Notes under the pieces: generated by a model
What the model was told of the DNA's origin: nothing
Database searches by the model: none
Seen by the model: only the letters and a program-made list of their open reading frames with translations
Part shown: piece after piece, positions 1 through 64,000 of the stretch
Position numbering within the stretch: the first letter of the stretch is position 1
Layout of the letters: every line of letters begins with the position of its first letter
Source of the DNA: Octopus sinensis
Taxonomy: Eukaryota
NCBI RefSeq assembly: GCF_006345805.1
Contig: NC_042999.1
Location: 59,582,001-59,646,000, forward strand
Direction of reading: 5' to 3'
DNA: 64,000 nt
Translations under genes and position numbers: made by a program

Positions 1-53
1 GTATAAATGATTTAATAATTGTTTCCAATGTTGGCACAAGTGGAGCAATTCTG

Positions 54-165
54 AAGACGTGTGGCCTTGTGGTTTGTGTGTTACACTTACGATCGCTCGA
101 TCGCGGTTTCGAATCCCGAGCGAGGGGCAAGTCGTGGTTTTAAGCAAAACACTTCATTTCGCGTC
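54..165 (+). mobile_element. tRNA-derived SINE head (family C, CORE-like), degenerate
   Basis: Box A-like GTGGCCTTGTGG and box B-like GGTTTCGAATCCC, followed by TTAAGCAAAACACTT; homologous to copies at 33655, 42106 and 59329. Confidence 0.65.
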
Positions 166-499
166 ACTTTGAAAGTGGAAGGGTGGCAGAAATGCTTTAG
201 GCTCTCTACATTCTGAGTTCAAATCCCACCTACCCGGAGAAGGCATCGTGAAACAACTCCAGTACTCATCTCAAATGTAACCATGGTAGCCGAATTTCTA
301 GTAGACTACTCAGCTGTTCAACGGGGGTGAACATTTTGCCTTTCATCCATTAGTATCAGTTGAGTGCTGGGGTCGATGTCATCGACATAATTCCTCTACA
401 GCAAAATTGCTGGCCGTGTCCTAAAATTTGAAACCGCTATTTATTTACTTTGATTTCCACCGCTGGAAACAATTTATTTTATATCACTTTGAGTTTCTA

Positions 500-865
500 A
501 AATTCGTGGTAAGAAGTTACGTCCTCGTAACTTAGCGACTCGGCAAAAGAAACCGATAGAATAATTTCCGGTTCAAAGGAAAAATAATTACTGAGGTCGA
601 AGGGTTCGACTAAAATTCTTCAAGGCGGTACCCCAGCATGGCCGCAGTCTGACTGAAATAAGACAAAATAAAGATAAACAAGGTGCAGGCGAGGGTGTGT
701 GGGAAGAAGCTTGCTTTCCAACCACATGGTTCCGGGTTCAGTCCCACTACATGGAACCTCGTGCAAGTGTCTTCTACCATAGCCTCGGGCGCACCTAAGC
801 TATGTGAGTGGATTTGGTAGACAGAAACTGAAAGAAGCTCGTCGTATAATATGTGTGTGTGTGTG

Positions 866-918
<53 letters not shown>

Positions 919-1140
919 GGTGTATTCATGTGTATGTCTGTGTTTGTCCCCATAACATATCTTGACAGCCGATGTTGGTGTGTTTACGGTCCTGTAACTT
1001 AAAAGTTCTGCAAAAGAGACTGATAAAATAAGTACTAGGCTTTCAAAGAGTAAGTCCTGGGATGATTTGTTTGACTAAAAGTCGGTGCTCCAGCATGACC
1101 GTAGTCAAATAACTGAAACAAATAAAAGAAACGAAAGAAA
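500..1140 (+). mobile_element. SINE family A: a 3' half (500-680) plus a full copy (688-1140) with internal (TG)n
   Basis: Head GGCGAGGGTGTGTGG...GGTTCCGGGTTCAGTCCC, internal TG microsatellite, tail CCAGCATG(G/A)CCG..GTCAAATAACTGAAACAAATAAAAG; more than 10 homologues in the window. Confidence 0.85.
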
Positions 1141-1340
1141 AGCATGCAATGTTCGTTAGTAAGATGAAGCTTTTAAAACGGATGGGGAAAATTCGATGTG
1201 TTACTATAGTATCATGGTAGCAGGTTTCTCATTTTCACACAAGTTGTGGGTTCGTGTCCCACTGGCAGTTTTCGACTATTTTCCATCTATGCGGATTTCC
1301 AACCCAATATTCTACAAACTATTATTAATATCTTTATTAA

Positions 1341-1610
1341 GGATGTGTGCTAGCAGACACGTTAGCACGCCGGGCGAAATGCTTAGCAGTATATCGTCTG
1401 TCTTTACATTCCTAGTTCAAATTCCACCGAGATCAACTTTGCCTTTCATCCTTTCGTGGTCGATAAATTAAGTGCCATTGAAGCACTGGGGTCGATGTAA
1501 TCGACTAGTCCCTTCCTCCAAAATTTCAGGCCTTGTGCCTATAATAGAAAGGTTTATTAATATTTTTATTAAGGCGGCAAGCTGGCAAAATCGTTAGCAC
1601 GCTGGACGAA
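1341..1610 (+). mobile_element. SINE family B copy (1341-1553) plus a truncated family B head (1573-1610)
   Basis: GTTAGCACGCCGGGCGAAATGCTTAGC...GTTCAAATTCC...CTTTGCCTTTCATCCTTTCG..GTCGATAAATTAAGT; repeated many times in the window. Confidence 0.85.
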
Positions 1611-2960
1611 GGAGTCGTGTTTTTTTGTGACCAAGTTGTTCAACTGGATTTATTTACCTGTCGAAGGTCTCCCGTGAGGGCGAATCCTATTGTTAAGCAT
1701 TATTGTTGAATTTTTGAATTATTTGTTACTGTTCTTTTGTCAGTATATTATATTTGTTTTCATCCCCATTTGTGGGTGAAGTAAGAGAAAGAATGGACAG
1801 TGGACCAGTATCAGCCGGAAGCTATGCTGCAGCAACTGGAATGAGTTTAACAGCGGATGTGTTGCAGGTGCGAGAAATTAAAATGGATCACAGGAGGTTG
1901 AAATAATTCAACAAACTCTTGGAAAAGGATGGTACCAACCTAAAGTTAATACCACCAGAAGGATTTACAGCAAATATAATGAAGCGGACAGTGGTATAGA
2001 GAACACTGTCCCTGAAGTCAAAGAAAATTGAAATAGCCTTAGTGGAGGCTATAGAAGAATGCTTAAAAGAGGTGAAGAGCTTCATATTTTATACAAGAGG
2101 GAAGAACTACGGCACATTGCAGATGAGATTCGCCAATGAGCAAGAACCGATGAACCACTCCACTGTGGCGCTGAGAACACCAGAGTGGGTACTTCGTCCG
2201 GCCTACTGTGGGAAACGTGTGGCCAGAGTAAGGATCGGCAGAGTGCCCCCTGAGATCGAAGAAGAGTGGCTGGTGGCAGCCATCCTTTTCAATATGGAAG
2301 AAAAAGTAAAGATACTAAACGTAATAAAAACGAGTGAGATGAACTGATGGGAATATGGACTGGAGGTGTCGATCCAGGTCAGTTTGCCGGACCTTCATAA
2401 CATAGCAGAGGAGGTGAAACCCCTAGAAGATATGAATTTGAGAGTGGTGGTGGAGGGAAAACATCGAAACTGCTACAAGTGTGGAGTACGGGGACACATG
2501 AAGGCAATGTGTCCCCAGAAACACAATGACGATGTAATGGAACAAGATCAACAGAGCGAGAAGGAACAAAACGACGAAGAGCAAGATCCAGTATGTGAAA
2601 AGTGTTCAGAAAATGCGGAGGAACAGTTGATGGTGGCGAAGAGAAAGAAGAAGAGGGAAGGAAGTGTGGGCTCACCACCAAAGAATCCACTAAGGAAAAG
2701 AAAGTACTGAAGAAAGCCCAGCAACATCGAAGAGAACCAGCGTGGAGGAGCAGGTGAAATTGCAGAAGAGAAAAGAAGTAAGACAGAAGATGCCAGTAGC
2801 ATCGAGGGAGGTCAGGAGGGAAGAGCAGACGGGACTGCACAAACGACGAAATGAGAGTGAGGCACGTCGGAAGATGCCAGCAGCATCAAAGGATGTTCAA
2901 ATGGGAAAAAAAAGTGGGATTGTAAAAACCAACAGACATAAAACAAGTACCAACAACAAC
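1611..2960 (+). mobile_element. L1/Tx1-like non-LTR retrotransposon 5' UTR + ORF1 pseudogene (CCHC zinc knuckle)
   Basis: ATG at 1793; ORFs 2042 and 2366 are in the same frame, separated by stops. CYKCGVRGHMKAMC is a CX2CX4HX4C knuckle. It aligns by eye to ORF1 at 60951 (RTVV, RG..YGT..RF, P.Y.G.R..RVRI...PPE). Confidence 0.8.
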
Positions 2961-2989
2961 GAATTCACACTTCATTTTCGAACGTTTTC

Positions 2990-3680
2990 GTGACCCAGCT
3001 TGATGAAACGATGGATGTTTCCAGCTTAGTTCAACTTTGCATCTATGTAGTTATGTACATAACACTCATCAGGAGGACGAATTCCTGTTTTGCGAAACAC
3101 TCGGCACGAAAACAACCGCAAGGGAAATATTTAAAAAAGTGGAAAAGTTTTTGAGGCACATGGTGTCAAGTGGGAACATGTTATTGGCGTGTGCACTGAC
3201 GGCGCCTCGACGATACTTGGATGCCGTTCTGGTTTTCAGACTGCGGCGAAAGAAAAATCCCTAGGTACTTTTGGTACACACTGCACAATTTATCGACAAG
3301 CACTAGATACCATGCCTCATGAGTTAACGGATGATCTGAATTATCTGTTTACAGCGGTGAACTTTATCAAAGTAAACGCACTCAACTCTCGTCTATTTGC
3401 CGAGTTGTGCAAAGAAAGTGATTCTGAATTCAAAACGTTTCTGTTGCACTCACAATTGAGATGGCTTTCGAGAGGAGAAACAATGAAAAGGTCTTCCTTC
3501 TGCGAAACGAAGTCCACGATTTTTTACAAGATGCCAAACCAGATTTGCCCGCCAAATTCTCCTATGTTCGTTTTCTGATCTGCTTGGAATTTTGGTGGTC
3601 ATATTTGAGTCACTGAATGCCGTCAATTTTTCACTGCAAGGGAAAGACAGAACCATGTTTCTTTCTCATGCGAAACTTAT
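2990..3680 (+). pseudogene. hAT transposase fragment (Buster/Charlie, ZBED5/SCAND3-like), frameshifted
   Basis: QLDETMDVS, CTDGASTILG, HCTIYRQAL, VNFIK..ALNSRLF..LC and LLHSQLRWLSRG motifs across frames. Confidence 0.88.
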
Positions 3681-4164
3681 GAGCCAGGCGTGGCTCGAGA
3701 AGGAACAAACAAACACTTTATACACACACGCGCACAAGCACGTACACACTCGCATGCATATACACGCACATATATACGCACAAATTCCGGCCACCAATTG
3801 CCACTTTCAAGATATTGACCAACACTTACTATTGAACACTAGCATTGAAAAATGTCAGTTTACTGTAAGATTCCTTTCCCAATGTGAAAACCATTTGGGT
3901 TCAACCAATGTCTTTTTCTATTCGCAGTAAAAAAAAATGCAGAAACCGTCGATGCTAAAATCTAGCAGTGAAACATACTGAATGTTCATCTGCTGAACAT
4001 GTCGATAAGATACAGGAAAGACACAGCGGTAGGCCAGGTAACAAGGTTAACAAAGAAACACCTGATACCATACAGAAACTAATTAAGATTGCACTTGAAG
4101 TTCAGGTGTGCATGTATAATTGTTTTTCAAATACAATACAATAGAACCTTGTTTTTTCCTGTGG

Positions 4165-4245
4165 ATCTCTCTCTTTCTCTCTCTCTCTCTCTTTCTTTCT
4201 GTTTTTCTTTCTCACAAATTGTCTGATCAAATAAGCATATGTGTA

Positions 4246-4289
<44 letters not shown>

Positions 4290-4298
4290 ATGTGTGTG

Positions 4299-4329
<31 letters not shown>

Positions 4330-4640
4330 CGTGCGTGCGTGTGTGTGTGTGCGTGTATGTACATATATATGTGTGTGAGTTCGTATGCGTGTTAGCTATG
4401 CATATATTTATAAATAAAATCATACATACACACACACATGTATGTATGAATATGTACGAATATATGTATACTTACAATATACACGTTCCTTTTTTTGCTG
4501 TTGATTCCATTTTTTTCTCAATCTAATTATAGAAGTATACATATACATGCACGCACGCACTCTCCCTCTTCCTCTCTCACGCACAGACACAAACACACAC
4601 ACACACACACGCGCGCGCGCACGCACGCACACATATATAT
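4165..4640. repeat. Compound CT/TA/TG/CA microsatellites
   Basis: Direct reading of the sequence. Confidence 0.9.
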
Positions 4641-4852
4641 AACTAGAGAGAATAATTAGGAAATATAACTATTTTATCTGAATTAGAACAAAAAACTATT
4701 GCTGTTAATAGAAATGCACGCGTATGTTATTAGTGATAAGTTGCAGAGAAGTGGAAAGCTAAATGAGAGGTGTTTATATCAAGTAATCTCAGCGCCATTG
4801 TCAAAGCCTTATACTTCACGAGGCGGGAATAGCAAGCTGGGTATTATACAAA

Positions 4853-5690
4853 GGATCTTTTCCTTTTGAACGGCACATGTCAACACAATTTCTAGTTAAC
4901 TAAACACTTTTAAACTTCGTATACTGGTAGAATGTGTCAAAATAAAACATTTTTTTCTCTTGGTATTCTTGAGAAAATTGTAATTTGTAAGTTTAACGTA
5001 GTTTAATTTTTCGAATTTTAACCAATCAATTGCCTCTAGTGAGCTAAAATCATTTGCTGCGTCTAAAACTGAGACAACATCCTGTCACTAACCCTAAACC
5101 TAACCCTCACTCTCACCCTAACCCTAAATTTTAGCCTTTCGTTTTTTTTTTCTTAATTGTTAAATTAATTTAAGGATAACAATTAAGTAAAAAAAAACGA
5201 AAGGCTAAAACGAAAGCAATGGAAAATAATTTAAACAATTAACAAACAAAATAATTCTATAATTTTATACACACGCTTTCCGTACGTATACATTACGAAA
5301 GGCTAAAACGAAAGCAAAAACTCAAAACAAAAACAAAACGAATAATTTTAGACACACGCGTAACAATTAAATTAATTTAACAATTAAGAAAAAAAAGAAC
5401 GAAAGGCTAAAATTTAGGGTTAGGGTTAGGGCGAGGGTGAGGGTTAGGGTTACTGACAGGATGTTGTCTCAGTTTTTAGATGCAGCAACTGATTTTAGCT
5501 CAATTAGAGGCAATTGATTGGTTAAAATTCGAAAAATTAAACTACGTTAAACAAACGATTTACAATTTTATCAAGAAAGCCAAGAGAAAAAAATGTTTTA
5601 TTTTGACACATTCTACCAGTATACGAAGTTTTAAAGTGTTTAGTTAACTAGAAATTGTGTTGACATGTGCCGTTCAAAAGGAAAAGATCC
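4853..5690. mobile_element. Fold-back MITE with ~320-bp TIRs, 8-bp TSD and internal telomeric hexamers (possibly Merlin-type)
   Basis: Ends GGATCTTTTCC...GGAAAAGATCC; arms about 4853-5172 and 5368-5690; TSD TATACAAA at 4845-4852 and 5691-5698; TAACCC/TTAGGG-type repeats at about 5088-5126 and 5414-5451. Confidence 0.9.
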
Positions 5691-5715
5691 TATACAAATA
5701 TTGTTTTATAGCTTA

Positions 5716-6098
5716 CAATTCTCTTTTACTCTTTTACTTGTTTCAGTTATTTGACTGTGGTCATACAGGAGCACCACCTTTTAGTCTAGCAAATCGACCC
5801 CAGGACTTATTCTTTGTAAGTCTAGTACTTATTCTATCGGTCTCTTTTGCCGGACCGCTACGTTACGGGGACGTAAACATACCAGCATCGGTTGTCAAGT
5901 GATACTGGGGGGACAAACACAGACACATAAACACACACACACATATATGTATTTGTATATACGACGGGCTTCTTTCAGTTTCCGTCTACCAAATCCACTC
6001 AAGGCTTTGGTCGGCCCGAGGCTATAGTAGAAGACACTTGCCCAAGGTGCCACGCAGTAGGACTAAACCCGAAACCATGTGATTCGTAAACAAACTAA
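5716..6098 (-). mobile_element. SINE family A lacking its first ~25 nt
   Basis: Reverse complement of the family A consensus; on the minus strand it starts at TAGTTTGTTTACG, equal to consensus position ~26. Confidence 0.85.
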
Positions 6099-7200
6099 TT
6101 TATTTCATAAAATTTGTCATATAGACAGTACAAAGATTGTATAGCTTTGCGGGCTGGACAAACACATTAATGAATGAAAATGAAATAAAATGAATAAATG
6201 AGAGACGAAGCCCAACACCCGCCGATTGGACTTTTCTTGAAAACATTTTCTTTTTTTAAAAAAATCAACATGAGGTGTTTCAAACCTCTTACAAGAAGGA
6301 GGCACTAAAACCTCTTACTTAACATGTTTTTTTTAAACACACAATTGAGGTTATAAACCGCTACAAATAATACAATAAGATGAGGTTTCAAACCCTCTAA
6401 CGAGGCTTTTTCACCTCCTACTCATCGATATATCCATCGATATATTCATCATTACCTTCAATGCCGCTTGAGTTCCTGTATCCCACCATTTCCCATGCCT
6501 CACTCATGTAGGACATGTAAGTCGTGTAAGGGCCACCCGGCCATATGCGACACTCGTCCCCATATCCTTTATGCCTTTCCCACAAGGGAAACCTTATGAC
6601 CCCACAGCTATCTGCGGAGGCCATTCGGGATCCTGTGTGAAGGGCATATCTACTGTTTCTTTATGTTCTACTATTTTTCCACCTCTCCGCCCTTATAGAA
6701 AAAGATAATTAATTCATTATCTTTAAGCGTGGGGATCGTTTCTTCCACCGTGGGTGGCACAACTTCGGGACATGCAGACGGCACATCATCTCCCCACTCC
6801 CTGCGATGACCCGTTCTTCTTCTTTTCTTCCTGACTTCGGGAGAGTGGAGCTCTTACGCTTTGTCCGGAGTCTCTCCCCCACCTCCCGAAGCCTTAGGGT
6901 CCTTCAACGGGCAACAATAGTTGCCCGCCTTCTTCCTTTTTAATCCACCCCTCCTTTTGACCGGGTAAGGGAGGTGGCATCCAGAGACTTCCAGGACCTT
7001 ACCATGGTCCTGGGGAAGTTCTTTTTAATGTGGCCTGGCTGCAGGCACGAGTGACACTTGGTGGGTGGGGGACGTACCTCAAGTATCACTGCAGCCAGCC
7101 ATTTAAAAAAAATCTGGCAAAACCAGATCTGTTGCGGCCGATGGGGTCCACAGGGTCAAAATCGCTTTTGACTCTTCCCAATCGTTCGCCGACAATACCC
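6099..7200 (-). mobile_element. Degenerate L1/Tx1-like ORF1 element followed directly by a 3' UTR (possibly ORF1-only)
   Basis: Minus strand ~7085-7012 reads VILEVRPPPTKCHSCLQPGHIKKNFP (decayed CCHC knuckle, same context as VVVEGKHRNCYKC and VQVEGRKPTCYAC). A basic RKKRRR tract follows; the element ends GAAATAAA at the SINE junction. Confidence 0.6.
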
Positions 7201-7439
7201 TTACATTTAAGAGCCCATGTGTATGTTTTATTTCTCGATTTCTTTCTCGCCAATCGAGATCCAAACGTAGATCCAGGGTTTTCTCATTGGAATTTCAAAC
7301 ATCATCAAGATATAAGTGCATGTGTGTGTGCCTGTGAGTAAAGTTTTGAGTTAGATTATCTGAAGATTTGTGTTTTGTTTTATGTATGTATTCTCATGCA
7401 TATAGTTGCACGTCTAGACGTGTGCATATGTACTGGAAT

Positions 7440-7870
7440 GCTAAACTTTACATATGGTTCTGGGTTCAGTGCTACAGCGTGTCACATAGTTCCAGATTTC
7501 GTCACATAGCGTTGTACCTTGTGCAAGTATATTCAACTATGGCCTCGGGCCCACCAAAGCCTTGTGAGAGGAGTTGTAGACGGAAACTGAAAAAAGCCCC
7601 GTATAGTAGGTGTTGTGTGTGTGGTGTGTGTGTGTGTGTTGTTGTGGTGTGTGTGTGGTGTGTGGTGTGGTGGTTGTGTGTGTCTATGTGTGCATTTATG
7701 TCTGTGTTTACGTCCCCGCAATCTAGCGGTTCGGCGAAAGAAACCAATAGAATAAGTACTAAGCTTAAAATACGAATTCGTAGGGTTGATTTGTTCGACT
7801 AAAACCATTCAAGACGGTGCTCCAGTATGGCTGCAGTCAAAAAGATTGAAACAAGTAAAAGAATAAAAGA
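7440..7870 (+). mobile_element. SINE family A
   Basis: Homology to other family A copies; internal TG repeat and conserved tail. Confidence 0.8.
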
Positions 7871-8020
7871 AAATTTTGGCAATTCCATTCATGACTTTTG
7901 TCTAGAATCGTCTAATTAGCTTTCTGTATCCTAATTTTTGAAAACCCAAATTTTTTAACATTGGCGCTGAGGCAGTTGTTACATATCCTAATGTATGTGT
8001 TTGTATGTATGTATGTATGT

Positions 8021-8213
8021 AGGCGTAGGAGTAGCTGAGTGGTAAGTAGCTTGCTTACGAACCACATGATTCTGGGTTCAGTCCCACTGCGTGGCACCTT
8101 TGGAAAGTGTCTTATGCTATAGCCTCAGGCCGACTAAAGCCTTGTGAGTAGATTTGGTTGACGGAAACTGAAAGAAACCCGTTGTATATGTATATATTTA
8201 TATATATATATAT

Positions 8214-8261
<48 letters not shown>

Positions 8262-8490
8262 CTATGTATCTATGTGGGTGTTGTCTGTGTTTGTCCTCCC
8301 AACATCGCTTGTCAACCGATGCTGGTGTGTTTACGTCCTCGTAACTTAGCAGTTCGACTAAAGAGACCGATAGTATAAGTACTAGGCTTACAAAGAATAA
8401 GTCCTGGGGTCGATTTGCTAGACTAAAGGCGGTGCTCCAGCATGGCCAAACTCAAAGGACTGAGACAAGTAAAAGAGCAAAAGAGTAAAG
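8021..8490 (+). mobile_element. SINE family A, full length
   Basis: AGGCGTAGGAGTAGCTGAGTGGTAAGTAGCTTGC head through ACAAGTAAAAGAG tail. Confidence 0.9.
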
Positions 8491-8494
8491 GGAG

Positions 8495-8913
8495 TATGTA
8501 TGTATGTATGTATGTATGTATGTATGTATGTATGTATGTATGTATGTATGTATGTATGTATATGTGTGTGTACTCTCTTTCTGTTTTTAATTTAGAATAA
8601 ATTTTGACCGGCAATCTATTTGGTTGTAAGATTATGAAGGAAAGCAACATGCTTCAAACATCATCTTTTAAATCTTAAGATATCGTGATTATGAATTAAG
8701 GATTTGCGTTTTTTCTCCCCTAGATCCCAACGTAATCATACTTTGATCCAGATGGATTAGTATTATCCTGCTGCGCCAATAATATGAGGCTGAAATATGT
8801 ATTGGACACTTGATGTGCAAACCCTTTATGTATGTATGTATGTATGTATGTATGTATGTATGTATGTATGTATGTATGTATGTATGTATGTATGTATGTT
8901 GTATGTATGTATG

Positions 8914-8947
<34 letters not shown>

Positions 8948-9845
8948 TGTATGTATGTATGTATGTGTATGTATGTATGTATGTGTGTGTATGTATGTAT
9001 GTATGTATGTGTATGTATGTATGCATGTATGTATGTGTATGTATGTGTATGTATGTATGTATGCATGCATGTATATATGTATGTATGTATGCATGTATGT
9101 ACGTATGTGTGTATACGTATGTATATATGTATGCATGTGTGTATGTATGTCATTATTCAGGTTTATTTTCAGATTTCTTTCCATTAGAGAAAGGGCCGTT
9201 ATCTAATCTAGATCCAAGGTTCCTTCATTGGAATTTCAACTTCAACAACAGGGTTTTTTGTTTGTATGTATATATGTACGAACGTACGTATGTATGTATG
9301 TATGTATGTATGTATGTATGTATGTATGTATGTATGTATGCATGTATGTATGTATGGTGTATGTATGTACGTACGTATGTATGTATGTATGTATGTATGT
9401 ATGTATGTATGTATGTATGTATGTATGTATGTATGTTTGTATACGTGCAGATTTGTATGTTTTGTTTTAAGTATGTCTTCTAATACATATACTTGAATAT
9501 TTAGACATGCTCGATATTCTTAAATGATAAACGTATGAAAGTCTGAGATGCATCTATGTATGTATGTATGTATGTATGTATGTATGTATGTATGTTTGTA
9601 TGTATGTATGTATGTATGTATGTAGTAGTATGTATGTATGTATGTATGTACGTACGTATGTATGTATGTATGTATGTATGTATGTATGTATGTATGTATG
9701 TATGTATGTATGTATGTTTGTATACGTGCAGATTTGTATGTTTTGTTTTAAGTATGTCTTCTAATACATATACTTGAATATTTAGACATGCTCGTATATT
9801 CTTAAATGATAAACGTATGGAAAGTCTGAGATGCATCTATGTATG

Positions 9846-9876
<31 letters not shown>

Positions 9877-10207
9877 TGTTTGTATGTATGTATGTATGTA
9901 TGTATGTATGTATTATGTATGTATGTATGTATGTACGTACGTATGTTGTATGGTTGTATGTATGTATGTATGTAGTATGTATTATGTATGTATTATGTTT
10001 GTATACGTGATATTTGTATGTTTTGTTTTAAGTATGTCTTCTAATACATATACTTGAATATTTAGACATGCTCGTATATTCTTAAATGATAAACGTATGG
10101 AAAGTCTGAGATGCATCTATGTATGTATGTATGTATGTATGTATGTATGTATGTATGTTTGTATGTATGTATGTATGTATGTATGTATGTATGTATGTAT
10201 GTATGTA
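8495..10207. repeat. (TATG)n microsatellite field with a 3x repeated ~120-bp spacer
   Basis: Spacer TTTGTATACGTG...CTGAGATGCATCT at about 9436, 9717 and 9998. Confidence 0.95.
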
Positions 10208-10419
10208 TTTTCATTCTGCACGGAAGCATTACCACCTTGGCACTGAGAGCTTCAGAAGGTGCCTCGAGGAAAAGCAATGAAAAGAATTGAAACTGGGAAA
10301 CTGAGAAATTTAAAGAGACGTCGATATGAGCATTTAGCATCAGATGAACGTATACATTCTATTACATATGGTGTAATTTATTCATTCACAAGCACATGTA
10401 AACCACTCTTCGTCTCCTT

Positions 10420-10455
10420 CCTCTCTCTCTCTCTTTCTCTCTCTACATGCAATAT

Positions 10456-10488
<33 letters not shown>

Positions 10489-10592
10489 TATATATGCACA
10501 CACATTCATCTGGCTGTTGTTAATGTATGTATTTAAGTACATGGTTGTATGCGTGTATGTGTGTGAGTGTATGCGTGGTTTGTGTATGTGCA

Positions 10593-10637
<45 letters not shown>

Positions 10638-11220
10638 TGAACCTATAAAATAAGTACCAGGTATATACTTAATCGATTATACCCTGCTTTTGCAAATTAG
10701 TGTTCTTGTACTTAAGGAATCGATATATCGGGCATGTAGAAACCAATAATACTCTGTACACAAGGAAAGAATTCTCATCAAAGACATATATAAGCATGTA
10801 AGCACGCACAACTATACACACACACGCACACACGTATATATATATATATATATATAATAATATATATATATAATATATATACGTATATCCACACACATAC
10901 ATATATATGTATATACATATATAATATATAATATATATATATAATATATATAATATAATATATATATATATAATATATATATCTATATAAATATATTTAT
11001 ATTCATAAAGCATATATACGTATATACATGATGTATATATAGATCGATAGATAGATATACGTATACATATATGTATATATATATATATACATAAATATAT
11101 ATATATGTATATATGCATATATGTGTATGCGTGTGTATGTGTTATATATGCGTGTATGTATGCATATGTGTTACACACATGTATATATGTGTTACACACA
11201 TGTATATATGTGTTTGCGCA
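10420..11220. repeat. CT/TA/TG/CA microsatellites
   Basis: Direct reading of the sequence. Confidence 0.9.
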
Positions 11221-11739
11221 TGTAAGAGAGTGAAATGAGGAGGTCTGCATGCGAGTTTGTATAAACGTGCTCCTACAGCTTGTTATAGATTAAATATGCA
11301 CAGCTCTGATGTCTCGAATATATGGGCATTCTATAGAATAGATACAATATTGCCTGTGTGACGTAAAGTGGAGTAATGGGGTATATCGTTTAGATAATAA
11401 TGACATGAGCATAATTTGGCTAGTTGTTGCCTTCTTTCTTCTTCTTCTTCCAATCAGGACTCACGCCATTAGCCACAAGGAATAATCTCTAATTCGAGCC
11501 TACTCTAAGCTACTAAGAATGTGTGTGGCAACTTGAAGATCCACAAAACCACACGCGATAGACTGGCGGTTGCACGGGCGCGAAAGCTGCGTTGTTATCC
11601 TCATTCCGTAAACGGTAGCTTTTTAACGGGTGGAGAGCTGAACCATCCTAGGTTACAGAGGTTTCGCAATCTAGACTAGGCTCTTAAAGTTTACCACACC
11701 ATAGTGGGTTTCCCCATGGTTCCTCTGCTTTGTGGCAGA

Positions 11740-11930
11740 AGTAGGAAGAAAGAATGAGAGAAAGTTGTGACAAAAGAGTACAGCGGGGTTCATACCCCAC
11801 CACGCCGGAGCCTCGTGGAGCTTAGGTGTTTTTGCTCAATAAACACTCACAATTCCAGGTCTGGGAATCGAAACCACGTTCTTACGACCGCGAGTCCGCT
11901 GCCCTAACCACTGGGCCATTGCACCTTCAC
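11740..11930 (-). mobile_element. tRNA-derived SINE (family C-like head)
   Basis: Minus strand GAAGGTGCAATGGCCCAGTGGTTAGGGCAGCGGACTCGCGGTCGTAAG..GGTTTCGATTCCCAGACC, containing boxes A and B. Confidence 0.75.
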
Positions 11931-12109
11931 GCCAGTTGTTGTTGCTAACGTTGCTATGGTTGTAAAGACTCGGGGTACACCTGATGGAGCGGTCAGATGG
12001 TTAAATGCATTCAAAGTGACATTTTAATGAGTTTAACCCTAACACTATCATGTGTGCCTTTACCTTTTGTATATAAAACAATGGCAGTGTATGAATTACA
12101 AATATCAGC

Positions 12110-12320
12110 CGGATAGGTGGCAGAATCGTTATCACGCCGGACAAAATGCTTAGCAGTATTTTGGCTCGTTTTTACGTTCTGAGTTCAAATTCCCCTGGAG
12201 TCGACTTTGCTTTCATCCTTTCGAGGTCGATAAACTAAGAGTCCAGTACTGGGTTAATGTAATCGACTATCCTCCTCCCGGAAAATTTCAGTCCTTGTGC
12301 TTATAGTGGAAAATATTATT
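12110..12320 (+). mobile_element. SINE family B
   Basis: Consensus match including CTTTCATCCTTTCGAGGTCGATAAA. Confidence 0.8.
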
Positions 12321-12389
12321 TTTTGCATACTATTTAGATATGTTTTCTCTCTCTTCGATATTAGTGGTTTTCAAAATTTATAGTGTATC

Positions 12390-12812
12390 CCTTCAAAACC
12401 ACAGTCGAACCATTTCTACTATATGGCTCAGGAACCTGGACGTTATCAAAGAAGCTTGAGAGGCGGTTAGATTGAACTTACACTCGCCTCCTTATGAGAG
12501 CTCAAAAATCTCTCGTGGAAGCGTCATCCGACCAAAGTACAAATATATGGGAAATTATCACCTGTATCAACTCTTGTGAAAGATAGAAGAGTCCAGTTTG
12601 CTGAACATTGTTGTAGAGCTGAAAACGAGGTAATTTCTACTCTTCTCCTCTGCTCGCGATACCAGAGGGCTCACACACTCCTAACCTGATGTAATCTCCA
12701 GGGATACAGGCATCCAGCAACAGGACCTCCGTAATGCTATGATGGACCGTGAAGTCTGGCGTAACATAGTAAATTCCATTGTCTCGACCACGGTCGAACG
12801 ATGATGATGATG
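12390..12812 (+). mobile_element. RTE-clade LINE 3' end with (GAT)n tail
   Basis: FKTTVEPFLLYGSGTWTLSKKLERRLD*TYTRLLMRAQ..SWKRHPTK.QIYG and RRVQFAEHC; ends in GATGATGATGAT. Confidence 0.8.
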
Positions 12813-13231
12813 TATCTCTTGAGGAAAGCATTTAGATGAAAGTCCACATTTACTGAAATAGTAAATTTTGGACATAGCCAGGTAGTTAAGAAGTTTTTCT
12901 TTGCTAATCAATGCTTTGACTCGGGTTCTACTCATATCGTAGCATCTTAAGCAATTGGTCTTTCTCGTAGACTCGGATTGACTCAAACTTGCGAGTGAAA
13001 TTGGGCAGACGGAAATCCGTTCGATAAAAGCCCGTTAGATAAACTCTACCTCTTAGGTAACCATCCAGTTTTGTTACTTATTTTGTTATTTTATTCGGTG
13101 TGTGAATTACTTCCGAAGCAGGGGTGTTAAACACACAACCCATGGGCCGGAACCGGTCATAGCTGTACTTATTCCAACTCATGACTCAATCTTATAAACA
13201 AGAAAATTCAACTCCCGACTCAATTTTATGT

Positions 13232-13612
13232 AGGCGTAAGAGTGGCTGTGTGGTAAGTAGCTTGCTTACCAACCACATGGTTCCGGATTCAGTCCCACTG
13301 CGTGGCACCTTGGGCAAGTGTCTTCTACTTATACCTCGGGCTGACCAAAGCCTTGTGATTGGATTGGCAGACAGAAACTGAAAGAAGCCTGTCGTATAAG
13401 GTGTATATATATATATATATATATAATATATATATATGTGTGTGTGTGGTGTGTGGTGTGTGTGTGTGTGTGTGGTGTGTGTGTGTGTGGTGTGTGTTAG
13501 TCCCCAAACATCGCTTGGCAACGGATGTTGTTGTGTTTATGTCCCGTAACTTAGCGGTTCTGCAAAAGAGTCCGATAGAATAAGTACTAGACTTACAAAG
13601 AATAAGTCCTGG
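13232..13612 (+). mobile_element. SINE family A
   Basis: Consensus head and body. Confidence 0.88.
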
Positions 13613-15254
13613 GTTCTTACATATTTTACAACATATTTTAAGTTTAAAAAATGTTTTTCTTGTATTCTTTTACGCTTTTACTTGTTTTGCTCATTTGACT
13701 GTGGCCATGCCTTGAATATGATTTCAAATTCCACTTTTAATCATCCTTTTGGGTTTGAGAAAATAACGCACCATTCAATTACTGGAGTCGTAAATCGACT
13801 CGATTAACTGTTTACCCAGATTGTGCCATTGTGATTCTGCTGAAAATTATTATATTATATCGAGTTAGATATATTTATAGATCATATTTTCTTTGGCGTT
13901 TAACCGATATATTAAGTTGTTCATATCATACCAAAATGGCCTACCGACTACGGCGCTTTCTTCTTAAATTATTTTCTTTTTTTATATTTCATAAGGGTAA
14001 ACTTTACCGAAATATTAATTATTGAAGCATTAAACAATCTACATAAAGGTAATACCGTAATTTCTCTTTGTCTTTTCTTTATTCTTGCATATTTTACCTA
14101 ACCCTTAACTGTATGCTCGAAGGTTATTTAAAGCATTTACAGCTTTTACACACTGCAGTGACTCAAGAAAATTAGAATATTATTTTACTGCGTTATATAA
14201 CTATGAGGCAAGAGGTGGCATATATAATGCATCACATTATATAATTTGTAATGTTTTATGTCCGGATTCAATCCTTGCGATCTGATATCATTTCCTCCCG
14301 GTTCCATTTTGTTTTTCAACCATCTAAAGTTGATAACATAAAGAGAAGTTATACAAATAGGTTAAAGCAGCGTACAGGTGAAGAAATATCTATTCATAAC
14401 TAAAGATTTTGGGCTCCTAGCAACGAATCGTTAATGCTGTTGAATTAACTTGACCCTAACTGGACACTCTGTTTTAAAATAGGTCTTAAAACTTATTTTT
14501 GTGGTATGAGTGGACTAGAGCAAAGTGAAGTACAAGGTCTTGCCACAAAATATAATGCGTCACCTTCTGAAGTGGGAATCAATCTTACGAACTTATTGCC
14601 CAGAGTTTAGTTGTCTGGCCACCAGGACACGTGTCTTCTCAAGTAAAATAAGAGCTAGTCAATAACAACAAAATATTAAGGGAAATGTGGAAACACGTGT
14701 TCGGGTGTTCGTTTTGCTAACCATCCTCAAATATTCATTCTGTTGACTTAAAAATGGAAGAGCAGATAGGACAAAAGTCTTGGGTATATAAACGAAATTC
14801 TGATCATATTCGGATCGTTCTGAATCGATGATATGCCCAATGATCAGAACTGACCTGCCACTAAACAATAACAAAGAACTCGGTTCGATCAATGTACAAA
14901 TCTACATAGCATTTAATCTGGTCTCCCGGAATGGCAATAGAACAAAGAATGAAACCAGTAAAAGAATAAAAGAACTAAAAAAAAAACGGCATTGGATATT
15001 CATAAATGTCTAAACAGCTGGAAAATTGGCACGGCGGTATTAAATAATATTTCTTTAGATGCTGAGTTCAAATCCTACAAAAGTTGTTTCTCTCCCTCTG
15101 GAATCTATAAAATATGTACCATGCATTTACTTAATCGTGTTTATTCACCCGTTCCCCATCTTTCCTATAAATTTGCGTTTTTCTGTGTAACGAATCGATA
15201 TACTGGATATGAAGAAACCGATAATATGATTTTTACACAGGCAGAAATTACCGT

Positions 15255-15324
<70 letters not shown>

Positions 15325-15725
15325 ATATATATACCTATCTATCTATCTATCTATCTATCTATCTCTATATATATATTATATATAATATATACATATATAT
15401 ATATCTGTATATATATATATATATAATATATATGTATATACATATATATATCGATATATAGTAATAGATATAGGAATTTACGTATATTTGCATATTATTA
15501 TAGCGTATGCGCCTATTTAGGATTCTAAGTATGAGTCTGCGTTATTGTATGAGCAAGTGTGAATTTGTGCGCATGTTTACGTATGCAAATGTATTTTTTA
15601 TATGCGCGAGTGTGTGTGTGTGAGTGTGCGTGTATGCATGTTTGCATCTATCTCTGTAAAAGCTTGCGTGTATGTGTGTGCTGTGTATGTGTTGTGTATG
15701 TATGTGTGTGTGTGTGTGTGTGTTA
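15255..15725. repeat. (TA)n/(TATC)n/(TG)n microsatellites
   Basis: Direct reading of the sequence. Confidence 0.9.
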
Positions 15726-16048
15726 TGTGCGTTCACTCCCTTGGCTTATTTGTGTAAATTGCTTCTGTTTTTATTTTAAGGAGTATAATTTGTGAGTGAA
15801 ATGTCAAAAGTGCGAATCGAAGAAAAATATTCAAAGAGGAAAGTGTGAAACAGGAAAACTATTAAATTAAGATCAAAAGAAATAGTTAGAAATTTATGGA
15901 AAGTTTTAAAAAAATAGTGAGAGAATTAGTTAATAATATTATAAATTAACAACACAACACTGAAATAAATTTTTATAGAGAAGAAACGAAAATTGCTTTT
16001 GCTAAATACAGAAGAAAACGTTAAAAAAAACAACGGTGAAAAGCAATG

Positions 16049-16069
16049 AATAATAATAATACTAATAAT

Positions 16070-16109
<40 letters not shown>

Positions 16110-16304
16110 TAATGGTGGTGGTGATGATTATGATAATAATTCGATGATGATAGTGATGATGATGATGATGATGATGATGATCATGATCATGATGATTACG
16201 ATGATGATAGTCAACCTTCAGCTTTGACACCGAACAATTAGAACATAAATACCATTATTATCAGCATCTTCAGCAGCATCGTTATTGTGGTTATCCTCAT
16301 CATT

Positions 16305-16369
<65 letters not shown>

Positions 16370-16902
16370 TATCATTATCATCCTCATCTCTGTCATTTTC
16401 TTCGTCACTCTTACCACTTAACGTTATCGTATCGTTATGCTTCTGATTCTCGTGCTCCTCCTCCTTCTTCTTCTTCTTCTTCTTCTCTTACCTCCGTACT
16501 CTTTCCCCCCTCCTTCTCCTCCTCCTTCTCCTTCTTATCATCATCATCATCATCATCTTCACCACTATCATCACGATGTTGATCCCCATGATCCTGATCG
16601 TCTTGATGATGATAATGATGATGATGATGATGATGATCATGATCATCATCAACATCATCATCATCTTCAGCACTACCATCGCAGTCAAGCACCACCACCA
16701 CTACCACCGCCATCATCATCATCATCGTCATCTTCAGCCCTTCCACCATTATCACCGCTGCCACCGCCATCGTCATCGTCATCATCATCGTCATCATCGT
16801 CGTCATCATCATTGTCGTCGTCATCATCATCATCATCATCATCAATACTGATCATCAAGAACAGAAACATCATCTTTATCATCACCATCACCATCAACAT
16901 TG

Positions 16903-16947
<45 letters not shown>

Positions 16948-17150
16948 CCATCAACATTGCTTTCCCCACCCCCACCATCTTCACCATCATCATTATCAAT
17001 ATCGTCTTTGAACAAAAATAGCGATTTCGGGAATATTAGCCATATCTCTATTCCATAACTACAATCTCATTAACAACTGCAACAGCAGAAAAACAACAAC
17101 GACAACAACACCAGTACCATTACCACCACCACCTCCCCTGCCACCAACGA
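16049..17150. repeat. Compound trinucleotide repeat field (AAT, GAT/ATC, CTT, CAC)
   Basis: Direct reading; the poly-D/H/M/I/S ORFs are artefacts. Confidence 0.9.
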
Positions 17151-17505
17151 TAACGTATAATTTAGATTAACCCCTCCAAGACATCACTGAACATTCCACG
17201 CTCCACTGGCCAATCAACAATTGTTCGTTATAGGATTGTAAAGCGGAGGAAAATAAAGCTCTCGTTAGGAAGAAATGGCGAACGAGCGATTGGATTTCAA
17301 AGCTATCCATCTCTCTTTACAACGACATGTAATGGTTTGTTTAGGAAATTTAGGCTGTGGAGTTAGAAATTTGCTTCCACACCACGTCGTTCCGGTTTCA
17401 GTCCCATTGCGTTGCACCTTGGACAAATGTTCTCTGCTATAGACTCGGTTTTAATGAATAAAGTCTATAGACTTGTGAGTCGATTTGGTGGACGGAAGAC
17501 CGTCG

Positions 17506-17546
<41 letters not shown>

Positions 17547-18669
17547 CTGTATGCGCGTGTATACAGAGATATATCTATATATATATATTCACATATACAC
17601 ACATATATTTTGTGTTATGCTTTGACGCGATGCACTTTACTAGAATTTTTTCGACCCACGTTATATTATATATATATATACATCGTATAGCATTATATAT
17701 ACATATATAAACAACTACTCCAAATGAACGGTAATGAAACCGACTCGCTCATATCTGTCAAGTATTCATGACTTGTAGTTACATGGCATTTCGTTATGCA
17801 ACCTTAATATACTATAAAGTATATTAAACGTTTTTACAAGCCAAAACCGTGTTCGACTGTGTTAGCTGTGCGCTTTTTACATTACTTGATAAGGTCATCA
17901 CTGATTTTTGTTACGACGTTTCGTATCCGCGTCGTCTGATGTAAAGAACTCGAAATATGGCACAAACGCCCATTACCATTTTTTCATCTTCAATCTCATT
18001 GTTTGTTTACATATGACGTCTCGGATATAAAACTTGGCAACATAAATCAGTGCTGGCTATAATTTCTCTTGAAAAACTATAAAGATAACCTTAACAAGTC
18101 TTTCAAATATAACGTCCAACATCTCTAAAAAGAACTTTATTGTAATATAATATCTGTGGGCGCGAGAGCACGTGTGTGTGTTGGTGCGTGCGTGTATGCA
18201 AATATATTTCAGTGAGTGAATATATGTGTTTGTGCTCATTATTTGTGCATGTAAAGAGTATCTTTAAACAGTTTAAAATTTTGGTCGTGAAAATGCTATG
18301 AAAATCTAATTATGCTCACGATTTTATCGCTTTGAGTAATATACTCTCTAAGTCATATGCAATGGTTTATATTGCCGGTACATTACATACCGTATTTCTT
18401 ATTGCTTTTTGTGGTTAATCAAGAAGTGAGATGATGTAAGGCATCATACAAGCCCACTTTCATGGCCTGTAAAGGGAGGAAAGGAAGAAGAAATCAATAG
18501 GCCAGAGACTTCATTTGAATGCTTGCAACAGTAGATATCAAAAGAGACACCCGCAGGCGAACGGGCTACTTCATTCTGCGTTGTATGTGTTGGAGTTAAA
18601 ATGAATAAAGGATTAAGTTTAGCATCTTATATCAGATGCTACACTTCGGACTGTCTTGTATATGGTCCT

Positions 18670-18875
18670 CTACACACGTTCTACTCGTTGAAGAAAATGC
18701 AAGAGGCTTTTTTCTCATTTAGACAAATATTTTCCTGTATTTGAAGAAGTGGATCCCAACGCACAATGTTTTATAAAAATGTTGCGGGAATGTCAAGATA
18801 CTATTGCACCTTATTACTTAATCCTTGAAGAGAAGAAGAAAAAAGAGAATTCAAGGAACTTTAAACAAGTCTGCA
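18670..18875 (+). pseudogene. Tigger/pogo transposase C-terminal fragment
   Basis: FYSLKKMQEAFSHLDKYFPVFEEVDPNAQCFIKMLRECQDTIAPYYLILEEKKKK resembles the Tigger C-terminal FE..DPN...Y..I..EKK motif. Confidence 0.6.
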
Positions 18876-19180
18876 CAATGATCTACACCATCACAACAGG
18901 GGTCAGCTGACAATCCCCGACCATCGATATCTAGTGTGTAATCTCCTCCTCCTCCTCCTCAACGAGTAAAACCGACGTCAGCCATCAGGTAGGCAACAGT
19001 ACATTATTTGAAATTATTTTTTTCTAATATAAAAGCAGCCGACGCTTGCCTGACAATTTCCCGAATTCAAATGCTAACATAGAAACAACCTAGCCTAGGC
19101 TACGTTTTCATTGTTACATGTATATACATTTAAATAATAGTTATTTCGACTTCATCCGTAGGGTGGAGTATGATTTATAT

Positions 19181-19760
19181 ACTAGCTGAATAGCTCATAG
19201 CTGCCAGGCAATTTTTACAATATAATGTCTTATATAATTTTTTATTTATTTCATGTCAGACCTGGTCAGGACAGATTTGTGCAATTTTTCGCAAAAATAC
19301 TTCGTTGAGGACTTGTTTCCTTTTTAAATTATTTACATGTCTATTCGACCGTTTCACATGAATTTATTCATTAAATCCTATTAAAACTTCAGAAGTTCTT
19401 AAAACTTTGGTCATCGTAATGCTTTGCTTTCGTTTGATTAATTAAAATTCCTTCTCTTAACAATTTTTCCTTCATTGTGTGACAGACAGCTATCATGCAG
19501 AAAATGCCAGCTTCCAAATCCTGTTTCCTGAGAAGGTAAAATTGATTAAACCTTGAACCCCATCAACATTTTTCTGCAGTTTTTCTGGAGCAAATAACAA
19601 AATCGAATTTAAAGTGGAAAATTATTTCAATATACCAAATGAGAAAATTTTGAGGTAATTTAAAAATTTCACAATATGTGACAGTATCAGGGAACACCCT
19701 ACAAATTTGACAGACAGAGAGTTATAGGACGTCTCACACACACGCACACACACACACATT
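19181..19760 (-). mobile_element. Possible non-autonomous Helitron-like element
   Basis: The minus strand ends CAGCTAGT after a weak GC hairpin; GACA and CA microsatellites lie at the other end, as in Lep1-type Helitrons. Confidence 0.35.
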
Positions 19761-20429
19761 TGCAAATGTACACACAAATAATCACGAGTTTAAAATGGTG
19801 TATAGTAGACATATGTATGTATGTATGTATATATGTATCTATGTATGTACGTATGTATGTATAATATGTGTGTGTGTGTGAGCATTTCTTTGCGATGAAC
19901 AGCAGAAAATCCACCTGCCTCCTCTCTCCTTAAATCTACATATTCCTCAAACCCACCTTTCTCTCCTTTCCTTGGCGTCTTAAAAGTTACATATTTGCGT
20001 GTGTGTGTGTGTTTGTGTGTATATGTGTGCTTGCACGTTTCTGTGTATAAATATATCTATGTATTTACGAAAGTATGTGGGCAGCGTCGCGTGTATATGA
20101 CAGCTGTATTAACGTTACTATCCTATTGCTACTCCATATTTGTCGCTTACACAACGCTGTTCTCCCCCTTCCTTGATATCAATCACACTCACTTCTGCTA
20201 CTACATTTCCCTCAGACTAACACTCTTTGCACCCTTCTCATTTTATCATATAATTCGTCCAACCCACCTATGGGGCACATTATAGATTTTTATTGAAATC
20301 TAATTGGCCTATTATTGAACTGGATGTTTGTTTAACATGTATGCAAATTTTTAGACATTAACTAGTAACAGATATAGTTTTGATTCTTTAGATATTCTTA
20401 GGAAATAGTCTTTCATTCTTTGAGATATT

Positions 20430-21020
20430 TCAGCCCTAAGGCTGTGGCTATGCTTGGACATCGCCAATGTAATCACTCCTTTAATGGCCAATTCTATGTG
20501 ATTAGCTTTTGGTGAAGGAGGGACTGCGACACCGTTGCCCGTTTTTTATATTGGTTCATCTGGGAGCTTGGATAGCTGGTCAAATTTCTTTCTTCTACCC
20601 CTACGCCATAAGGATCCCTCAAATGTTTTGCCAAGGCGTTAAATAATTGTAGGCCCTTGAATCTCATGGTCCTCACTATCGATGAGACCTTTGGAACAGT
20701 GCAGTGACGTCCAGTTCGTTGTCTGGTATAGCCCTCGATTTCAAAGTTTGGTGCTAGTTTCTCCAAGATCTTCCATACATATATCACTGCATACCTCTCC
20801 CGTCTTCAATCCAGGGAGTAGTGTCGTAGCTCTTTCAGTCTCACCTAGTAGCTCAGCTGTTCTACTGATGCAACCTTCCTGGTGTAACATCGCTGCACTG
20901 CCACAAGTTCCACTATTCATCTGACACTGTAGGCTGATCACAGCTGAGAGTACAAATGTCCTCCATAGAACCAGTATAGTTTCCTGGTCCCTTGTTCAAA
21001 ATGTTCTCAAAATCGATCCG
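20430..21020 (-). mobile_element. CR1/L2-group LINE 3' end
   Basis: SLKTGEV..IYVWKILEKLAPNF..RTGRHC.VPK..FKGLQLFNAL..HLR; same family as 60060-60395. Confidence 0.75.
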
Positions 21021-21284
21021 GTTATGTAATGCTATAATAAAAAGCGCAATTTTTGTTAAATACAGCTATCCAGGGTTTCTTGGTCAAAACGATAATGTAT
21101 TTCACCAATTTTCAAGCTGACAACAAGACCGTTTTTTCAGGAGCTCTTTAAAGCAGATGACACGCACATTCTAAAACAAAAAACTTACTTTAGGTTGATC
21201 TCGCTACCTTCAGCAGGTATCGTCGTTTTGTTACAAACAAAAATGCGCACAGAGCGGTTCATAAATGGCTGCGTGACTAGTCGA

Positions 21285-21426
21285 AAACCTCCTCCGATGC
21301 ACTAAGTAAGCTTGTGGACCGCAGCAGGGTGACTGTATCGAACAATGATGTAATTATTCAAGTCCTGGTTTCGTTTTTATAAATTACATAATTAAGAGTA
21401 CGTATAACTTTTTACTTACCCTCGTA
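21285..21426 (+). mobile_element. Mariner 3' end with TIR (second fragment at 21672-21770)
   Basis: SKLVDR-type mariner C-terminus; ends CTTTTTACTTACCCTCGTA, the reverse of a TACGAGGG mariner TIR plus TA. Confidence 0.6.
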
Positions 21427-21784
21427 TGTATACTATACATTATACATAAAATATATATTATTTTAAAATATAACTTAACTTTAAAACACATATTAGTATA
21501 CTGATAGATAGACAGATAGATAGAGAGAGAGATATGCAGTACATGTGTATGCGTGTGCGCATGTGAGTGTGTGTGTGTGTGTGCGCGCGCGTTTGTATGC
21601 GTGTGTGTGTGTGTGTGTGTGTGTCTATGTGTGTGTGCTTGCTTATGTGTGTGTGTGTGTGTAGTTATGTGTCCTCCGATGGAATTAGCAAGCTTGTTGA
21701 CCGCTGCAAGAATTGCATCAAAAGGTGGCTACGTCGAAAACTGATGTAATTTTTCAAGTTTTCTTCTAACGAATTACAGTGTGT

Positions 21785-21811
21785 GATATATATATATATA
21801 GATTCATATAT

Positions 21812-21852
<41 letters not shown>

Positions 21853-21889
21853 TAAATATGTATATATATATATATATATGTATATTTAA

Positions 21890-21924
<35 letters not shown>

Positions 21925-21954
21925 TATATATATATATATGTAATATTATATATG

Positions 21955-22031
<77 letters not shown>

Positions 22032-22237
22032 AGATGTACTCGCATAGCAAGTGATTTGGTCTGAGTTCGTGTGTGGAAAAAAACAATTGCAGATGCAGCA
22101 CGGATCTTTGTCAGTGAACAGGTCGCAGATTTTAGCGACAAATTAATTTTGACAAATTAAAACTTAAATGTTGAAGTGAATCGAACGGCTTTTGTGTGTT
22201 TCTTAAATGGTTTACAAACACCTTCCACGCTGCAATT

Positions 22238-22323
<86 letters not shown>

Positions 22324-22572
22324 GTGTGTGTATATATATATGTATGTATATATATGTATATATACATATGTATATGCATGTGTGTAATATTTGTGTGTTT
22401 GTGTTTGTCCCCCCAACATCGCTTCACAGCCGATGCTGGTGTGTTTACGTCCCCATAACTAGTAGTTCAGCCAAATAGACCAATACAATAAGCATTGTTC
22501 GACTAAAGCCGGTGGTGCCAGCATGGCCACAGTCACATGACTGAAATAAGTAAAAGAGTAAAAGAGTTATAT

Positions 22573-22625
<53 letters not shown>

Positions 22626-22748
22626 GTATACATATATATACATATATATATATATACATACATATATATACAATATATATATATATATGCATATATATAC
22701 ATATATATATATATACATTTATATATACATATTATATACATATATAAC

Positions 22749-22779
<31 letters not shown>

Positions 22780-22870
22780 CATATACATATATATATATAT
22801 ACATAGATATATATATATATACATATATAATACATATATATATATATATATATATATATTAATATATACA

Positions 22871-22909
<39 letters not shown>

Positions 22910-22990
22910 CATACATACATATATATATATACACTTATGTATGTATGGATAGATAGATAGATAGATAGATAGATAGCTAGATAGATAGAT
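21785..22990. repeat. (TA)n microsatellite field containing a SINE A 3' half (22380-22565)
   Basis: Direct reading of the sequence. Confidence 0.9.
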
Positions 22991-23311
22991 GTGCGGTACA
23001 TGTATGTGTGTGAGTATATGCATGTTTGTGTGTGTCTTTTGTACAGCTGGTAGGGAGGTGATGATGTTAATGATGTTCTTATTGCTATTCATGTTAGTGA
23101 ACGCTGGGATTACCACACCAGAGGTTAGTTGCTATTTGACATCCTTGTACTCTTGTGCATACAAAATATCTTTCGCGTAACGTTTATCGTATCGGAATTT
23201 GTGAAAGAATCGCAGACAAATTGGTGCCGAACGAACTGAATATCTGTCTTCGAATACTCTTGTTTATGCATTCACATCATATCGAGAACGAATTTGCCTT
23301 CGTACAAAAAG

Positions 23312-23376
<65 letters not shown>

Positions 23377-23402
23377 TAATAGTAGTAGTAGTAGTAGTAG
23401 TA

Positions 23403-23434
<32 letters not shown>

Positions 23435-23435
23435 T

Positions 23436-23466
<31 letters not shown>

Positions 23467-23474
23467 TAATAATA

Positions 23475-23512
<38 letters not shown>

Positions 23513-23680
23513 AATGACGACGACGACGACGACGACGATGATGAAGTTGATATTGGAGATGATGATCATGAAGTTGATGTTGGAGATGATGATGATGATG
23601 ATGATAATAGTTTCAAATTTTAGCACAAGGGCAGCATTTTAGGGGAACGGACTATATCGATTACACCGATCCCAGTGTGA

Positions 23681-23802
<122 letters not shown>

Positions 23803-23819
23803 TTAATAATAATAATAAT

Positions 23820-24360
23820 CTGATGCAGTACCAGGCAGTGGCTCTCATGGCTTCTGATTAGAAGTGTTATCATGTACATTGTTTTGTCTTGGTATAAAAG
23901 ATGGGCTACAGCAAATATTCTGCTCAATACCACAGATTTGCTTGTCAGTTGTTTGACCTTAACCAGTTGAGCATGTCCCTTAGTGGCTGACGATATGTGC
24001 ATCTCTGATCACGAGCAGAAGTAGTGGGGGAGCATCATAGCCATGTGTTGAGAGGGATTCTTTGGGGTTTGAATAGTTCACCTCTGGAAACATGGGTGGT
24101 TCTTTCATCATCCTTAAACAACCCTTATTCAGGGACCGTTTGAGCGGGATGGGCTACTCAACCTGAAGAAAATTCTAACTGGGCCCCACCTGCAAGGTCA
24201 TGTGCTGTTTATCTTGATATGAGATCACCATGTCGCGCACATATGGTTGTGATGCATGTGCCTGGCGTACCTTTATCAGACGGGTAGTCATGATGGGTAT
24301 ATTGGGCTTCGTATATTTTACCCCAGTGTCACTTTGATGGCATGAACTGCTCTCTCACTT
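23820..24360 (+). mobile_element. ~540-bp non-coding repeat embedded in (TAA)n, copy 1
   Basis: Homologous to 24798-25338 and 42540-42998; AAT repeats on both flanks. Confidence 0.85.
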
Positions 24361-24427
24361 AATAATAATAATAATAACAATAATAATAAGAATAAGAACA
24401 AGAATAATGCTGATGATAATAATGATG

Positions 24428-24477
<50 letters not shown>

Positions 24478-24493
24478 AATAATAATAGTAATG

Positions 24494-24525
<32 letters not shown>

Positions 24526-24544
24526 AATAATAATGATAATAATA

Positions 24545-24596
<52 letters not shown>

Positions 24597-24760
24597 GTAT
24601 GATAATAATGCAGCTGATAATAATAATGAGAATGATAATGATGATGATGATGATAATAATAATGATGTTAATAATACTGATAATAATAATGATGATGATG
24701 ATGATGATGATAATAATAATGATGATAATAATGCTGATAATAATAATGATGATGATAATA

Positions 24761-24793
<33 letters not shown>

Positions 24794-24797
24794 TTGA

Positions 24798-25338
24798 TGA
24801 TGCAGTACTGGGCACTGACTCTCATCTTAACTGATTGTAAGTGTTATCATATACATTGTTTTGTTTCGGTATAAAACATAGCGCTACAGCAAATATTGTG
24901 CTCAGTACCAGAGATTTGCTTGTCAGTTGTTTTGACCTTAACCAGTTGAGCATGTCCCTTAGTGGCTGACAATATGTGCATCTCTGATTACGAGCAGAAG
25001 TAGTGGGGAAGCATCGTAGCCATGTGTTGAGGGGGATTCTTTGGGGTTTGAATAATTCACCTCAGGAAACATGGGTGTTTTGTTAAACATCTTTAAACGG
25101 ACCTTATCCAGTGAATATTTGAGCGGGATGGACTACTCGACCTGAAGAAAATCCTAACTGGGCCCCATATGCTAGGTCATGCGCTGTTTATCTTGATATG
25201 AGATCCCCATGTCGCGAGATGTGTTTGTGATACATGTGCCTGGTGTACCCTTATCACACGGACAGTCATGAAGGGTATACTGGGCCTCGTATATTTTACC
25301 TCAGTATCACTTTGATAGCAGGCACTGCTCTCTCACTC
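24798..25338 (+). mobile_element. ~540-bp non-coding repeat embedded in (TAA/TGA)n, copy 2
   Basis: Same termini, TGATGCAGTAC...CTCTCTCACTC. Confidence 0.85.
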
Positions 25339-25375
25339 AATAATAATAATGATGATAATAATAATAATAATAATA

Positions 25376-25419
<44 letters not shown>

Positions 25420-25869
25420 TAATAATAATAATAATAATAATAATGAGAAGAAGAAGAAGAAGAAGAAAAAGAAGAAGAAGAAGAAGAAGAAGAAGAAGAA
25501 GAAGAAGAAGAAGAAGAAGAAGAAGAATCGGGAAATTATTAGATACCTGATAAGAGCGAATAGCATGGCACCGTAGTCTGTAGGTATTAAACTCGCTACA
25601 CATGCAAGACTCCAGGAGTTCCAACCAAACCTGTGATAGGGTGATAATAATAATAATAATATCAATAACAAAAATAACAAAAATAATCCCGAACGTGTGA
25701 GAAAACAGCGTGGAACGTGTGACAGCGAGCTGCCAGAAAAATAGATCTAATCTGAAACAATCACGAAGCAGGAATTAAGAAGCTGCAAAAACAATAAAAG
25801 AAAACTTTGTTTTAATGTAAGCCATCTCAGGAAACCGAAATATTTTTCATATATGGAGTATATATATAT

Positions 25870-25901
<32 letters not shown>

Positions 25902-26203
25902 AATTTCGAAACCGGTACCAGGTTGACCAGCATTTACTTGTTCTGACCCATTTGAGGTAAGACATTATTATTGTTCACTGATACTTTTTCTTATCATGCC
26001 TGTAATAAATTTGTGACTATTCGGTGGTACAGAAGTATCTTTTGACTTCTATTATTTGCGATATAGGTACTCATGTAGTACCCTTATGTATATATGTACA
26101 TATCTAATATTGTATGTATATATTTTATTAATTTGCCTGTATGGCTGGTAATTCGCTTACCACTCGTGATGGTATTTTAATAATACCATCCCTATATTAT
26201 ATG

Positions 26204-26258
<55 letters not shown>

Positions 26259-26828
26259 TTATTTTGTCGACCCCGAAAGAATGAAATGGCAAACGTATAG
26301 ACGGACAAAATGCCACTAAGCATTCTTCCCGGCGTGCTAACGATTCTACCAGCTCACCATCTTATAATGATAACTTTCTACTATAAGCACAAGGCCTTAA
26401 AATTAATGGGCGGTAGCTAGTTGAATACATCGACTCCCAGTGCTGAACTGGTGCTTATTTTGTCGACCCTGAAAGGGATGAACGGCAAATTCGCCCTCGG
26501 CGGAATTTGATCACATATCGTAAAGACGGCCATATACGGCTAAGCATTTTGACCGACGCGGTGCTGATTCTGCCAGCAAACGCACTAATACCACCTTATA
26601 TTAAAAACTATACTATGTTGCTGATCATGTAGTTGATGTTGATGTTATCGCTGTTGTTGTATTCATGTAACCAGCGGTTCATCTAGAACCTCTGGTTACA
26701 TCAAACCTCCACTGCCCCTTGTTATTAAAAGTATATAGAACAACAGTATATCATATGTGAGATTCCTTATTTACATTATTTACATTATTTACATTTGGTG
26801 GATATTTGTCCTCATCTTGTTTGTTGTT

Positions 26829-26876
26829 AACACAACATATTTCGGCTGATATACTCTCCAGCCTTAATCAGGTGTC
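26829..26876 (-). ncRNA. Minimal type I hammerhead ribozyme-like motif (core mutated)
   Basis: Minus strand: GACAC CTGATTA A GGCTG-loop-CAGCC GAAA TAT GTT GTGTT. Stems I and II pair; G8 is replaced by U. Confidence 0.6.
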
Positions 26877-27719
26877 TTGGGTAAATTTGGGAATTGTGAT
26901 TCCTTGTTTAAGACGTTGGCGTTTTGATTTGGAGGAAATTTGTCAGGAGTTTCTTGCAGGTCGAACAACCACATAGAGGCTCGTTGTAGATTCTATAAAC
27001 GATTATGTATTCTGCGTACATAGCCTGTTGAAGAGTGTATGCAATAAATACATTATCCGATTATGATGTACATCTCACTGAAGCATACATTCTATTTCGA
27101 GACGCTTTGATCAAGTACGTGCATAGACGTATATATATACTCAACTTATGTGTCTGTGTGTGTATCTGTGTGTGTGTCTGTGTGTTTAACTTCCCGGCAC
27201 ATCTCCTCCTAGCCAACAAATCGTAGAACCACCAAAAATGGGTCACTTAAAGTTTAGGCGAATGAAAATTGAACTGCGCTATTTCTGTTCCGAAATTCAT
27301 CTCGCAAGTGCAAAAATCGATAATGTGTTTGTTTAGGCCTTATCCCATGCGTAAATTGCATGAAAAATAAAAAATCAAGATATAAAATCGAATCGACGTA
27401 AACATTGTAGAAATTCGGCAAATAAATGAATTTTCGGGATGTAGCCTGGAGGGTTTTTTTGTTATAATCGCTTGGACTTTGTGAACACATACCAATTGTT
27501 TTCATAACATTTTTAACGCTTTGAATTAAATGTGACCATTTTGCGTTGAGTCTGCAGTTTGAATCACTTTAACCGAATTTTAGCAGGCCGGATTTTTGAT
27601 CATCACGATACATCGCCAGTGACTCCCTGAAACTCTCCCCTGAAATCCCCGTTGAGAAATACTGATCTAAAAGAGTAATACAACAATGCAATTATTTGAT
27701 CAACAAAAATTTATGAAAC

Positions 27720-27890
27720 GCTTCTAAGTACTTCTTATTGAGGAAATGGAACACATAAGCGCAAAAATAGAGGGCATTAAATGCTTGATTTTAAAACCAA
27801 AATAATTGAATTTTGATTGAACTTCATCCAAGTGTAGCTTAATTCGCGCGTGCATAGAACGCACGAGCGCACGAGCCGGTAATACTGCTA

Positions 27891-27891
<1 letters not shown>
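27720..27891 (+). mobile_element. Helitron-like 3' end
   Basis: Hairpin CGTGC-ATAGAAC-GCACG upstream of terminal CTAG followed by T. Confidence 0.45.
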
Positions 27892-27970
<79 letters not shown>

Positions 27971-28458
27971 AGAGAGAGAGAGAGGGAGAGATCTATGTAT
28001 ATGCATATTTGTACTATGTGTGCGTGTGTGTGTGTACGTATGTGTGTGTGAATATGCTTGTCCATAAGTGTATGCTTGTGCAAGTAAGCCTTACCCTTTT
28101 GTCATTGTTGGTATTTGCTCTCGGCGTAAGGAGTTGCATTACAAGCGGTATTTACTGCCTCTGTTTCAAGACGTGGAATGGCGAGTCAGATAATGTAACA
28201 TTGGGAAACAGCCAAAATAAATACATAAATGAAAGAAAAAAAAATACACAAAAAGCAAAAACATTTAAAAAAAAAAGATTCCTGTACATCGCAAAGAAAT
28301 GCTGATATCAATAACTTGTTCTTATCAAATTTAGCATTCCGGTGAGATTACAGTTGGGAAATATAGATGTATTACAGAGCATGAAATTGTTCATAGTTCC
28401 TGCTACGAAGCCTGATCCGGTGTTTTATAACAAGAGGCAAATAAATGATGATTGTAAT

Positions 28459-28493
<35 letters not shown>

Positions 28494-28598
28494 TGACACA
28501 ATTTTTTTTTTTTGGTTTTGTTTTGAGCCTTGTTTTGTTTTACGTTTTGTATTTTCTGTTGGGCTTTTGGTTGATTATTTTTGACCTATGCAAACTCG

Positions 28599-28817
<219 letters not shown>

Positions 28818-29507
28818 TATATCAACAGTTTTCTTCTGTTCTGCTTTGCAGTTTTTTTAGGCGGTTTATGGTTCTTCCAGCAACAAGAATTTTGTTATTA
28901 ACCAGCGGCATTCGAGAATTGATTTCGGCAATCAGTTCTAGACAAGACAACGGAGAAGTTAGCTTCCATGTGGTTCCTCGACTTCTTAGAAACAACAGCC
29001 AAATATTCTCCCACTCATAGGCTAAAGTAGTAAAGACAGAATAGCGAATTGATCATTGTAATTCTACATTGAATTTCATGAATTTCAATAAGTTTGAATG
29101 TCGCGAAGAACAGGTGGACCCTGACGATTTAGCACTGACTCTTTCTCTGGTTGAATATCAGGTTAATGTAATCCTAGTTATAAAGCAGTGAGAATGTCCT
29201 CCGGCTCTTTACATTGTCAGTTCAAATCCTACCGGGTTAAATTTGCCTTTATTTCTCTTTAGAGTCGATTAAATAATGTAATCAGTCAAGTACTGTAGTC
29301 GATGCGATCGGCTTCTTCTCTTCCCTTAAAATTTCTGATCTTAAAACCTGCGTCCTCTTCAGAGGAATGTTGGAATCTCGATCATTTATATGCCATGGAA
29401 ATGGAATAACTGGCCTTATATGATCTAAGACTCGAATATAATGAAAAGAATAAAAATCATAGTTAGAAAAGTAAAAACAAGTTGAGGACTATATATATAT
29501 ATATATT

Positions 29508-29592
29508 GGTAAAAACGTTAAGATAACAAAAGAAAGAAAGAGACCTCAATATTATGTAAATAGAGGAAATTTATCTATAATATATGTTACAT
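29508..29592 (-). mobile_element. Short 3' terminus of the same PLE family as the 56-58 kb palindrome, within (TA)n
   Basis: AAGATAACAAAAGAAAGAAAGAGACCTCAATATTATGTAAATAGAGGAAATTTATCTATA is identical to about 55963-56022. Confidence 0.8.
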
Positions 29593-29807
29593 ATATATAT
29601 ATATATATATATATACATACATAAATATATATATATATATTTTGACTATTTATTAAAATTTTATGTATTGATCAAGTCTTTCCTTGTTTGTTTTGCAAAA
29701 TAGTGGTTTTGTCTCTAATAATATTTTATAATATTTTACTATAAAATCGATTTAATCCTAAATCTGATTTTTTCCCTGTAAATTTGGATTTATTCCCTAA
29801 TATTTAT

Positions 29808-29850
<43 letters not shown>

Positions 29851-30301
29851 ATAGGATTAGCTCGTATACGAGTAGGTATATATTTGTAAAAAATGAAGTT
29901 CGAAAATGCTGCTGCATTATACAATTTTTAATTTTTATATATACATTATAACATGTTTCAGTTCTTGAAATGAACCTTATCAAAAAAAGTTATATATAAA
30001 AAAAGACAGCTCATGTCGTCAAACACAAGAAATTCACTTATAATACACAACGGAGTCAGACATCTTAGAGTTCATGTATAGTTGATATATAGTTTGAAGT
30101 ATATGTTCAAAGTGTCCGATGCAGTGGCCCGCGGTGGCGATACGTATTCAATACAAAAAACAGATCAAAGTGGTGGAAAGCGGTCAATACAGAAGATTGA
30201 TGTTTCCGAAAGAGCGAGGAATTCATTTTTACCTTAAGCAATTGTGATGACCCATGGTGGATGTTCGCTGGGTGGTTCTAGTGAGTTTTGTGAAGTGCTC
30301 G

Positions 30302-30676
30302 GTTTTATAATGCCTGTTAGGTGGTCAATCCAGCGTAGCGTGACGTCATCAACGTTTTGACCAATCGTTTCGTTAGGTGCCTTTAGTCAAGCAGAACGGG
30401 ACGTCATCATTATTTTGACCAATCGCTGCATTATAACTGCCTCTTGTTTGTTTCCTGTTTTGACCAGTCGCTTCGTTAGTCAAGCAGAACGGGACGTCAT
30501 CCAGATTCTGCCCAATCACGACTTATAGCTACATTAGATCTGCCCCCTGTCTGTACTTGTTAGGTGACTAGTCAAGCAGAAAAGGACGTCATCAATATTC
30601 TGACTAATGACTGTCCCCTGTTTGTATCCTGTCCATTCTAGCAGAGCTAGACGTCATCAACTTGTTGACCAATCAG
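30302..30676 (-). promoter_or_regulatory. pLTR promoter-like array: repeated CRE-like + CCAAT modules followed by a TATA box
   Basis: GACGTCATC-N6-(T/C)TGACCAAT-like units at about 30343, 30400, 30493, 30585 and 30650; TATAAAA on the minus strand at 30309-30303. Confidence 0.55.
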
Positions 30677-30866
30677 AATCGGGTCTGACCCTTAGCTGTA
30701 TCGTATGTATCAGGGTCAGATTTGCACGAAAGAATTTTTTTCCCTTTTTTACTAAGGCATATTTCCGTCAGAGCGAGTGTCTGTTTAAAGTAGCGGCCGT
30801 GGTGGAATTTTACTTCTCCTTTTCGGAGGACTTATCTTTTGTTTTAGTATTCCTGGCCCAGGGTGT

Positions 30867-32800
30867 TTAAACTTGGTCTAAATATTTTATGAAATATAGT
30901 TCTTTATTTTGGCGTTGTGTGAAGGTTGCGTTGTCACTGAATTTATAGAGCGGGTTAGTTGTAAATTTCGGATTTACATTTCCAGCACATCTATCTATGT
31001 GTCCGCTGACCGGTATTTTGCGGTAATCAGGGTTTCTAATTTGTGATTTATGCACCGCCATCCTGTTACGTAAGCTATTTTTTGTATGGCCTATATACTG
31101 CCTATTGCAGCCTGCGCATGTTATGACGTAAATTAAGTTTTCTGATGCGCAGGTGAAGTTTGTTCTAATGGTGAACTGGTGGCCTTGTTCCAGTATAAAT
31201 TCTAATCCTTCTTTCAAGATGACACAGATTCCGCAGTTGGGCCTTCCACATTTTCTAACTGCTGGTTTTGTGGTTGATGTTGAGTGCAGTGTAGCTTGGT
31301 TTAAAATCCTTTTCATGGATTTTGGTTGCCGTTTACTTTTAATGATGGTGTGTGTTTCGAGGATCCGGTTCATCTTTGGGTCTCCCTTTAGTAGGGCTGT
31401 GCTTTGTAGTATGGTGTTGAAGGCCTCATTGTTGAGTGGGTTGTGTGTAGAGATGTAGGGAAGGGTTTTTAATTGTTCTTTCTTTTTTGGTTTTGTTTGT
31501 CTCAGGTCTTCTATACTTAATTTAAGTACCCGTTGGATTGCACTGTCTATTAGGGGCTGTGGATAGTTTCTATTTGTGAGTGTGGTTCTAAGTTCCTGGA
31601 GACGTGTGTGTCGGGTGTTTGTGTCTGATATTATGGTGCAAATCCTTCTAGCTAAACAAAAAGGGACATTCATTCTAGTGTGTCGTGGGTGGCATGAATC
31701 AAAGGGTAGGTACTGTTTAGAGTCTGTCGGTTTATAGTAGATATCTGTCTCTATTTTGTTGCCGGTTTTCTTAATGAGGATGTCTAAAAATGGTAATTCT
31801 TTTTCGTTGTGGTCCATCGTGAATTGTATATTGTCATTTATTCCATTTAATAGTATTTTAAATTCCTCAAGTTTCTCTATACCTTTGTCCCAGATGATGA
31901 AACAGTCATCGAGGTATCTTTTCCAGTTGTTATGGATATAGGTGGCGAAGGTGTTTCCATATTTCTCGAGTGTCATCCGGTATAGTATTTTCTCGAGGTA
32001 TCCCATCACTAGGTTGGCAAAAGATGGTGCAGTACGCGTGCCCATCGCTGTTCCCGATCTTGCCTGTAGAAATCATTGTCAAAAATAAAATAATTGTTCT
32101 CTAAAATGAATCTAAGTCCTTCTATTATAAGGTCTTTGTTTATGCGAGTTGGGAGTTCAAAGGGGTAGTTATTCAGCCAGAAGGTGATCGTTTCTATTCC
32201 TAGGTTGTGAGGGATGTTAGAATAAAGATTAACTACGTCGAATGATACTAGAAGGGTTTTCTCATTGACTCTTTTAGGGAGGTGGTTGAGCATATCTATA
32301 TCGTCTCTTACGTAGCTTTTGATGTGTTTTAGGAAAGGTTTAAGAAGTGTGTCTAAGAAATTGCTGAGGCGGTGAGTTTCACATGCTGGCCCTGCTATTA
32401 TCGGTCTTAGTTTAAGATCATTTGGTGAAGGGATTTTGATGAGTGTGTCGGTGGATGTTTTGCACGTTTCTCTAATGGTTTGGCTTTTGTGTACCTTAGG
32501 GATACCATAGAACAAACTCGATTTGCATTTGAAGTTAGTGATGTATTCATACTCCTTGTTCGTGAGTCCTTCTTGGTATGTGTTGATTAATGTCCTAAGG
32601 TTATGCATTATTTTTTGCTGGTTATACTGTTGGGCCCTTTCATAATACGTTTCATCTCTTAATAGGGATAGCACTAAATTTTTATAATCGTTTGTATTCA
32701 TTATTACTATCGCGTTGCCCTTATCTGCCTCCTTAATTGTTATTGTTTTGTCTTCTCTTAGTTTGATGAGGTCATTCCATTCTCTTTTGTTGAAGTTAGG
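30867..32800 (-). pseudogene. PLE reverse transcriptase-GIY-YIG endonuclease polyprotein, one frameshift near 32050
   Basis: ORFs 32009-32701 and 30867-32045 join at the Q..G.AMG motif; the frame is open upstream to the DKG motif. Confidence 0.9.
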
Positions 32801-33139
32801 GCTGTGTTTTTGTTTCTTGATGAATTGAAACGGGAAATTAGTTATGTAGTCACAATAGCTTCATAAAGATATTTACACTTTCTAGGATGGTTGGAAAACA
32901 TATATGTGATTTGGCTGATGAATACTTGACATTATATTTGCTTCGTCTTCCTCCTTATTCTGTAAACGACCCCTGCGATGAAACTGGTACCCATGTGTAT
33001 CGGCATTAAGGAGCCATCCTTTTTTCTTGGCCAACATTCCTGGCGGCCATGGCAAAACGCGGCAAATGCATAGTCAATACAGACCGACGGAGACCCTTCA
33101 TGAAGCGTGTTTGGAAAAAATACACCGAAAAGTACACTG

Positions 33140-33480
33140 CAATTTTGGAATGAATAGTTTGTGTGAGGTCTTCTGTGTGGGTTCTCCAGAGGAAGAGAGT
33201 ACGATTGATGAACCGATAGACACAGGATGCCACACAGGTGATAGAAGACATGGAAAGTGTATATGAAATGAGGATTGTAGCGTGTTGGTGAGTCCTCTTT
33301 ATTCATCAACCTAATGGCATTCGTTTGGATATGATCCAAAAATGGTGTATGCTTTCCAAGAACGGCATACTATATATAGGAATAATAGCTCCAAAGTATG
33401 CCTCACCTGCCCCTTGAAGTGTAATTTTCCAACGTTGTTTTCTTTAACTCATCAAATATCGACAGATGTTGTGGGTCCTA
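33140..33480 (-). mobile_element. Decayed CR1/L2-like LINE fragment
   Basis: QVRHTLE..., LDHIQTNAIRLM and FYHL resemble the post-RT region of CR1-group LINEs. Confidence 0.45.
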
Positions 33481-33654
33481 TCCTTTGTCATGATTTTGAA
33501 AATTAAAGTGTAATATATCTATCTATCCATCATACTCTAGTATATACCAGCACGTGCACCGCATATATTTTGTATTAAAATGGGGACAAAAAGCATACAA
33601 TTGGCTTTACTTCGAAAAGATACGAATTTGGTGCTAACGATGTTATAGAATTGA

Positions 33655-33952
33655 GACCCCCTTCGGTCACGACTGACCGTGGGATTGCACCTAGAAAGGC
33701 ACAAGTCTGGGCAAGGTTGTTTAGGGAAGACCAGCAGCCGCCCGTGTATACCGGCCTCCCTTCTCCACGTCACCAGTGTTATCCAAGGGAAAGGAAAAAA
33801 ACCGATACAGCTTGGCACCTGTGGCGTCGCAACTCATTTCTACAGCTGAGTGTCTTGCTCAAGAACACAACACGCAGCCCGCTCCGGGATTCGAACTCAC
33901 AACCTCACGATCGTAAGCTCGATGCTCTAACCCTTGAGTCATGCGCCTTCAC
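33655..33952 (-). mobile_element. tRNA-derived CORE-like SINE (family C)
   Basis: GAAGGCGCATGACTCAAGGGTTAGAGC..GAGTTCGAATCCCGG..TTGTGTTCTTGAGCAAGACACT. Confidence 0.8.
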
Positions 33953-35509
33953 GCTTGTGAATAGAATATGCGCCCGTCATAGAATAGAGTTGGTTAAATA
34001 CATGAATATTCTATTTGTTCCGTCTTCCATATTTTACTCTCCAACAACACCTCCCATTTATAAGCAATAAGCAAAGAAAAATTATTGGTTTGAATTCAAA
34101 GCTAGTATTTTTCCCTTTAAGTCTGATACCAGGCACATTTTTCTACCAATTCTTTCCGATGCTTTAAATGTTGTGAAATTAGCTGTGTATGCTGTCTCGA
34201 CAAATCTCACAAAGATATCATTCATTGGTAATGTTTCCTTTATTGGTACCAGTTCCCTAATATTTATTTCTTTATCGCCCACTGGGGGCTAAACACAGAG
34301 GAGACAAACAAGGACAGACAAAGGGATTAAGTCGATTACATCGACCCAAGTATGTAACTGGTACTTATTTAATCGACCCCGAAAGGATGAACCAGTTCCC
34401 TAATATTTTCATACACACCATGTGAATAAACTACAACCTCTTCTACAATTACATCCTTACTTTCATCAATTGTTGCGGAAAATATATTAAACGACTTCGC
34501 TTTACTTTGGGTCTGACTATTAAGATGTTCTGATAATTCGTTATTTCTTTCTACGACTGTATTTCATAAGAATTTTATGTTTGTAAAGCCGTGGTAGTTT
34601 TCAGACAAATATTTTCAGTCACTACCAAATATACACTTTTTATAAGATTCTTTCCTGAAATAGTTTCAGTGAAACAACTTTTACATAGGTAATCTTATAA
34701 CTTACCTTACCTATAACATCTCTGACATCATGAACATATTAAATACTTATTACAAGATTTTAAATGACTTCAACTTTTTAAGTTTGTCTTCGCGTAGCTT
34801 TCCTCCATATTCACTATATTTCGAAGCATAAATACTTGTATAACATCTTTAGATATTATAATCTCTCACTACAGTTACATATTTGCACACTAATCAAATA
34901 TGTTGGCTTTCCATTTACTTCAACGAAAATCTTCTAGATATTTCACTTTTCCTGTAGAACATGGCGCACTTCATTAACTACTCTTCACTAAGAAAACACG
35001 AAGGTGTTAAAATTAAAATCAATTTACTTGGATATCTGGAACGTCTCACCTATTCGAGAGATAATACAAGCACTTTAGTTCTTCTATATAGCCTTCCTCT
35101 TGCACATTCGTATCTCTCTGTGTTTGTTTAAACATGGTCACGTATTACAACTAATCTCTACTGAGAACTACTAAGAAGTGGTAGCAATGTAGCATCACTC
35201 AAATTATTAGTTTTCTACGAATAATTTTTCTTCTGCATATTTACTTTTAGTACTTTTAAATTAGCCAACAGTTACAAAGGACGTGGAGTGATTATAAACA
35301 CGGAAAACTTCGAGATTTCCTCACAGTCTCATGATTGCTTCGGCTGGCGTGTTTTGAGGTGATTTACATTCATATTAACCTTGGCTAATGTTATGCGAAT
35401 AAAATTTTAAATATAGAAAAATCAATATTTCTCTTAGAATTAAAAACAAAATACATTGATTTTTTCTAGTTTGTTGTAAGGCCTTTCTAAAGCACAAATA
35501 ACAATAACT

Positions 35510-35887
35510 TACTAACAATAACTCTGAGCACCTTTTCAAACTCTCCTGGACATGTTTACAAAGTCAGAAAACAGCACAGCTCCCATGACTTTCGGAAACA
35601 TTTTTTCACGCTAAGAGTTGCTGAAGTATGGAACAAACTGCCGGCATCAGTTGTTAGTTGTCAGAGCACTGCATCCTTCAAAACTTCCATGCTTCCTGGG
35701 ATTCGCCAACACTACACCTGATTTTCTTCCCTCCATATACACGCAAGCGTGTATCTGACTCATACACTGTTCACTTCCCAGACATTTCTACATTAACGCA
35801 TATGCTTTATACGCACTTTTGACAAGTTGTGGTGCACCTGAACACTGTATACAATAATTTCGTTATTATTATTATTATTATTATTAT
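35510..35887 (+). mobile_element. CR1 LINE 3' end with (TTA)n tail
   Basis: YKVRKQHSSHDFRKHFFTLRVAEVWNKLPASVVSCQSTASFK, the typical CR1 C-terminal FF..RV...WN.LP motif. Confidence 0.85.
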
Positions 35888-36464
35888 AACCGAAACAACA
35901 ACTGCATCGAGAAGGGCCTGTAAGAAGATAACGGGCCACAACTATGAAACTACAGATCTAGAGACTCTCAGAAGGACGAAAGAAAAAAGCACATGAAATT
36001 CTAATTTTTTTTTCACTTATCTAAGTTGTCTAATTCCATCGGTATTGACATCAACTATTGAACTACGTCTGTTAACCATGAAATAGTCTCAACTTTATAT
36101 TAAACTCATTTCAACTCTATTAACGTTTTACATAATTCTATTATATGACATGAAACGGTAAATTTAATAAGAAGCAATTATTGATTTCAAGAATTTGCTG
36201 CACTGGCAGAAACAGCTGGAACACAGACTTCCAATAATGTGCTATTTCATGCTTGAAATGTTGAGAATAAATATTATATAATGTGATATGAAAACATTAT
36301 TCTTATTCTTGTTATTGGTTCTAAACATACTGAAGTTAATTTTACGTTTCAACCACCTCGGGGTACGATAAGATGAGTAATAGACAGATCAATGTGGGGA
36401 ATAATTTCATTTCCCAAAAAATGAAAACACATTTTCATTATTATCATTATTATTATTATCAGAA

Positions 36465-37130
36465 AGGCGGCGGACCGGCAGAATCGTTAGCATGTCGCAC
36501 AAAATGCTTAGCGGCATTTCGTCCGTTTTTACGTTCCGAGTTCGAAACGCACAGAGGTCGATTTTACCTTTCATCGTTTGGATGTCAATAAAATAAGTAC
36601 CAGTCAAGGACTAGGGTCAATGTGATTGACTTGCCCCCACTGCCACTAAATTTCAGGCTTTGTGGAAAAGATTATTATCATCATCAGAAAGGCGACGAGC
36701 CAGCAGAAGCGTAAGCACGCCGGGTCAAATGCTTAGTAGCATTTTTGCCCGTTTTACGTTCTGAGTTCAAATTTCGTTGAGGTCGACGCTAACTTTCATC
36801 CTTTCAGAGGTCAATAAAATAAGTACCAGTTAAATATTTAGGTTGATGTAATCGACTTACCTCCTCCCCTGAAGTGGCTGACCCTGTGCCAAAATTTGAA
36901 AGTGTTATTATCATTATCAGACTTGCAACTAAGGTGCCGCGCTGGCAGTGTCATGACCGCGCAGGACATAATGTTTAGTGACTTAAATTTTTTACGCTTT
37001 TCGTTCAAACAGCGCTGCGGTCAACTACGGTTTACACATTTTTGGAGTTGATAAAATAAAGTACCAGTCAAGCACTGAGTGTTAATGCAATCATCTGGCT
37101 CTCTTCCATCAAACTTTGTACCAAAATTAG
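36465..37130 (+). mobile_element. Three tandem SINE family B copies
   Basis: Heads at about 36465, 36690 and 36932, separated by TTATTATCATCAG linkers. Confidence 0.8.
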
Positions 37131-37631
37131 AAAGAATTTCATGCCTTGCTGCTGAGAGGAAAATTTTTTAAACAAGATTTGCAGAGCATCATATAAAATT
37201 GAAATAATTGCCGAGGGGCGAACACTCTGAAAATCTCTGGCTGGCCATAAAATCACTGCTGCAGGAACGAGATGGGAGTATACCCGTTCCATTACCAAAG
37301 CCACGGAGAAAGCTACTAGATTGTGTTAGAGAAAGAGCAGTGACGCATAGTTTGTTGCTACTGAGATGCAAACCCTGGACTTTCATTAAAGTTGGTTAGG
37401 TCAAGTGGAGAAAGGGCTCTGATGATCAAATTCCGGAAAACCTTTAAACATAAGGAACATTCCTGATGATGCACACTACTAATTCCAAGAAAGGTATTTT
37501 CAAACCAAATCTTCTATTATTGTAACGCCGATAAATAAAGTACTAGTTAAGTACTAGGGTTGATATAATCGACTGTACTCCTTGCGCCAAAATTTATGGT
37601 CTTCCTCCTAAATTTTAAATTTATATATTTT

Positions 37632-38442
37632 TTCTACTCTAGGTACAAGGCCCGAAATTTTGGGGGAGGTGGCAATCGATTAGATCAACCCCAGTACTCA
37701 AATGGTAATTAATTTATCGATCCCAAAATGATGAAAGGCAAAGTCGACCTCGGCGGAATATAAATTCAGAACGTAAAGATAGACGGAATACCGCTAAGCA
37801 TTTCGCCCGGCGTGCTAACGTTTCTTATTTCTTTATTGCCCACAAGGGTCTAAACATAGAGGGGACAAACAAGGACAAAAGGATTAAGTTGATTACATAG
37901 ACTTCAGTGCATAACTAGTACTTAATTTATCGACCACGAAAGGATAAAAGGCAAAGTCGACCTCGGCGGAATTTGAACTCAGAATGTAACAGCAGACGAA
38001 ATACCTATTTCTTTACTACCCACAAGGGGCTAAACACAGAGAGGGCAAACAAGGACAGACAAACGGATTAAGTCGCTTATATCGACTCCAGTGCGTAACT
38101 GGTACTTCTTTAATCGACCCCGAAAGGGATGAAAGGCAAAGTCGACCTCGGCGGAATTTGAACCCAGAACGTAGCGACAGACGAAATACCGCTGAGTATT
38201 TCGCCCGGCGTGCTAACGTTTCTTATTTCTTTACTGCTCACAAGGGCCTACAAACAGAGGGGACAAACGGATTAAGTCGATTATATCAACTTCAGTGCGT
38301 AACTGGTACTTATTTAAACGACCCCGAAAGGGATGAAAGGCAAAGTCTACCTCGGCTGAATTTGAACTCAGAACGTAACGTCAGACGAAATACGGCTACG
38401 CATTTCGCCCGGCGTGCTAACGATTCTGCCAGCTCGCCGCCT
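37632..38442 (-). mobile_element. Multimeric SINE family B (four ~185-bp units)
   Basis: AAAGGCAAAGTCGACCTCGGCGGAAT at about 37735, 37948, 38132 and 38336; a single complete head at the 38442 end. Confidence 0.9.
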
Positions 38443-39115
38443 TCTGGAATTTATATATTAATACACGTATTCCTACATTTATAAAATGTGCGCGACGCTA
38501 AGGGAAGTAACTCAAATAGTAAGTGGTAATTGATAGTTATGGTAGTGGTGTTGGCGAAGACATCAGCGTCGATTACTATAGTAATTGTAGTGTGGGAGAC
38601 GGCGGCGATGACGTTAGTATTGATAATGGTCAGTGAAGAAAGTTTGAGAGATAGAGTGGGGCAGGGAGTAGAACAGGATTTTAAGAAAAAAATCACCCCA
38701 TCTCTATTTCTGTCTTTCTGCATTCACCATTATAAATAACAACATCAGTGAAGTGGTCACCACCGATGACAACGTTGTCGCTATTACCATAAAACATTTT
38801 AACCCGTAATGCATTAAAAAAGATATGCATTAAATGTAGTGTTATACAGAGTCAAAAATACATATCATGAATATTTCAGCTCAAGCTTACTTCAATTCGG
38901 TATATTCCATAGCCACAATATGTAATCTGTTCATCACACATAATGTATATACTTTATTGAAAAGCAAGTCACACTCGTTCCATTTTATGTTGTTTGTGAT
39001 TTTTAACACAGGACGTCGACATGAGATGTTATCTCTTGGACAAATATCACAGCAACTTAAATTTCGATTCAATTTTACTGTGAGGTTATATTACAAAAGA
39101 GAAATAAAAAGCAAT

Positions 39116-39285
39116 AGGCGTAGGAGTGGCTGTGTGGTAAGTAGCTTGCCTACGAACTACATGGTTCCGAGTTCAGTCCCACTGCGTGGCACCTTGGGAT
39201 GTATCTATCCGGCTATAGATTCTTGTCCTGGGCCAACCAAAAGCCTTGTCAGTGGATTTGGTAGATGGGAACTGAAAGAAGCCTG

Positions 39286-39318
<33 letters not shown>

Positions 39319-39548
39319 GTGTGTGTGTGTGTGTGTGTATGTTCCTGTGTCTGTGTTTGTCCCCCCAACATCGCTTGACAACCGATGCTTGTGTGTTTAC
39401 ATTCCTGTAACTTAGCGGTTCGGCATAAGAGACCAATAGGATAAGTACTAGGCTTACAAAGAATAAGTCTTGGGGTCGGTGTGCTCGACTAAAGGTGGTG
39501 TTCCAGCATGGCCACGTTCTAGTGACTGACTGAAACAAGTAAAAGATA
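39116..39548 (+). mobile_element. SINE family A, full length
   Basis: Consensus head, body and tail. Confidence 0.9.
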
Positions 39549-39563
39549 AGAGCTCTATCTGTC

Positions 39564-39600
<37 letters not shown>

Positions 39601-39679
39601 TCAGATGAATTAGGTACTTAAGTTGAGACACTAGAATTTAGTACGGTAATATCTATAGTTTCAAAATAAGGTGATTAAA

Positions 39680-40089
39680 ATCAAAATAAGCAACAGGATA
39701 TCCAGAGGCAATGCAGTAAGATCGTTTCAAGCGACTCCATTTAATTGAACAAAGCAACCATTACATCAATTTAAATGCAGAGCAATCCTTGGTTGCATAA
39801 ATACAAAGAATTAAATTAAATTAAAATACATAGACACATAAGTATAATTTTATCTAAAACCTTCAAGAAAGTAAGCATGTTTTTGTCTATCTCCTTACCG
39901 TCTTGGAGGTTTTAAGTAAAGTTATACTAATGTGTCCTTCTGTTTTAATTTAATTTAATTACATGTATTTATGCAGCTGAGGATTGCTCTACATTTAAAT
40001 TGATGTACTGGTGGCATTTTTCAGTTAAATGGAGTCGCTTGAAACGATCGTACTACATTCCCTCAGGATATCCTGTTGCTTATTTTGAT
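39680..40089. mobile_element. Diverged inverted repeat (~190-bp arms), each arm with a hammerhead-like motif (PLE pLTR-like)
   Basis: Arms 39680-39868 and 39901-40089; the right arm reads ATGCAG CTGAGGA...GAAA CGATCG TA CTACAT. Confidence 0.75.
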
Positions 40090-41501
40090 ATATACATATA
40101 TATATATATAACATGTAAACTATGTTAGCCAAAACTTTAGTGATAATATCCGTTAATTGGAACTCTTAATTGAAATTTATTTTTCCTAATGTGGGTAGGA
40201 TTTGAATTCTGAATGCATCGAAACGGAACTGAGACGACGAAGTAACCTTTCTGGTGCTCTTACAAGCCCGACAATACTTTATTGATCGCAAAAGAATGAA
40301 AGGTAGAGTTGATCAAGGTGTAATTTGAATTGAGAACGCAGAGAATAGACACAAGTATTACAATGCACACTCACACATACCTCCCACACTCACACATGTA
40401 ATATACAGACATACATATATCCATACATACTTACACACACACATATATACACATGCAACTGAAACTGAAAGTTTATATCACTACTTGAGTTTCACGTCAT
40501 TGCGATCTTTAGGTCAGAACTGTTGCAATTCATTTCTCAAGTTGGAGGAGTATGTTTTCCTTTTTTATCTCTTCGTTAGTTTGCTTTAGGATTTTGCTGA
40601 TTGACACTTAATTTTTTGCTTCATTACTTTTTAATTTTTGTGGCTTTGTGCTAGTATGTGGAGCGTGTATTTTTTTCATTTTATAAAAAAATTATTTGGT
40701 AATTAACTTAAATCTATTTATGTCTTCCTTGACAAATTTGTTTCTGTGTATTATTTTTATGAACTTTCTTTCCGTGCAACGTGTTCGTATATATTGATGT
40801 CAAACTAGGGCAGTTCTGTAGAGGGGAGTTTAATTTTGGTCAAGATTAGGGAATTTTAGCGACTTCTTTATTTGCGAGTAGATTTATCTGCATAACTGAT
40901 TCAAGATATATATTTAATTATATAGGAGTTTCTGATAATTTATATCATCTTTACGGTTGAGTGACCTTTACTAATGTGTATAAAATTTTGTTTTTGGTCC
41001 GGAATTAATAGTTCTGTGGCGTGTGGAAATTGTTGTTTTAACTAATTAAAAAATGTCCGTTTCATTGTGTTATATGATTTAATTATAAATCTTTTCGTAT
41101 GTTTGTTTTGAGTGTGAGAGAGGGTGTGTTGTGGTCGGAATATATTTTTTTATCGTGTGTTTTTAATATCTATTTTCCAATATTTGTTTATGGCTGGGTA
41201 GTTTTTGATCTTGTGTTTCGAAATTCGTCTAAGTCTGTATGGTGAGATATTTTTATGGGTCGGAGTATTTAATTTGGCTTACTGATGTTGTTTGTTAAAC
41301 TCATCGCTCATTGCAGATTTTTTTTTAGTTTAAATCATTGGGGAGTATATGCTGCTTGAATAAGATGTCTTTAGCTTTGTTCATTCGTTTGCGAGCACGT
41401 GTGAGTGTGCGCTCTGTGGCCAAAGTTTATATTTATTTTGTATACGTTCATTTTTATGAGTATGTACGCCTCTTTTGCCAAGGCTTGTTTATACGTTCTT
41501 T

Positions 41502-41552
<51 letters not shown>

Positions 41553-42105
41553 GTGCGATGTACATATAATTTGGATCGAATGTCTCTGTTTCGATATATG
41601 TGAATGCATTTTTTCGTGTGTGTGAGAAGGAAAGTGTTTTATACTACTTGGAGTTCGAACCATTTTTTGAAGATTAATTTATTTTGGCGTCTGTAGCGTG
41701 ATATATTCGTATTTTTTTCATTAAGTAAGTTTTAATAATGTAATATTTTTCTATAGTGTGTAGAGAAGTGACTCCAGAACTATTTGTGCCTATATTTCTT
41801 TTACGTATATACTGAAAAGTGCACGGTGTTTATATGCCTTTGAACATTCCACTAGTAAAGCCAATGTAGTTTGTTTGCCGTTGGTCCAGAATATAATTTT
41901 GTTGCTTTGTAATTAACGTTTGTTCTAAAGTAGCCTCTGTGTAATGTAAAAACTCATGTTCTGATGCAGTTACATGAATTACTAGCTCTTTGTTACATTT
42001 CCATTGGTACTGTTGATGACTGTTGTATTATTTCTGCTAAAATGTTTACGATAATTATGTTCTGTTGGGAAATGTTTTTCGAACTCGTTCTCGGAGGTAT
42101 GAGCC

Positions 42106-42400
42106 AGGTATAGCCCAGCAGTTAGGGTGTTGCACTTACGATCCCGATATCGTGGTTTCAATTCCTGGACTGGGTAGTTCGTTGTGTTCTTGAGCAAAAC
42201 GCTTTATCACATGTTGCTTTGCAATTAGTTCAACACCTGATGCATGGTGCACCATGCACCTGTCCAGGTAACATCGATTTAATGGAGTAGTGAGTTAGTG
42301 TACAACACAGGCATTTGATCACTGTAAGCGAATCATTTCTGCAGGCCATTCGGTAAAAGCTGAACAGTCGTAAGTTGTCTTCGACGGGAGAGTCCATCCC
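42106..42400 (+). mobile_element. tRNA-derived CORE-like SINE (family C)
   Basis: Boxes A and B, then GTTGTGTTCTTGAGCAAAAC. Confidence 0.7.
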
Positions 42401-42464
42401 TATAAAATCAATAATAACAATAATGATAATAATAATAATAATAATAATAATGATAATAATAATA

Positions 42465-42499
<35 letters not shown>

Positions 42500-42539
42500 A
42501 ATAATAATAATAATAATAGTAATCATGATGATAATAATA

Positions 42540-42998
42540 ATGGGCTACAGCAAATATTCTGCTCAATACCACAGATTTGCTTGTCAGTTGATTGACCTTA
42601 ACCAGTTGACATGTCTCTTAATGACTGACGATATGTGCATATCTGATCAAGAGCAGAAGTAGTCGGGGAGCATCATAGCGGTGTGTTGAAAGGAATACTT
42701 GGAGGTTTGAATAATTTCCCTTTGGAAACATTGGTGGTTCGTTCAACATCCTTAAATAACCCTTATTCAGGGACCTTTTGAGCGGGATGGGTTACTCGGC
42801 CAGAAGAAAATACTAACTGGGCCCCACCTGCAAGGTCATGCGCTGTTTATCTTGATATGAGATCACCATGTCGCGGACATTTGGTTGTGATGCATGTGCC
42901 TGGTGTACCCTTATCAGACGGGTAGTCATGATGGGTATACTGGGCTTTGTATATTTTACTCCAGTGTCACTTTGAGGGCATGCACTGCACTCTCACTC
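42540..42998 (+). mobile_element. (TAA)n-embedded non-coding repeat, copy 3, left-truncated
   Basis: Homology to 23900-24360; same right end CTCTCACTC followed by (AAT)n. Confidence 0.85.
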
Positions 42999-43050
<52 letters not shown>

Positions 43051-43987
43051 TAATAATAATAATAATAATTATTATTATTATTATTATTATTATATTATTA
43101 TTATTATTATTATATTATTATTATTATTATCATTATTATTATTATTATTATCATTATTCTTATTACTTTCTAGATTTTAATTGGTTATTCGGATTACCTG
43201 TTTCATATGCACGAATGGATAATGCATTAGCATCGTGCTAAATCCGTCATCGCCACGTACCGTACGCCTGCAGCGCATGAATGACGCTTCAACGAAATAG
43301 GAGTTCTGTTAAATTCGCATCTGCAGGCGTTCTTTGACATTTGTTCATAAGTAATGAACGAAGGTTACATATGATGCAATGAGCAGCTTTTTATATTTCT
43401 ATTCATGTATTGATAAAGCGCTAAATTTGACAGCAATAGTTTTAGTAATGAATTCCCATACGTAGATAGCAAATAAATAATTTTGATAAGGATCTCAATA
43501 ATGAAAAATAGTACCACTATAACGAGCCTCTAACATCGTCTGTTATCACACTGGCTGATTTTGCGATGAAAATTAAATAGTAGATGGATCTCCGTCGATT
43601 TTGACTGTGAATAAATACTTGCTCTTTCAATAGAATCTAGCCGTTCATTGCATTAGTGTGAAAATGGTTGAATATTCGACAGACATTTGTAAACTTGACG
43701 TAATTATTAGACGGAATCAGAATGAATAATGTGGCTAGGCCCAATCTTTAAATTACAGACGCAATTAAACCTCCGATGGGATCGCACACATTTTCAATGA
43801 TCCAGTTTCATTCACAAGCCTTGGGTTGCCCCAAATTTTGTGAACGAATAAAATATCATTATATGTTGTAAAGTACAAAGGTATTTTCAAAAAGAATAAA
43901 CGAGGAAGATTAATGATATTGGTTTCTTGTTCTGCTTCAGGGCTATTCTTTAAGGTAGAGGGGCAGCGACAACAGTAGCAGCAGCAA

Positions 43988-44018
<31 letters not shown>

Positions 44019-44019
44019 T

Positions 44020-44063
<44 letters not shown>

Positions 44064-44229
44064 TAGAAAGGAGGAGGCGGATACTGCATGATACGTGCAT
44101 AAATTTTGGACTTCCTGATCTGTGGAATTATTCAATATTCCTATAAAGCACATGAGATGTGAATAGAATTATAACAAAATTGAACGATGGAAAGCCGTCT
44201 AACTTGAACCAAAAGCAGTTGCATTAGCT

Positions 44230-44890
44230 TTCGTTATGATGGCTATGTTCTTTTGCAACCCAAGATCTAGAAACAACAGCGGTTATATATGCTGCTCAAG
44301 AGAGAATAAAGATGTTAATAAAATGCCTAGATTTGACAACCGATGCAGACTCTGTAGAATTAAAACCGCAGATATAACCCACATCATAAGCAGCTGTCAG
44401 GAAAATGTCAACATAATGCTATTTACCTATGAGGCATGATGTATTAGCTAAAACACAACAAAATGTCATTCGTAGTAAGAATAGAACTGAGGATAAAAAT
44501 ATAAGAATTTACAGTGATATGGATAGCATAGTCATTCATAATATGAAGGAATACTGGCGGAATGTTCAGGTCAAAGCTTCTGTGAAACGTAAGCATAACA
44601 GCACAGACTTTAAGATATGGAACGAAGATAAGTGAGTATAGGGGTAAAAGTCAGCTGTTCAGGCGATATTGATATAATGTTAAAAGTAAAGCAACAGCAA
44701 ACATATATAGGGAATTAGCAAAAATCTACAAATACTGCATACTATAAATGCTATGATTCTAACTTAAGATTTTAAGTGTGATTATTAGAGCTAGGGGTTA
44801 TGTAAGTAACAATCTTAGGACCAATCATGAAAAACCAAGGCTTCACAAAAATAGAAATTATTGAGAAAAAGGGCAAAACATTCTAGAAGT
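44230..44890 (+). pseudogene. Dong/R4-like (RLE-type) LINE C-terminal fragment
   Basis: CRLCRIKTADITHIISSC (CCHC), RHD, YW.N and KHNSTDFKIW (degenerate HNRPD) are hallmarks of restriction-like-endonuclease LINEs. Confidence 0.75.
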
Positions 44891-45240
44891 TTTTGCCTAA
44901 AGTAAGTACAAATGTACACGTATAGTCTTGTAAACATTGTTCATATCTATGTAAACATAGATTTGCACAATGGCAAAGATACATACACATACACTCACAC
45001 ACACATTGATGCACACGCACATCCCTCCATATATACTTACTCCCCAACACCCATTTATATATAGATACGTATATACATATTATATAGGCATAGATGTTGA
45101 TGTCTCGTTAAAAAGCTTCACACTCACACTTAACTTCCAGTCTCACATTGCAGCACTTCGGGAAAGTATTTTCTACTGTTGCTCACGGGCTAACTAATAC
45201 ATAAGGAGTTGGTAGATGGATACTGTATGGAAGCTCGTCG

Positions 45241-45341
<101 letters not shown>

Positions 45342-45920
45342 TAAGAAAATGGAGAGGATATAAAATCGACAAACATCAGCTAGGCTAGTAAACATCAGCC
45401 AATAAATACGCAAACAGATATATATATATATATATATATATAGGAATAAAAATTATATATAAAGAAACAAGAACGTGAAATACACAAAGGGACGAACACA
45501 GAAAACAGACGGGTCATTCGAAGCCTTTAATCTTCAGTCAGAAACCGGATCATCATAGCAAATTTCGGCTGTTTAATTCTGATATTTGCTCCAACGCGGC
45601 CAGCCCCAAAGAAAACTAAGCTGTGAGCATTAGATTTTTGGGAAAAAGGAACGAATGTAAACGCAACAGGGACGAATATAAATACAAAAAAAAACGAAAC
45701 AAAAATAAAATTAAAAACAAGAATGATTAATAACAGGATAACAGCAGGTGTCTTACGACTTTAGACAAAATGAGACAAATATAACTTATTTAGCAGGCGT
45801 GTTTGGAAAAATAATTGCCTTTTCGGCAGAGGGGGAACGATGTTGAGCGGGCTGCGGTCACCAACGAAATGGCTTGTTAAGCAGCAGGTCACAAGAGGGT
45901 AGAGAGAGAGAAAGAGAGAC

Positions 45921-45984
<64 letters not shown>

Positions 45985-46221
45985 GTTTACGTATTTATTG
46001 GCTGATTTCATTCGTTTACTTGCACCACTTAAACGCATGTTTGCTATCATTTAATAAATAGATGTAGTGGAATGTTTGTCGATTTTATATCCTCTTCATT
46101 TTATTATTTGCCTCATATATATATTGGATTATCCACCATAGATACATGCACTTATACATACATACATACCAATATACAAACAAAAATGTGAATTATGAAT
46201 GCTTCTCTTATACATGTTGTG

Positions 46222-46900
46222 TTATTCCAGTGTCCTCCATGCTTTGCGGGTTGATATGTCATTTTCTTTGCATATGCAATCACTCCAAGTTAAGTGAGGA
46301 TTTCGACTTTCTGTAAAGGTGTGTCTCTGAATGAGTTTCTGATTAAAGTTTCTGTATTCAGTCACCCCAGCATTCACATAACAACTGAGCCCAGAAGCTG
46401 CCTCATCTAATGCATGCAGTAGTTTTCCAGCATTTCTCATCTTGTCAGCAAATAGCGGCAAGGTCGTCTGCATAGACAGCATCAGTGATCTTCTTGAATG
46501 GATACTTCCAGCTTCTAGTTTTCAGTAGAATAAAAATCAATGTTACCGTGAAGATTAACAGATGTATGTAAAACACAGTTCACTGTATGTCCTGATGAAA
46601 AGGGAATTTTTCAGAGCCATAGTAGAGTCAATTCTTTTTTATGGTTCATCAGTGTGGACTCTCATAAGAAAAAGATCGAAATCAAACTTGATGGTACCTA
46701 CACACATATAATGGGAGCAGTTCTCAACAAATCCTGGAAATAACATCCTACGAAAGAAAAATTTCATGGAAATATCCCAAACGTATCATCAATTATTCGA
46801 GAACCAAGGGCAAGATATACCGGTCACTGTTATCGAGGCAAGGATAAGTTATGGTGTGATCTCCTTTTTATGAATCCCGAGTCATGAAAATTCTCTTTTT
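46222..46900. mobile_element. RTE-clade LINE with inverted 5' segment
   Basis: Minus 46560-46222 has ITDAVYADDL..A..LLHALDEAA..L..YVNA..TEY..KAW; plus 46590-46900 has FFRAIVESILFYGSSVWTL..LDGTYT..LNKSWK*HPTK..GHCYR. Confidence 0.75.
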
Positions 46901-47661
46901 GGACTACACAGAATAACGTGATATTCAGTTACAAATAGAAAACATCTAAAATGTCAAAGAAAACAGGAACAATTGAAAAGAAAGAACGGATTGGGTCTCG
47001 GCAACATGCCCGAAACGATAGATAGAAGGTAAGTTTTGTTCAATATATAATTTTACAACTGGCTAATATTAGGTAATGTTGCATACTGTAATAATTTATT
47101 TAATTTCAAATTTCTTGAGAACTGAATACAAATGAAATGAATACTAATTTTCAAAACGAAAATATTGATTACGTTAAAATTAATTTGAATAAAACTAATT
47201 TAGGTATATGCAATATGTTATCAATAACAATAATATTGTTTAATTATTAACAAGTTTATAAAGGTAACCTTATCTGATTATATCAAAAGTGGCAAAGGTA
47301 TGTTCTCAACATTACTTGTCATGTTACAGGTAACGTTCTCTATTATGTATTAAATAAGGGAAATAAATCCAGTAAGATCAAATTTATCTGCCTATAGTAG
47401 ATGGACAAAGAATGAGGGGTGTAGACACAATGCTGTTCCTATTACTAGAGTGTGCTCAGAGCTGCAGATTAGCAGAATTGGTAAGTTGTTGAATGAAAAC
47501 GCTTTAGGAAATTTAGTTAGGGTCAGTTATAGTAGGAGTTCAAATGCCGACTAGGTCAACTTTGCCACGCATCATTTTGGGCCCCATAAAATAAAACCAG
47601 TCAAAGACTACAGTCGATTAATCAACTAGCCACCCTCCACAAATTCCTGTCTTTGAATATT

Positions 47662-48056
47662 CTTTTCTACACTAGTCACAAGGCCTGAAATTTTGGGGAG
47701 GAGGCCAGTCGATTGATCGATCCCAGTATGCAACTGGTACTTAATTTATTGACCCCAAAAGGATGAAAGGCAAAGTCGACCTCGGCGGAATTTGAACTCA
47801 GAACGTAGCGGCAGACGAAATACCTATTTCTTTACTACCCACAAGGGGCTAAACACAGAGGGGACAAACAACGACAGACAAACGGATTAAGTCGATTACT
47901 TCGACCCCAGTGTGTAACTGGTATTTAATTTATCGACCCCGAAAGGATGAAAGCCAAAGTCGACCTCACCGGACTTTGGACGCAGAACGTAACAGCAGAC
48001 GAAATACGGCTACGCATTTCGCCCGGCGTGCTAACATTTCTGCCAGCTCGCCACCT
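47662..48056 (-). mobile_element. Dimeric SINE family B
   Basis: Two units sharing one head. Confidence 0.88.
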
Positions 48057-48315
48057 TAATTATTATACTTATGTTATGGCCACGAATGCGTCGTTAGAGT
48101 GCTGGACGAAATACCTATTTAGTTACATTTTTCTGCTTTCAAATACAACTGAGGTTTACATAAGTTTCTTCTTTTTTTTGTCTTCAGTCTTTTCTTGGGC
48201 GATTAAATAAGGACCAGACGTGTGTATTGTCCATAGATTCGTTTATACCCCAACTCGTGAAAATAACTACGTGCGGTGGTCTTGTGTTTACGTTTGTTAT
48301 TTTATATCATAAAAG

Positions 48316-48712
48316 TCAGCGAAATGACAGAACCGTTAGCACGTCGAGCAAAAAGCTTAGCGGTATTTCGTCTGCCGTTACGTTCTGAGTTCAAATTCCG
48401 TCGAGGTCAACTTTGCCTTTCATCCTTTCGGGGTCGATAAATTAAGTACCAGTTACACACAGGGGTCGATGTAATCGACTTAATCCGTTTGTCTGTCCTT
48501 GTTTGTCCTCTCTGTGTTTAACCCCTTGTGGGTAGTAAAGAAATAGGCATCTCGTCCGTCTTTACTTTCTAAGTTCAAATTCCACTCCGGTCGACTTTGC
48601 CTTTCATCTCTTCGGGATCGATAAATTAAGTACCAGTGATACACTGAGGTCGATGTAATCGACTAGTCCCCTCCCCCAAATTTCAGAACTTGTGCCTTTA
48701 GGAGAAAGGATT
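48316..48712 (+). mobile_element. Dimeric SINE family B
   Basis: Two units; inverted relative to 47662-48056. Confidence 0.88.
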
Positions 48713-50467
48713 ATTTTATTTCATACGTATTTATTACATTATTCTACATACGCATTACATTAGACAATGTCTGTGATTTCTCTCTCGGTCATAAAGAATG
48801 AGATATAAACAACGAAATAAAAATACAAACGAGAATCGAACTCATGTTTCCCTGCTTAAGCCGAAATGTCCAATTTTCTTCAGCCATTCTTTTCATGCTA
48901 CCCACTTTTATATTACGATCTCAATGGTAATACTGATTTACTCACCAACAAAGATATAGACTTTTCGACGTATCATATTACAGTGTTACATTGTATTGAA
49001 AACAGGCAATGGACTTAGGTCAGTTAGCCTGACCTCATTTCAATTCATCCATCTCATGATCTCATCAGAATTCAGATTCCTTTCTAATTAGCTGAAGTAA
49101 TTACAAACAAATATTTTAGCGAAATTTTAATTAGAAATATTTATTAATTACATTTAGAGGACCAGACAAATAGAAGAGAGAATGTATATATATATATATC
49201 AAATCGTCTTAAATGTAATTATGGAAAGGAAAGCTAGACTCTGCAATTGTGTAATACCTCATCATCTATAAATAATCAGATATGTTAAGAAAAGAATAAT
49301 GAGTAGTTATGCATTTAACTGCCTAACGGCAATATGGCCTGCCTCGCTTTATATAATTGGCAACACGAAACCTCTCTCTAATTGCATAAAAATATTTGGT
49401 AAATAGTTTCGATATGGCGAGAGTCATATGATGAGCAAAATAATAATGAATATTTCGCTTGAAAATATCGATGGTTCGATTTCTGAAACTAGCATTGTAG
49501 TTGGCAGAGACTAAGACGTTTCTCTGCCAAAAGTTCGGAGAAACTCACAGAAAGTTTTGTCGTGATATCTTAGTCTCGGGAGGTAGAACAATAGCCATGG
49601 CTGTTTGGAGGGCATTCGTAACTGGTGAGAAAAAGTTATTCTCAGCTCAGAGATATCGTAAGTCACATTGCTTGTAACAATAGATTATCCTAAGACCAAC
49701 CAAGGATCAGATCTACAGCCTTTCTAGATTTTTTTTTCTTTTCTACTATAGGCACAAAGCGAGAAATTTTGTGGGAGGGTGCTAGTCGATTACATCGACC
49801 CGAGTACTCAATTGCCATTTTATTTTACCGATCCGAGTGGGGTGAAAGGCAGCGTCAACCTCGCAGGGATTTCAACACACAATGTAAAGTCGGAAGAAAT
49901 AGCATTAAGTATTTTGTGCGGACAAAATACTTTGAGGTATTTCTGTCAGCTAGCCAACTATATAACCCCTCACATTAAAAATGAATAATCATTGCCCCGC
50001 AATGCCGAATTCAGCTTCAATCTTTGGGTGGATCCGAAGAAGTGCTGGGTTGTACTGCTTTTATATAGAAGTGTTCACTATTAGTTTCATTTCTAATCCA
50101 AGTTTACCCTGATCGACTAACCCCTCTCTCACCCCAAATTTCAAATCTTGTGTATGTCGTAGAAATGTTATTACTAGAAATTCTAAAAGCAGTGAGGTGG
50201 TGAAATTGTTAGCGCGTTGACTCCGACGTTTTTTCAACTCATAGTGCAGAGTGGATGGTGGAATGGCTACACCATAGTATCTACTCGGCAATTTAACGAC
50301 TTGCTTTATATATTTAATATTTCAAAATATGAAAGATATATCATGATGTTCTACGAGCAAAACACCCCCCGTCTAATGGACAGTGCTGAGTTGTGAAACA
50401 TTTAAACCAAATTTTCTCAAAACAACTTGTCCGACCGTCCCATAAGCCTCCCCTTTGAGAAACACTG

Positions 50468-50874
50468 AGGGGACAAACAAGGACAGACAAAGGGATTAAG
50501 TCGATTATATCGACCCCAGTGCCTAACTGGTACTATATTTAATCGACCCCGAAAGCATGAAAGGCAAAGTCGACCTCGGCGGAATTTGAACTCAGAACGT
50601 AGCGGCAGACGAAATACCTATTTCTTTACTACCCACAAGGGGTTAAACATAGAAGGGACAAACAAGGACAGACAAAGGGATTAAGTCGATTACATCGACC
50701 CCAGTGCGTAACTGGTACTTTTTTTAATCGACCCCGACCGGATGAAAGGCAAGCCGACCTCGGCAGAATTTGAACTCAGAACGTAACGGCAGACGAAATA
50801 CCGCTATGCATTTCGTCCGGTGTGCTAATGTTACTGTCAGCTCGGCGTGCTAACGATTGTACCAGCTCACCGCC
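50468..50874 (-). mobile_element. Multimeric SINE family B
   Basis: Two or more units of the same ~185-bp repeat. Confidence 0.88.
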
Positions 50875-51862
50875 TAATTACAAAATAACTTTGAGTTGGA
50901 ACAAATTTCAGTGTATCATTACTCAATGTCTTATAGTGTTTCGTTTGTTTGATCGCTCTAGGTTTTCAGTGCAAATTACACCGAAAAGGGTCGCTTATTG
51001 TGGCACCCTATTAGAATCCATTTTTTATATTCTAAATTAATATTCTTCTTTTTTTCTTTCCATCGCTACAATCTACCATTTGCTTAACTTCGCTATTTAC
51101 CCTTCATAATTGTGTAATTGATGAAATACGCAGTCTTTTACCGCAGCTCTCTCAATTGACCTGTAATTTTCAGTGAGTTGAACTTGTGTCTGAGTAATAT
51201 TATTAGTTTAGAAAATATCGAACGCATACAATTGCAATCACTTCCATTACACTTTAGGTTGAGCAACAATACATAAAAACAAAACAAAGTTATAATACTT
51301 TTCTAATATATCTTCGCTGATACAGAAAACAGCTGGCCAATTATCATTATTGAAAAGGAAGAACGGAATAACAAATAATATATACATATATATAAAGAAA
51401 CGAAAGTGCACAATATATGACCGACCGAGAGTAATAAATGTGAATTTGTTGGAGGTGAATAATGTCGTATATTTATCTTTTAGACATCGCGTTCCTGACT
51501 AGTCAAGTCAGCATTATTTATATTACGCTTGCTGTTAGTTGCGTCAAAATTGGCTTCGTCAGAAAACGTAACATTTAAAGGTTGTAAGTTATCTCGTAAT
51601 ATTAAATATAAATGTTGAGAGACTGTTCGTTTCCTTAATCAAAAAATTGAATCTGCTGTATTTGTGCTGTAAAATATCATATTATGTCTTCGAATACTTA
51701 CTATGTTTCTGAAAGATAATGTTTATATATATATATATATATAAACTTACTTGGAAGAAGATGCGTGGCGTTCAGTCATATAATAATATAATATATATAT
51801 ATATATATATATATGCATATATACACACGTATATATATATATATATATACTTACATGTATAC

Positions 51863-51925
<63 letters not shown>

Positions 51926-52829
51926 CATATGTGGGCACAGGACGTCATGTAACGTGTACAACAAAAAAGTACGTAGCACGAGTACACTGAACATGAACTA
52001 TTCTTTTCAACAACGAAAGACATAAATGGAAAACAAAACAAACAACATAAAGAATGACCCTTCATCAGTTGTTGGTTGAATTTCTACTCTCATATTTCGA
52101 GCATTTAGCAACAACATACGCTTTCGACAAAACAGTTGCTCCCGCAAAGGAAATTAATTAAAATTTGGGAATTGGCGGAGGGTCAAAACAAACAGGACAG
52201 TGAAATCAAACAGGAAGGGCTGCCAAGCCTGAGCCAGGTTGTAGTGGCGAACGCGTGAATCAAGCTAGGACAGGAGACAAACAAGAACACGTCTTCCTTG
52301 TTCCATCTACAATGGACAGAAAGAACGAAAGATGACCGATGGTCTCGTGGGAACCACGTGAGCAAGGGAGTAGGAGTGAGGGAAAGAGAGGGACAGAGTA
52401 ATAGGATAGAATAGCGGGAGAAGAGGATGTCGGCACCAGCATTACCAACAGCTTCCCTAAGGTCCACGGTAGGAGACCTAACAACTCCTGTAGCAGCAGC
52501 CAAGGTCCAGTGTCACCGCCAGCTACAATGGCATTCACAGCACCAGCAGCGATAGCGGCCCTAGCAGAGACACCAGTGGAACCACAGCTAATGTCACTGC
52601 TAGCAGTAATGGCAACTCTCCAACCAATGCCGAGGACCATAATAACAACAACGCCTTCACCATAAACGACATTGGCGATACCATTACCGACGCTACCATC
52701 AGCTCCAACGACGCCAACACCAGCAGTCCCGATTCCCACAACAAGAATTTCGTCGGTAACAGCAGCAACAACAACAATACCAGAAGGTACAGCACCGACA
52801 ACACACGCCCACGGAGATACATTGGATGT

Positions 52830-53171
52830 TTCGGGGACTCGTTCATGCAACATCATTCCAACCACAGGTCCTCCTTCAGAATTCCGGAAAGGACACGCGT
52901 AACATCACTGGCCAGACACGTCTGGTTACTAAGAGATGATGGGATCCAATACTTGATCTCATGGAAAATCCTCGGGAACTCAGGCCCCTACATCAACGAG
53001 ACGAAGCGTTGCAAGTTATGCATAGCTGAACGCTTGAGAATCCTAAAAGATTCACTCGAACCAAGAACACACTTGACTCCAGAAAAGATATTTTCGGGCC
53101 ATGTTTTCATTTCAAGAGGTTCCCTGTTAGTCATTTGGAGCCCGCAAAATTGCTTCACAGCCGGACATTAA
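52830..53171 (+). pseudogene. PLE GIY-YIG endonuclease C-terminal fragment
   Basis: TSLARHVWLLRDDGIQYLISWKILG..PY..TKRCKLCIAER aligns to TQLSNHIWSLRDKG..WKILA..PY..RCGLCDMER at 57223. Confidence 0.8.
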
Positions 53172-53243
53172 TAGCCAATGGCAAAGTGATATAATCCACA
53201 AATGTTACTTTTGAGTAGAGAGGCATTTCCCTCTCCATATTTT

Positions 53244-53459
53244 TCTTTTCTACTCTATGTACACGGCCCGAAATTTTGGGGGAGGAAACTAGTCGACTAG
53301 ATCGACCACCTTAATGTATTGACCCCGTTAATGTTTCGACCCCGAAAGGATGAAAGGCAAAGTCGATCTCAACGGCATTTGAACTCAGAACGTAACGGCA
53401 GACGAAATGCCGTTAAGCATTTCGCCAGGCATGCTAACGTTTCTGCCAGCTCGCCGCCT
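53244..53459 (-). mobile_element. SINE family B monomer
   Basis: Consensus match. Confidence 0.85.
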
Positions 53460-53609
53460 TCCCCCTCTATATTTTTAAGAGGTCATGGGCCAACAGGTTT
53501 TGGGGATCTGAAGATATTCCATAAAGCTAAACCCTTTATGGACAAGAATCCTAAAGGTGCGAAGGATATTTGAAGAAAAATTTATGTTTATAAAAAACAG
53601 ATGCGTAAC

Positions 53610-54235
53610 AGATAATAACTTTATTTATCAAAAAATGCTATTCAATAAAGCCACTTTCACCTTCAAAATCTGCTTCTATATGACATCTGAATCATCTACA
53701 TGCTCGAATCGAGTGGTGCTAGTTCATTTTAGACATTACTCTGACCATGGTAGCTTTCAAAGAATCTCTGGTGTTATGGGCGTGTTCATTGTCCTCTCGC
53801 ACAAGAACGTTCCCCTTGTAATAGTCCAATGGATTGACTCCTGGGGAATTAGGAGGCCAAATGTTAGGGGTTATGTGATCATAAAAAATTTCAGTCGTCC
53901 ATTCCTGTGTTACTACAGCGATGTGTAATAGTGCAGAGTACTGAAACACATATGGCCTTCCATTGCATACACTGTCTATCCAGGGCTTAATAATTATTTT
54001 CAGGACCTCAATGTAGGCGGCAGAGTTAACTCTAAGGCCTTGTAGAAAGAACTAAGGTGCCATCACATGTCCTTTATTACTGACAACCCCTAAAACCATG
54101 ACAGTTGCAGGGAATTTTCTGTGCATAACACTTGGAACTTCAGCAGGGTCTGCACATAACCATTTGTCATTTCTTCTGTTAACTTGGTCGAAGTTTTTCC
54201 CGTTTGAAAAATCAAATCAAATCTTCTGCTGGCAG
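53610..54235 (-). pseudogene. Tc1/mariner (DD37D/maT-like) transposase fragment
   Basis: FQ.SA..H...TQEW...WPPNSPGVNPLDY matches the WPPNSPDLNPLDY motif. Confidence 0.8.
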
Positions 54236-54291
54236 AGAATCGGGGCAGAGGTGGCGTATACCGGTAACATAGTTATGATAAATAAATGAAC

Positions 54292-54471
54292 AGGCGCAAG
54301 AGTGGCTGTGTGGTAAGTAGCTTGCTTACCAACCACATGGTTCCGGGTTCAGTGCCACTGCGTGGCACCTTGGGCAAGTGTCTTCTACTATAGCCTCGGG
54401 CCGACCAAAGCCTTGTGAGTAGATTTGGTAGACGGAAAATGAAAGAAGCCCATCGTATATATATATCTGTG

Positions 54472-54510
<39 letters not shown>

Positions 54511-54720
54511 GTATGTTTTTATATGTCTGTGTTTGTCCTCTCAACATCGCTTGACAACCGATGCTGGTGTGTTTACGTCCCCGTAACTTAGCGGTTCGGC
54601 AAAGTACTAGGCTTACAACGAATAAGCTCTGGGATCGATCTGCTCGACTAAAGGCCGTGCCCCAGCATGAACGCAGTCAAATGACTGAAATAAGTAAAAG
54701 GGTAAAAGAGTAAAAGAGAA
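54292..54720 (+). mobile_element. SINE family A, full length
   Basis: Consensus match. Confidence 0.9.
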
Positions 54721-55147
54721 CAGTACAGAACATAAAATCTGTAGAGGAATTATTCTAGTAGTCTTGGAAATGTTTGCAAATTTGCCATTATGTCATTTTT
54801 TGCCGGCATAATTAAAGGATTTAAGTGTAACAATAATATATCATATCTTGTGTTATCTGTATTGTTCATGAAGCAAAATGCGTTGTGTTTATACACCCTT
54901 CTTTATGATACAATGTTTAGCATTACAATTGTAACTCGTAGACGAGTGAAATTGTTAGTCTCGGTTGGTTATTGCATGCATATTATGTTGATATGTTTTC
55001 ATTATCATTTTAAGTGCGGGCCGGTGAGCTGTCAGAACCGTTAGCACGCCGTGCAGAATGCTTAGCGGCATTTCGTCCGAATGGACCCCTCACCAAAATA
55101 GTTTGAACCTTGTGCCTAGAATAGAAATGAATATGTAAGTTTACAAA

Positions 55148-55352
55148 GGCGGCGAGCTGGCAGAATCGTTAGCACGCCGGGCGAAATGCTTAGCGGCATT
55201 TGGTCCCTCTTTACGTTCTGAGTTCAAATTCTGCCGAGGTAGACTTTTCCTCCTTCCGGTGGTCGATAAAATAAGTTCCAGTCAAGTACTGAAGTCGATA
55301 TAATCGACAACTCCCCTCCCCCAATATTTCAGGCTTTGTGCTTTTAGTAGAA
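55148..55352 (+). mobile_element. SINE family B monomer
   Basis: GGCGGCGAGCTGGCAGAATCGTTAGCACGCCGGGCGAAATGC head. Confidence 0.88.
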
Positions 55353-55911
55353 AGAACTGTCATTTTAAATGCTGACATTTTTGTACTGTGTATTATTTTG
55401 CACGTATAATTTTATTTTCTGTAAGAGCGTCTTTCTAGCATTTATGCTGTCAATGCGAAATATCGTTCAAGGTGTCAGATGTTGCTAAGTGTGACTTTTC
55501 GTATTATATGATCATTTTCTTGCCTCAAAATCGTTTTGAATTGTAACAGATATGTCTGTATTCATAAAATACAAAAAAATTCCAGGTGAATGGGAATCTA
55601 AAGAGGTTTTATATATTTGCGTTTATTTTCAATTTATTTTTTTAAATACGATGCCCGATGATAATAAAATACATGTTTGTATATGCGTGTGTGATGATAT
55701 CGATCAGTGATGTACGTGAAGGGTTTTGTGGGTTGGCTATATCTGAGTCTTGATTATCACCAATTGAATAATTATATTGAATAATATAATTAAGTACTAA
55801 TGCCATATATTTGTGTGTGTGTGTTTGTGTGTATGTATATATGCTGATATGTATGTATATTAGTATATATAGATATCAAAATATAGATAGATATGTATGT
55901 ATGTACGTATT

Positions 55912-55952
<41 letters not shown>

Positions 55953-56305
55953 ATAAAACGGTAAGATAACAAAAGAAAGAAAGAGACCTCAATATTATGT
56001 AAATAGAGGAAATTTATCTATACAATATGTTACATTACTCGGTAGTCAAGATAAAACTCTGAGTTTCAGATGCCGAAGTGGAAATCCACAACACCATCTC
56101 TTCGGTTATCTGGCTATTTGAAAACGTTATGAAAAAATACCGTTAAAAATGAAGGGAAATTACTCTGTTATAACTCTGCTTTGCCTGCGTACTTATACAT
56201 CGCTCGCATTTTTCGTCATAAAAATTATATAAAAATACATAAAAATATATAAAAATATATAAAAATATATAAAATCTTCTTGGGACATAACACAGAAAGC
56301 ATGTT

Positions 56306-57076
56306 CTATCCGTTTTCTTTAGGGGACCAAAAACGTAACAGAAATTTAGTCACATGTGGGCATGATCCGAAAAGCTCTGTCCTTGTATTTAGACATGTGG
56401 TAGGGTCTAAGCTGCTTTTCCAGATAAGCCATCTCTCCATGTCGCATAAAACCCACCTTCCGCTGCCGTTAGTATAGGGCTTACATCTGGCCAAAATCTT
56501 CCATTGTATGTTATAATCGACACCTTTATCTCTTAAAGACCAAATATGATTGGATAATTGTGTCGCTTTTCTTTTGTTCCAGTGCCTAAAGCTCAAAGTG
56601 TGGTTATTGAACCTGGCCTTGAAATTACCCTCTGTCAGGCCCACGTATTTCTTCGTCGAAACGGTGTCTTTAGTGGTTATAGAGTTTACGGTAGCTTCAT
56701 ATATGATGGTCTTGGACATGCAAGCTCCATTTAGCGGGCACAATTCTTTATTCCTGCATGAACAGCTGTTTTCTTCTTGTGTTTTTTGTATGTTATGATT
56801 GATTATGTTTTTAAAATTGGTAGTTGAACTAAAACTAATTTTTAAATTGTGTCTATTAAAGAGTTTCCTATAAGCATGGTTAACTGGAAAATGTCTATCT
56901 ATCAGTGCTAGGAAATATTTACCTATATTGAAGGCCACCTCGGGTGAGTAAGGGGGCGTAAACCAGATGACCTTCCTATTTCTATTATTCCTTTTCCTTA
57001 TTGTTGGGCTGGTGATAGGTGTATATTTTATTTTTTCGCTAAAACCACTATCTTTTAAAGCTTTATTATAAACTGT
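56306..57076 (-). CDS. PLE RT-thumb/linker + GIY-YIG endonuclease, 5'-truncated (left arm)
   Basis: Open frame YNKALKDSGF..IWFTPPYS..CSCRNKELCPLNGAC..IIYEATV..YVGLTE.NFKARFNNH. Confidence 0.8.
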   Translation of the reverse strand, partial: TVYNKALKDSGFSEKIKYTPITSPTIRKRNNRNRKVIWFTPPYSPEVAFNIGKYFLALIDRHFPVNHAYRKLFNRHNLKISFSSTTNFKNIINHNIQKTQEENSCSCRNKELCPLNGACMSKTIIYEATVNSITTKDTVSTKKYVGLTEGNFKARFNNHTLSFRHWNKRKATQLSNHIWSLRDKGVDYNIQWKILARCKPYTNGSGRWVLCDMERWLIWKSSLDPTTCLNTRTELFGSCPHVTKFLLRFWSPKENG

Positions 57077-57084
57077 TTATTATA

Positions 57085-57855
57085 ACAGTTTATAATAAAG
57101 CTTTAAAAGATAGTGGTTTTAGCGAAAAAATAAAATATACACCTATCACCAGCCCAACAATAAGGAAAAGGAATAATAGAAATAGGAAGGTCATCTGGTT
57201 TACGCCCCCTTACTCACCCGAGGTGGCCTTCAATATAGGTAAATATTTCCTAGCACTGATAGATAGACATTTTCCAGTTAACCATGCTTATAGGAAACTC
57301 TTTAATAGACACAATTTAAAAATTAGTTTTAGTTCAACTACCAATTTTAAAAACATAATCAATCATAACATACAAAAAACACAAGAAGAAAACAGCTGTT
57401 CATGCAGGAATAAAGAATTGTGCCCGCTAAATGGAGCTTGCATGTCCAAGACCATCATATATGAAGCTACCGTAAACTCTATAACCACTAAAGACACCGT
57501 TTCGACGAAGAAATACGTGGGCCTGACAGAGGGTAATTTCAAGGCCAGGTTCAATAACCACACTTTGAGCTTTAGGCACTGGAACAAAAGAAAAGCGACA
57601 CAATTATCCAATCATATTTGGTCTTTAAGAGATAAAGGTGTCGATTATAACATACAATGGAAGATTTTGGCCAGATGTAAGCCCTATACTAACGGCAGCG
57701 GAAGGTGCGGTTTATGCGACATGGAGAGATGGCTTATCTGGAAAAGCAGCTTAGACCCTACCACATGTCTAAATACAAGGACAGAGCTTTTCGGATCATG
57801 CCCACATGTGACTAAATTTCTGTTACGTTTTTGGTCCCCTAAAGAAAACGGATAG
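57085..57855 (+). CDS. PLE RT-thumb/linker + GIY-YIG endonuclease, 5'-truncated (right arm)
   Basis: Same protein with the CxxC intact (RCGLC); the annotated start at 57223 is GTG and the frame is open from the hairpin centre. Confidence 0.82.
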   Translation, partial: TVYNKALKDSGFSEKIKYTPITSPTIRKRNNRNRKVIWFTPPYSPEVAFNIGKYFLALIDRHFPVNHAYRKLFNRHNLKISFSSTTNFKNIINHNIQKTQEENSCSCRNKELCPLNGACMSKTIIYEATVNSITTKDTVSTKKYVGLTEGNFKARFNNHTLSFRHWNKRKATQLSNHIWSLRDKGVDYNIQWKILARCKPYTNGSGRCGLCDMERWLIWKSSLDPTTCLNTRTELFGSCPHVTKFLLRFWSPKENG

Positions 57856-58050
57856 AACATGCTTTCTGTGTTATGTCCCAAGAAGATTTTATATATTTTT
57901 ATATATTTTTATATATTTTTATGTATTTTTATATAATTTTTATGACGAAAAATGCGAGCGATGTATAAGTACGCAGGCAAAGCAGAGTTATAACAGAGTA
58001 ATTTCCCTTCATTTTTAACGGTATTTTTTCATAACGTTTTCAAATAGCCA

Positions 58051-58111
58051 GATAACCGAAGAGATGGTGTTGTGGATTTCCACTTCGGCATCTGAAACTC
58101 AGAGTTTTATC
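58051..58111 (+). ncRNA. Type I hammerhead-like motif in the PLE 3' pLTR (mirror copy 56050-56110, minus)
   Basis: GATAA CCGAAGA GATG...CATC T GAAA CTC A GAG TT TTATC. Stems I, II and III pair; core variant U4C and a 1-nt register shift. Confidence 0.6.
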
Positions 58112-58143
58112 TTGACTACCGAGTAATGTAACATATTGTATAG

Positions 58144-58176
<33 letters not shown>

Positions 58177-59257
58177 CGTGTATATATATATGGGTGAGTG
58201 TATATATTTATATATATATATATACGCATGCATACATTTATTCATATACACACATAGATATGCATGTGTGTGTGTGTGCATGTGCGTGTGTGCATACGTG
58301 AGTGTGTATAACATTATACACACTAACAAAATGAAAAATTAGGAAGTTTATAAAATGTTTTCGGTTTCCCTATTTTTTAAAATTTTATATATATATATAT
58401 ATATTGTCGATATTTAATCAGTCAAGCAATCGTAAATTGATAATATGATTTTAAAAAAATAACTAAATTGATTCTGGAAACGACGGTTTACCTTTTGTGA
58501 TTTTCTTAGGAATTTTAGTTCACTAGCATCCATGTTGCTCTTGTCCCACATTTTCTTTGATCTTTTTGTAGTCTTTTTACTTAATTCGACGACTTTTAAG
58601 TTTCCGAATTGACAAAAGTACCCCCTTTTTTTTTTCCTCTCTAGATATCTCACACACATTGGAATTCAAAAAAGGAAATGCTGATAAAAACATAACAAAA
58701 TAACTTGAAAAGTTGATATTTTAAAATAGAATTTTCAAAAAATCAAAAGAACTAAATTTTATATGAAGGAACGGATAAAATCTTTTTCTCGTCTTTTTGC
58801 ATCCTTTTATCTTATTCGATGAATCACAATACATATAAAGAATTTGTCAATTTACGTTGGCTTGCAAAACGTAGAGAAATTATTAGTTTTTTTTTCTTTT
58901 CCTCTTCATTTCTGTTTTTAAATTGTTGCTTTAAATAAATTGATCTTTTTCGTTAAAATAATTTTTTCCTTGGTTATTTTATCTCTTCATTCTAAAGAAC
59001 TGTTGAATCAGCGGAAATCCAGAATACGTGTCCTGAAATGGTACGGTCTTTTTTTTTTTTTTTTTTTTTTGTTCTCCTTCGTCTTTTCTACACCAGACTC
59101 AATCACACGATGTTTCAGAATTGAAAAGAGAAAACGATCGAAAAAAGAAAGAGTCAGAATAAAACAAAATGTAAAAAAAAAATTTGAAGAACGTTGAAAG
59201 TTTCCAGTAAAAAAAGCTGATGAACATTTTTAAGAAACAGGCAAATTAAAATACATT

Positions 59258-59293
<36 letters not shown>

Positions 59294-59799
59294 TATTCTC
59301 TTCTTCTAACAGATATACATACATACACGTGAAGGCGCGTGGCCTAGTGCTGAGGTTGTTGCACTCTCGATCGCTAGATCGTCGATTCGACTCCCAGACT
59401 GGGCGGCCCCTTGTGTTCTTGAGCAAAATACTTCATTTCAGACCAGCGATGTGTAACAACATCTAATAGCCTGGTCTGTCATATGATCATGTGATATATA
59501 CATACACACATAATATCTTTTATTCTTTTACGCGTTCCCACCATCGCACTGTGGTTGTGCTGGGGACTACCTTGAGCGGTTTAGTCGGACAAACCCGCCC
59601 CTGTCGAGTCCCCTTGCTAATTATATTAGTCTCATTTTTTGCTGAAGTGCGAGCTGCAGCAACACAACCAAACTAGCTCTACTTGTCTAGTAGTGGACAC
59701 ACAAACACAGATGCAAACACGCACAAATTGATAGTCAGGTATATACATGCATATATGTATGTAAGTATTCGTATGTTGTATATATATATAATATATATA

Positions 59800-59839
<40 letters not shown>

Positions 59840-60059
59840 AATTATGTACAACTTTTGGTATATCTCCACTGGTGAAGGCAAAATGTTCTATTACCAAGCC
59901 ACAAATCGTCGATCTCGGACTAACCATTATTATTTTTTTAATTTCTTCATTTATTTAAATGTGCTATAGGAATACATGATGTAGTTTAGAGCCAGTTTTG
60001 ACTTCTATATCTAGCATATGGTACTTCTCCAGTATTATATATATATATATTTTTTTTTT

Positions 60060-60395
60060 TTCCTAGTTTCAGCTCAGAGCCGCGGCCATGCTGATGCACC
60101 GCCGTCCTGTGCTACACTGTTATTACGACGAACCTCGTCCAATATGTGGCACTTGGTGAAGAATGGAGTTTGATATAGCTACTCTCATTTGCACATCCTG
60201 CCGTGAGGTAGGTTCATCTGGGACTCTTGACAGGAAGATGTCCAGCTTTGATTTAAAAACCGCTACATCCACTTTGTGCAAGTTCCTCAGACTCTTTGGG
60301 AGAATATTAAAAAGCTGTGGGCCCTTGAAAACCAGGCTGTTGCAGAAGCTGGTCCTGAAGCGTGATGGCATTGCTGGGATCTTTGGCACTATGGG
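60060..60395 (-). mobile_element. CR1/L2-group LINE 3' end
   Basis: FKGPQLFNILPKSLRNL...FKSKLDIFLSRVPDEP; A-rich tail near 60051-60061. Confidence 0.8.
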
Positions 60396-60561
60396 TACTA
60401 ATTATATATATATATATATATTATATATATATATATATATATCTAAATCAATTATTACCCATACGGTTTTTTCCATGCTTGGCTACTTGATATGATCGTT
60501 ATTTGAAATATATAAGTATATAAGCGCAGGAGTGGCTGTGTGGTAAGTAGCTTTGCTAACC

Positions 60562-63500
60562 TCACTGACAGAAGAGTGACTTTGCTTACCGTACTACGGT
60601 TTGGACGCGTTTTCTTCCCGGTAAGAGTTTTGCTGTGTTGTTAATTGTTGAATTCCTACTACTGAAAATTTGCCTTTAAACGCTGCTGAACTGTCTTGTT
60701 CTCCGGTTTTACCGGGAAATAATTGAATAATTTCTTACCGTTGAACTGTTAGCCACTGTGGCTTGTTATTTACGTGACTATATATAGTCCTGCCAGACTA
60801 TTTTCGTGCCCCTCCCCCGAATGGGGGTGGGAATTGGAATTTTTGAACTGCTTTTTTGAACTACTTTGGAAGAAAAACTTTCTATAGGTTTCCCAGTTTT
60901 GTGGGAAACCAATACTCGTAATTTTTGTGTTGTCTAATTTCAACAGAATAATGTCTGTTGAAATTATTCACGAAAGTAGTGCTCTTGAGGAGAGCAATGT
61001 TAAAAAATTTTCTGAGGTAGCCGCGGTGGCTGCCGAGAACATTGACATCGATGTCAACCAGCTCGTCGAGCTATTTAAAAGAATGCAAGAGGAGGGTGGT
61101 GATGTTAAAATATCACCCTCCGCCAGTATCGTGGAGACCGAGAAGCGGACCGTAGTGTTTAAAACTTTCTGTCCACAAAGCAGAAGGTTCAAACACTTTG
61201 AAAAAAGCACCATCGAGAAATGCCTGTCCCCGATTTGGAAGGACATCGTGTACGTCGCCAAGGGACGGGCATATGGCACTGTGGATGTCCGCTTCTCGGG
61301 GGAAGAAATGGCCCGCGGGCATTCTGTGAACCCCCTAAAAACCAAGGAGGTGGTACTTTTCCCAAGCTATAGGGGACGCAGGACGTCCCGGGTCAGGATT
61401 GTAGAAGCCCCGCCGGAAGTAGATCCGTAGAGGTAGTGGTCGCCCTATTATATAAAAGGGCGGACAAAATAAAAATACTAGAAGTACATGCTCTACCCCT
61501 CGATTTTGGCTCGGGCGTAACATTAATATATTAATTCAAGGAACAGCGGAGGACCTACAGCTCCTTCCTGAGAGGGTGCTCGTGGGCGAGAACGTAGCCC
61601 TCAGGGTACAGGTCGAAGGCCGAAAACCCACCTGTTACGCCTGCGGCAAAAAGGGCCACATTCGTGTAGACTGTCCAGACAAGTAAAAGAAACCGCAGAC
61701 ACCAGGCCCCTCAGATAATAAAAAAGTCCCTACCCTTGCAAACACACCTACCCCTACAAAAACAAAAAATCCCACTCCTGCTGTTACGGTGCCAACCCCA
61801 AAACACGACTGAAGAAAAAACCCAGCCCTCGCACTCACAAACCCCTACACTATTAAACCTCCCACCCCCCCCCTAAAACTGCGGCGCCTACCGAACAATC
61901 TATTGCTACCCCAGACGATACCATGGAGGTATCAGAGGGGGGATTTACACCAGTTCGTAAAAGAATTCGTGCAGCATCCCCGTCCACATCCCCTACAAAA
62001 AATAATAAAAACAAAGACACACCACAGACAGGGAAAAAAAAATCCCGCTCAACTGGCCCAGAAAAAGAAGACAAAAAAGAAAATGAACTCATATTAATTG
62101 AATTCGACACACAAGACAAATACATAAACGATATTGTGGTTCAGCATCAGTCAGCAAGACTGTACAACAAATACAAAGATCGAAATAGACACGCGTGGAT
62201 TGCGGAAACAACGTTCAAACAATTAAAAGACAGACACCCAACACCATCCGGCATGTCGCGAACTTGCCGGACTATCTGAAGAAGAGGAGAAAGAAGGGGC
62301 CCACAAACGTGTGGTGAGGTCGGCCCCCCCCTCTCCAACGAAATGTAAGTAGAACTTTTACTTTTTGTAATGGCTTCGCTTAACCTTGGTTGTTTAATGT
62401 GCGTGGTCTGAGTTCGAAGTGGAAGCAGGCTTGTTTCCTCGACGACGACCTCAGATCACATGATATACATGTGATGGTTGCTACAGAGACCAAGCTGGAC
62501 AGCCTACAAACCTTCTCGCCTCTCCTGAATGGCTACGAGAAAATCATGTCTCCTGGCCAGACCGGAGGGCGAGGGGGCGTAGTGGTACTGATCCGTAAAG
62601 ACTTGGCTCTACAGACAAGTACAGTCTATGTAGACCCAGAAGGTGGGCTGGTCGTCCTTGATGTGACATACAGCAGTAAGGCCTTCAGGTTGATCGGACT
62701 CTATGCACCTTGTGCTAGAGGTTTCCAAACTGATTTTTATCGGCGCCTAGAGGGCTTTCTCGTGACGTCGAAGACTTTAGTGATATTAGGGGACTTTAAT
62801 GCTATCGTTGACGTACACATCGATAGCGTTGGCTCGATCTATAGGAAAGTGAACTCACGTCTCGTGGATCTGCTTAAGCGGTTTCAGCTAGCAGATCGTT
62901 ACAGACTTTACCATCCGAACGTCCCAGAGTGGACCTGGATGAGTGGCGACGGAAGGTTCAAGTCTTATCTAGACAGGATAGTGATAAGAACTAGAGATAA
63001 GTCTAGTTTTAGTTGTCCACAGCTCGTCCAGGTGCCCTATACTGACCATAGAATGGTCACGTGTAGACTGGACATAGATAGCACACTTAAGATAGGAACC
63101 GGCTACTGGAAGCTGAACAAGTCTATTTTGACACGCGAGGCATACCGTAGCCGGATTAAGGTGTTAGTGCAGAGGGCGTTAACCGGAGCCGTGGTTAATA
63201 ACCGGTGGTGGTTCACCCTCAAAAGAGCCATTCGATTCGAGTCCATTAGATTTAGTAAACAACTAAGACTAGATAGGGCTAGAATAGAAGGGCAACTAGT
63301 TAAGAACTTAGAGGAGGCGTTGAGGTTGGGCTCTGCATCTCACATTTTAGCGGCGAGAACGGCATTAGACCGTCACCTCAAAACCAAACATGAGGGATGT
63401 AGAGTCCGGGCTAAAGTACGAGCATTGGGCCGTGAGGGAATTAATGTTGCCGGATGGGCCCGTACGATAGAAACACAGCGTGGAAACGATGCCACAATTG

Positions 63501-63731
63501 GGTCTCTGTGATGAAAAAACGGATGCACGATCAAGAAGCGGGACGAGATGTGTGAGGCACTTCACAAGCACTTCGCCGAGTTGTTCGGGAGGTGCGGGAC
63601 GCTGGATCATGGTGAGGCCCTTAGGGACTTCCTGTCTGGTGGCCCGCGCCTCTCGACACGAGAGGCTGAGTGCTGTGAAGGGCCAATCACAGCCGAGGAA
63701 GTAATCGAGGTGTTGGGCAAGTGCCCCGGGG
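60562..63731 (+). mobile_element. L1/Tx1-like LINE: 5' UTR, ORF1 (CCHC) and 3'-truncated ORF2
   Basis: ORF1 ATG at 60951 with CYACGKKGHIRVDC at 61632; ORF2 starts at 62370. Confidence 0.9.
62370..63731 (+). pseudogene. Tx1/L1 ORF2 APE endonuclease domain plus linker (RT missing)
   Basis: NVRGL, TETK, GGVVVL, LYAP, LGDFNA, WTW, SYLDRI, TDH, GYWKLN, GPITAEEV. Confidence 0.9.
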
Positions 63732-63884
63732 AGAATAGTGAAAGTCAAGTTTCATCATATTTAGACAGGAAGAACTATTGCCAAATTTTTTCTAATTCTT
63801 ATTTGACCTGGCTCAAATATGTCACGTGGTTACAATGCTTTCGTTCGAGGCAGTCGGAGCTCGTTTTCTCTACCAACCAACATG

Positions 63885-63918
<34 letters not shown>

Positions 63919-64000
63919 TGATGATGATGACTCAACATCACAATCTTAGTTGCTTTGCCTTGTATAGGATCTAGAAACTGAGTCTTAAAGGAAGTGTCAT

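What the first reader, a model, noticed from the sequence alone, without database searches (positions are those of the whole stretch)
55952..58146. 2.1-kb near-perfect palindrome: two outward-facing GIY-YIG ORFs, each followed by a hammerhead-like motif
Seen: 1063-bp arms around a 6-nt loop (TATTAT), with about 2 mismatches noticed. TTTATTATAA is directly repeated at 57062 and 57076 at the turn. Only the left arm has the last ~63 nt of the element, both ends lie in (TA)n, and there is no RT core. Inference: TPRT began at the left TA tract, then the cDNA folded back by microhomology and copied itself. Any read-through transcript would form a ~1-kb hairpin (siRNA or ADAR substrate) with a ribozyme-like motif at its 3' end. 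Known: PLEs often have inverted partial duplications. The linker CxCR..CPL.G.C differs from the Neptune-type copy, so this is another clade (possibly Nematis-like).
Basis: partly seen in the sequence, partly recalled or inferred. Interest (0 to 1): 0.72.

Follow-up and report, generated by a model that had tools for sequence, protein, structure and literature searches.

The report
Head-to-head Penelope-like retrotransposon insertion
This 2.2-kb near-perfect palindrome is two truncated, head-to-head copies of a young, very abundant Penelope-like retrotransposon (Hydra clade) sitting in a TA microsatellite; the arrangement is typical of these elements and was likely made in one insertion event by reverse transcription primed from both cut DNA ends.

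Summary
The arms are 56012-57077 and 57084-58149 (1066 nt), with a 6-nt spacer TATTAT and 3 mismatches. Each arm carries an outward-facing 256-aa ORF remnant. Only the left arm has an extra 61-64 nt, and (TA)n lies on both sides.

Each arm is the 3' 1.06 kb (unit 1466-2529) of a ~2.59-kb Penelope-like element. [quoted passage not shown] RWK and DKT motifs, CxxC/CxH, size under 3 kb and (TA)n targeting match the published Hydra clade (relative: Hydra-1_Obim), not Nematis.

The left-only extension is the PLE "tail". The motif after each ORF lines up block by block with the annotated hammerhead of Hydra-1_oBim, but its core reads CCGAAGAG (U4 to C), and Rfam does not detect it.

The arrangement is the family norm:
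- 23 of 24 close neighbour pairs in a 100-site sample are head-to-head.
- All 23 pairs checked carry exactly one tail.
- 14 of 22 sampled junctions are near-symmetric, against 2.9 expected by shuffling.

Whether the palindrome arose by two-ended priming or by cDNA snap-back is unresolved; I favour two-ended priming. Independent reads could not confirm the centre.

Verdict: a real, ordinary new member of a known kind.

The parts
55920..55950 (.). Left half of the (TA)n microsatellite target
   Evidence: Read directly from the sequence. The 24 nt beyond the left end are 100% TA/AT steps.
55951..56011 (-). PLE 'tail': unit 2530-2590, present on the left arm only (61-64 nt; boundary ambiguous)
   Evidence: blastn of the natural unit maps q1466-2590 to 57075-55951, while the right arm stops at q2529. 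In 14 of 20 loci read upstream of the unit start, this same sequence lies between an upstream partial copy and the unit start.
56012..57075 (-). Left arm: 5'-truncated element copy, unit 1466-2529, antisense on the + strand
   Evidence: 99.7% identical to the natural unit from L035. Equals the majority letter of 26 other copies at every position except two private ones, 56451 and 56453.
56309..57076 (-). ORF remnant of 256 aa (C-terminal third of a ~708-aa ORF); stop codon at 56306-56308
   Evidence: tblastn, 98.8% to the L066 ORF fragment, residues 291-545.
56049..56111 (-). Hammerhead-like motif of the left arm (unit 2430-2492)
   Evidence: Exact match of the 63-nt motif on the - strand.
57076..57085 (.). 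Centre filler TTTATTATAA, not collinear with the element. 57078-57083 (TATTAT) is the non-palindromic spacer. The filler repeats 57062-71 (= antisense of unit 1470-1479).
   Evidence: Other copies read ...GCCCCAGTTTATAAT at this point. The 36-nt junction occurs once in the 2.72-Gb genome.
57086..58149 (+). Right arm: 5'-truncated element copy, unit 1466-2529, without a tail. The last 3 nt merge into the TA tract.
57085..57852 (+). ORF remnant of 256 aa; stop codon at 57853-57855
57397..57423 (+). Linker CSCRNKELC (CxCX5C); mirror copy at 56738-56764 (-)
   Evidence: One search gives the position. The linker cysteines C394, C396 and C402 (the CxCX5C motif) and the following C408 are each invariant in 38 of 38 homologues.
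57454..57807 (+). GIY-YIG endonuclease region from IIYEATV to SCPH, including YVGLTEG, R, H, CGLC-x2-E, N and CPH; mirror copy at 56354-56707 (-)
   Evidence: One search gives the positions. Y415, Y433, G435, R444, H448, C497, C500, E503, N519, C528 and H530 are invariant in 38 of 38 homologues. Pfam GIY-YIG matches weakly.
57885..57940 (+). Short 10-nt tandem repeat (TTTTTATATA-like) in the 3' UTR; mirror copy at 56221-56274
   Evidence: the repeat finder D3/D4 and I10/I11.
58050..58112 (+). Hammerhead-like motif: AGATAA | CCGAAGAG | 30-nt helix II | GAA | ACTC-A-GAGT | T | TTATCT. The cut would fall after unit 2486, which is 58106.
   Evidence: It has the same block order as the HHR listed for Hydra-1_oBim in File S2 of Craig et al. 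2021. Core position 4 is C instead of U.
58150..58171 (.). Right half of the (TA)n target
   Evidence: 0.91 TA/AT steps.

Best explanation
The palindrome is one recent insertion of a Hydra-clade Penelope-like retrotransposon into a (TA)n microsatellite that left two 5'-truncated copies head to head, and it was likely made by reverse transcription primed from both cut target ends.

Shown directly:
- Each arm is unit 1466-2529 of a ~2.59-kb element with an RT, a CxCX5C linker and a GIY-YIG ORF.
- Both outer ends abut (TA)n.
- Only the left arm carries the 61-64-nt tail.
- The same head-to-head, one-tail layout is the norm for this family.

Inferred:
1. The element's endonuclease cuts both strands of the TA tract.
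2. One 3'-OH primes at the outer RT start site (unit 2590, which gives the tail). The other primes about 61 nt upstream (unit ~2529, TATAGATA).
3. Both cDNAs stop at or near unit 1466.
4. The two like-sense cDNA 3' ends are joined through a short templated filler (TTTATTATAA). Each is then completed on the other, giving the palindrome.

I hold the identity part at about 0.9 and the two-ended-priming part at about 0.5.
For: Identity of the element:
- The arm has 2003 first-look candidates in its own genome. 41 of the 48 listed matches are near full length at 99-100% identity.
- The natural unit is 2590 nt, arranged as partial tandems with upstream inverted copies.
- The ORF fragments carry RMRWKAFFF, FSDKT, FDIVDFY, MGSYDGA, YKDD, CSCRNKELC, GIY-YIG residues, CGLC and CPH. 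The catalytic and Cys/His positions are invariant in 38 of 38 homologues.
- An AlphaFold model (mean pLDDT 79.7) matches reverse transcriptases. Top Foldseek hits are retron Ec83 RT (4e-7) and Candida telomerase (8e-7), with 107 hits at E<=0.001.
- ESM Atlas neighbour clusters carry HTH_animal, RVT_1 and GIY-YIG.
- These features equal the Hydra-clade description. The supplement lists Hydra-1_Obim at 2507 bp with (TA)n preference, and its protein is visibly alike.

Family pattern:
- Of 100 listed sites of a 23-mer from the 3' UTR on contig C1, the neighbours within 5 kb are 23 (-,+), 1 (+,+) and 0 (+,-).
- Exactly one tail per pair holds in 23 of 23 (22 C1 pairs plus the window). It also holds in 12 of 12 further pairs with both outer ends in view.
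- 34 of 45 outer ends are followed by at least 70% TA/AT steps.

For two-ended priming:
- In 13 C1 pairs with |A-B|>=5, the tail arm is longer in 6 and the tail-less arm in 7. A copy made by snap-back cannot be longer than its template.
- Spacers of 0-2 nt occur in 5 of 17 near-symmetric junctions.
- Junctions mostly show 0-7 nt of overlap.
- In vitro, the Poseidon PLE PAc cleaves and extends both strands and starts at two adjacent internal sites whose interval is the tail (Frangieh et al. 2024, main text read).
Against: - This locus is symmetric (A = B = 1466), so it cannot itself tell the two routes apart.
- Near-symmetric junctions are far too common for independent stops: 14 of 22 against a shuffle mean of 2.9, with 0 of 100,000 shuffles reaching 14. 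Excluding the 3'-proximal cluster gives 7 of 15 against 1.1. Two-ended priming therefore needs an extra, unproven coupling, such as both RTs on one RNA, a shared RNA 5' end, or a stalled dimer. Snap-back gives symmetry for free.
- About 3 chance near-symmetric pairs are expected, so the 3-4 near-symmetric pairs with a longer tail-less arm do not exclude snap-back for the rest.
- The in vitro data come from another PLE clade.
- The strict one-tail rule is not predicted by random use of two start sites on both strands.
- Both arms equal the family majority sequence, so no private variants tie them to a single template.
- No independent read or contig was shown to bridge the centre.
Confidence: 0.5

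Rival explanations
1. Snap-back (self-priming) of one cDNA. TPRT starts at the left TA tract at the outer start site. The cDNA reaches unit 1466, slips back 14 nt and re-copies 10 nt. Its terminal AA then pairs with TT across a 6-nt loop, and the RT copies the cDNA itself. The new sense strand is joined to the right TA tract at TATAGATA, possibly after endonuclease cleavage next to the tail.
For: - The arms are exactly symmetric with a 6-nt spacer, and the filler duplicates adjacent sequence.
- The family shows a strong excess of near-symmetric junctions (14 of 22 against 2.9).
- 12 of 17 near-symmetric junctions have spacers of 4-35 nt, long enough for a hairpin loop.
- By my reading, the spacer continues the tail-bearing arm in 5 of 8 informative cases.
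- Arkhipova et al. 2013 (passages read) interpret palindromic inverted junctions of PLEs as self-priming.
Against: - The tail-less arm is longer in 7 of 13 unequal pairs, and the spacer continues the tail-less arm in 3 of 8 informative near-symmetric pairs. A copy cannot outrun its template, nor gain a tail its template lacks.
- Spacers of 0-2 nt in 5 of 17 junctions are too short for an intramolecular primer.
- It needs a second mechanism for the many asymmetric pairs (28 of about 31 junctions in the first, long-copy-biased sample).
Confidence: 0.33
2. Assembly artefact: a fold-back chimeric long read, or a mis-join of two copies of a very abundant repeat, created a palindrome that is not in the animal's DNA.
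For: - Both arms equal the family majority sequence.
- The assembly carries many 1-nt indels in copies of this family, and 0 of 9 full-length copies have an open ORF, so its consensus quality is imperfect.
- Craig et al. 2021 note that such structures cause assembly problems.
- No contig from 4 runs was shown to bridge the centre.
Against: - The flanks on the two sides differ and lie within a 2.7-Gb chromosome-scale contig.
- The structure obeys the family's biological rules: one tail, (TA)n on both sides, tail-less end at TATAGATA.
- At least 22 other head-to-head pairs exist on one contig alone. Some are old: 90-97% identical to the unit, with their two arms diverged from each other (L074: 5 mismatches in 1529 nt; L081: 8 in 148; L089: 11 in 1256). 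A read chimera would not give that.
- The left arm has two private differences.
Confidence: 0.07
3. Later DNA-level event: a single 5'-truncated copy was duplicated in inverted form by replication template switching or fold-back repair. Alternatively, two independent insertions landed back to back in the same TA tract.
For: - Fold-back and template-switch mechanisms make inverted duplications with short templated fillers (titles and abstracts only, in the search listing).
- TA tracts are hot targets for this family.
Against: - Two independent insertions would not share the same truncation point (1466 and 1466).
- Neither route would give one tail in 35 of 35 pairs, or 23 head-to-head against 0 tail-to-tail neighbours.
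- A DNA-level fold-back of a resident copy would duplicate flanking TA sequence or the tail rather than stop at the second RT start site.
Confidence: 0.05

Closest known systems
Hydra clade of Penelope-like elements, in particular Hydra-1_Obim (Craig, Yushenova, Rodriguez, Arkhipova 2021, Mol Biol Evol; PMC8557442; sections 6, 11, 20 and supplement files S1/S2 read)
   Same: - C-terminal GIY-YIG after the RT, a single ORF and size under 3 kb (2590 against 2507 bp).
- RWK and DKT motifs, a CxCX5C linker, and CxxC and CxH around the conserved E and N.
- (TA)n insertion preference.
- A hammerhead block layout about 100-160 nt from the 3' end.
- The N-terminus and RT are visibly alike in the printed supplement sequence.
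   Different: - It is a separate family. The best database relatives are 53% identical. I made no computed alignment to Hydra-1_Obim, because I did not type the supplement's sequence into a tool.
- Hydra-1_Obim is listed with 'no pLTR', whereas here partial tandems with pLTR and tail are common.
- The hammerhead core reads CCGAAGAG here against ctgaagag there.
Poseidon element PAc of Anolis (Frangieh et al. 2024, Mob DNA; PMC11167929; main text read)
   Same: - A tail defined by two adjacent RT start sites.
- An AT-rich target.
- Tandem or pLTR organisation.
- A hammerhead that is not needed for insertion in vitro.
- Both target strands are cleaved and extended, which is the activity needed for head-to-head products.
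   Different: - It belongs to a different clade (Penelope/Poseidon).
- Its tail is 30-40 bp and lies inside the ORF start, whereas here it is 61-64 nt at the unit end.
- Nothing was tested biochemically here.
Inverted pLTR arrangements of Penelope in Drosophila, fish and Adineta vaga (Arkhipova et al. 2013, Mob DNA; PMC3846280; passages read)
   Same: - An inverted 5'-truncated copy next to the element.
- A tail on only one of the inverted repeats.
- Palindromes at the inverted junction.
- Head-to-head is the usual orientation.
- A self-priming hypothesis is proposed.
   Different: Those are low-copy elements with short (~200-bp) inverted pLTRs flanking a full ORF. Here the whole insert is just the two 1.06-kb 3' parts, in a family with thousands of copies.
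Twin priming of human L1 (recalled from memory; no paper read here)
   Same: Both target 3' ends prime reverse transcription, and the two cDNAs are joined by microhomology.
   Different: L1 twin priming on one RNA gives an inversion of the 5' part. It does not give two copies of the same 3' part.

Membership tests
Penelope-like elements, Hydra clade | RT followed by a C-terminal GIY-YIG endonuclease in a single ORF; element under 3 kb | tested here: met
   - The natural unit is 2590 nt.
- Overlapping natural ORF fragments span unit 108-2232, about 708 aa.
- The RT fold is supported by AF2 plus Foldseek.
- GIY-YIG residues are invariant in 38 of 38 homologues.
- Caveat: 0 of 9 full-length copies examined have the ORF uninterrupted.
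Penelope-like elements, Hydra clade | RWK motif near the N-terminus, and DKT in place of DKG | tested here: met
   RMRWKAFFF and FSDKTKN occur in the L060 ORF fragment.
Penelope-like elements, Hydra clade | [quoted passage not shown] | tested here: met
   CSCRNKELC, CGLC-DM-E and N...SCPH are present. All Cys/His positions are invariant in 38 of 38 homologues.
Penelope-like elements, Hydra clade | No internal CCHH motif in the endonuclease | tested here: inconclusive
   By inspection, the EN has no obvious CCHH block between the GIY and YIG halves. I had no reference alignment of CCHH-bearing clades in a tool to place the motif.
Penelope-like elements, Hydra clade | Insertion into (TA)n | tested here: met
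   Both window flanks are (TA)n. 34 of 45 outer ends in the sample are at least 70% TA/AT steps.
Penelope-like elements, Hydra clade | Canonical hammerhead ribozyme | tested here: not met
   - No Rfam hammerhead at gathering score or at E<=10, in the window or in a full tandem copy.
- No CUGANGA box in the arms.
- A homologous motif with core CCGAAGAG is present.
- The canonical CTGAAGAG form occurs in 210 exact 23-mer sites against 2319 for the C form. The five loci sampled (L067-L071) lie in 84-89% diverged relatives.
Penelope-like elements (general architecture) | Partial tandems (pLTR), an adjacent inverted 5'-truncated copy, and a tail at one end only | tested here: met
   The description is in Craig 2021, section 6 and Fig. 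2 legend.
   The linker is CxCX5C (C394, C396, C402), the form the paper gives as the Hydra modification of the Nematis finger.
Hammerhead ribozyme (type I / PLE minimal form) | Core boxes CUGANGA and GAAA | tested here: not met
   The first box reads CCGAAGA (position 4 is C). The second box, GAAA, is present.
Hammerhead ribozyme (type I / PLE minimal form) | Helices I, II and III around the core, and a UH cleavage site | tested here: met
   - Helix I: AGATAA/TTATCT.
- Helix II: GATG/CATC plus an inner GUGG/CCAC stem, both found in the MFE fold.
- Helix III: ACTC-A-GAGT, with the same 4-1-4 layout as Hydra-1_oBim, followed by U.
- An extra U lies between helix II and G12.
Hammerhead ribozyme (type I / PLE minimal form) | Self-cleavage | not testable with these tools
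   Perreault et al. 2011 (passages read) state that a U4C variant has considerably decreased activity in vitro yet still permits viroid infectivity.

The most novel reading that the evidence does not exclude
The family's genomic footprints record a coupled, two-ended reverse transcription by one PLE particle. Every head-to-head pair has exactly one tail (35 of 35). Arm lengths are correlated far beyond chance. Either arm can be the longer one, and some junctions have no spacer at all. This would mean the two adjacent RT start sites are used once each, one per target end, probably on a single RNA or within an RT dimer. It would give the in vitro 'both strands extended' result an in vivo counterpart.

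In addition, the subfamily that burst to more than 2,300 copies carries a U4-to-C hammerhead core, while diverged relatives keep the canonical core. That would be a natural experiment showing that efficient ribozyme cleavage is dispensable for PLE amplification.
Probability: 0.3. Interest if true: 0.55.

Novelty: new member of a known kind. Interest (0 to 1): 0.28.

Why it matters
For annotating this window, it matters little. The palindrome is a dead, truncated retrotransposon insertion of a clade already described in an octopus genome (Hydra-1_Obim), in an arrangement already described for PLEs.

Its value is as clean material for a mechanism that is still open. This young family has thousands of copies, sharp ends, a long tail and many palindromic junctions. 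A full census could discriminate snap-back from two-ended priming, and could test whether hammerhead activity matters in vivo.

Long perfect hairpins of this kind are also candidate sources of double-stranded RNA if they are transcribed through. That was not tested here.

Tried and rejected
- **Rfam.** No family reached gathering score in the whole window. At E<=10 on 55900-58250 and on a full tandem copy (L066), the only matches were microRNA-precursor models on the palindrome centre or on the TA/TG microsatellites, all below gathering score. These are by-products of any perfect hairpin.
- **Hammerhead core search.** CUGANGA followed by 4-40 nt and GAAA found nothing in the arms. There was one lone CUGANGA in a full copy, with no GAAA partner.
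- **Pfam.** No RVT hit on any fragment of the ORF or on three homologues, and only a sub-threshold GIY-YIG match. PF26215 and PF28514, precomputed for homologues, are not in the local Pfam copy.
- **PDB by sequence.** 0 hits with the protein, and 2 chance-level ASXL1 hits with the profile.
- **Reads.** 24 runs were listed, and no RNA holder was listed. The second, on 55300-58240 with 4 runs, gave only short Logan contigs inside the repeat, and no listed piece bridged the centre or the flank junctions. The single-copy left flank 55327-55801 is covered in all 4 runs. This gives no verdict on the artefact question.
- **Private variants.** I looked for variants shared by both arms to tie them to one template. 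There are none; both arms equal the majority of 26 copies.
- **Earlier scan notes.** Nothing by place or by sequence.
- **Literature.** A search for a PLE-specific hairpin or template-switch model gave no PLE paper beyond those already found.
- **Intact ORF.** 0 of 9 full-length copies have one. I did not repair or merge frames.
Full report
**Observation**

The palindrome is real in the sequence.
- The repeat finder reports arms 56012-57077 and 57084-58149, 1066 nt each, with 6 nt between them.
- A base-by-base comparison gives 3 mismatches (56014/58147, 56451/57710, 56453/57708) and the spacer TATTAT. Complementarity ends just outside the arms.
- The decamer TTTATTATAA stands at 57062 and again at 57076.
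- Each arm holds an outward-facing open frame of 256 aa: 56309-57076 on the - strand and 57085-57852 on the + strand.
- (TA)n lies on both sides, at 55920-55950 and 58150-58171.
- Only the left arm runs on for another 61-64 nt, at 55951-56011.

**What the arms are**

The window lies in a 2.72-Gb genome of 13,516 contigs. One arm has 2003 first-look candidates there, and 41 of the 48 listed matches are near full length at 99-100% identity.

Other copies continue upstream of the point where the window's arms meet. They define a unit of 2590 nt in a natural copy (L035). The 5' 501 nt have only 381 candidates, as expected for frequent 5' truncation. The window's arms are unit 1466-2529 on the right and 1466-2590 on the left.

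In 14 of 20 loci read upstream of the unit start, the unit is preceded directly by the 3' end of another copy, including the same 61 nt. This is the partial-tandem 'pseudo-LTR' layout of Penelope-like elements (PLEs).

**Protein**

Overlapping natural ORF fragments span unit 108-2232, about 708 aa. None of 9 full-length copies has the frame uninterrupted. Many of the differences are single-base indels, which look like assembly errors. I repaired nothing.

The fragments carry these motifs:
- N-terminal and RT region: RMRWKAFFF, FSDKT, KDHK...CRLINP.
- RT motifs: FDIVDFY, MGSYDGA and YKDD.
- Linker: CSCRNKELC.
- GIY-YIG region: IIY...YVG...R...H...E...N, with CGLC before the E and CPH after the N.

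All of these catalytic and Cys/His positions are invariant in 38 of 38 aligned homologues.

Other evidence on the protein:
- Pfam sees only a sub-threshold GIY-YIG match and no RT.
- PDB sequence searches are empty.
- An AlphaFold model of a 545-aa natural fragment (mean pLDDT 79.7) matches reverse transcriptases. The top hits include retron RTs and Candida telomerase, with 107 hits at E<=0.001.
- ESM Atlas neighbour clusters carry HTH_animal, RVT_1 and GIY-YIG.
- The protein database holds 887 relatives at E<=0.001. Most of the 120 listed are 600-740 aa, and the best is 53% identical.

**Clade**

Craig et al. 2021 (section 11 read) define the Hydra clade as follows:
- C-terminal EN+, under 3 kb.
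- An RWK motif, and DKT for DKG.
- No CCHH in the EN.
- A linker modified from the Nematis CX2-5CxxC to CxCX5C.
- CxxC and CxH around the conserved E and N.
- Insertions into (TA)n.
- Hosts including Mollusca.

Every feature I could test is met, apart from the canonical hammerhead discussed below. Their supplement lists Hydra-1_Obim (2507 bp, (TA)n) and prints its protein. That protein is plainly similar to this ORF, for example ...RRMRWKAFFFD... and ...NPKCRLINPAKSE.... The element is a new family, or a congener, of a described clade.

**The 'tail'**

The 61-64 nt present only on the left arm is the PLE tail.
- Arkhipova et al. 2013 place it on one of the inverted pLTRs.
- Frangieh et al. 2024 show in vitro that a Poseidon PLE starts reverse transcription at two adjacent internal sites and that the tail is the stretch between them.

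In this family the two end types are sharp...GTATAGATA at about unit 2526-2529, and ...CCGTTTTATCA at unit 2590.

**Hammerhead-like motif**

Rfam finds no hammerhead at gathering score or at E<=10, either in the window or in a full tandem copy. There is no CUGANGA box in the arms.

[quoted passage not shown] The window has the same blocks at 58050-58112 (+) and 56049-56111 (-): AGATAA | CCGAAGAG | a 30-nt helix II | GAA | ACTC-A-GAGT | T | TTATCT.

It differs in having C at core position 4 and an extra U before G12.

Genome-wide, the 23-mer with CCGAAGAG occurs 2319 times and the canonical CTGAAGAG form 210 times. The five canonical-form loci that I read (L067-L071) lie in relatives only 84-89% identical to this unit. 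Perreault et al. 2011 note that U4C considerably lowers activity in vitro, while a viroid carrying it stays infectious. Activity here is untested.

**How common the arrangement is**

Of the first 100 listed sites of that 23-mer on contig C1, the neighbours within 5 kb are 23 (-,+), 1 (+,+) and 0 (+,-).

I fetched 22 of the 23 pairs; the remaining one was already held as L035. The results were:
- Each of the 22, and the window, has exactly one tail-bearing outer end (23 of 23). So do 12 of 12 further pairs from my first sample.
- 34 of 45 outer ends are followed by at least 70% TA/AT steps.
- The truncation points A and B of the two arms differ by 20 nt or less in 14 of 22 pairs. Shuffling partners gives a mean of 2.9, and none of 100,000 shuffles reaches 14. 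Without the 3'-proximal cluster the figures are 7 of 15 against 1.1.

My first sample was chosen by score to long queries and so was biased to long copies. It had about 31 distinct junctions, of which only 3 were near-symmetric.

Older pairs are 90-97% identical to the unit, and their two arms have diverged from each other. This argues that such palindromes are genomic and persist, rather than being read chimeras.

**Mechanism**

Two routes fit this locus.

(a) Snap-back. One cDNA, primed at the left TA tract, turns back on itself and is copied. This explains the symmetry directly.

(b) Two-ended priming. Each cut target end primes a cDNA, and the two like-sense 3' ends are joined.

Family data favour (b) as the general route:
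- Among 13 pairs with |A-B|>=5, the tail-less arm is the longer one in 7. A snap-back copy of a tail-bearing cDNA cannot produce that.
- 5 of 17 near-symmetric junctions have spacers of 0-2 nt, too short for an intramolecular primer.
- PAc extends both strands in vitro.

Against (b):
- The strong excess of symmetric junctions needs a coupling that I can only infer. Candidates are both RTs on one RNA with two start sites, a shared RNA 5' end, or a stalled dimer.
- About 3 chance-symmetric pairs are expected, so (a) may still account for most symmetric cases, including this one.

In the window, the 10-nt filler repeats the antisense of unit 1470-1479. It is a short templated insertion that fits either route.

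I put (b) at about 0.5, (a) at about 0.33, assembly artefact at about 0.07, and a later DNA-level duplication at about 0.05.

**What could not be settled**

- Independent confirmation of the centre junction failed. The other returned only short contigs inside the repeat.
- The junction is unique in the assembly.
- Both arms equal the majority of 26 other copies at all 1064 positions, apart from two private changes in the left arm and the terminal base. The insertion is therefore young, but nothing ties the arms to a single template.
- Expression, small RNAs and editing were not testable.

**Verdict**

This is a real and correctly described structure. It is an ordinary example of a known architecture in a known clade, so interest in the locus itself is low. 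The family-wide regularities make the family, rather than this locus, worth a census. Those regularities are the one-tail rule, the correlated arm lengths, and the U4C core in the burst subfamily.

Noticed in passing
window 30870-32860 (-): Two adjoining open frames (401 and 283 aa) of a different PLE. They carry EADKG (the DKG form), RYLDDCF and a Pfam GIY-YIG hit above cut-off (E 1.6e-5, 25.6 bits).
   Followed up: partly
window 52494-53168 (+): A 225-aa open frame whose C-terminal 120 aa are 38% identical to this element's endonuclease (BLASTP 1e-24). It looks like a fragment of a second, diverged Hydra-like element, 3 kb upstream of the palindrome.
   Followed up: partly
window 29512-29592 (-): An isolated 81-nt fragment, 96% identical to unit 2506-2586. 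It consists of little more than the tail region of the same family.
   Followed up: no
window 62384-63508 (+): A 375-aa open frame with a full Exo_endo_phos domain (E 8e-13). It is probably the AP-endonuclease part of a LINE.
   Followed up: no
L065 (G000:C26:5181000-5186300): Upstream of a full unit, the block [unit 2338-2590 + unit 1-~275] is repeated three times in tandem. This is a short array of the pLTR-tail-5'UTR junction.
   Followed up: no
L061 (G000:C16:30286000-30291500): A larger nested palindrome with layout (-)1159-2529, (+)2338-2590, (+)1-1141, (-)1-961, (-)2338-2590, (+)1159-... Two composite insertions appear to face each other head to head.
   Followed up: no
L073, L080, L082 (contig C1): Three older (~90%) pairs share the same junction (A = B = 2427, inside the hammerhead-like motif). 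The palindrome may itself have been copied, or this may be a recurrent stop point.
   Followed up: no
family copies L002-L066: Copies differ mostly by single-base indels in homopolymer runs, and 0 of 9 full-length copies keep the ORF open. This pattern looks like residual long-read consensus error rather than decay.
   Followed up: partly
window 55022-55078 and 55150-55206: A 57-nt direct repeat, 88% identical, spaced 128 nt apart, just upstream of the finding (D6).
   Followed up: no
window 56962-57199: Plant and animal microRNA-precursor models of Rfam score up to 138 bits on the palindrome centre, all below their gathering scores. This is a generic response to a long perfect hairpin, not a miRNA gene.
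   Followed up: yes

Follow-up and report, generated by a model that had tools for sequence, protein, structure and literature searches.

Elements with a LINE-type ORF1 adjoin the 5' heads of SINEs in a 64,000-nucleotide stretch of the Octopus sinensis genome (contig NC_042999.1, positions 59,582,001 to 59,646,000; this whole stretch is hereafter the window). This raises two questions, namely whether the heads are target DNA at all rather than a part of the elements, and, if they are, what the elements recognize in them. We find that SINE heads are true, base-exact targets, and the reality of the targeting system is strongly supported.

Elements and junctions in the window

The window contains nine matches to the family SINE-A and 25 to SINE-B. 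The three ORF1-bearing elements that adjoin them are, as a preliminary description of the window had it, all co-oriented with the SINE; no single element has both of its junctions inside the window. The LINE of family F1 (60562..63735, + strand) represents the 5' 3.2 kb of a 5.44-kb element and is 98% identical to the copy L034. It is interrupted after 63735 by about 1.2 kb of other DNA, then resumes, and reaches its 3' end about 3.2 kb past the window, where SINE-A follows from +23. Upstream of it are the 39 nt of SINE-A, with one extra T, that were seen from the beginning (60523-60561). The part from +1 to +22 (60523..60544, +), with a box A-like TGGC at +11, is pre-existing target DNA, whereas the last ~16 nt (60545..60561, +; SINE-A +23 to +38 with the extra T) are the 5' copy of the target duplication, and are likely to be mostly borne by the element's own RNA.

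The second element, of the ORF1-only family F2 (1611..2960, +), stands directly behind a SINE-B head from +1 to +38 (1573..1610, +), as was also evident from the start, and +24 to +38 of this head (1596-1610) is the part duplicated in its relatives. The 3' end of this copy is lost, being cut off by a DNA-transposon-like coding fragment (~2960-3680) without a Pfam match, which we take to be hAT-like. The third element, of the ORF1-only family F3 (6101..7215, -), is 5'-truncated (full length ~2.0 kb) and has no upstream SINE head; its tail is followed directly by a SINE-A remainder (5722..6100, -). The preliminary description recognized this 3' junction, placed the restart of SINE-A at ~+26 and arrived at a ~13-bp duplication; as SINE-A actually restarts at +23/24 (window position 6100), the duplication is 15-16 nt (+23/24 to +38). 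It also took all three elements for LINEs, which holds for the F1 element, whereas the elements at 1611 and 6101 are not full LINEs but members of ORF1-only families ~2 kb long.

No tRNA gene or ribozyme was detected in the window with Rfam and ARAGORN, which returned just repeat-driven miRNA matches below gathering. A long form of SINE-B (37631-38441, 47656-48060, 48319-48715 and 50490-50847) has a 3' tail resembling that of the LINE clade, and makes head-to-tail arrays that rejoin at ~+15-20 or +48; SINE-B may be mobilized by the LINE clade of F1. Penelope-like pieces lie at 30867-32860 (-), with a GIY-YIG match, 52494-53171 and 56306-57855, the last with a tandem duplication of a C-terminal ORF. 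At ~4855-5695 lies a long, nearly palindromic element that by eye resembles a MITE and has short TAACCC-like runs.

Both reading frames of F1 are broken in the window copy. ORF1 (60951..62279, +) encodes two predicted RRM folds and a CCHC knuckle: the zf-CCHC profile was recovered, and the predicted model (pLDDT 73) matches tandem RRMs (E=1e-4), while ZCCHC3-type RRM profiles gave no match. ORF2 (62370..63735, +) encodes an APE endonuclease (PF03372, E=8e-13) and the start of the RT region; in L034 both the RT and the zf-RVT are present. F1 belongs to the L1 group of non-LTR retrotransposons: its ORF2 has the features of that group (PF03372, PF00078 and PF13966), the ORF2 of an autonomous sister (L180) finds L1 ORF2p as its best PDB match (E=3e-61; R2, E=3e-20), and its insertions have target-site duplications, a fixed 3' end and 5' truncations. 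Tx1-clade ORF1 proteins combine RRM folds with a CCHC knuckle, an architecture that F1 ORF1 fits by its predicted model. One criterion applied to Tx1 elements is a preference for a repetitive target in more than 20% of flanks (PMC4494074, in its accessible part), and here SINE-A follows 79/84 F1-type ends and 25/30 F3 ends. In the accessible part of PMC1950540 the endonuclease hairpin loop of Tx1L has 11 residues. The loop here looks shorter, with nine residues separating the anchoring T from the S, a placement made by eye without the Tx1L sequence, and loop length is not known to define the clade. An RT tree, built without a named Tx1 reference, unites F1 and its autonomous sisters in one strongly supported in-genome clade, which likely belongs to Tx1.

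One landing site in SINE-A heads

A 5' query made of LINE sequence only yielded 94 candidate F1 copies, and in all 40 that were scored SINE-A sequence lies directly upstream of the F1 5' end, as a SINE-A head in 37 and as the tail of another element plus a short SINE-A tag in three. At the other end, 19 of the first 20 long copies continue into SINE-A from +23/24, the remaining one being broken, and among the next 20 the 3' end is visible in 17, with SINE-A next in 17/17. A flank-blind pattern of the F1-type tail, which excludes sites with A at the last position and admits a few tails of other families, gave 84 matches; scored by eye, 79 of these are followed by SINE-A +23 to +38 with at most ~3 differences, and none by SINE-B. 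The five exceptions comprise L360 and L363, which are rearranged SINE-A heads, L080 and L362, which resemble the site but are not SINEs (L080 is a mimic carrying a 16-nt duplication), and one unrelated site (L361). In L360 an F1-like fragment has inserted, at a shifted site, into a tandem array of bare SINE-A heads with units of ~30 nt. Junctions scattered at random, with SINE flanks no more frequent than SINE coverage predicts, would put ~0.006 of the 84 ends in the SINE-A site (~380,000 SINE-A copies from the window density of 9 per 64 kb, one co-oriented base, p ~7e-5), against the 79 observed. The duplication starts at +23/24 and ends at +37/38 of SINE-A, and 5'-truncated copies keep the same 3' junction, with the head joined between +22 and +39. 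The early proposal that SINE heads serve as targets is hence borne out to the base, two different SINEs being entered at the same coordinates (+24 to +38).

The alternative that head and SINE body form one composite element with the LINE, moving as a unit, now seems hardly conceivable. Pairwise divergence among 19 F1 copies is 1.3-1.6% at the LINE ends, 9.7% in the SINE body and 9.6% in the SINE head (16 heads; three truncated or tandem copies omitted), and since divergence in the SINE halves is thus about six times that of the LINE, the SINE is target DNA; this contrast already largely refutes the chimera. SINE-A heads differ between copies and co-vary with their own 3' remainders: the head marker T5 occurs with the body marker G38 in 3/3 split copies against 2/31 (p=0.002), as it does in free copies (p=0.004). 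Private SINE variants are present on both sides of the element in L033, L364, L138 and L140, head positions +1 to +22 are missing in tandem cases, and the site is common to 13-21 unrelated tail groups. What does agree with a composite is the ~16-nt tag that travels with the element, so that this part of the idea stands while the head from +1 to +22 and the SINE body are target. A composite of two element tails is also found at two loci: L109 and L128 have the same tail of another family, 9 nt of target and 215 nt of F3 3' end, with differing non-SINE 3' flanks.

The tag emerges from a comparison of 47 full-length copies with both ends. On the 3' side +35 is A in 24, T in 22 and G in one, whereas on the 5' side it is A in 45/47; 20 of the 22 targets with T at +35 show A on the 5' side, and the 5' duplication copy ends in TAACC in 45/47, whatever the target variant. 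Variants at +23 to +31 are confined to the 3' side in eight of the 47, to the 5' side in none, and shared by both sides in one (p=0.008); without the odd junction L047 the 3'-only and 5'-only counts are 7 to 0, and L032, with different variants on the two sides, fell outside the filter. The window copy at 60545-60561 likewise differs from its own 3' side (L031), an unusual 5' variant is common to two loci (L002, L008), and in another family L304 and L331 have a common one-base deletion missing from their 3' sides. From these differences between 5' and 3' variants we infer that the RNA carries the target copy of its parent, and full-length copies would thus likely begin with a short segment of landing-site sequence. 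Within a poorly resolved tree of F1 the 5' tag variants do not cluster. Head positions +8 to +22 diverge by 2.0% in split copies against 8.5% in free ones, a conservation that fits either recognition or a longer stretch carried by the RNA. A decayed second copy of the target sequence in the F1 5' UTR (60572..60590, +), nearer to the target in copy L379, is likely to be an older captured duplication. Folding of 60545-60660 indicated no special structure (z=0.74), and no ribozyme is indicated in F1 elements. Contigs of the runs X1 and X5 span the head-LINE join; that either run is RNA is a guess. The tag also calls for caution with such LINEs, whose consensus 5' ends and seeming target duplications are open to misreading.

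ORF1-only followers and relatives at other repeats

The SINE-A site is used well beyond F1. Exact junctions of element tails with SINE-A number at least 555 genome-wide, compared with 62,272 exact intact sites, an occupancy of ~0.9%. Of the first 46 junctions, six had been resolved before and four came later in the order; the 36 that we sampled fall into 13-21 tail groups at 80-90% identity. A SINE head is present upstream within 6.4 kb in 22 and was not found in 14; 22 loci are ORF1-only, seven have ORF2 remains and seven have neither. The combination of an ORF1, no ORF2 and a LINE-type tail thus characterizes 22/36 sampled junction loci as well as F2 and F3. Of 30 F3 3' ends, 25 join SINE-A, one joins a tag plus another element, and four are off-target, all of the latter beginning with AGTA within one base; a head or tag is found upstream in 13/20 long F3 loci, mostly ending at +36/37. 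The ORF1s of the ORF1-only elements are merely 25-27% identical to that of F1, yet they have the same tail and target, so the target follows the tail. This points to mobilization of these elements in trans via the common 3' tail.

Different families are stacked in tandem within one SINE-A, with the duplicated target between them, at L048, L162, L166, L104/L338, L120, L310, L341 and L357. Mosaic-looking elements, in which one family seems to supply the 5' part and another the 3' part, occur at L304, L330 and L331. At L005:1750-1835 (-) a sequence that we take to be tRNA-like, with an apparent intron and without an ARAGORN call, ends ~10 nt upstream of a targeted SINE-A.

Relatives of F1 are found at several other repeats. 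Among 26 matches to the 5' end of the F2 element at 1611, the seven best sit behind a SINE-B head to +38, and the other 19 share the UTR in part. SINE-B restarts at +24 after the 3' end in L138, L140, L142 and L177, two of which have private variants on both sides, so that the duplication has the same coordinates in SINE-B and SINE-A (+24 to +38). Many other relatives of the 1611 element lie in LTRs ~30 nt behind a TATA-like motif; in five loci with both ends the duplication starts 29-33 nt after this motif, and L147 and L150 are similar. ORF1-only relatives occupy LTRs of several families (L144-L156, L269-L298), and in L147 and L150 a motif like a primer-binding site and sequence resembling gag come next. 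The 28-29 nt spacing of a downstream promoter element fitted one or two families only and was dropped. For neither the SINE-B nor the LTR groups did we find an ORF2 partner: patterns for an autonomous SINE-B partner gave two and one matches, the ORF1 search gave ORF1-only elements, and of 69 matches to a SINE-B junction pattern the 30 inspected were mostly SINE-B tandem joints, with no autonomous partner.

Autonomous sisters of F1 with an intact ORF2 (L179-L208, L380-L385), retrieved with an outside protein query, end in (TATC)n-type 3' runs in 27/29 loci (L184 is degenerate, L192 has none), and (TATC)n is present at the 5' end too in the five of five checked. L193 ends in (ATT)n on its 3' side only; with the 5' side unconfirmed, (ATT)n was not retained as a target. 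The RT halves of the sisters are 63-65% identical to that of F1 and their endonucleases 51%, and they differ from F1 in the endonuclease hairpin loop, which affects specificity in L1 according to the accessible part of PMC1950540.

Recognition of the site and known target-specific elements

We consider it probable that recognition is by sequence and specific to the family, with the APE endonuclease of F1, an L1-group element, likely reading SINE-A just behind box A and cutting at one base in its heads, and with the ORF1-only relatives likely borrowing the enzyme. A bottom-strand nick at +23/24 would prime reverse transcription, and the top strand would be cut near +38. The full-length RNA would begin inside the target copy of its parent, at or before about +25, and the ~16-nt tag of each new copy would anneal to the top-strand overhang and replace the target's own version, while ORF1-only elements would be moved in trans through the common 3' tail. 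The equal coordinates in SINE-A and SINE-B could be due to both being tRNA-derived with a common GT(A/T)AG(T/C)A there, and sister lineages may have drifted to other repeats.

The preliminary description favored instead the position or structure of Pol III units over sequence. Under such a scheme, resembling TRE5-A and Ty3, elements would dock on SINEs bound by TFIIIC/TFIIIB and cut at the 3' edge of box A. The entry of two SINEs of different sequence at the same +24 to +38, the fixed orientation and the preference for younger SINE-A are what it would predict. However, Pol III units are not entered whatever their sequence: none of the 84 F1-type ends is in SINE-B or in a recognizable tRNA gene, even though free SINE-B copies (157) outnumber those of SINE-A (86) in 1.9 Mb of fetched DNA, and the SINE-A subfamily with A at +26 accounts for 37/86 free copies against 3/84 F1-type ends (p=3e-10). 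The SINE-less mimics L080 and L362, the shifted site in the head array L360 and the (TATC)n targets of the sisters likewise speak against it; L360 and L080 in particular appear to argue against dependence on box B or on TFIIIB/TFIIIC. Known Pol III-guided elements moreover insert outside the gene, in windows of several bases (PMC5911963, accessible part), whereas the present site is internal, between box A and box B. The absence from SINE-B, the avoidance of A26, the mimics and the microsatellite sisters are all accounted for by sequence reading, and we regard guidance by Pol III factors as very unlikely. The A26 subfamily and most SINE-B are older (medians of 14.5% and 13%, against 5.5%), so that an effect of Pol III occupancy on young copies is in part a confounding factor; young SINE-B (<=5%) amount to 8/118 and are not entered by F1-type ends. 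In its tail the SINE-B-targeting F2 is closer to the LTR/microsatellite group than to F1, and +24 may accordingly have been arrived at on two separate occasions, for which a positional cue would account. Position may thus make some contribution, in view of the age of the avoided copies and of this recurrence of +24.

It is also conceivable, if unlikely, that RNA-DNA pairing makes most of the choice, a weakly specific endonuclease nicking NAG(T/C) and target sequence at the RNA ends selecting successful priming and 5' joining. In favor of this we note the element-borne 5' tag, the decayed second tag in the UTR, the 3' end of L047, which brings AAGTAGCT into a site 11 nt upstream, and the AGT/AGC at the start of the duplication that is common to SINE-A, SINE-B and diverse LTRs. 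Yet tagless 5'-truncated copies keep the same 3' junction, target-private variants are kept on 3' sides from +25 on, and TTACC and TAACC targets are entered alike by F1. A preference of F1 for TAACC-type targets was considered and dropped, both types being common among intact sites. Pairing thus likely helps 5' joining and is not needed for the 3' junction.

A possible, albeit rather doubtful, further reading is promoter capture, in which the clade lands at the transcription start of other mobile elements, its RNA starting inside the captured target. The LTR insertions, in several families unrelated to one another, lie ~30 nt behind a TATA box at a NAGT resembling an initiator, and TAAGT at the SINE-A site looks like an initiator too; an RNA starting at the target's A would predict the element-borne tag. 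If this is true, the lineage hops between SINE heads, LTR starts and microsatellites by means of a short endonuclease motif and RNA-borne tags, and offers a natural series for LINE specificity switching. Close relatives with different targets in one genome in any case make the switching of APE endonuclease specificity directly testable. At the genome scale, a SINE of the most abundant repeat class here is a base-exact landing site for young LINEs and their ORF1-only followers, and because an insertion separates box A from box B it would likely silence that SINE copy.

In the literature searched, which did not extend to Repbase or subscription journals, we found no LINE described as targeting a SINE, and an earlier Repbase description is possible. 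The closest counterparts are APE-type LINEs of the Tx1 clade that prefer another dispersed transposon and have relatives with different repeat targets: Tx1L in Tx1D of Xenopus, Tx1-Mar in the crocodilian Mariner-N4_AMi, and Tx1-8_Crp and Tx1-4_AMi in LTR retrotransposons (Kojima 2015, PMC4494074). The accessible text of that survey names no SINE target, its supplement being outside the search; the present system differs from these elements in its tRNA-derived SINE head, one-base precision (79/84), ORF1-only swarm and element-borne tag. Active L1-Tx1 families have been listed in an octopus (PMC13282606), in a report whose accessible part does not contain the word 'target'. Other Tx1 elements have radiated over repeats, Kibi and Koshi into microsatellites and Keno into U2 snRNA (PMC4494074, accessible text), and the sisters described here, flanked by (TATC)n on both sides, recall this; unlike those simple repeats and host genes, the SINE-A target is a mobile Pol III-type unit.

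A tie to Pol III-type promoters, with orientation fixed in the case of TRE, is shared with TRE5-A and TRE3 of Dictyostelium and Ty3 of yeast, which, according to the accessible part of PMC5911963, enter outside the gene, TFIIIB/TFIIIC setting the distance, and use many tRNA genes, unlike the present elements, which enter between box A and box B and discriminate among SINE families and subfamilies. Dada DNA transposons also use orthologous positions of different tRNA-type genes near box A, ascribed to primary sequence similarity (PMC8869645, accessible part); they differ in being DNA transposons that enter tRNA genes rather than SINEs, at positions 8-13 or in the anticodon arm. The followers resemble the HAL1 half-L1 elements, which are ORF1-only non-autonomous LINE derivatives (PMC5753468, accessible part). 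In contrast to HAL1 they have a specific target, where they are more numerous than autonomous copies (22 vs 7 of 36). R1 and R2 use upstream rRNA sequence in 5' joining. Like these rDNA elements, which are co-transcribed with their target (PMC4494074, PMC5786205, accessible parts), the present elements likely have flanking target in their RNA, and tandem stacking at one site is common to both; the target here is dispersed and not rDNA, and no ribozyme is indicated. Target-specific Tx1-like LINEs are a known phenomenon, and what is new here is a variant that homes into SINE heads.
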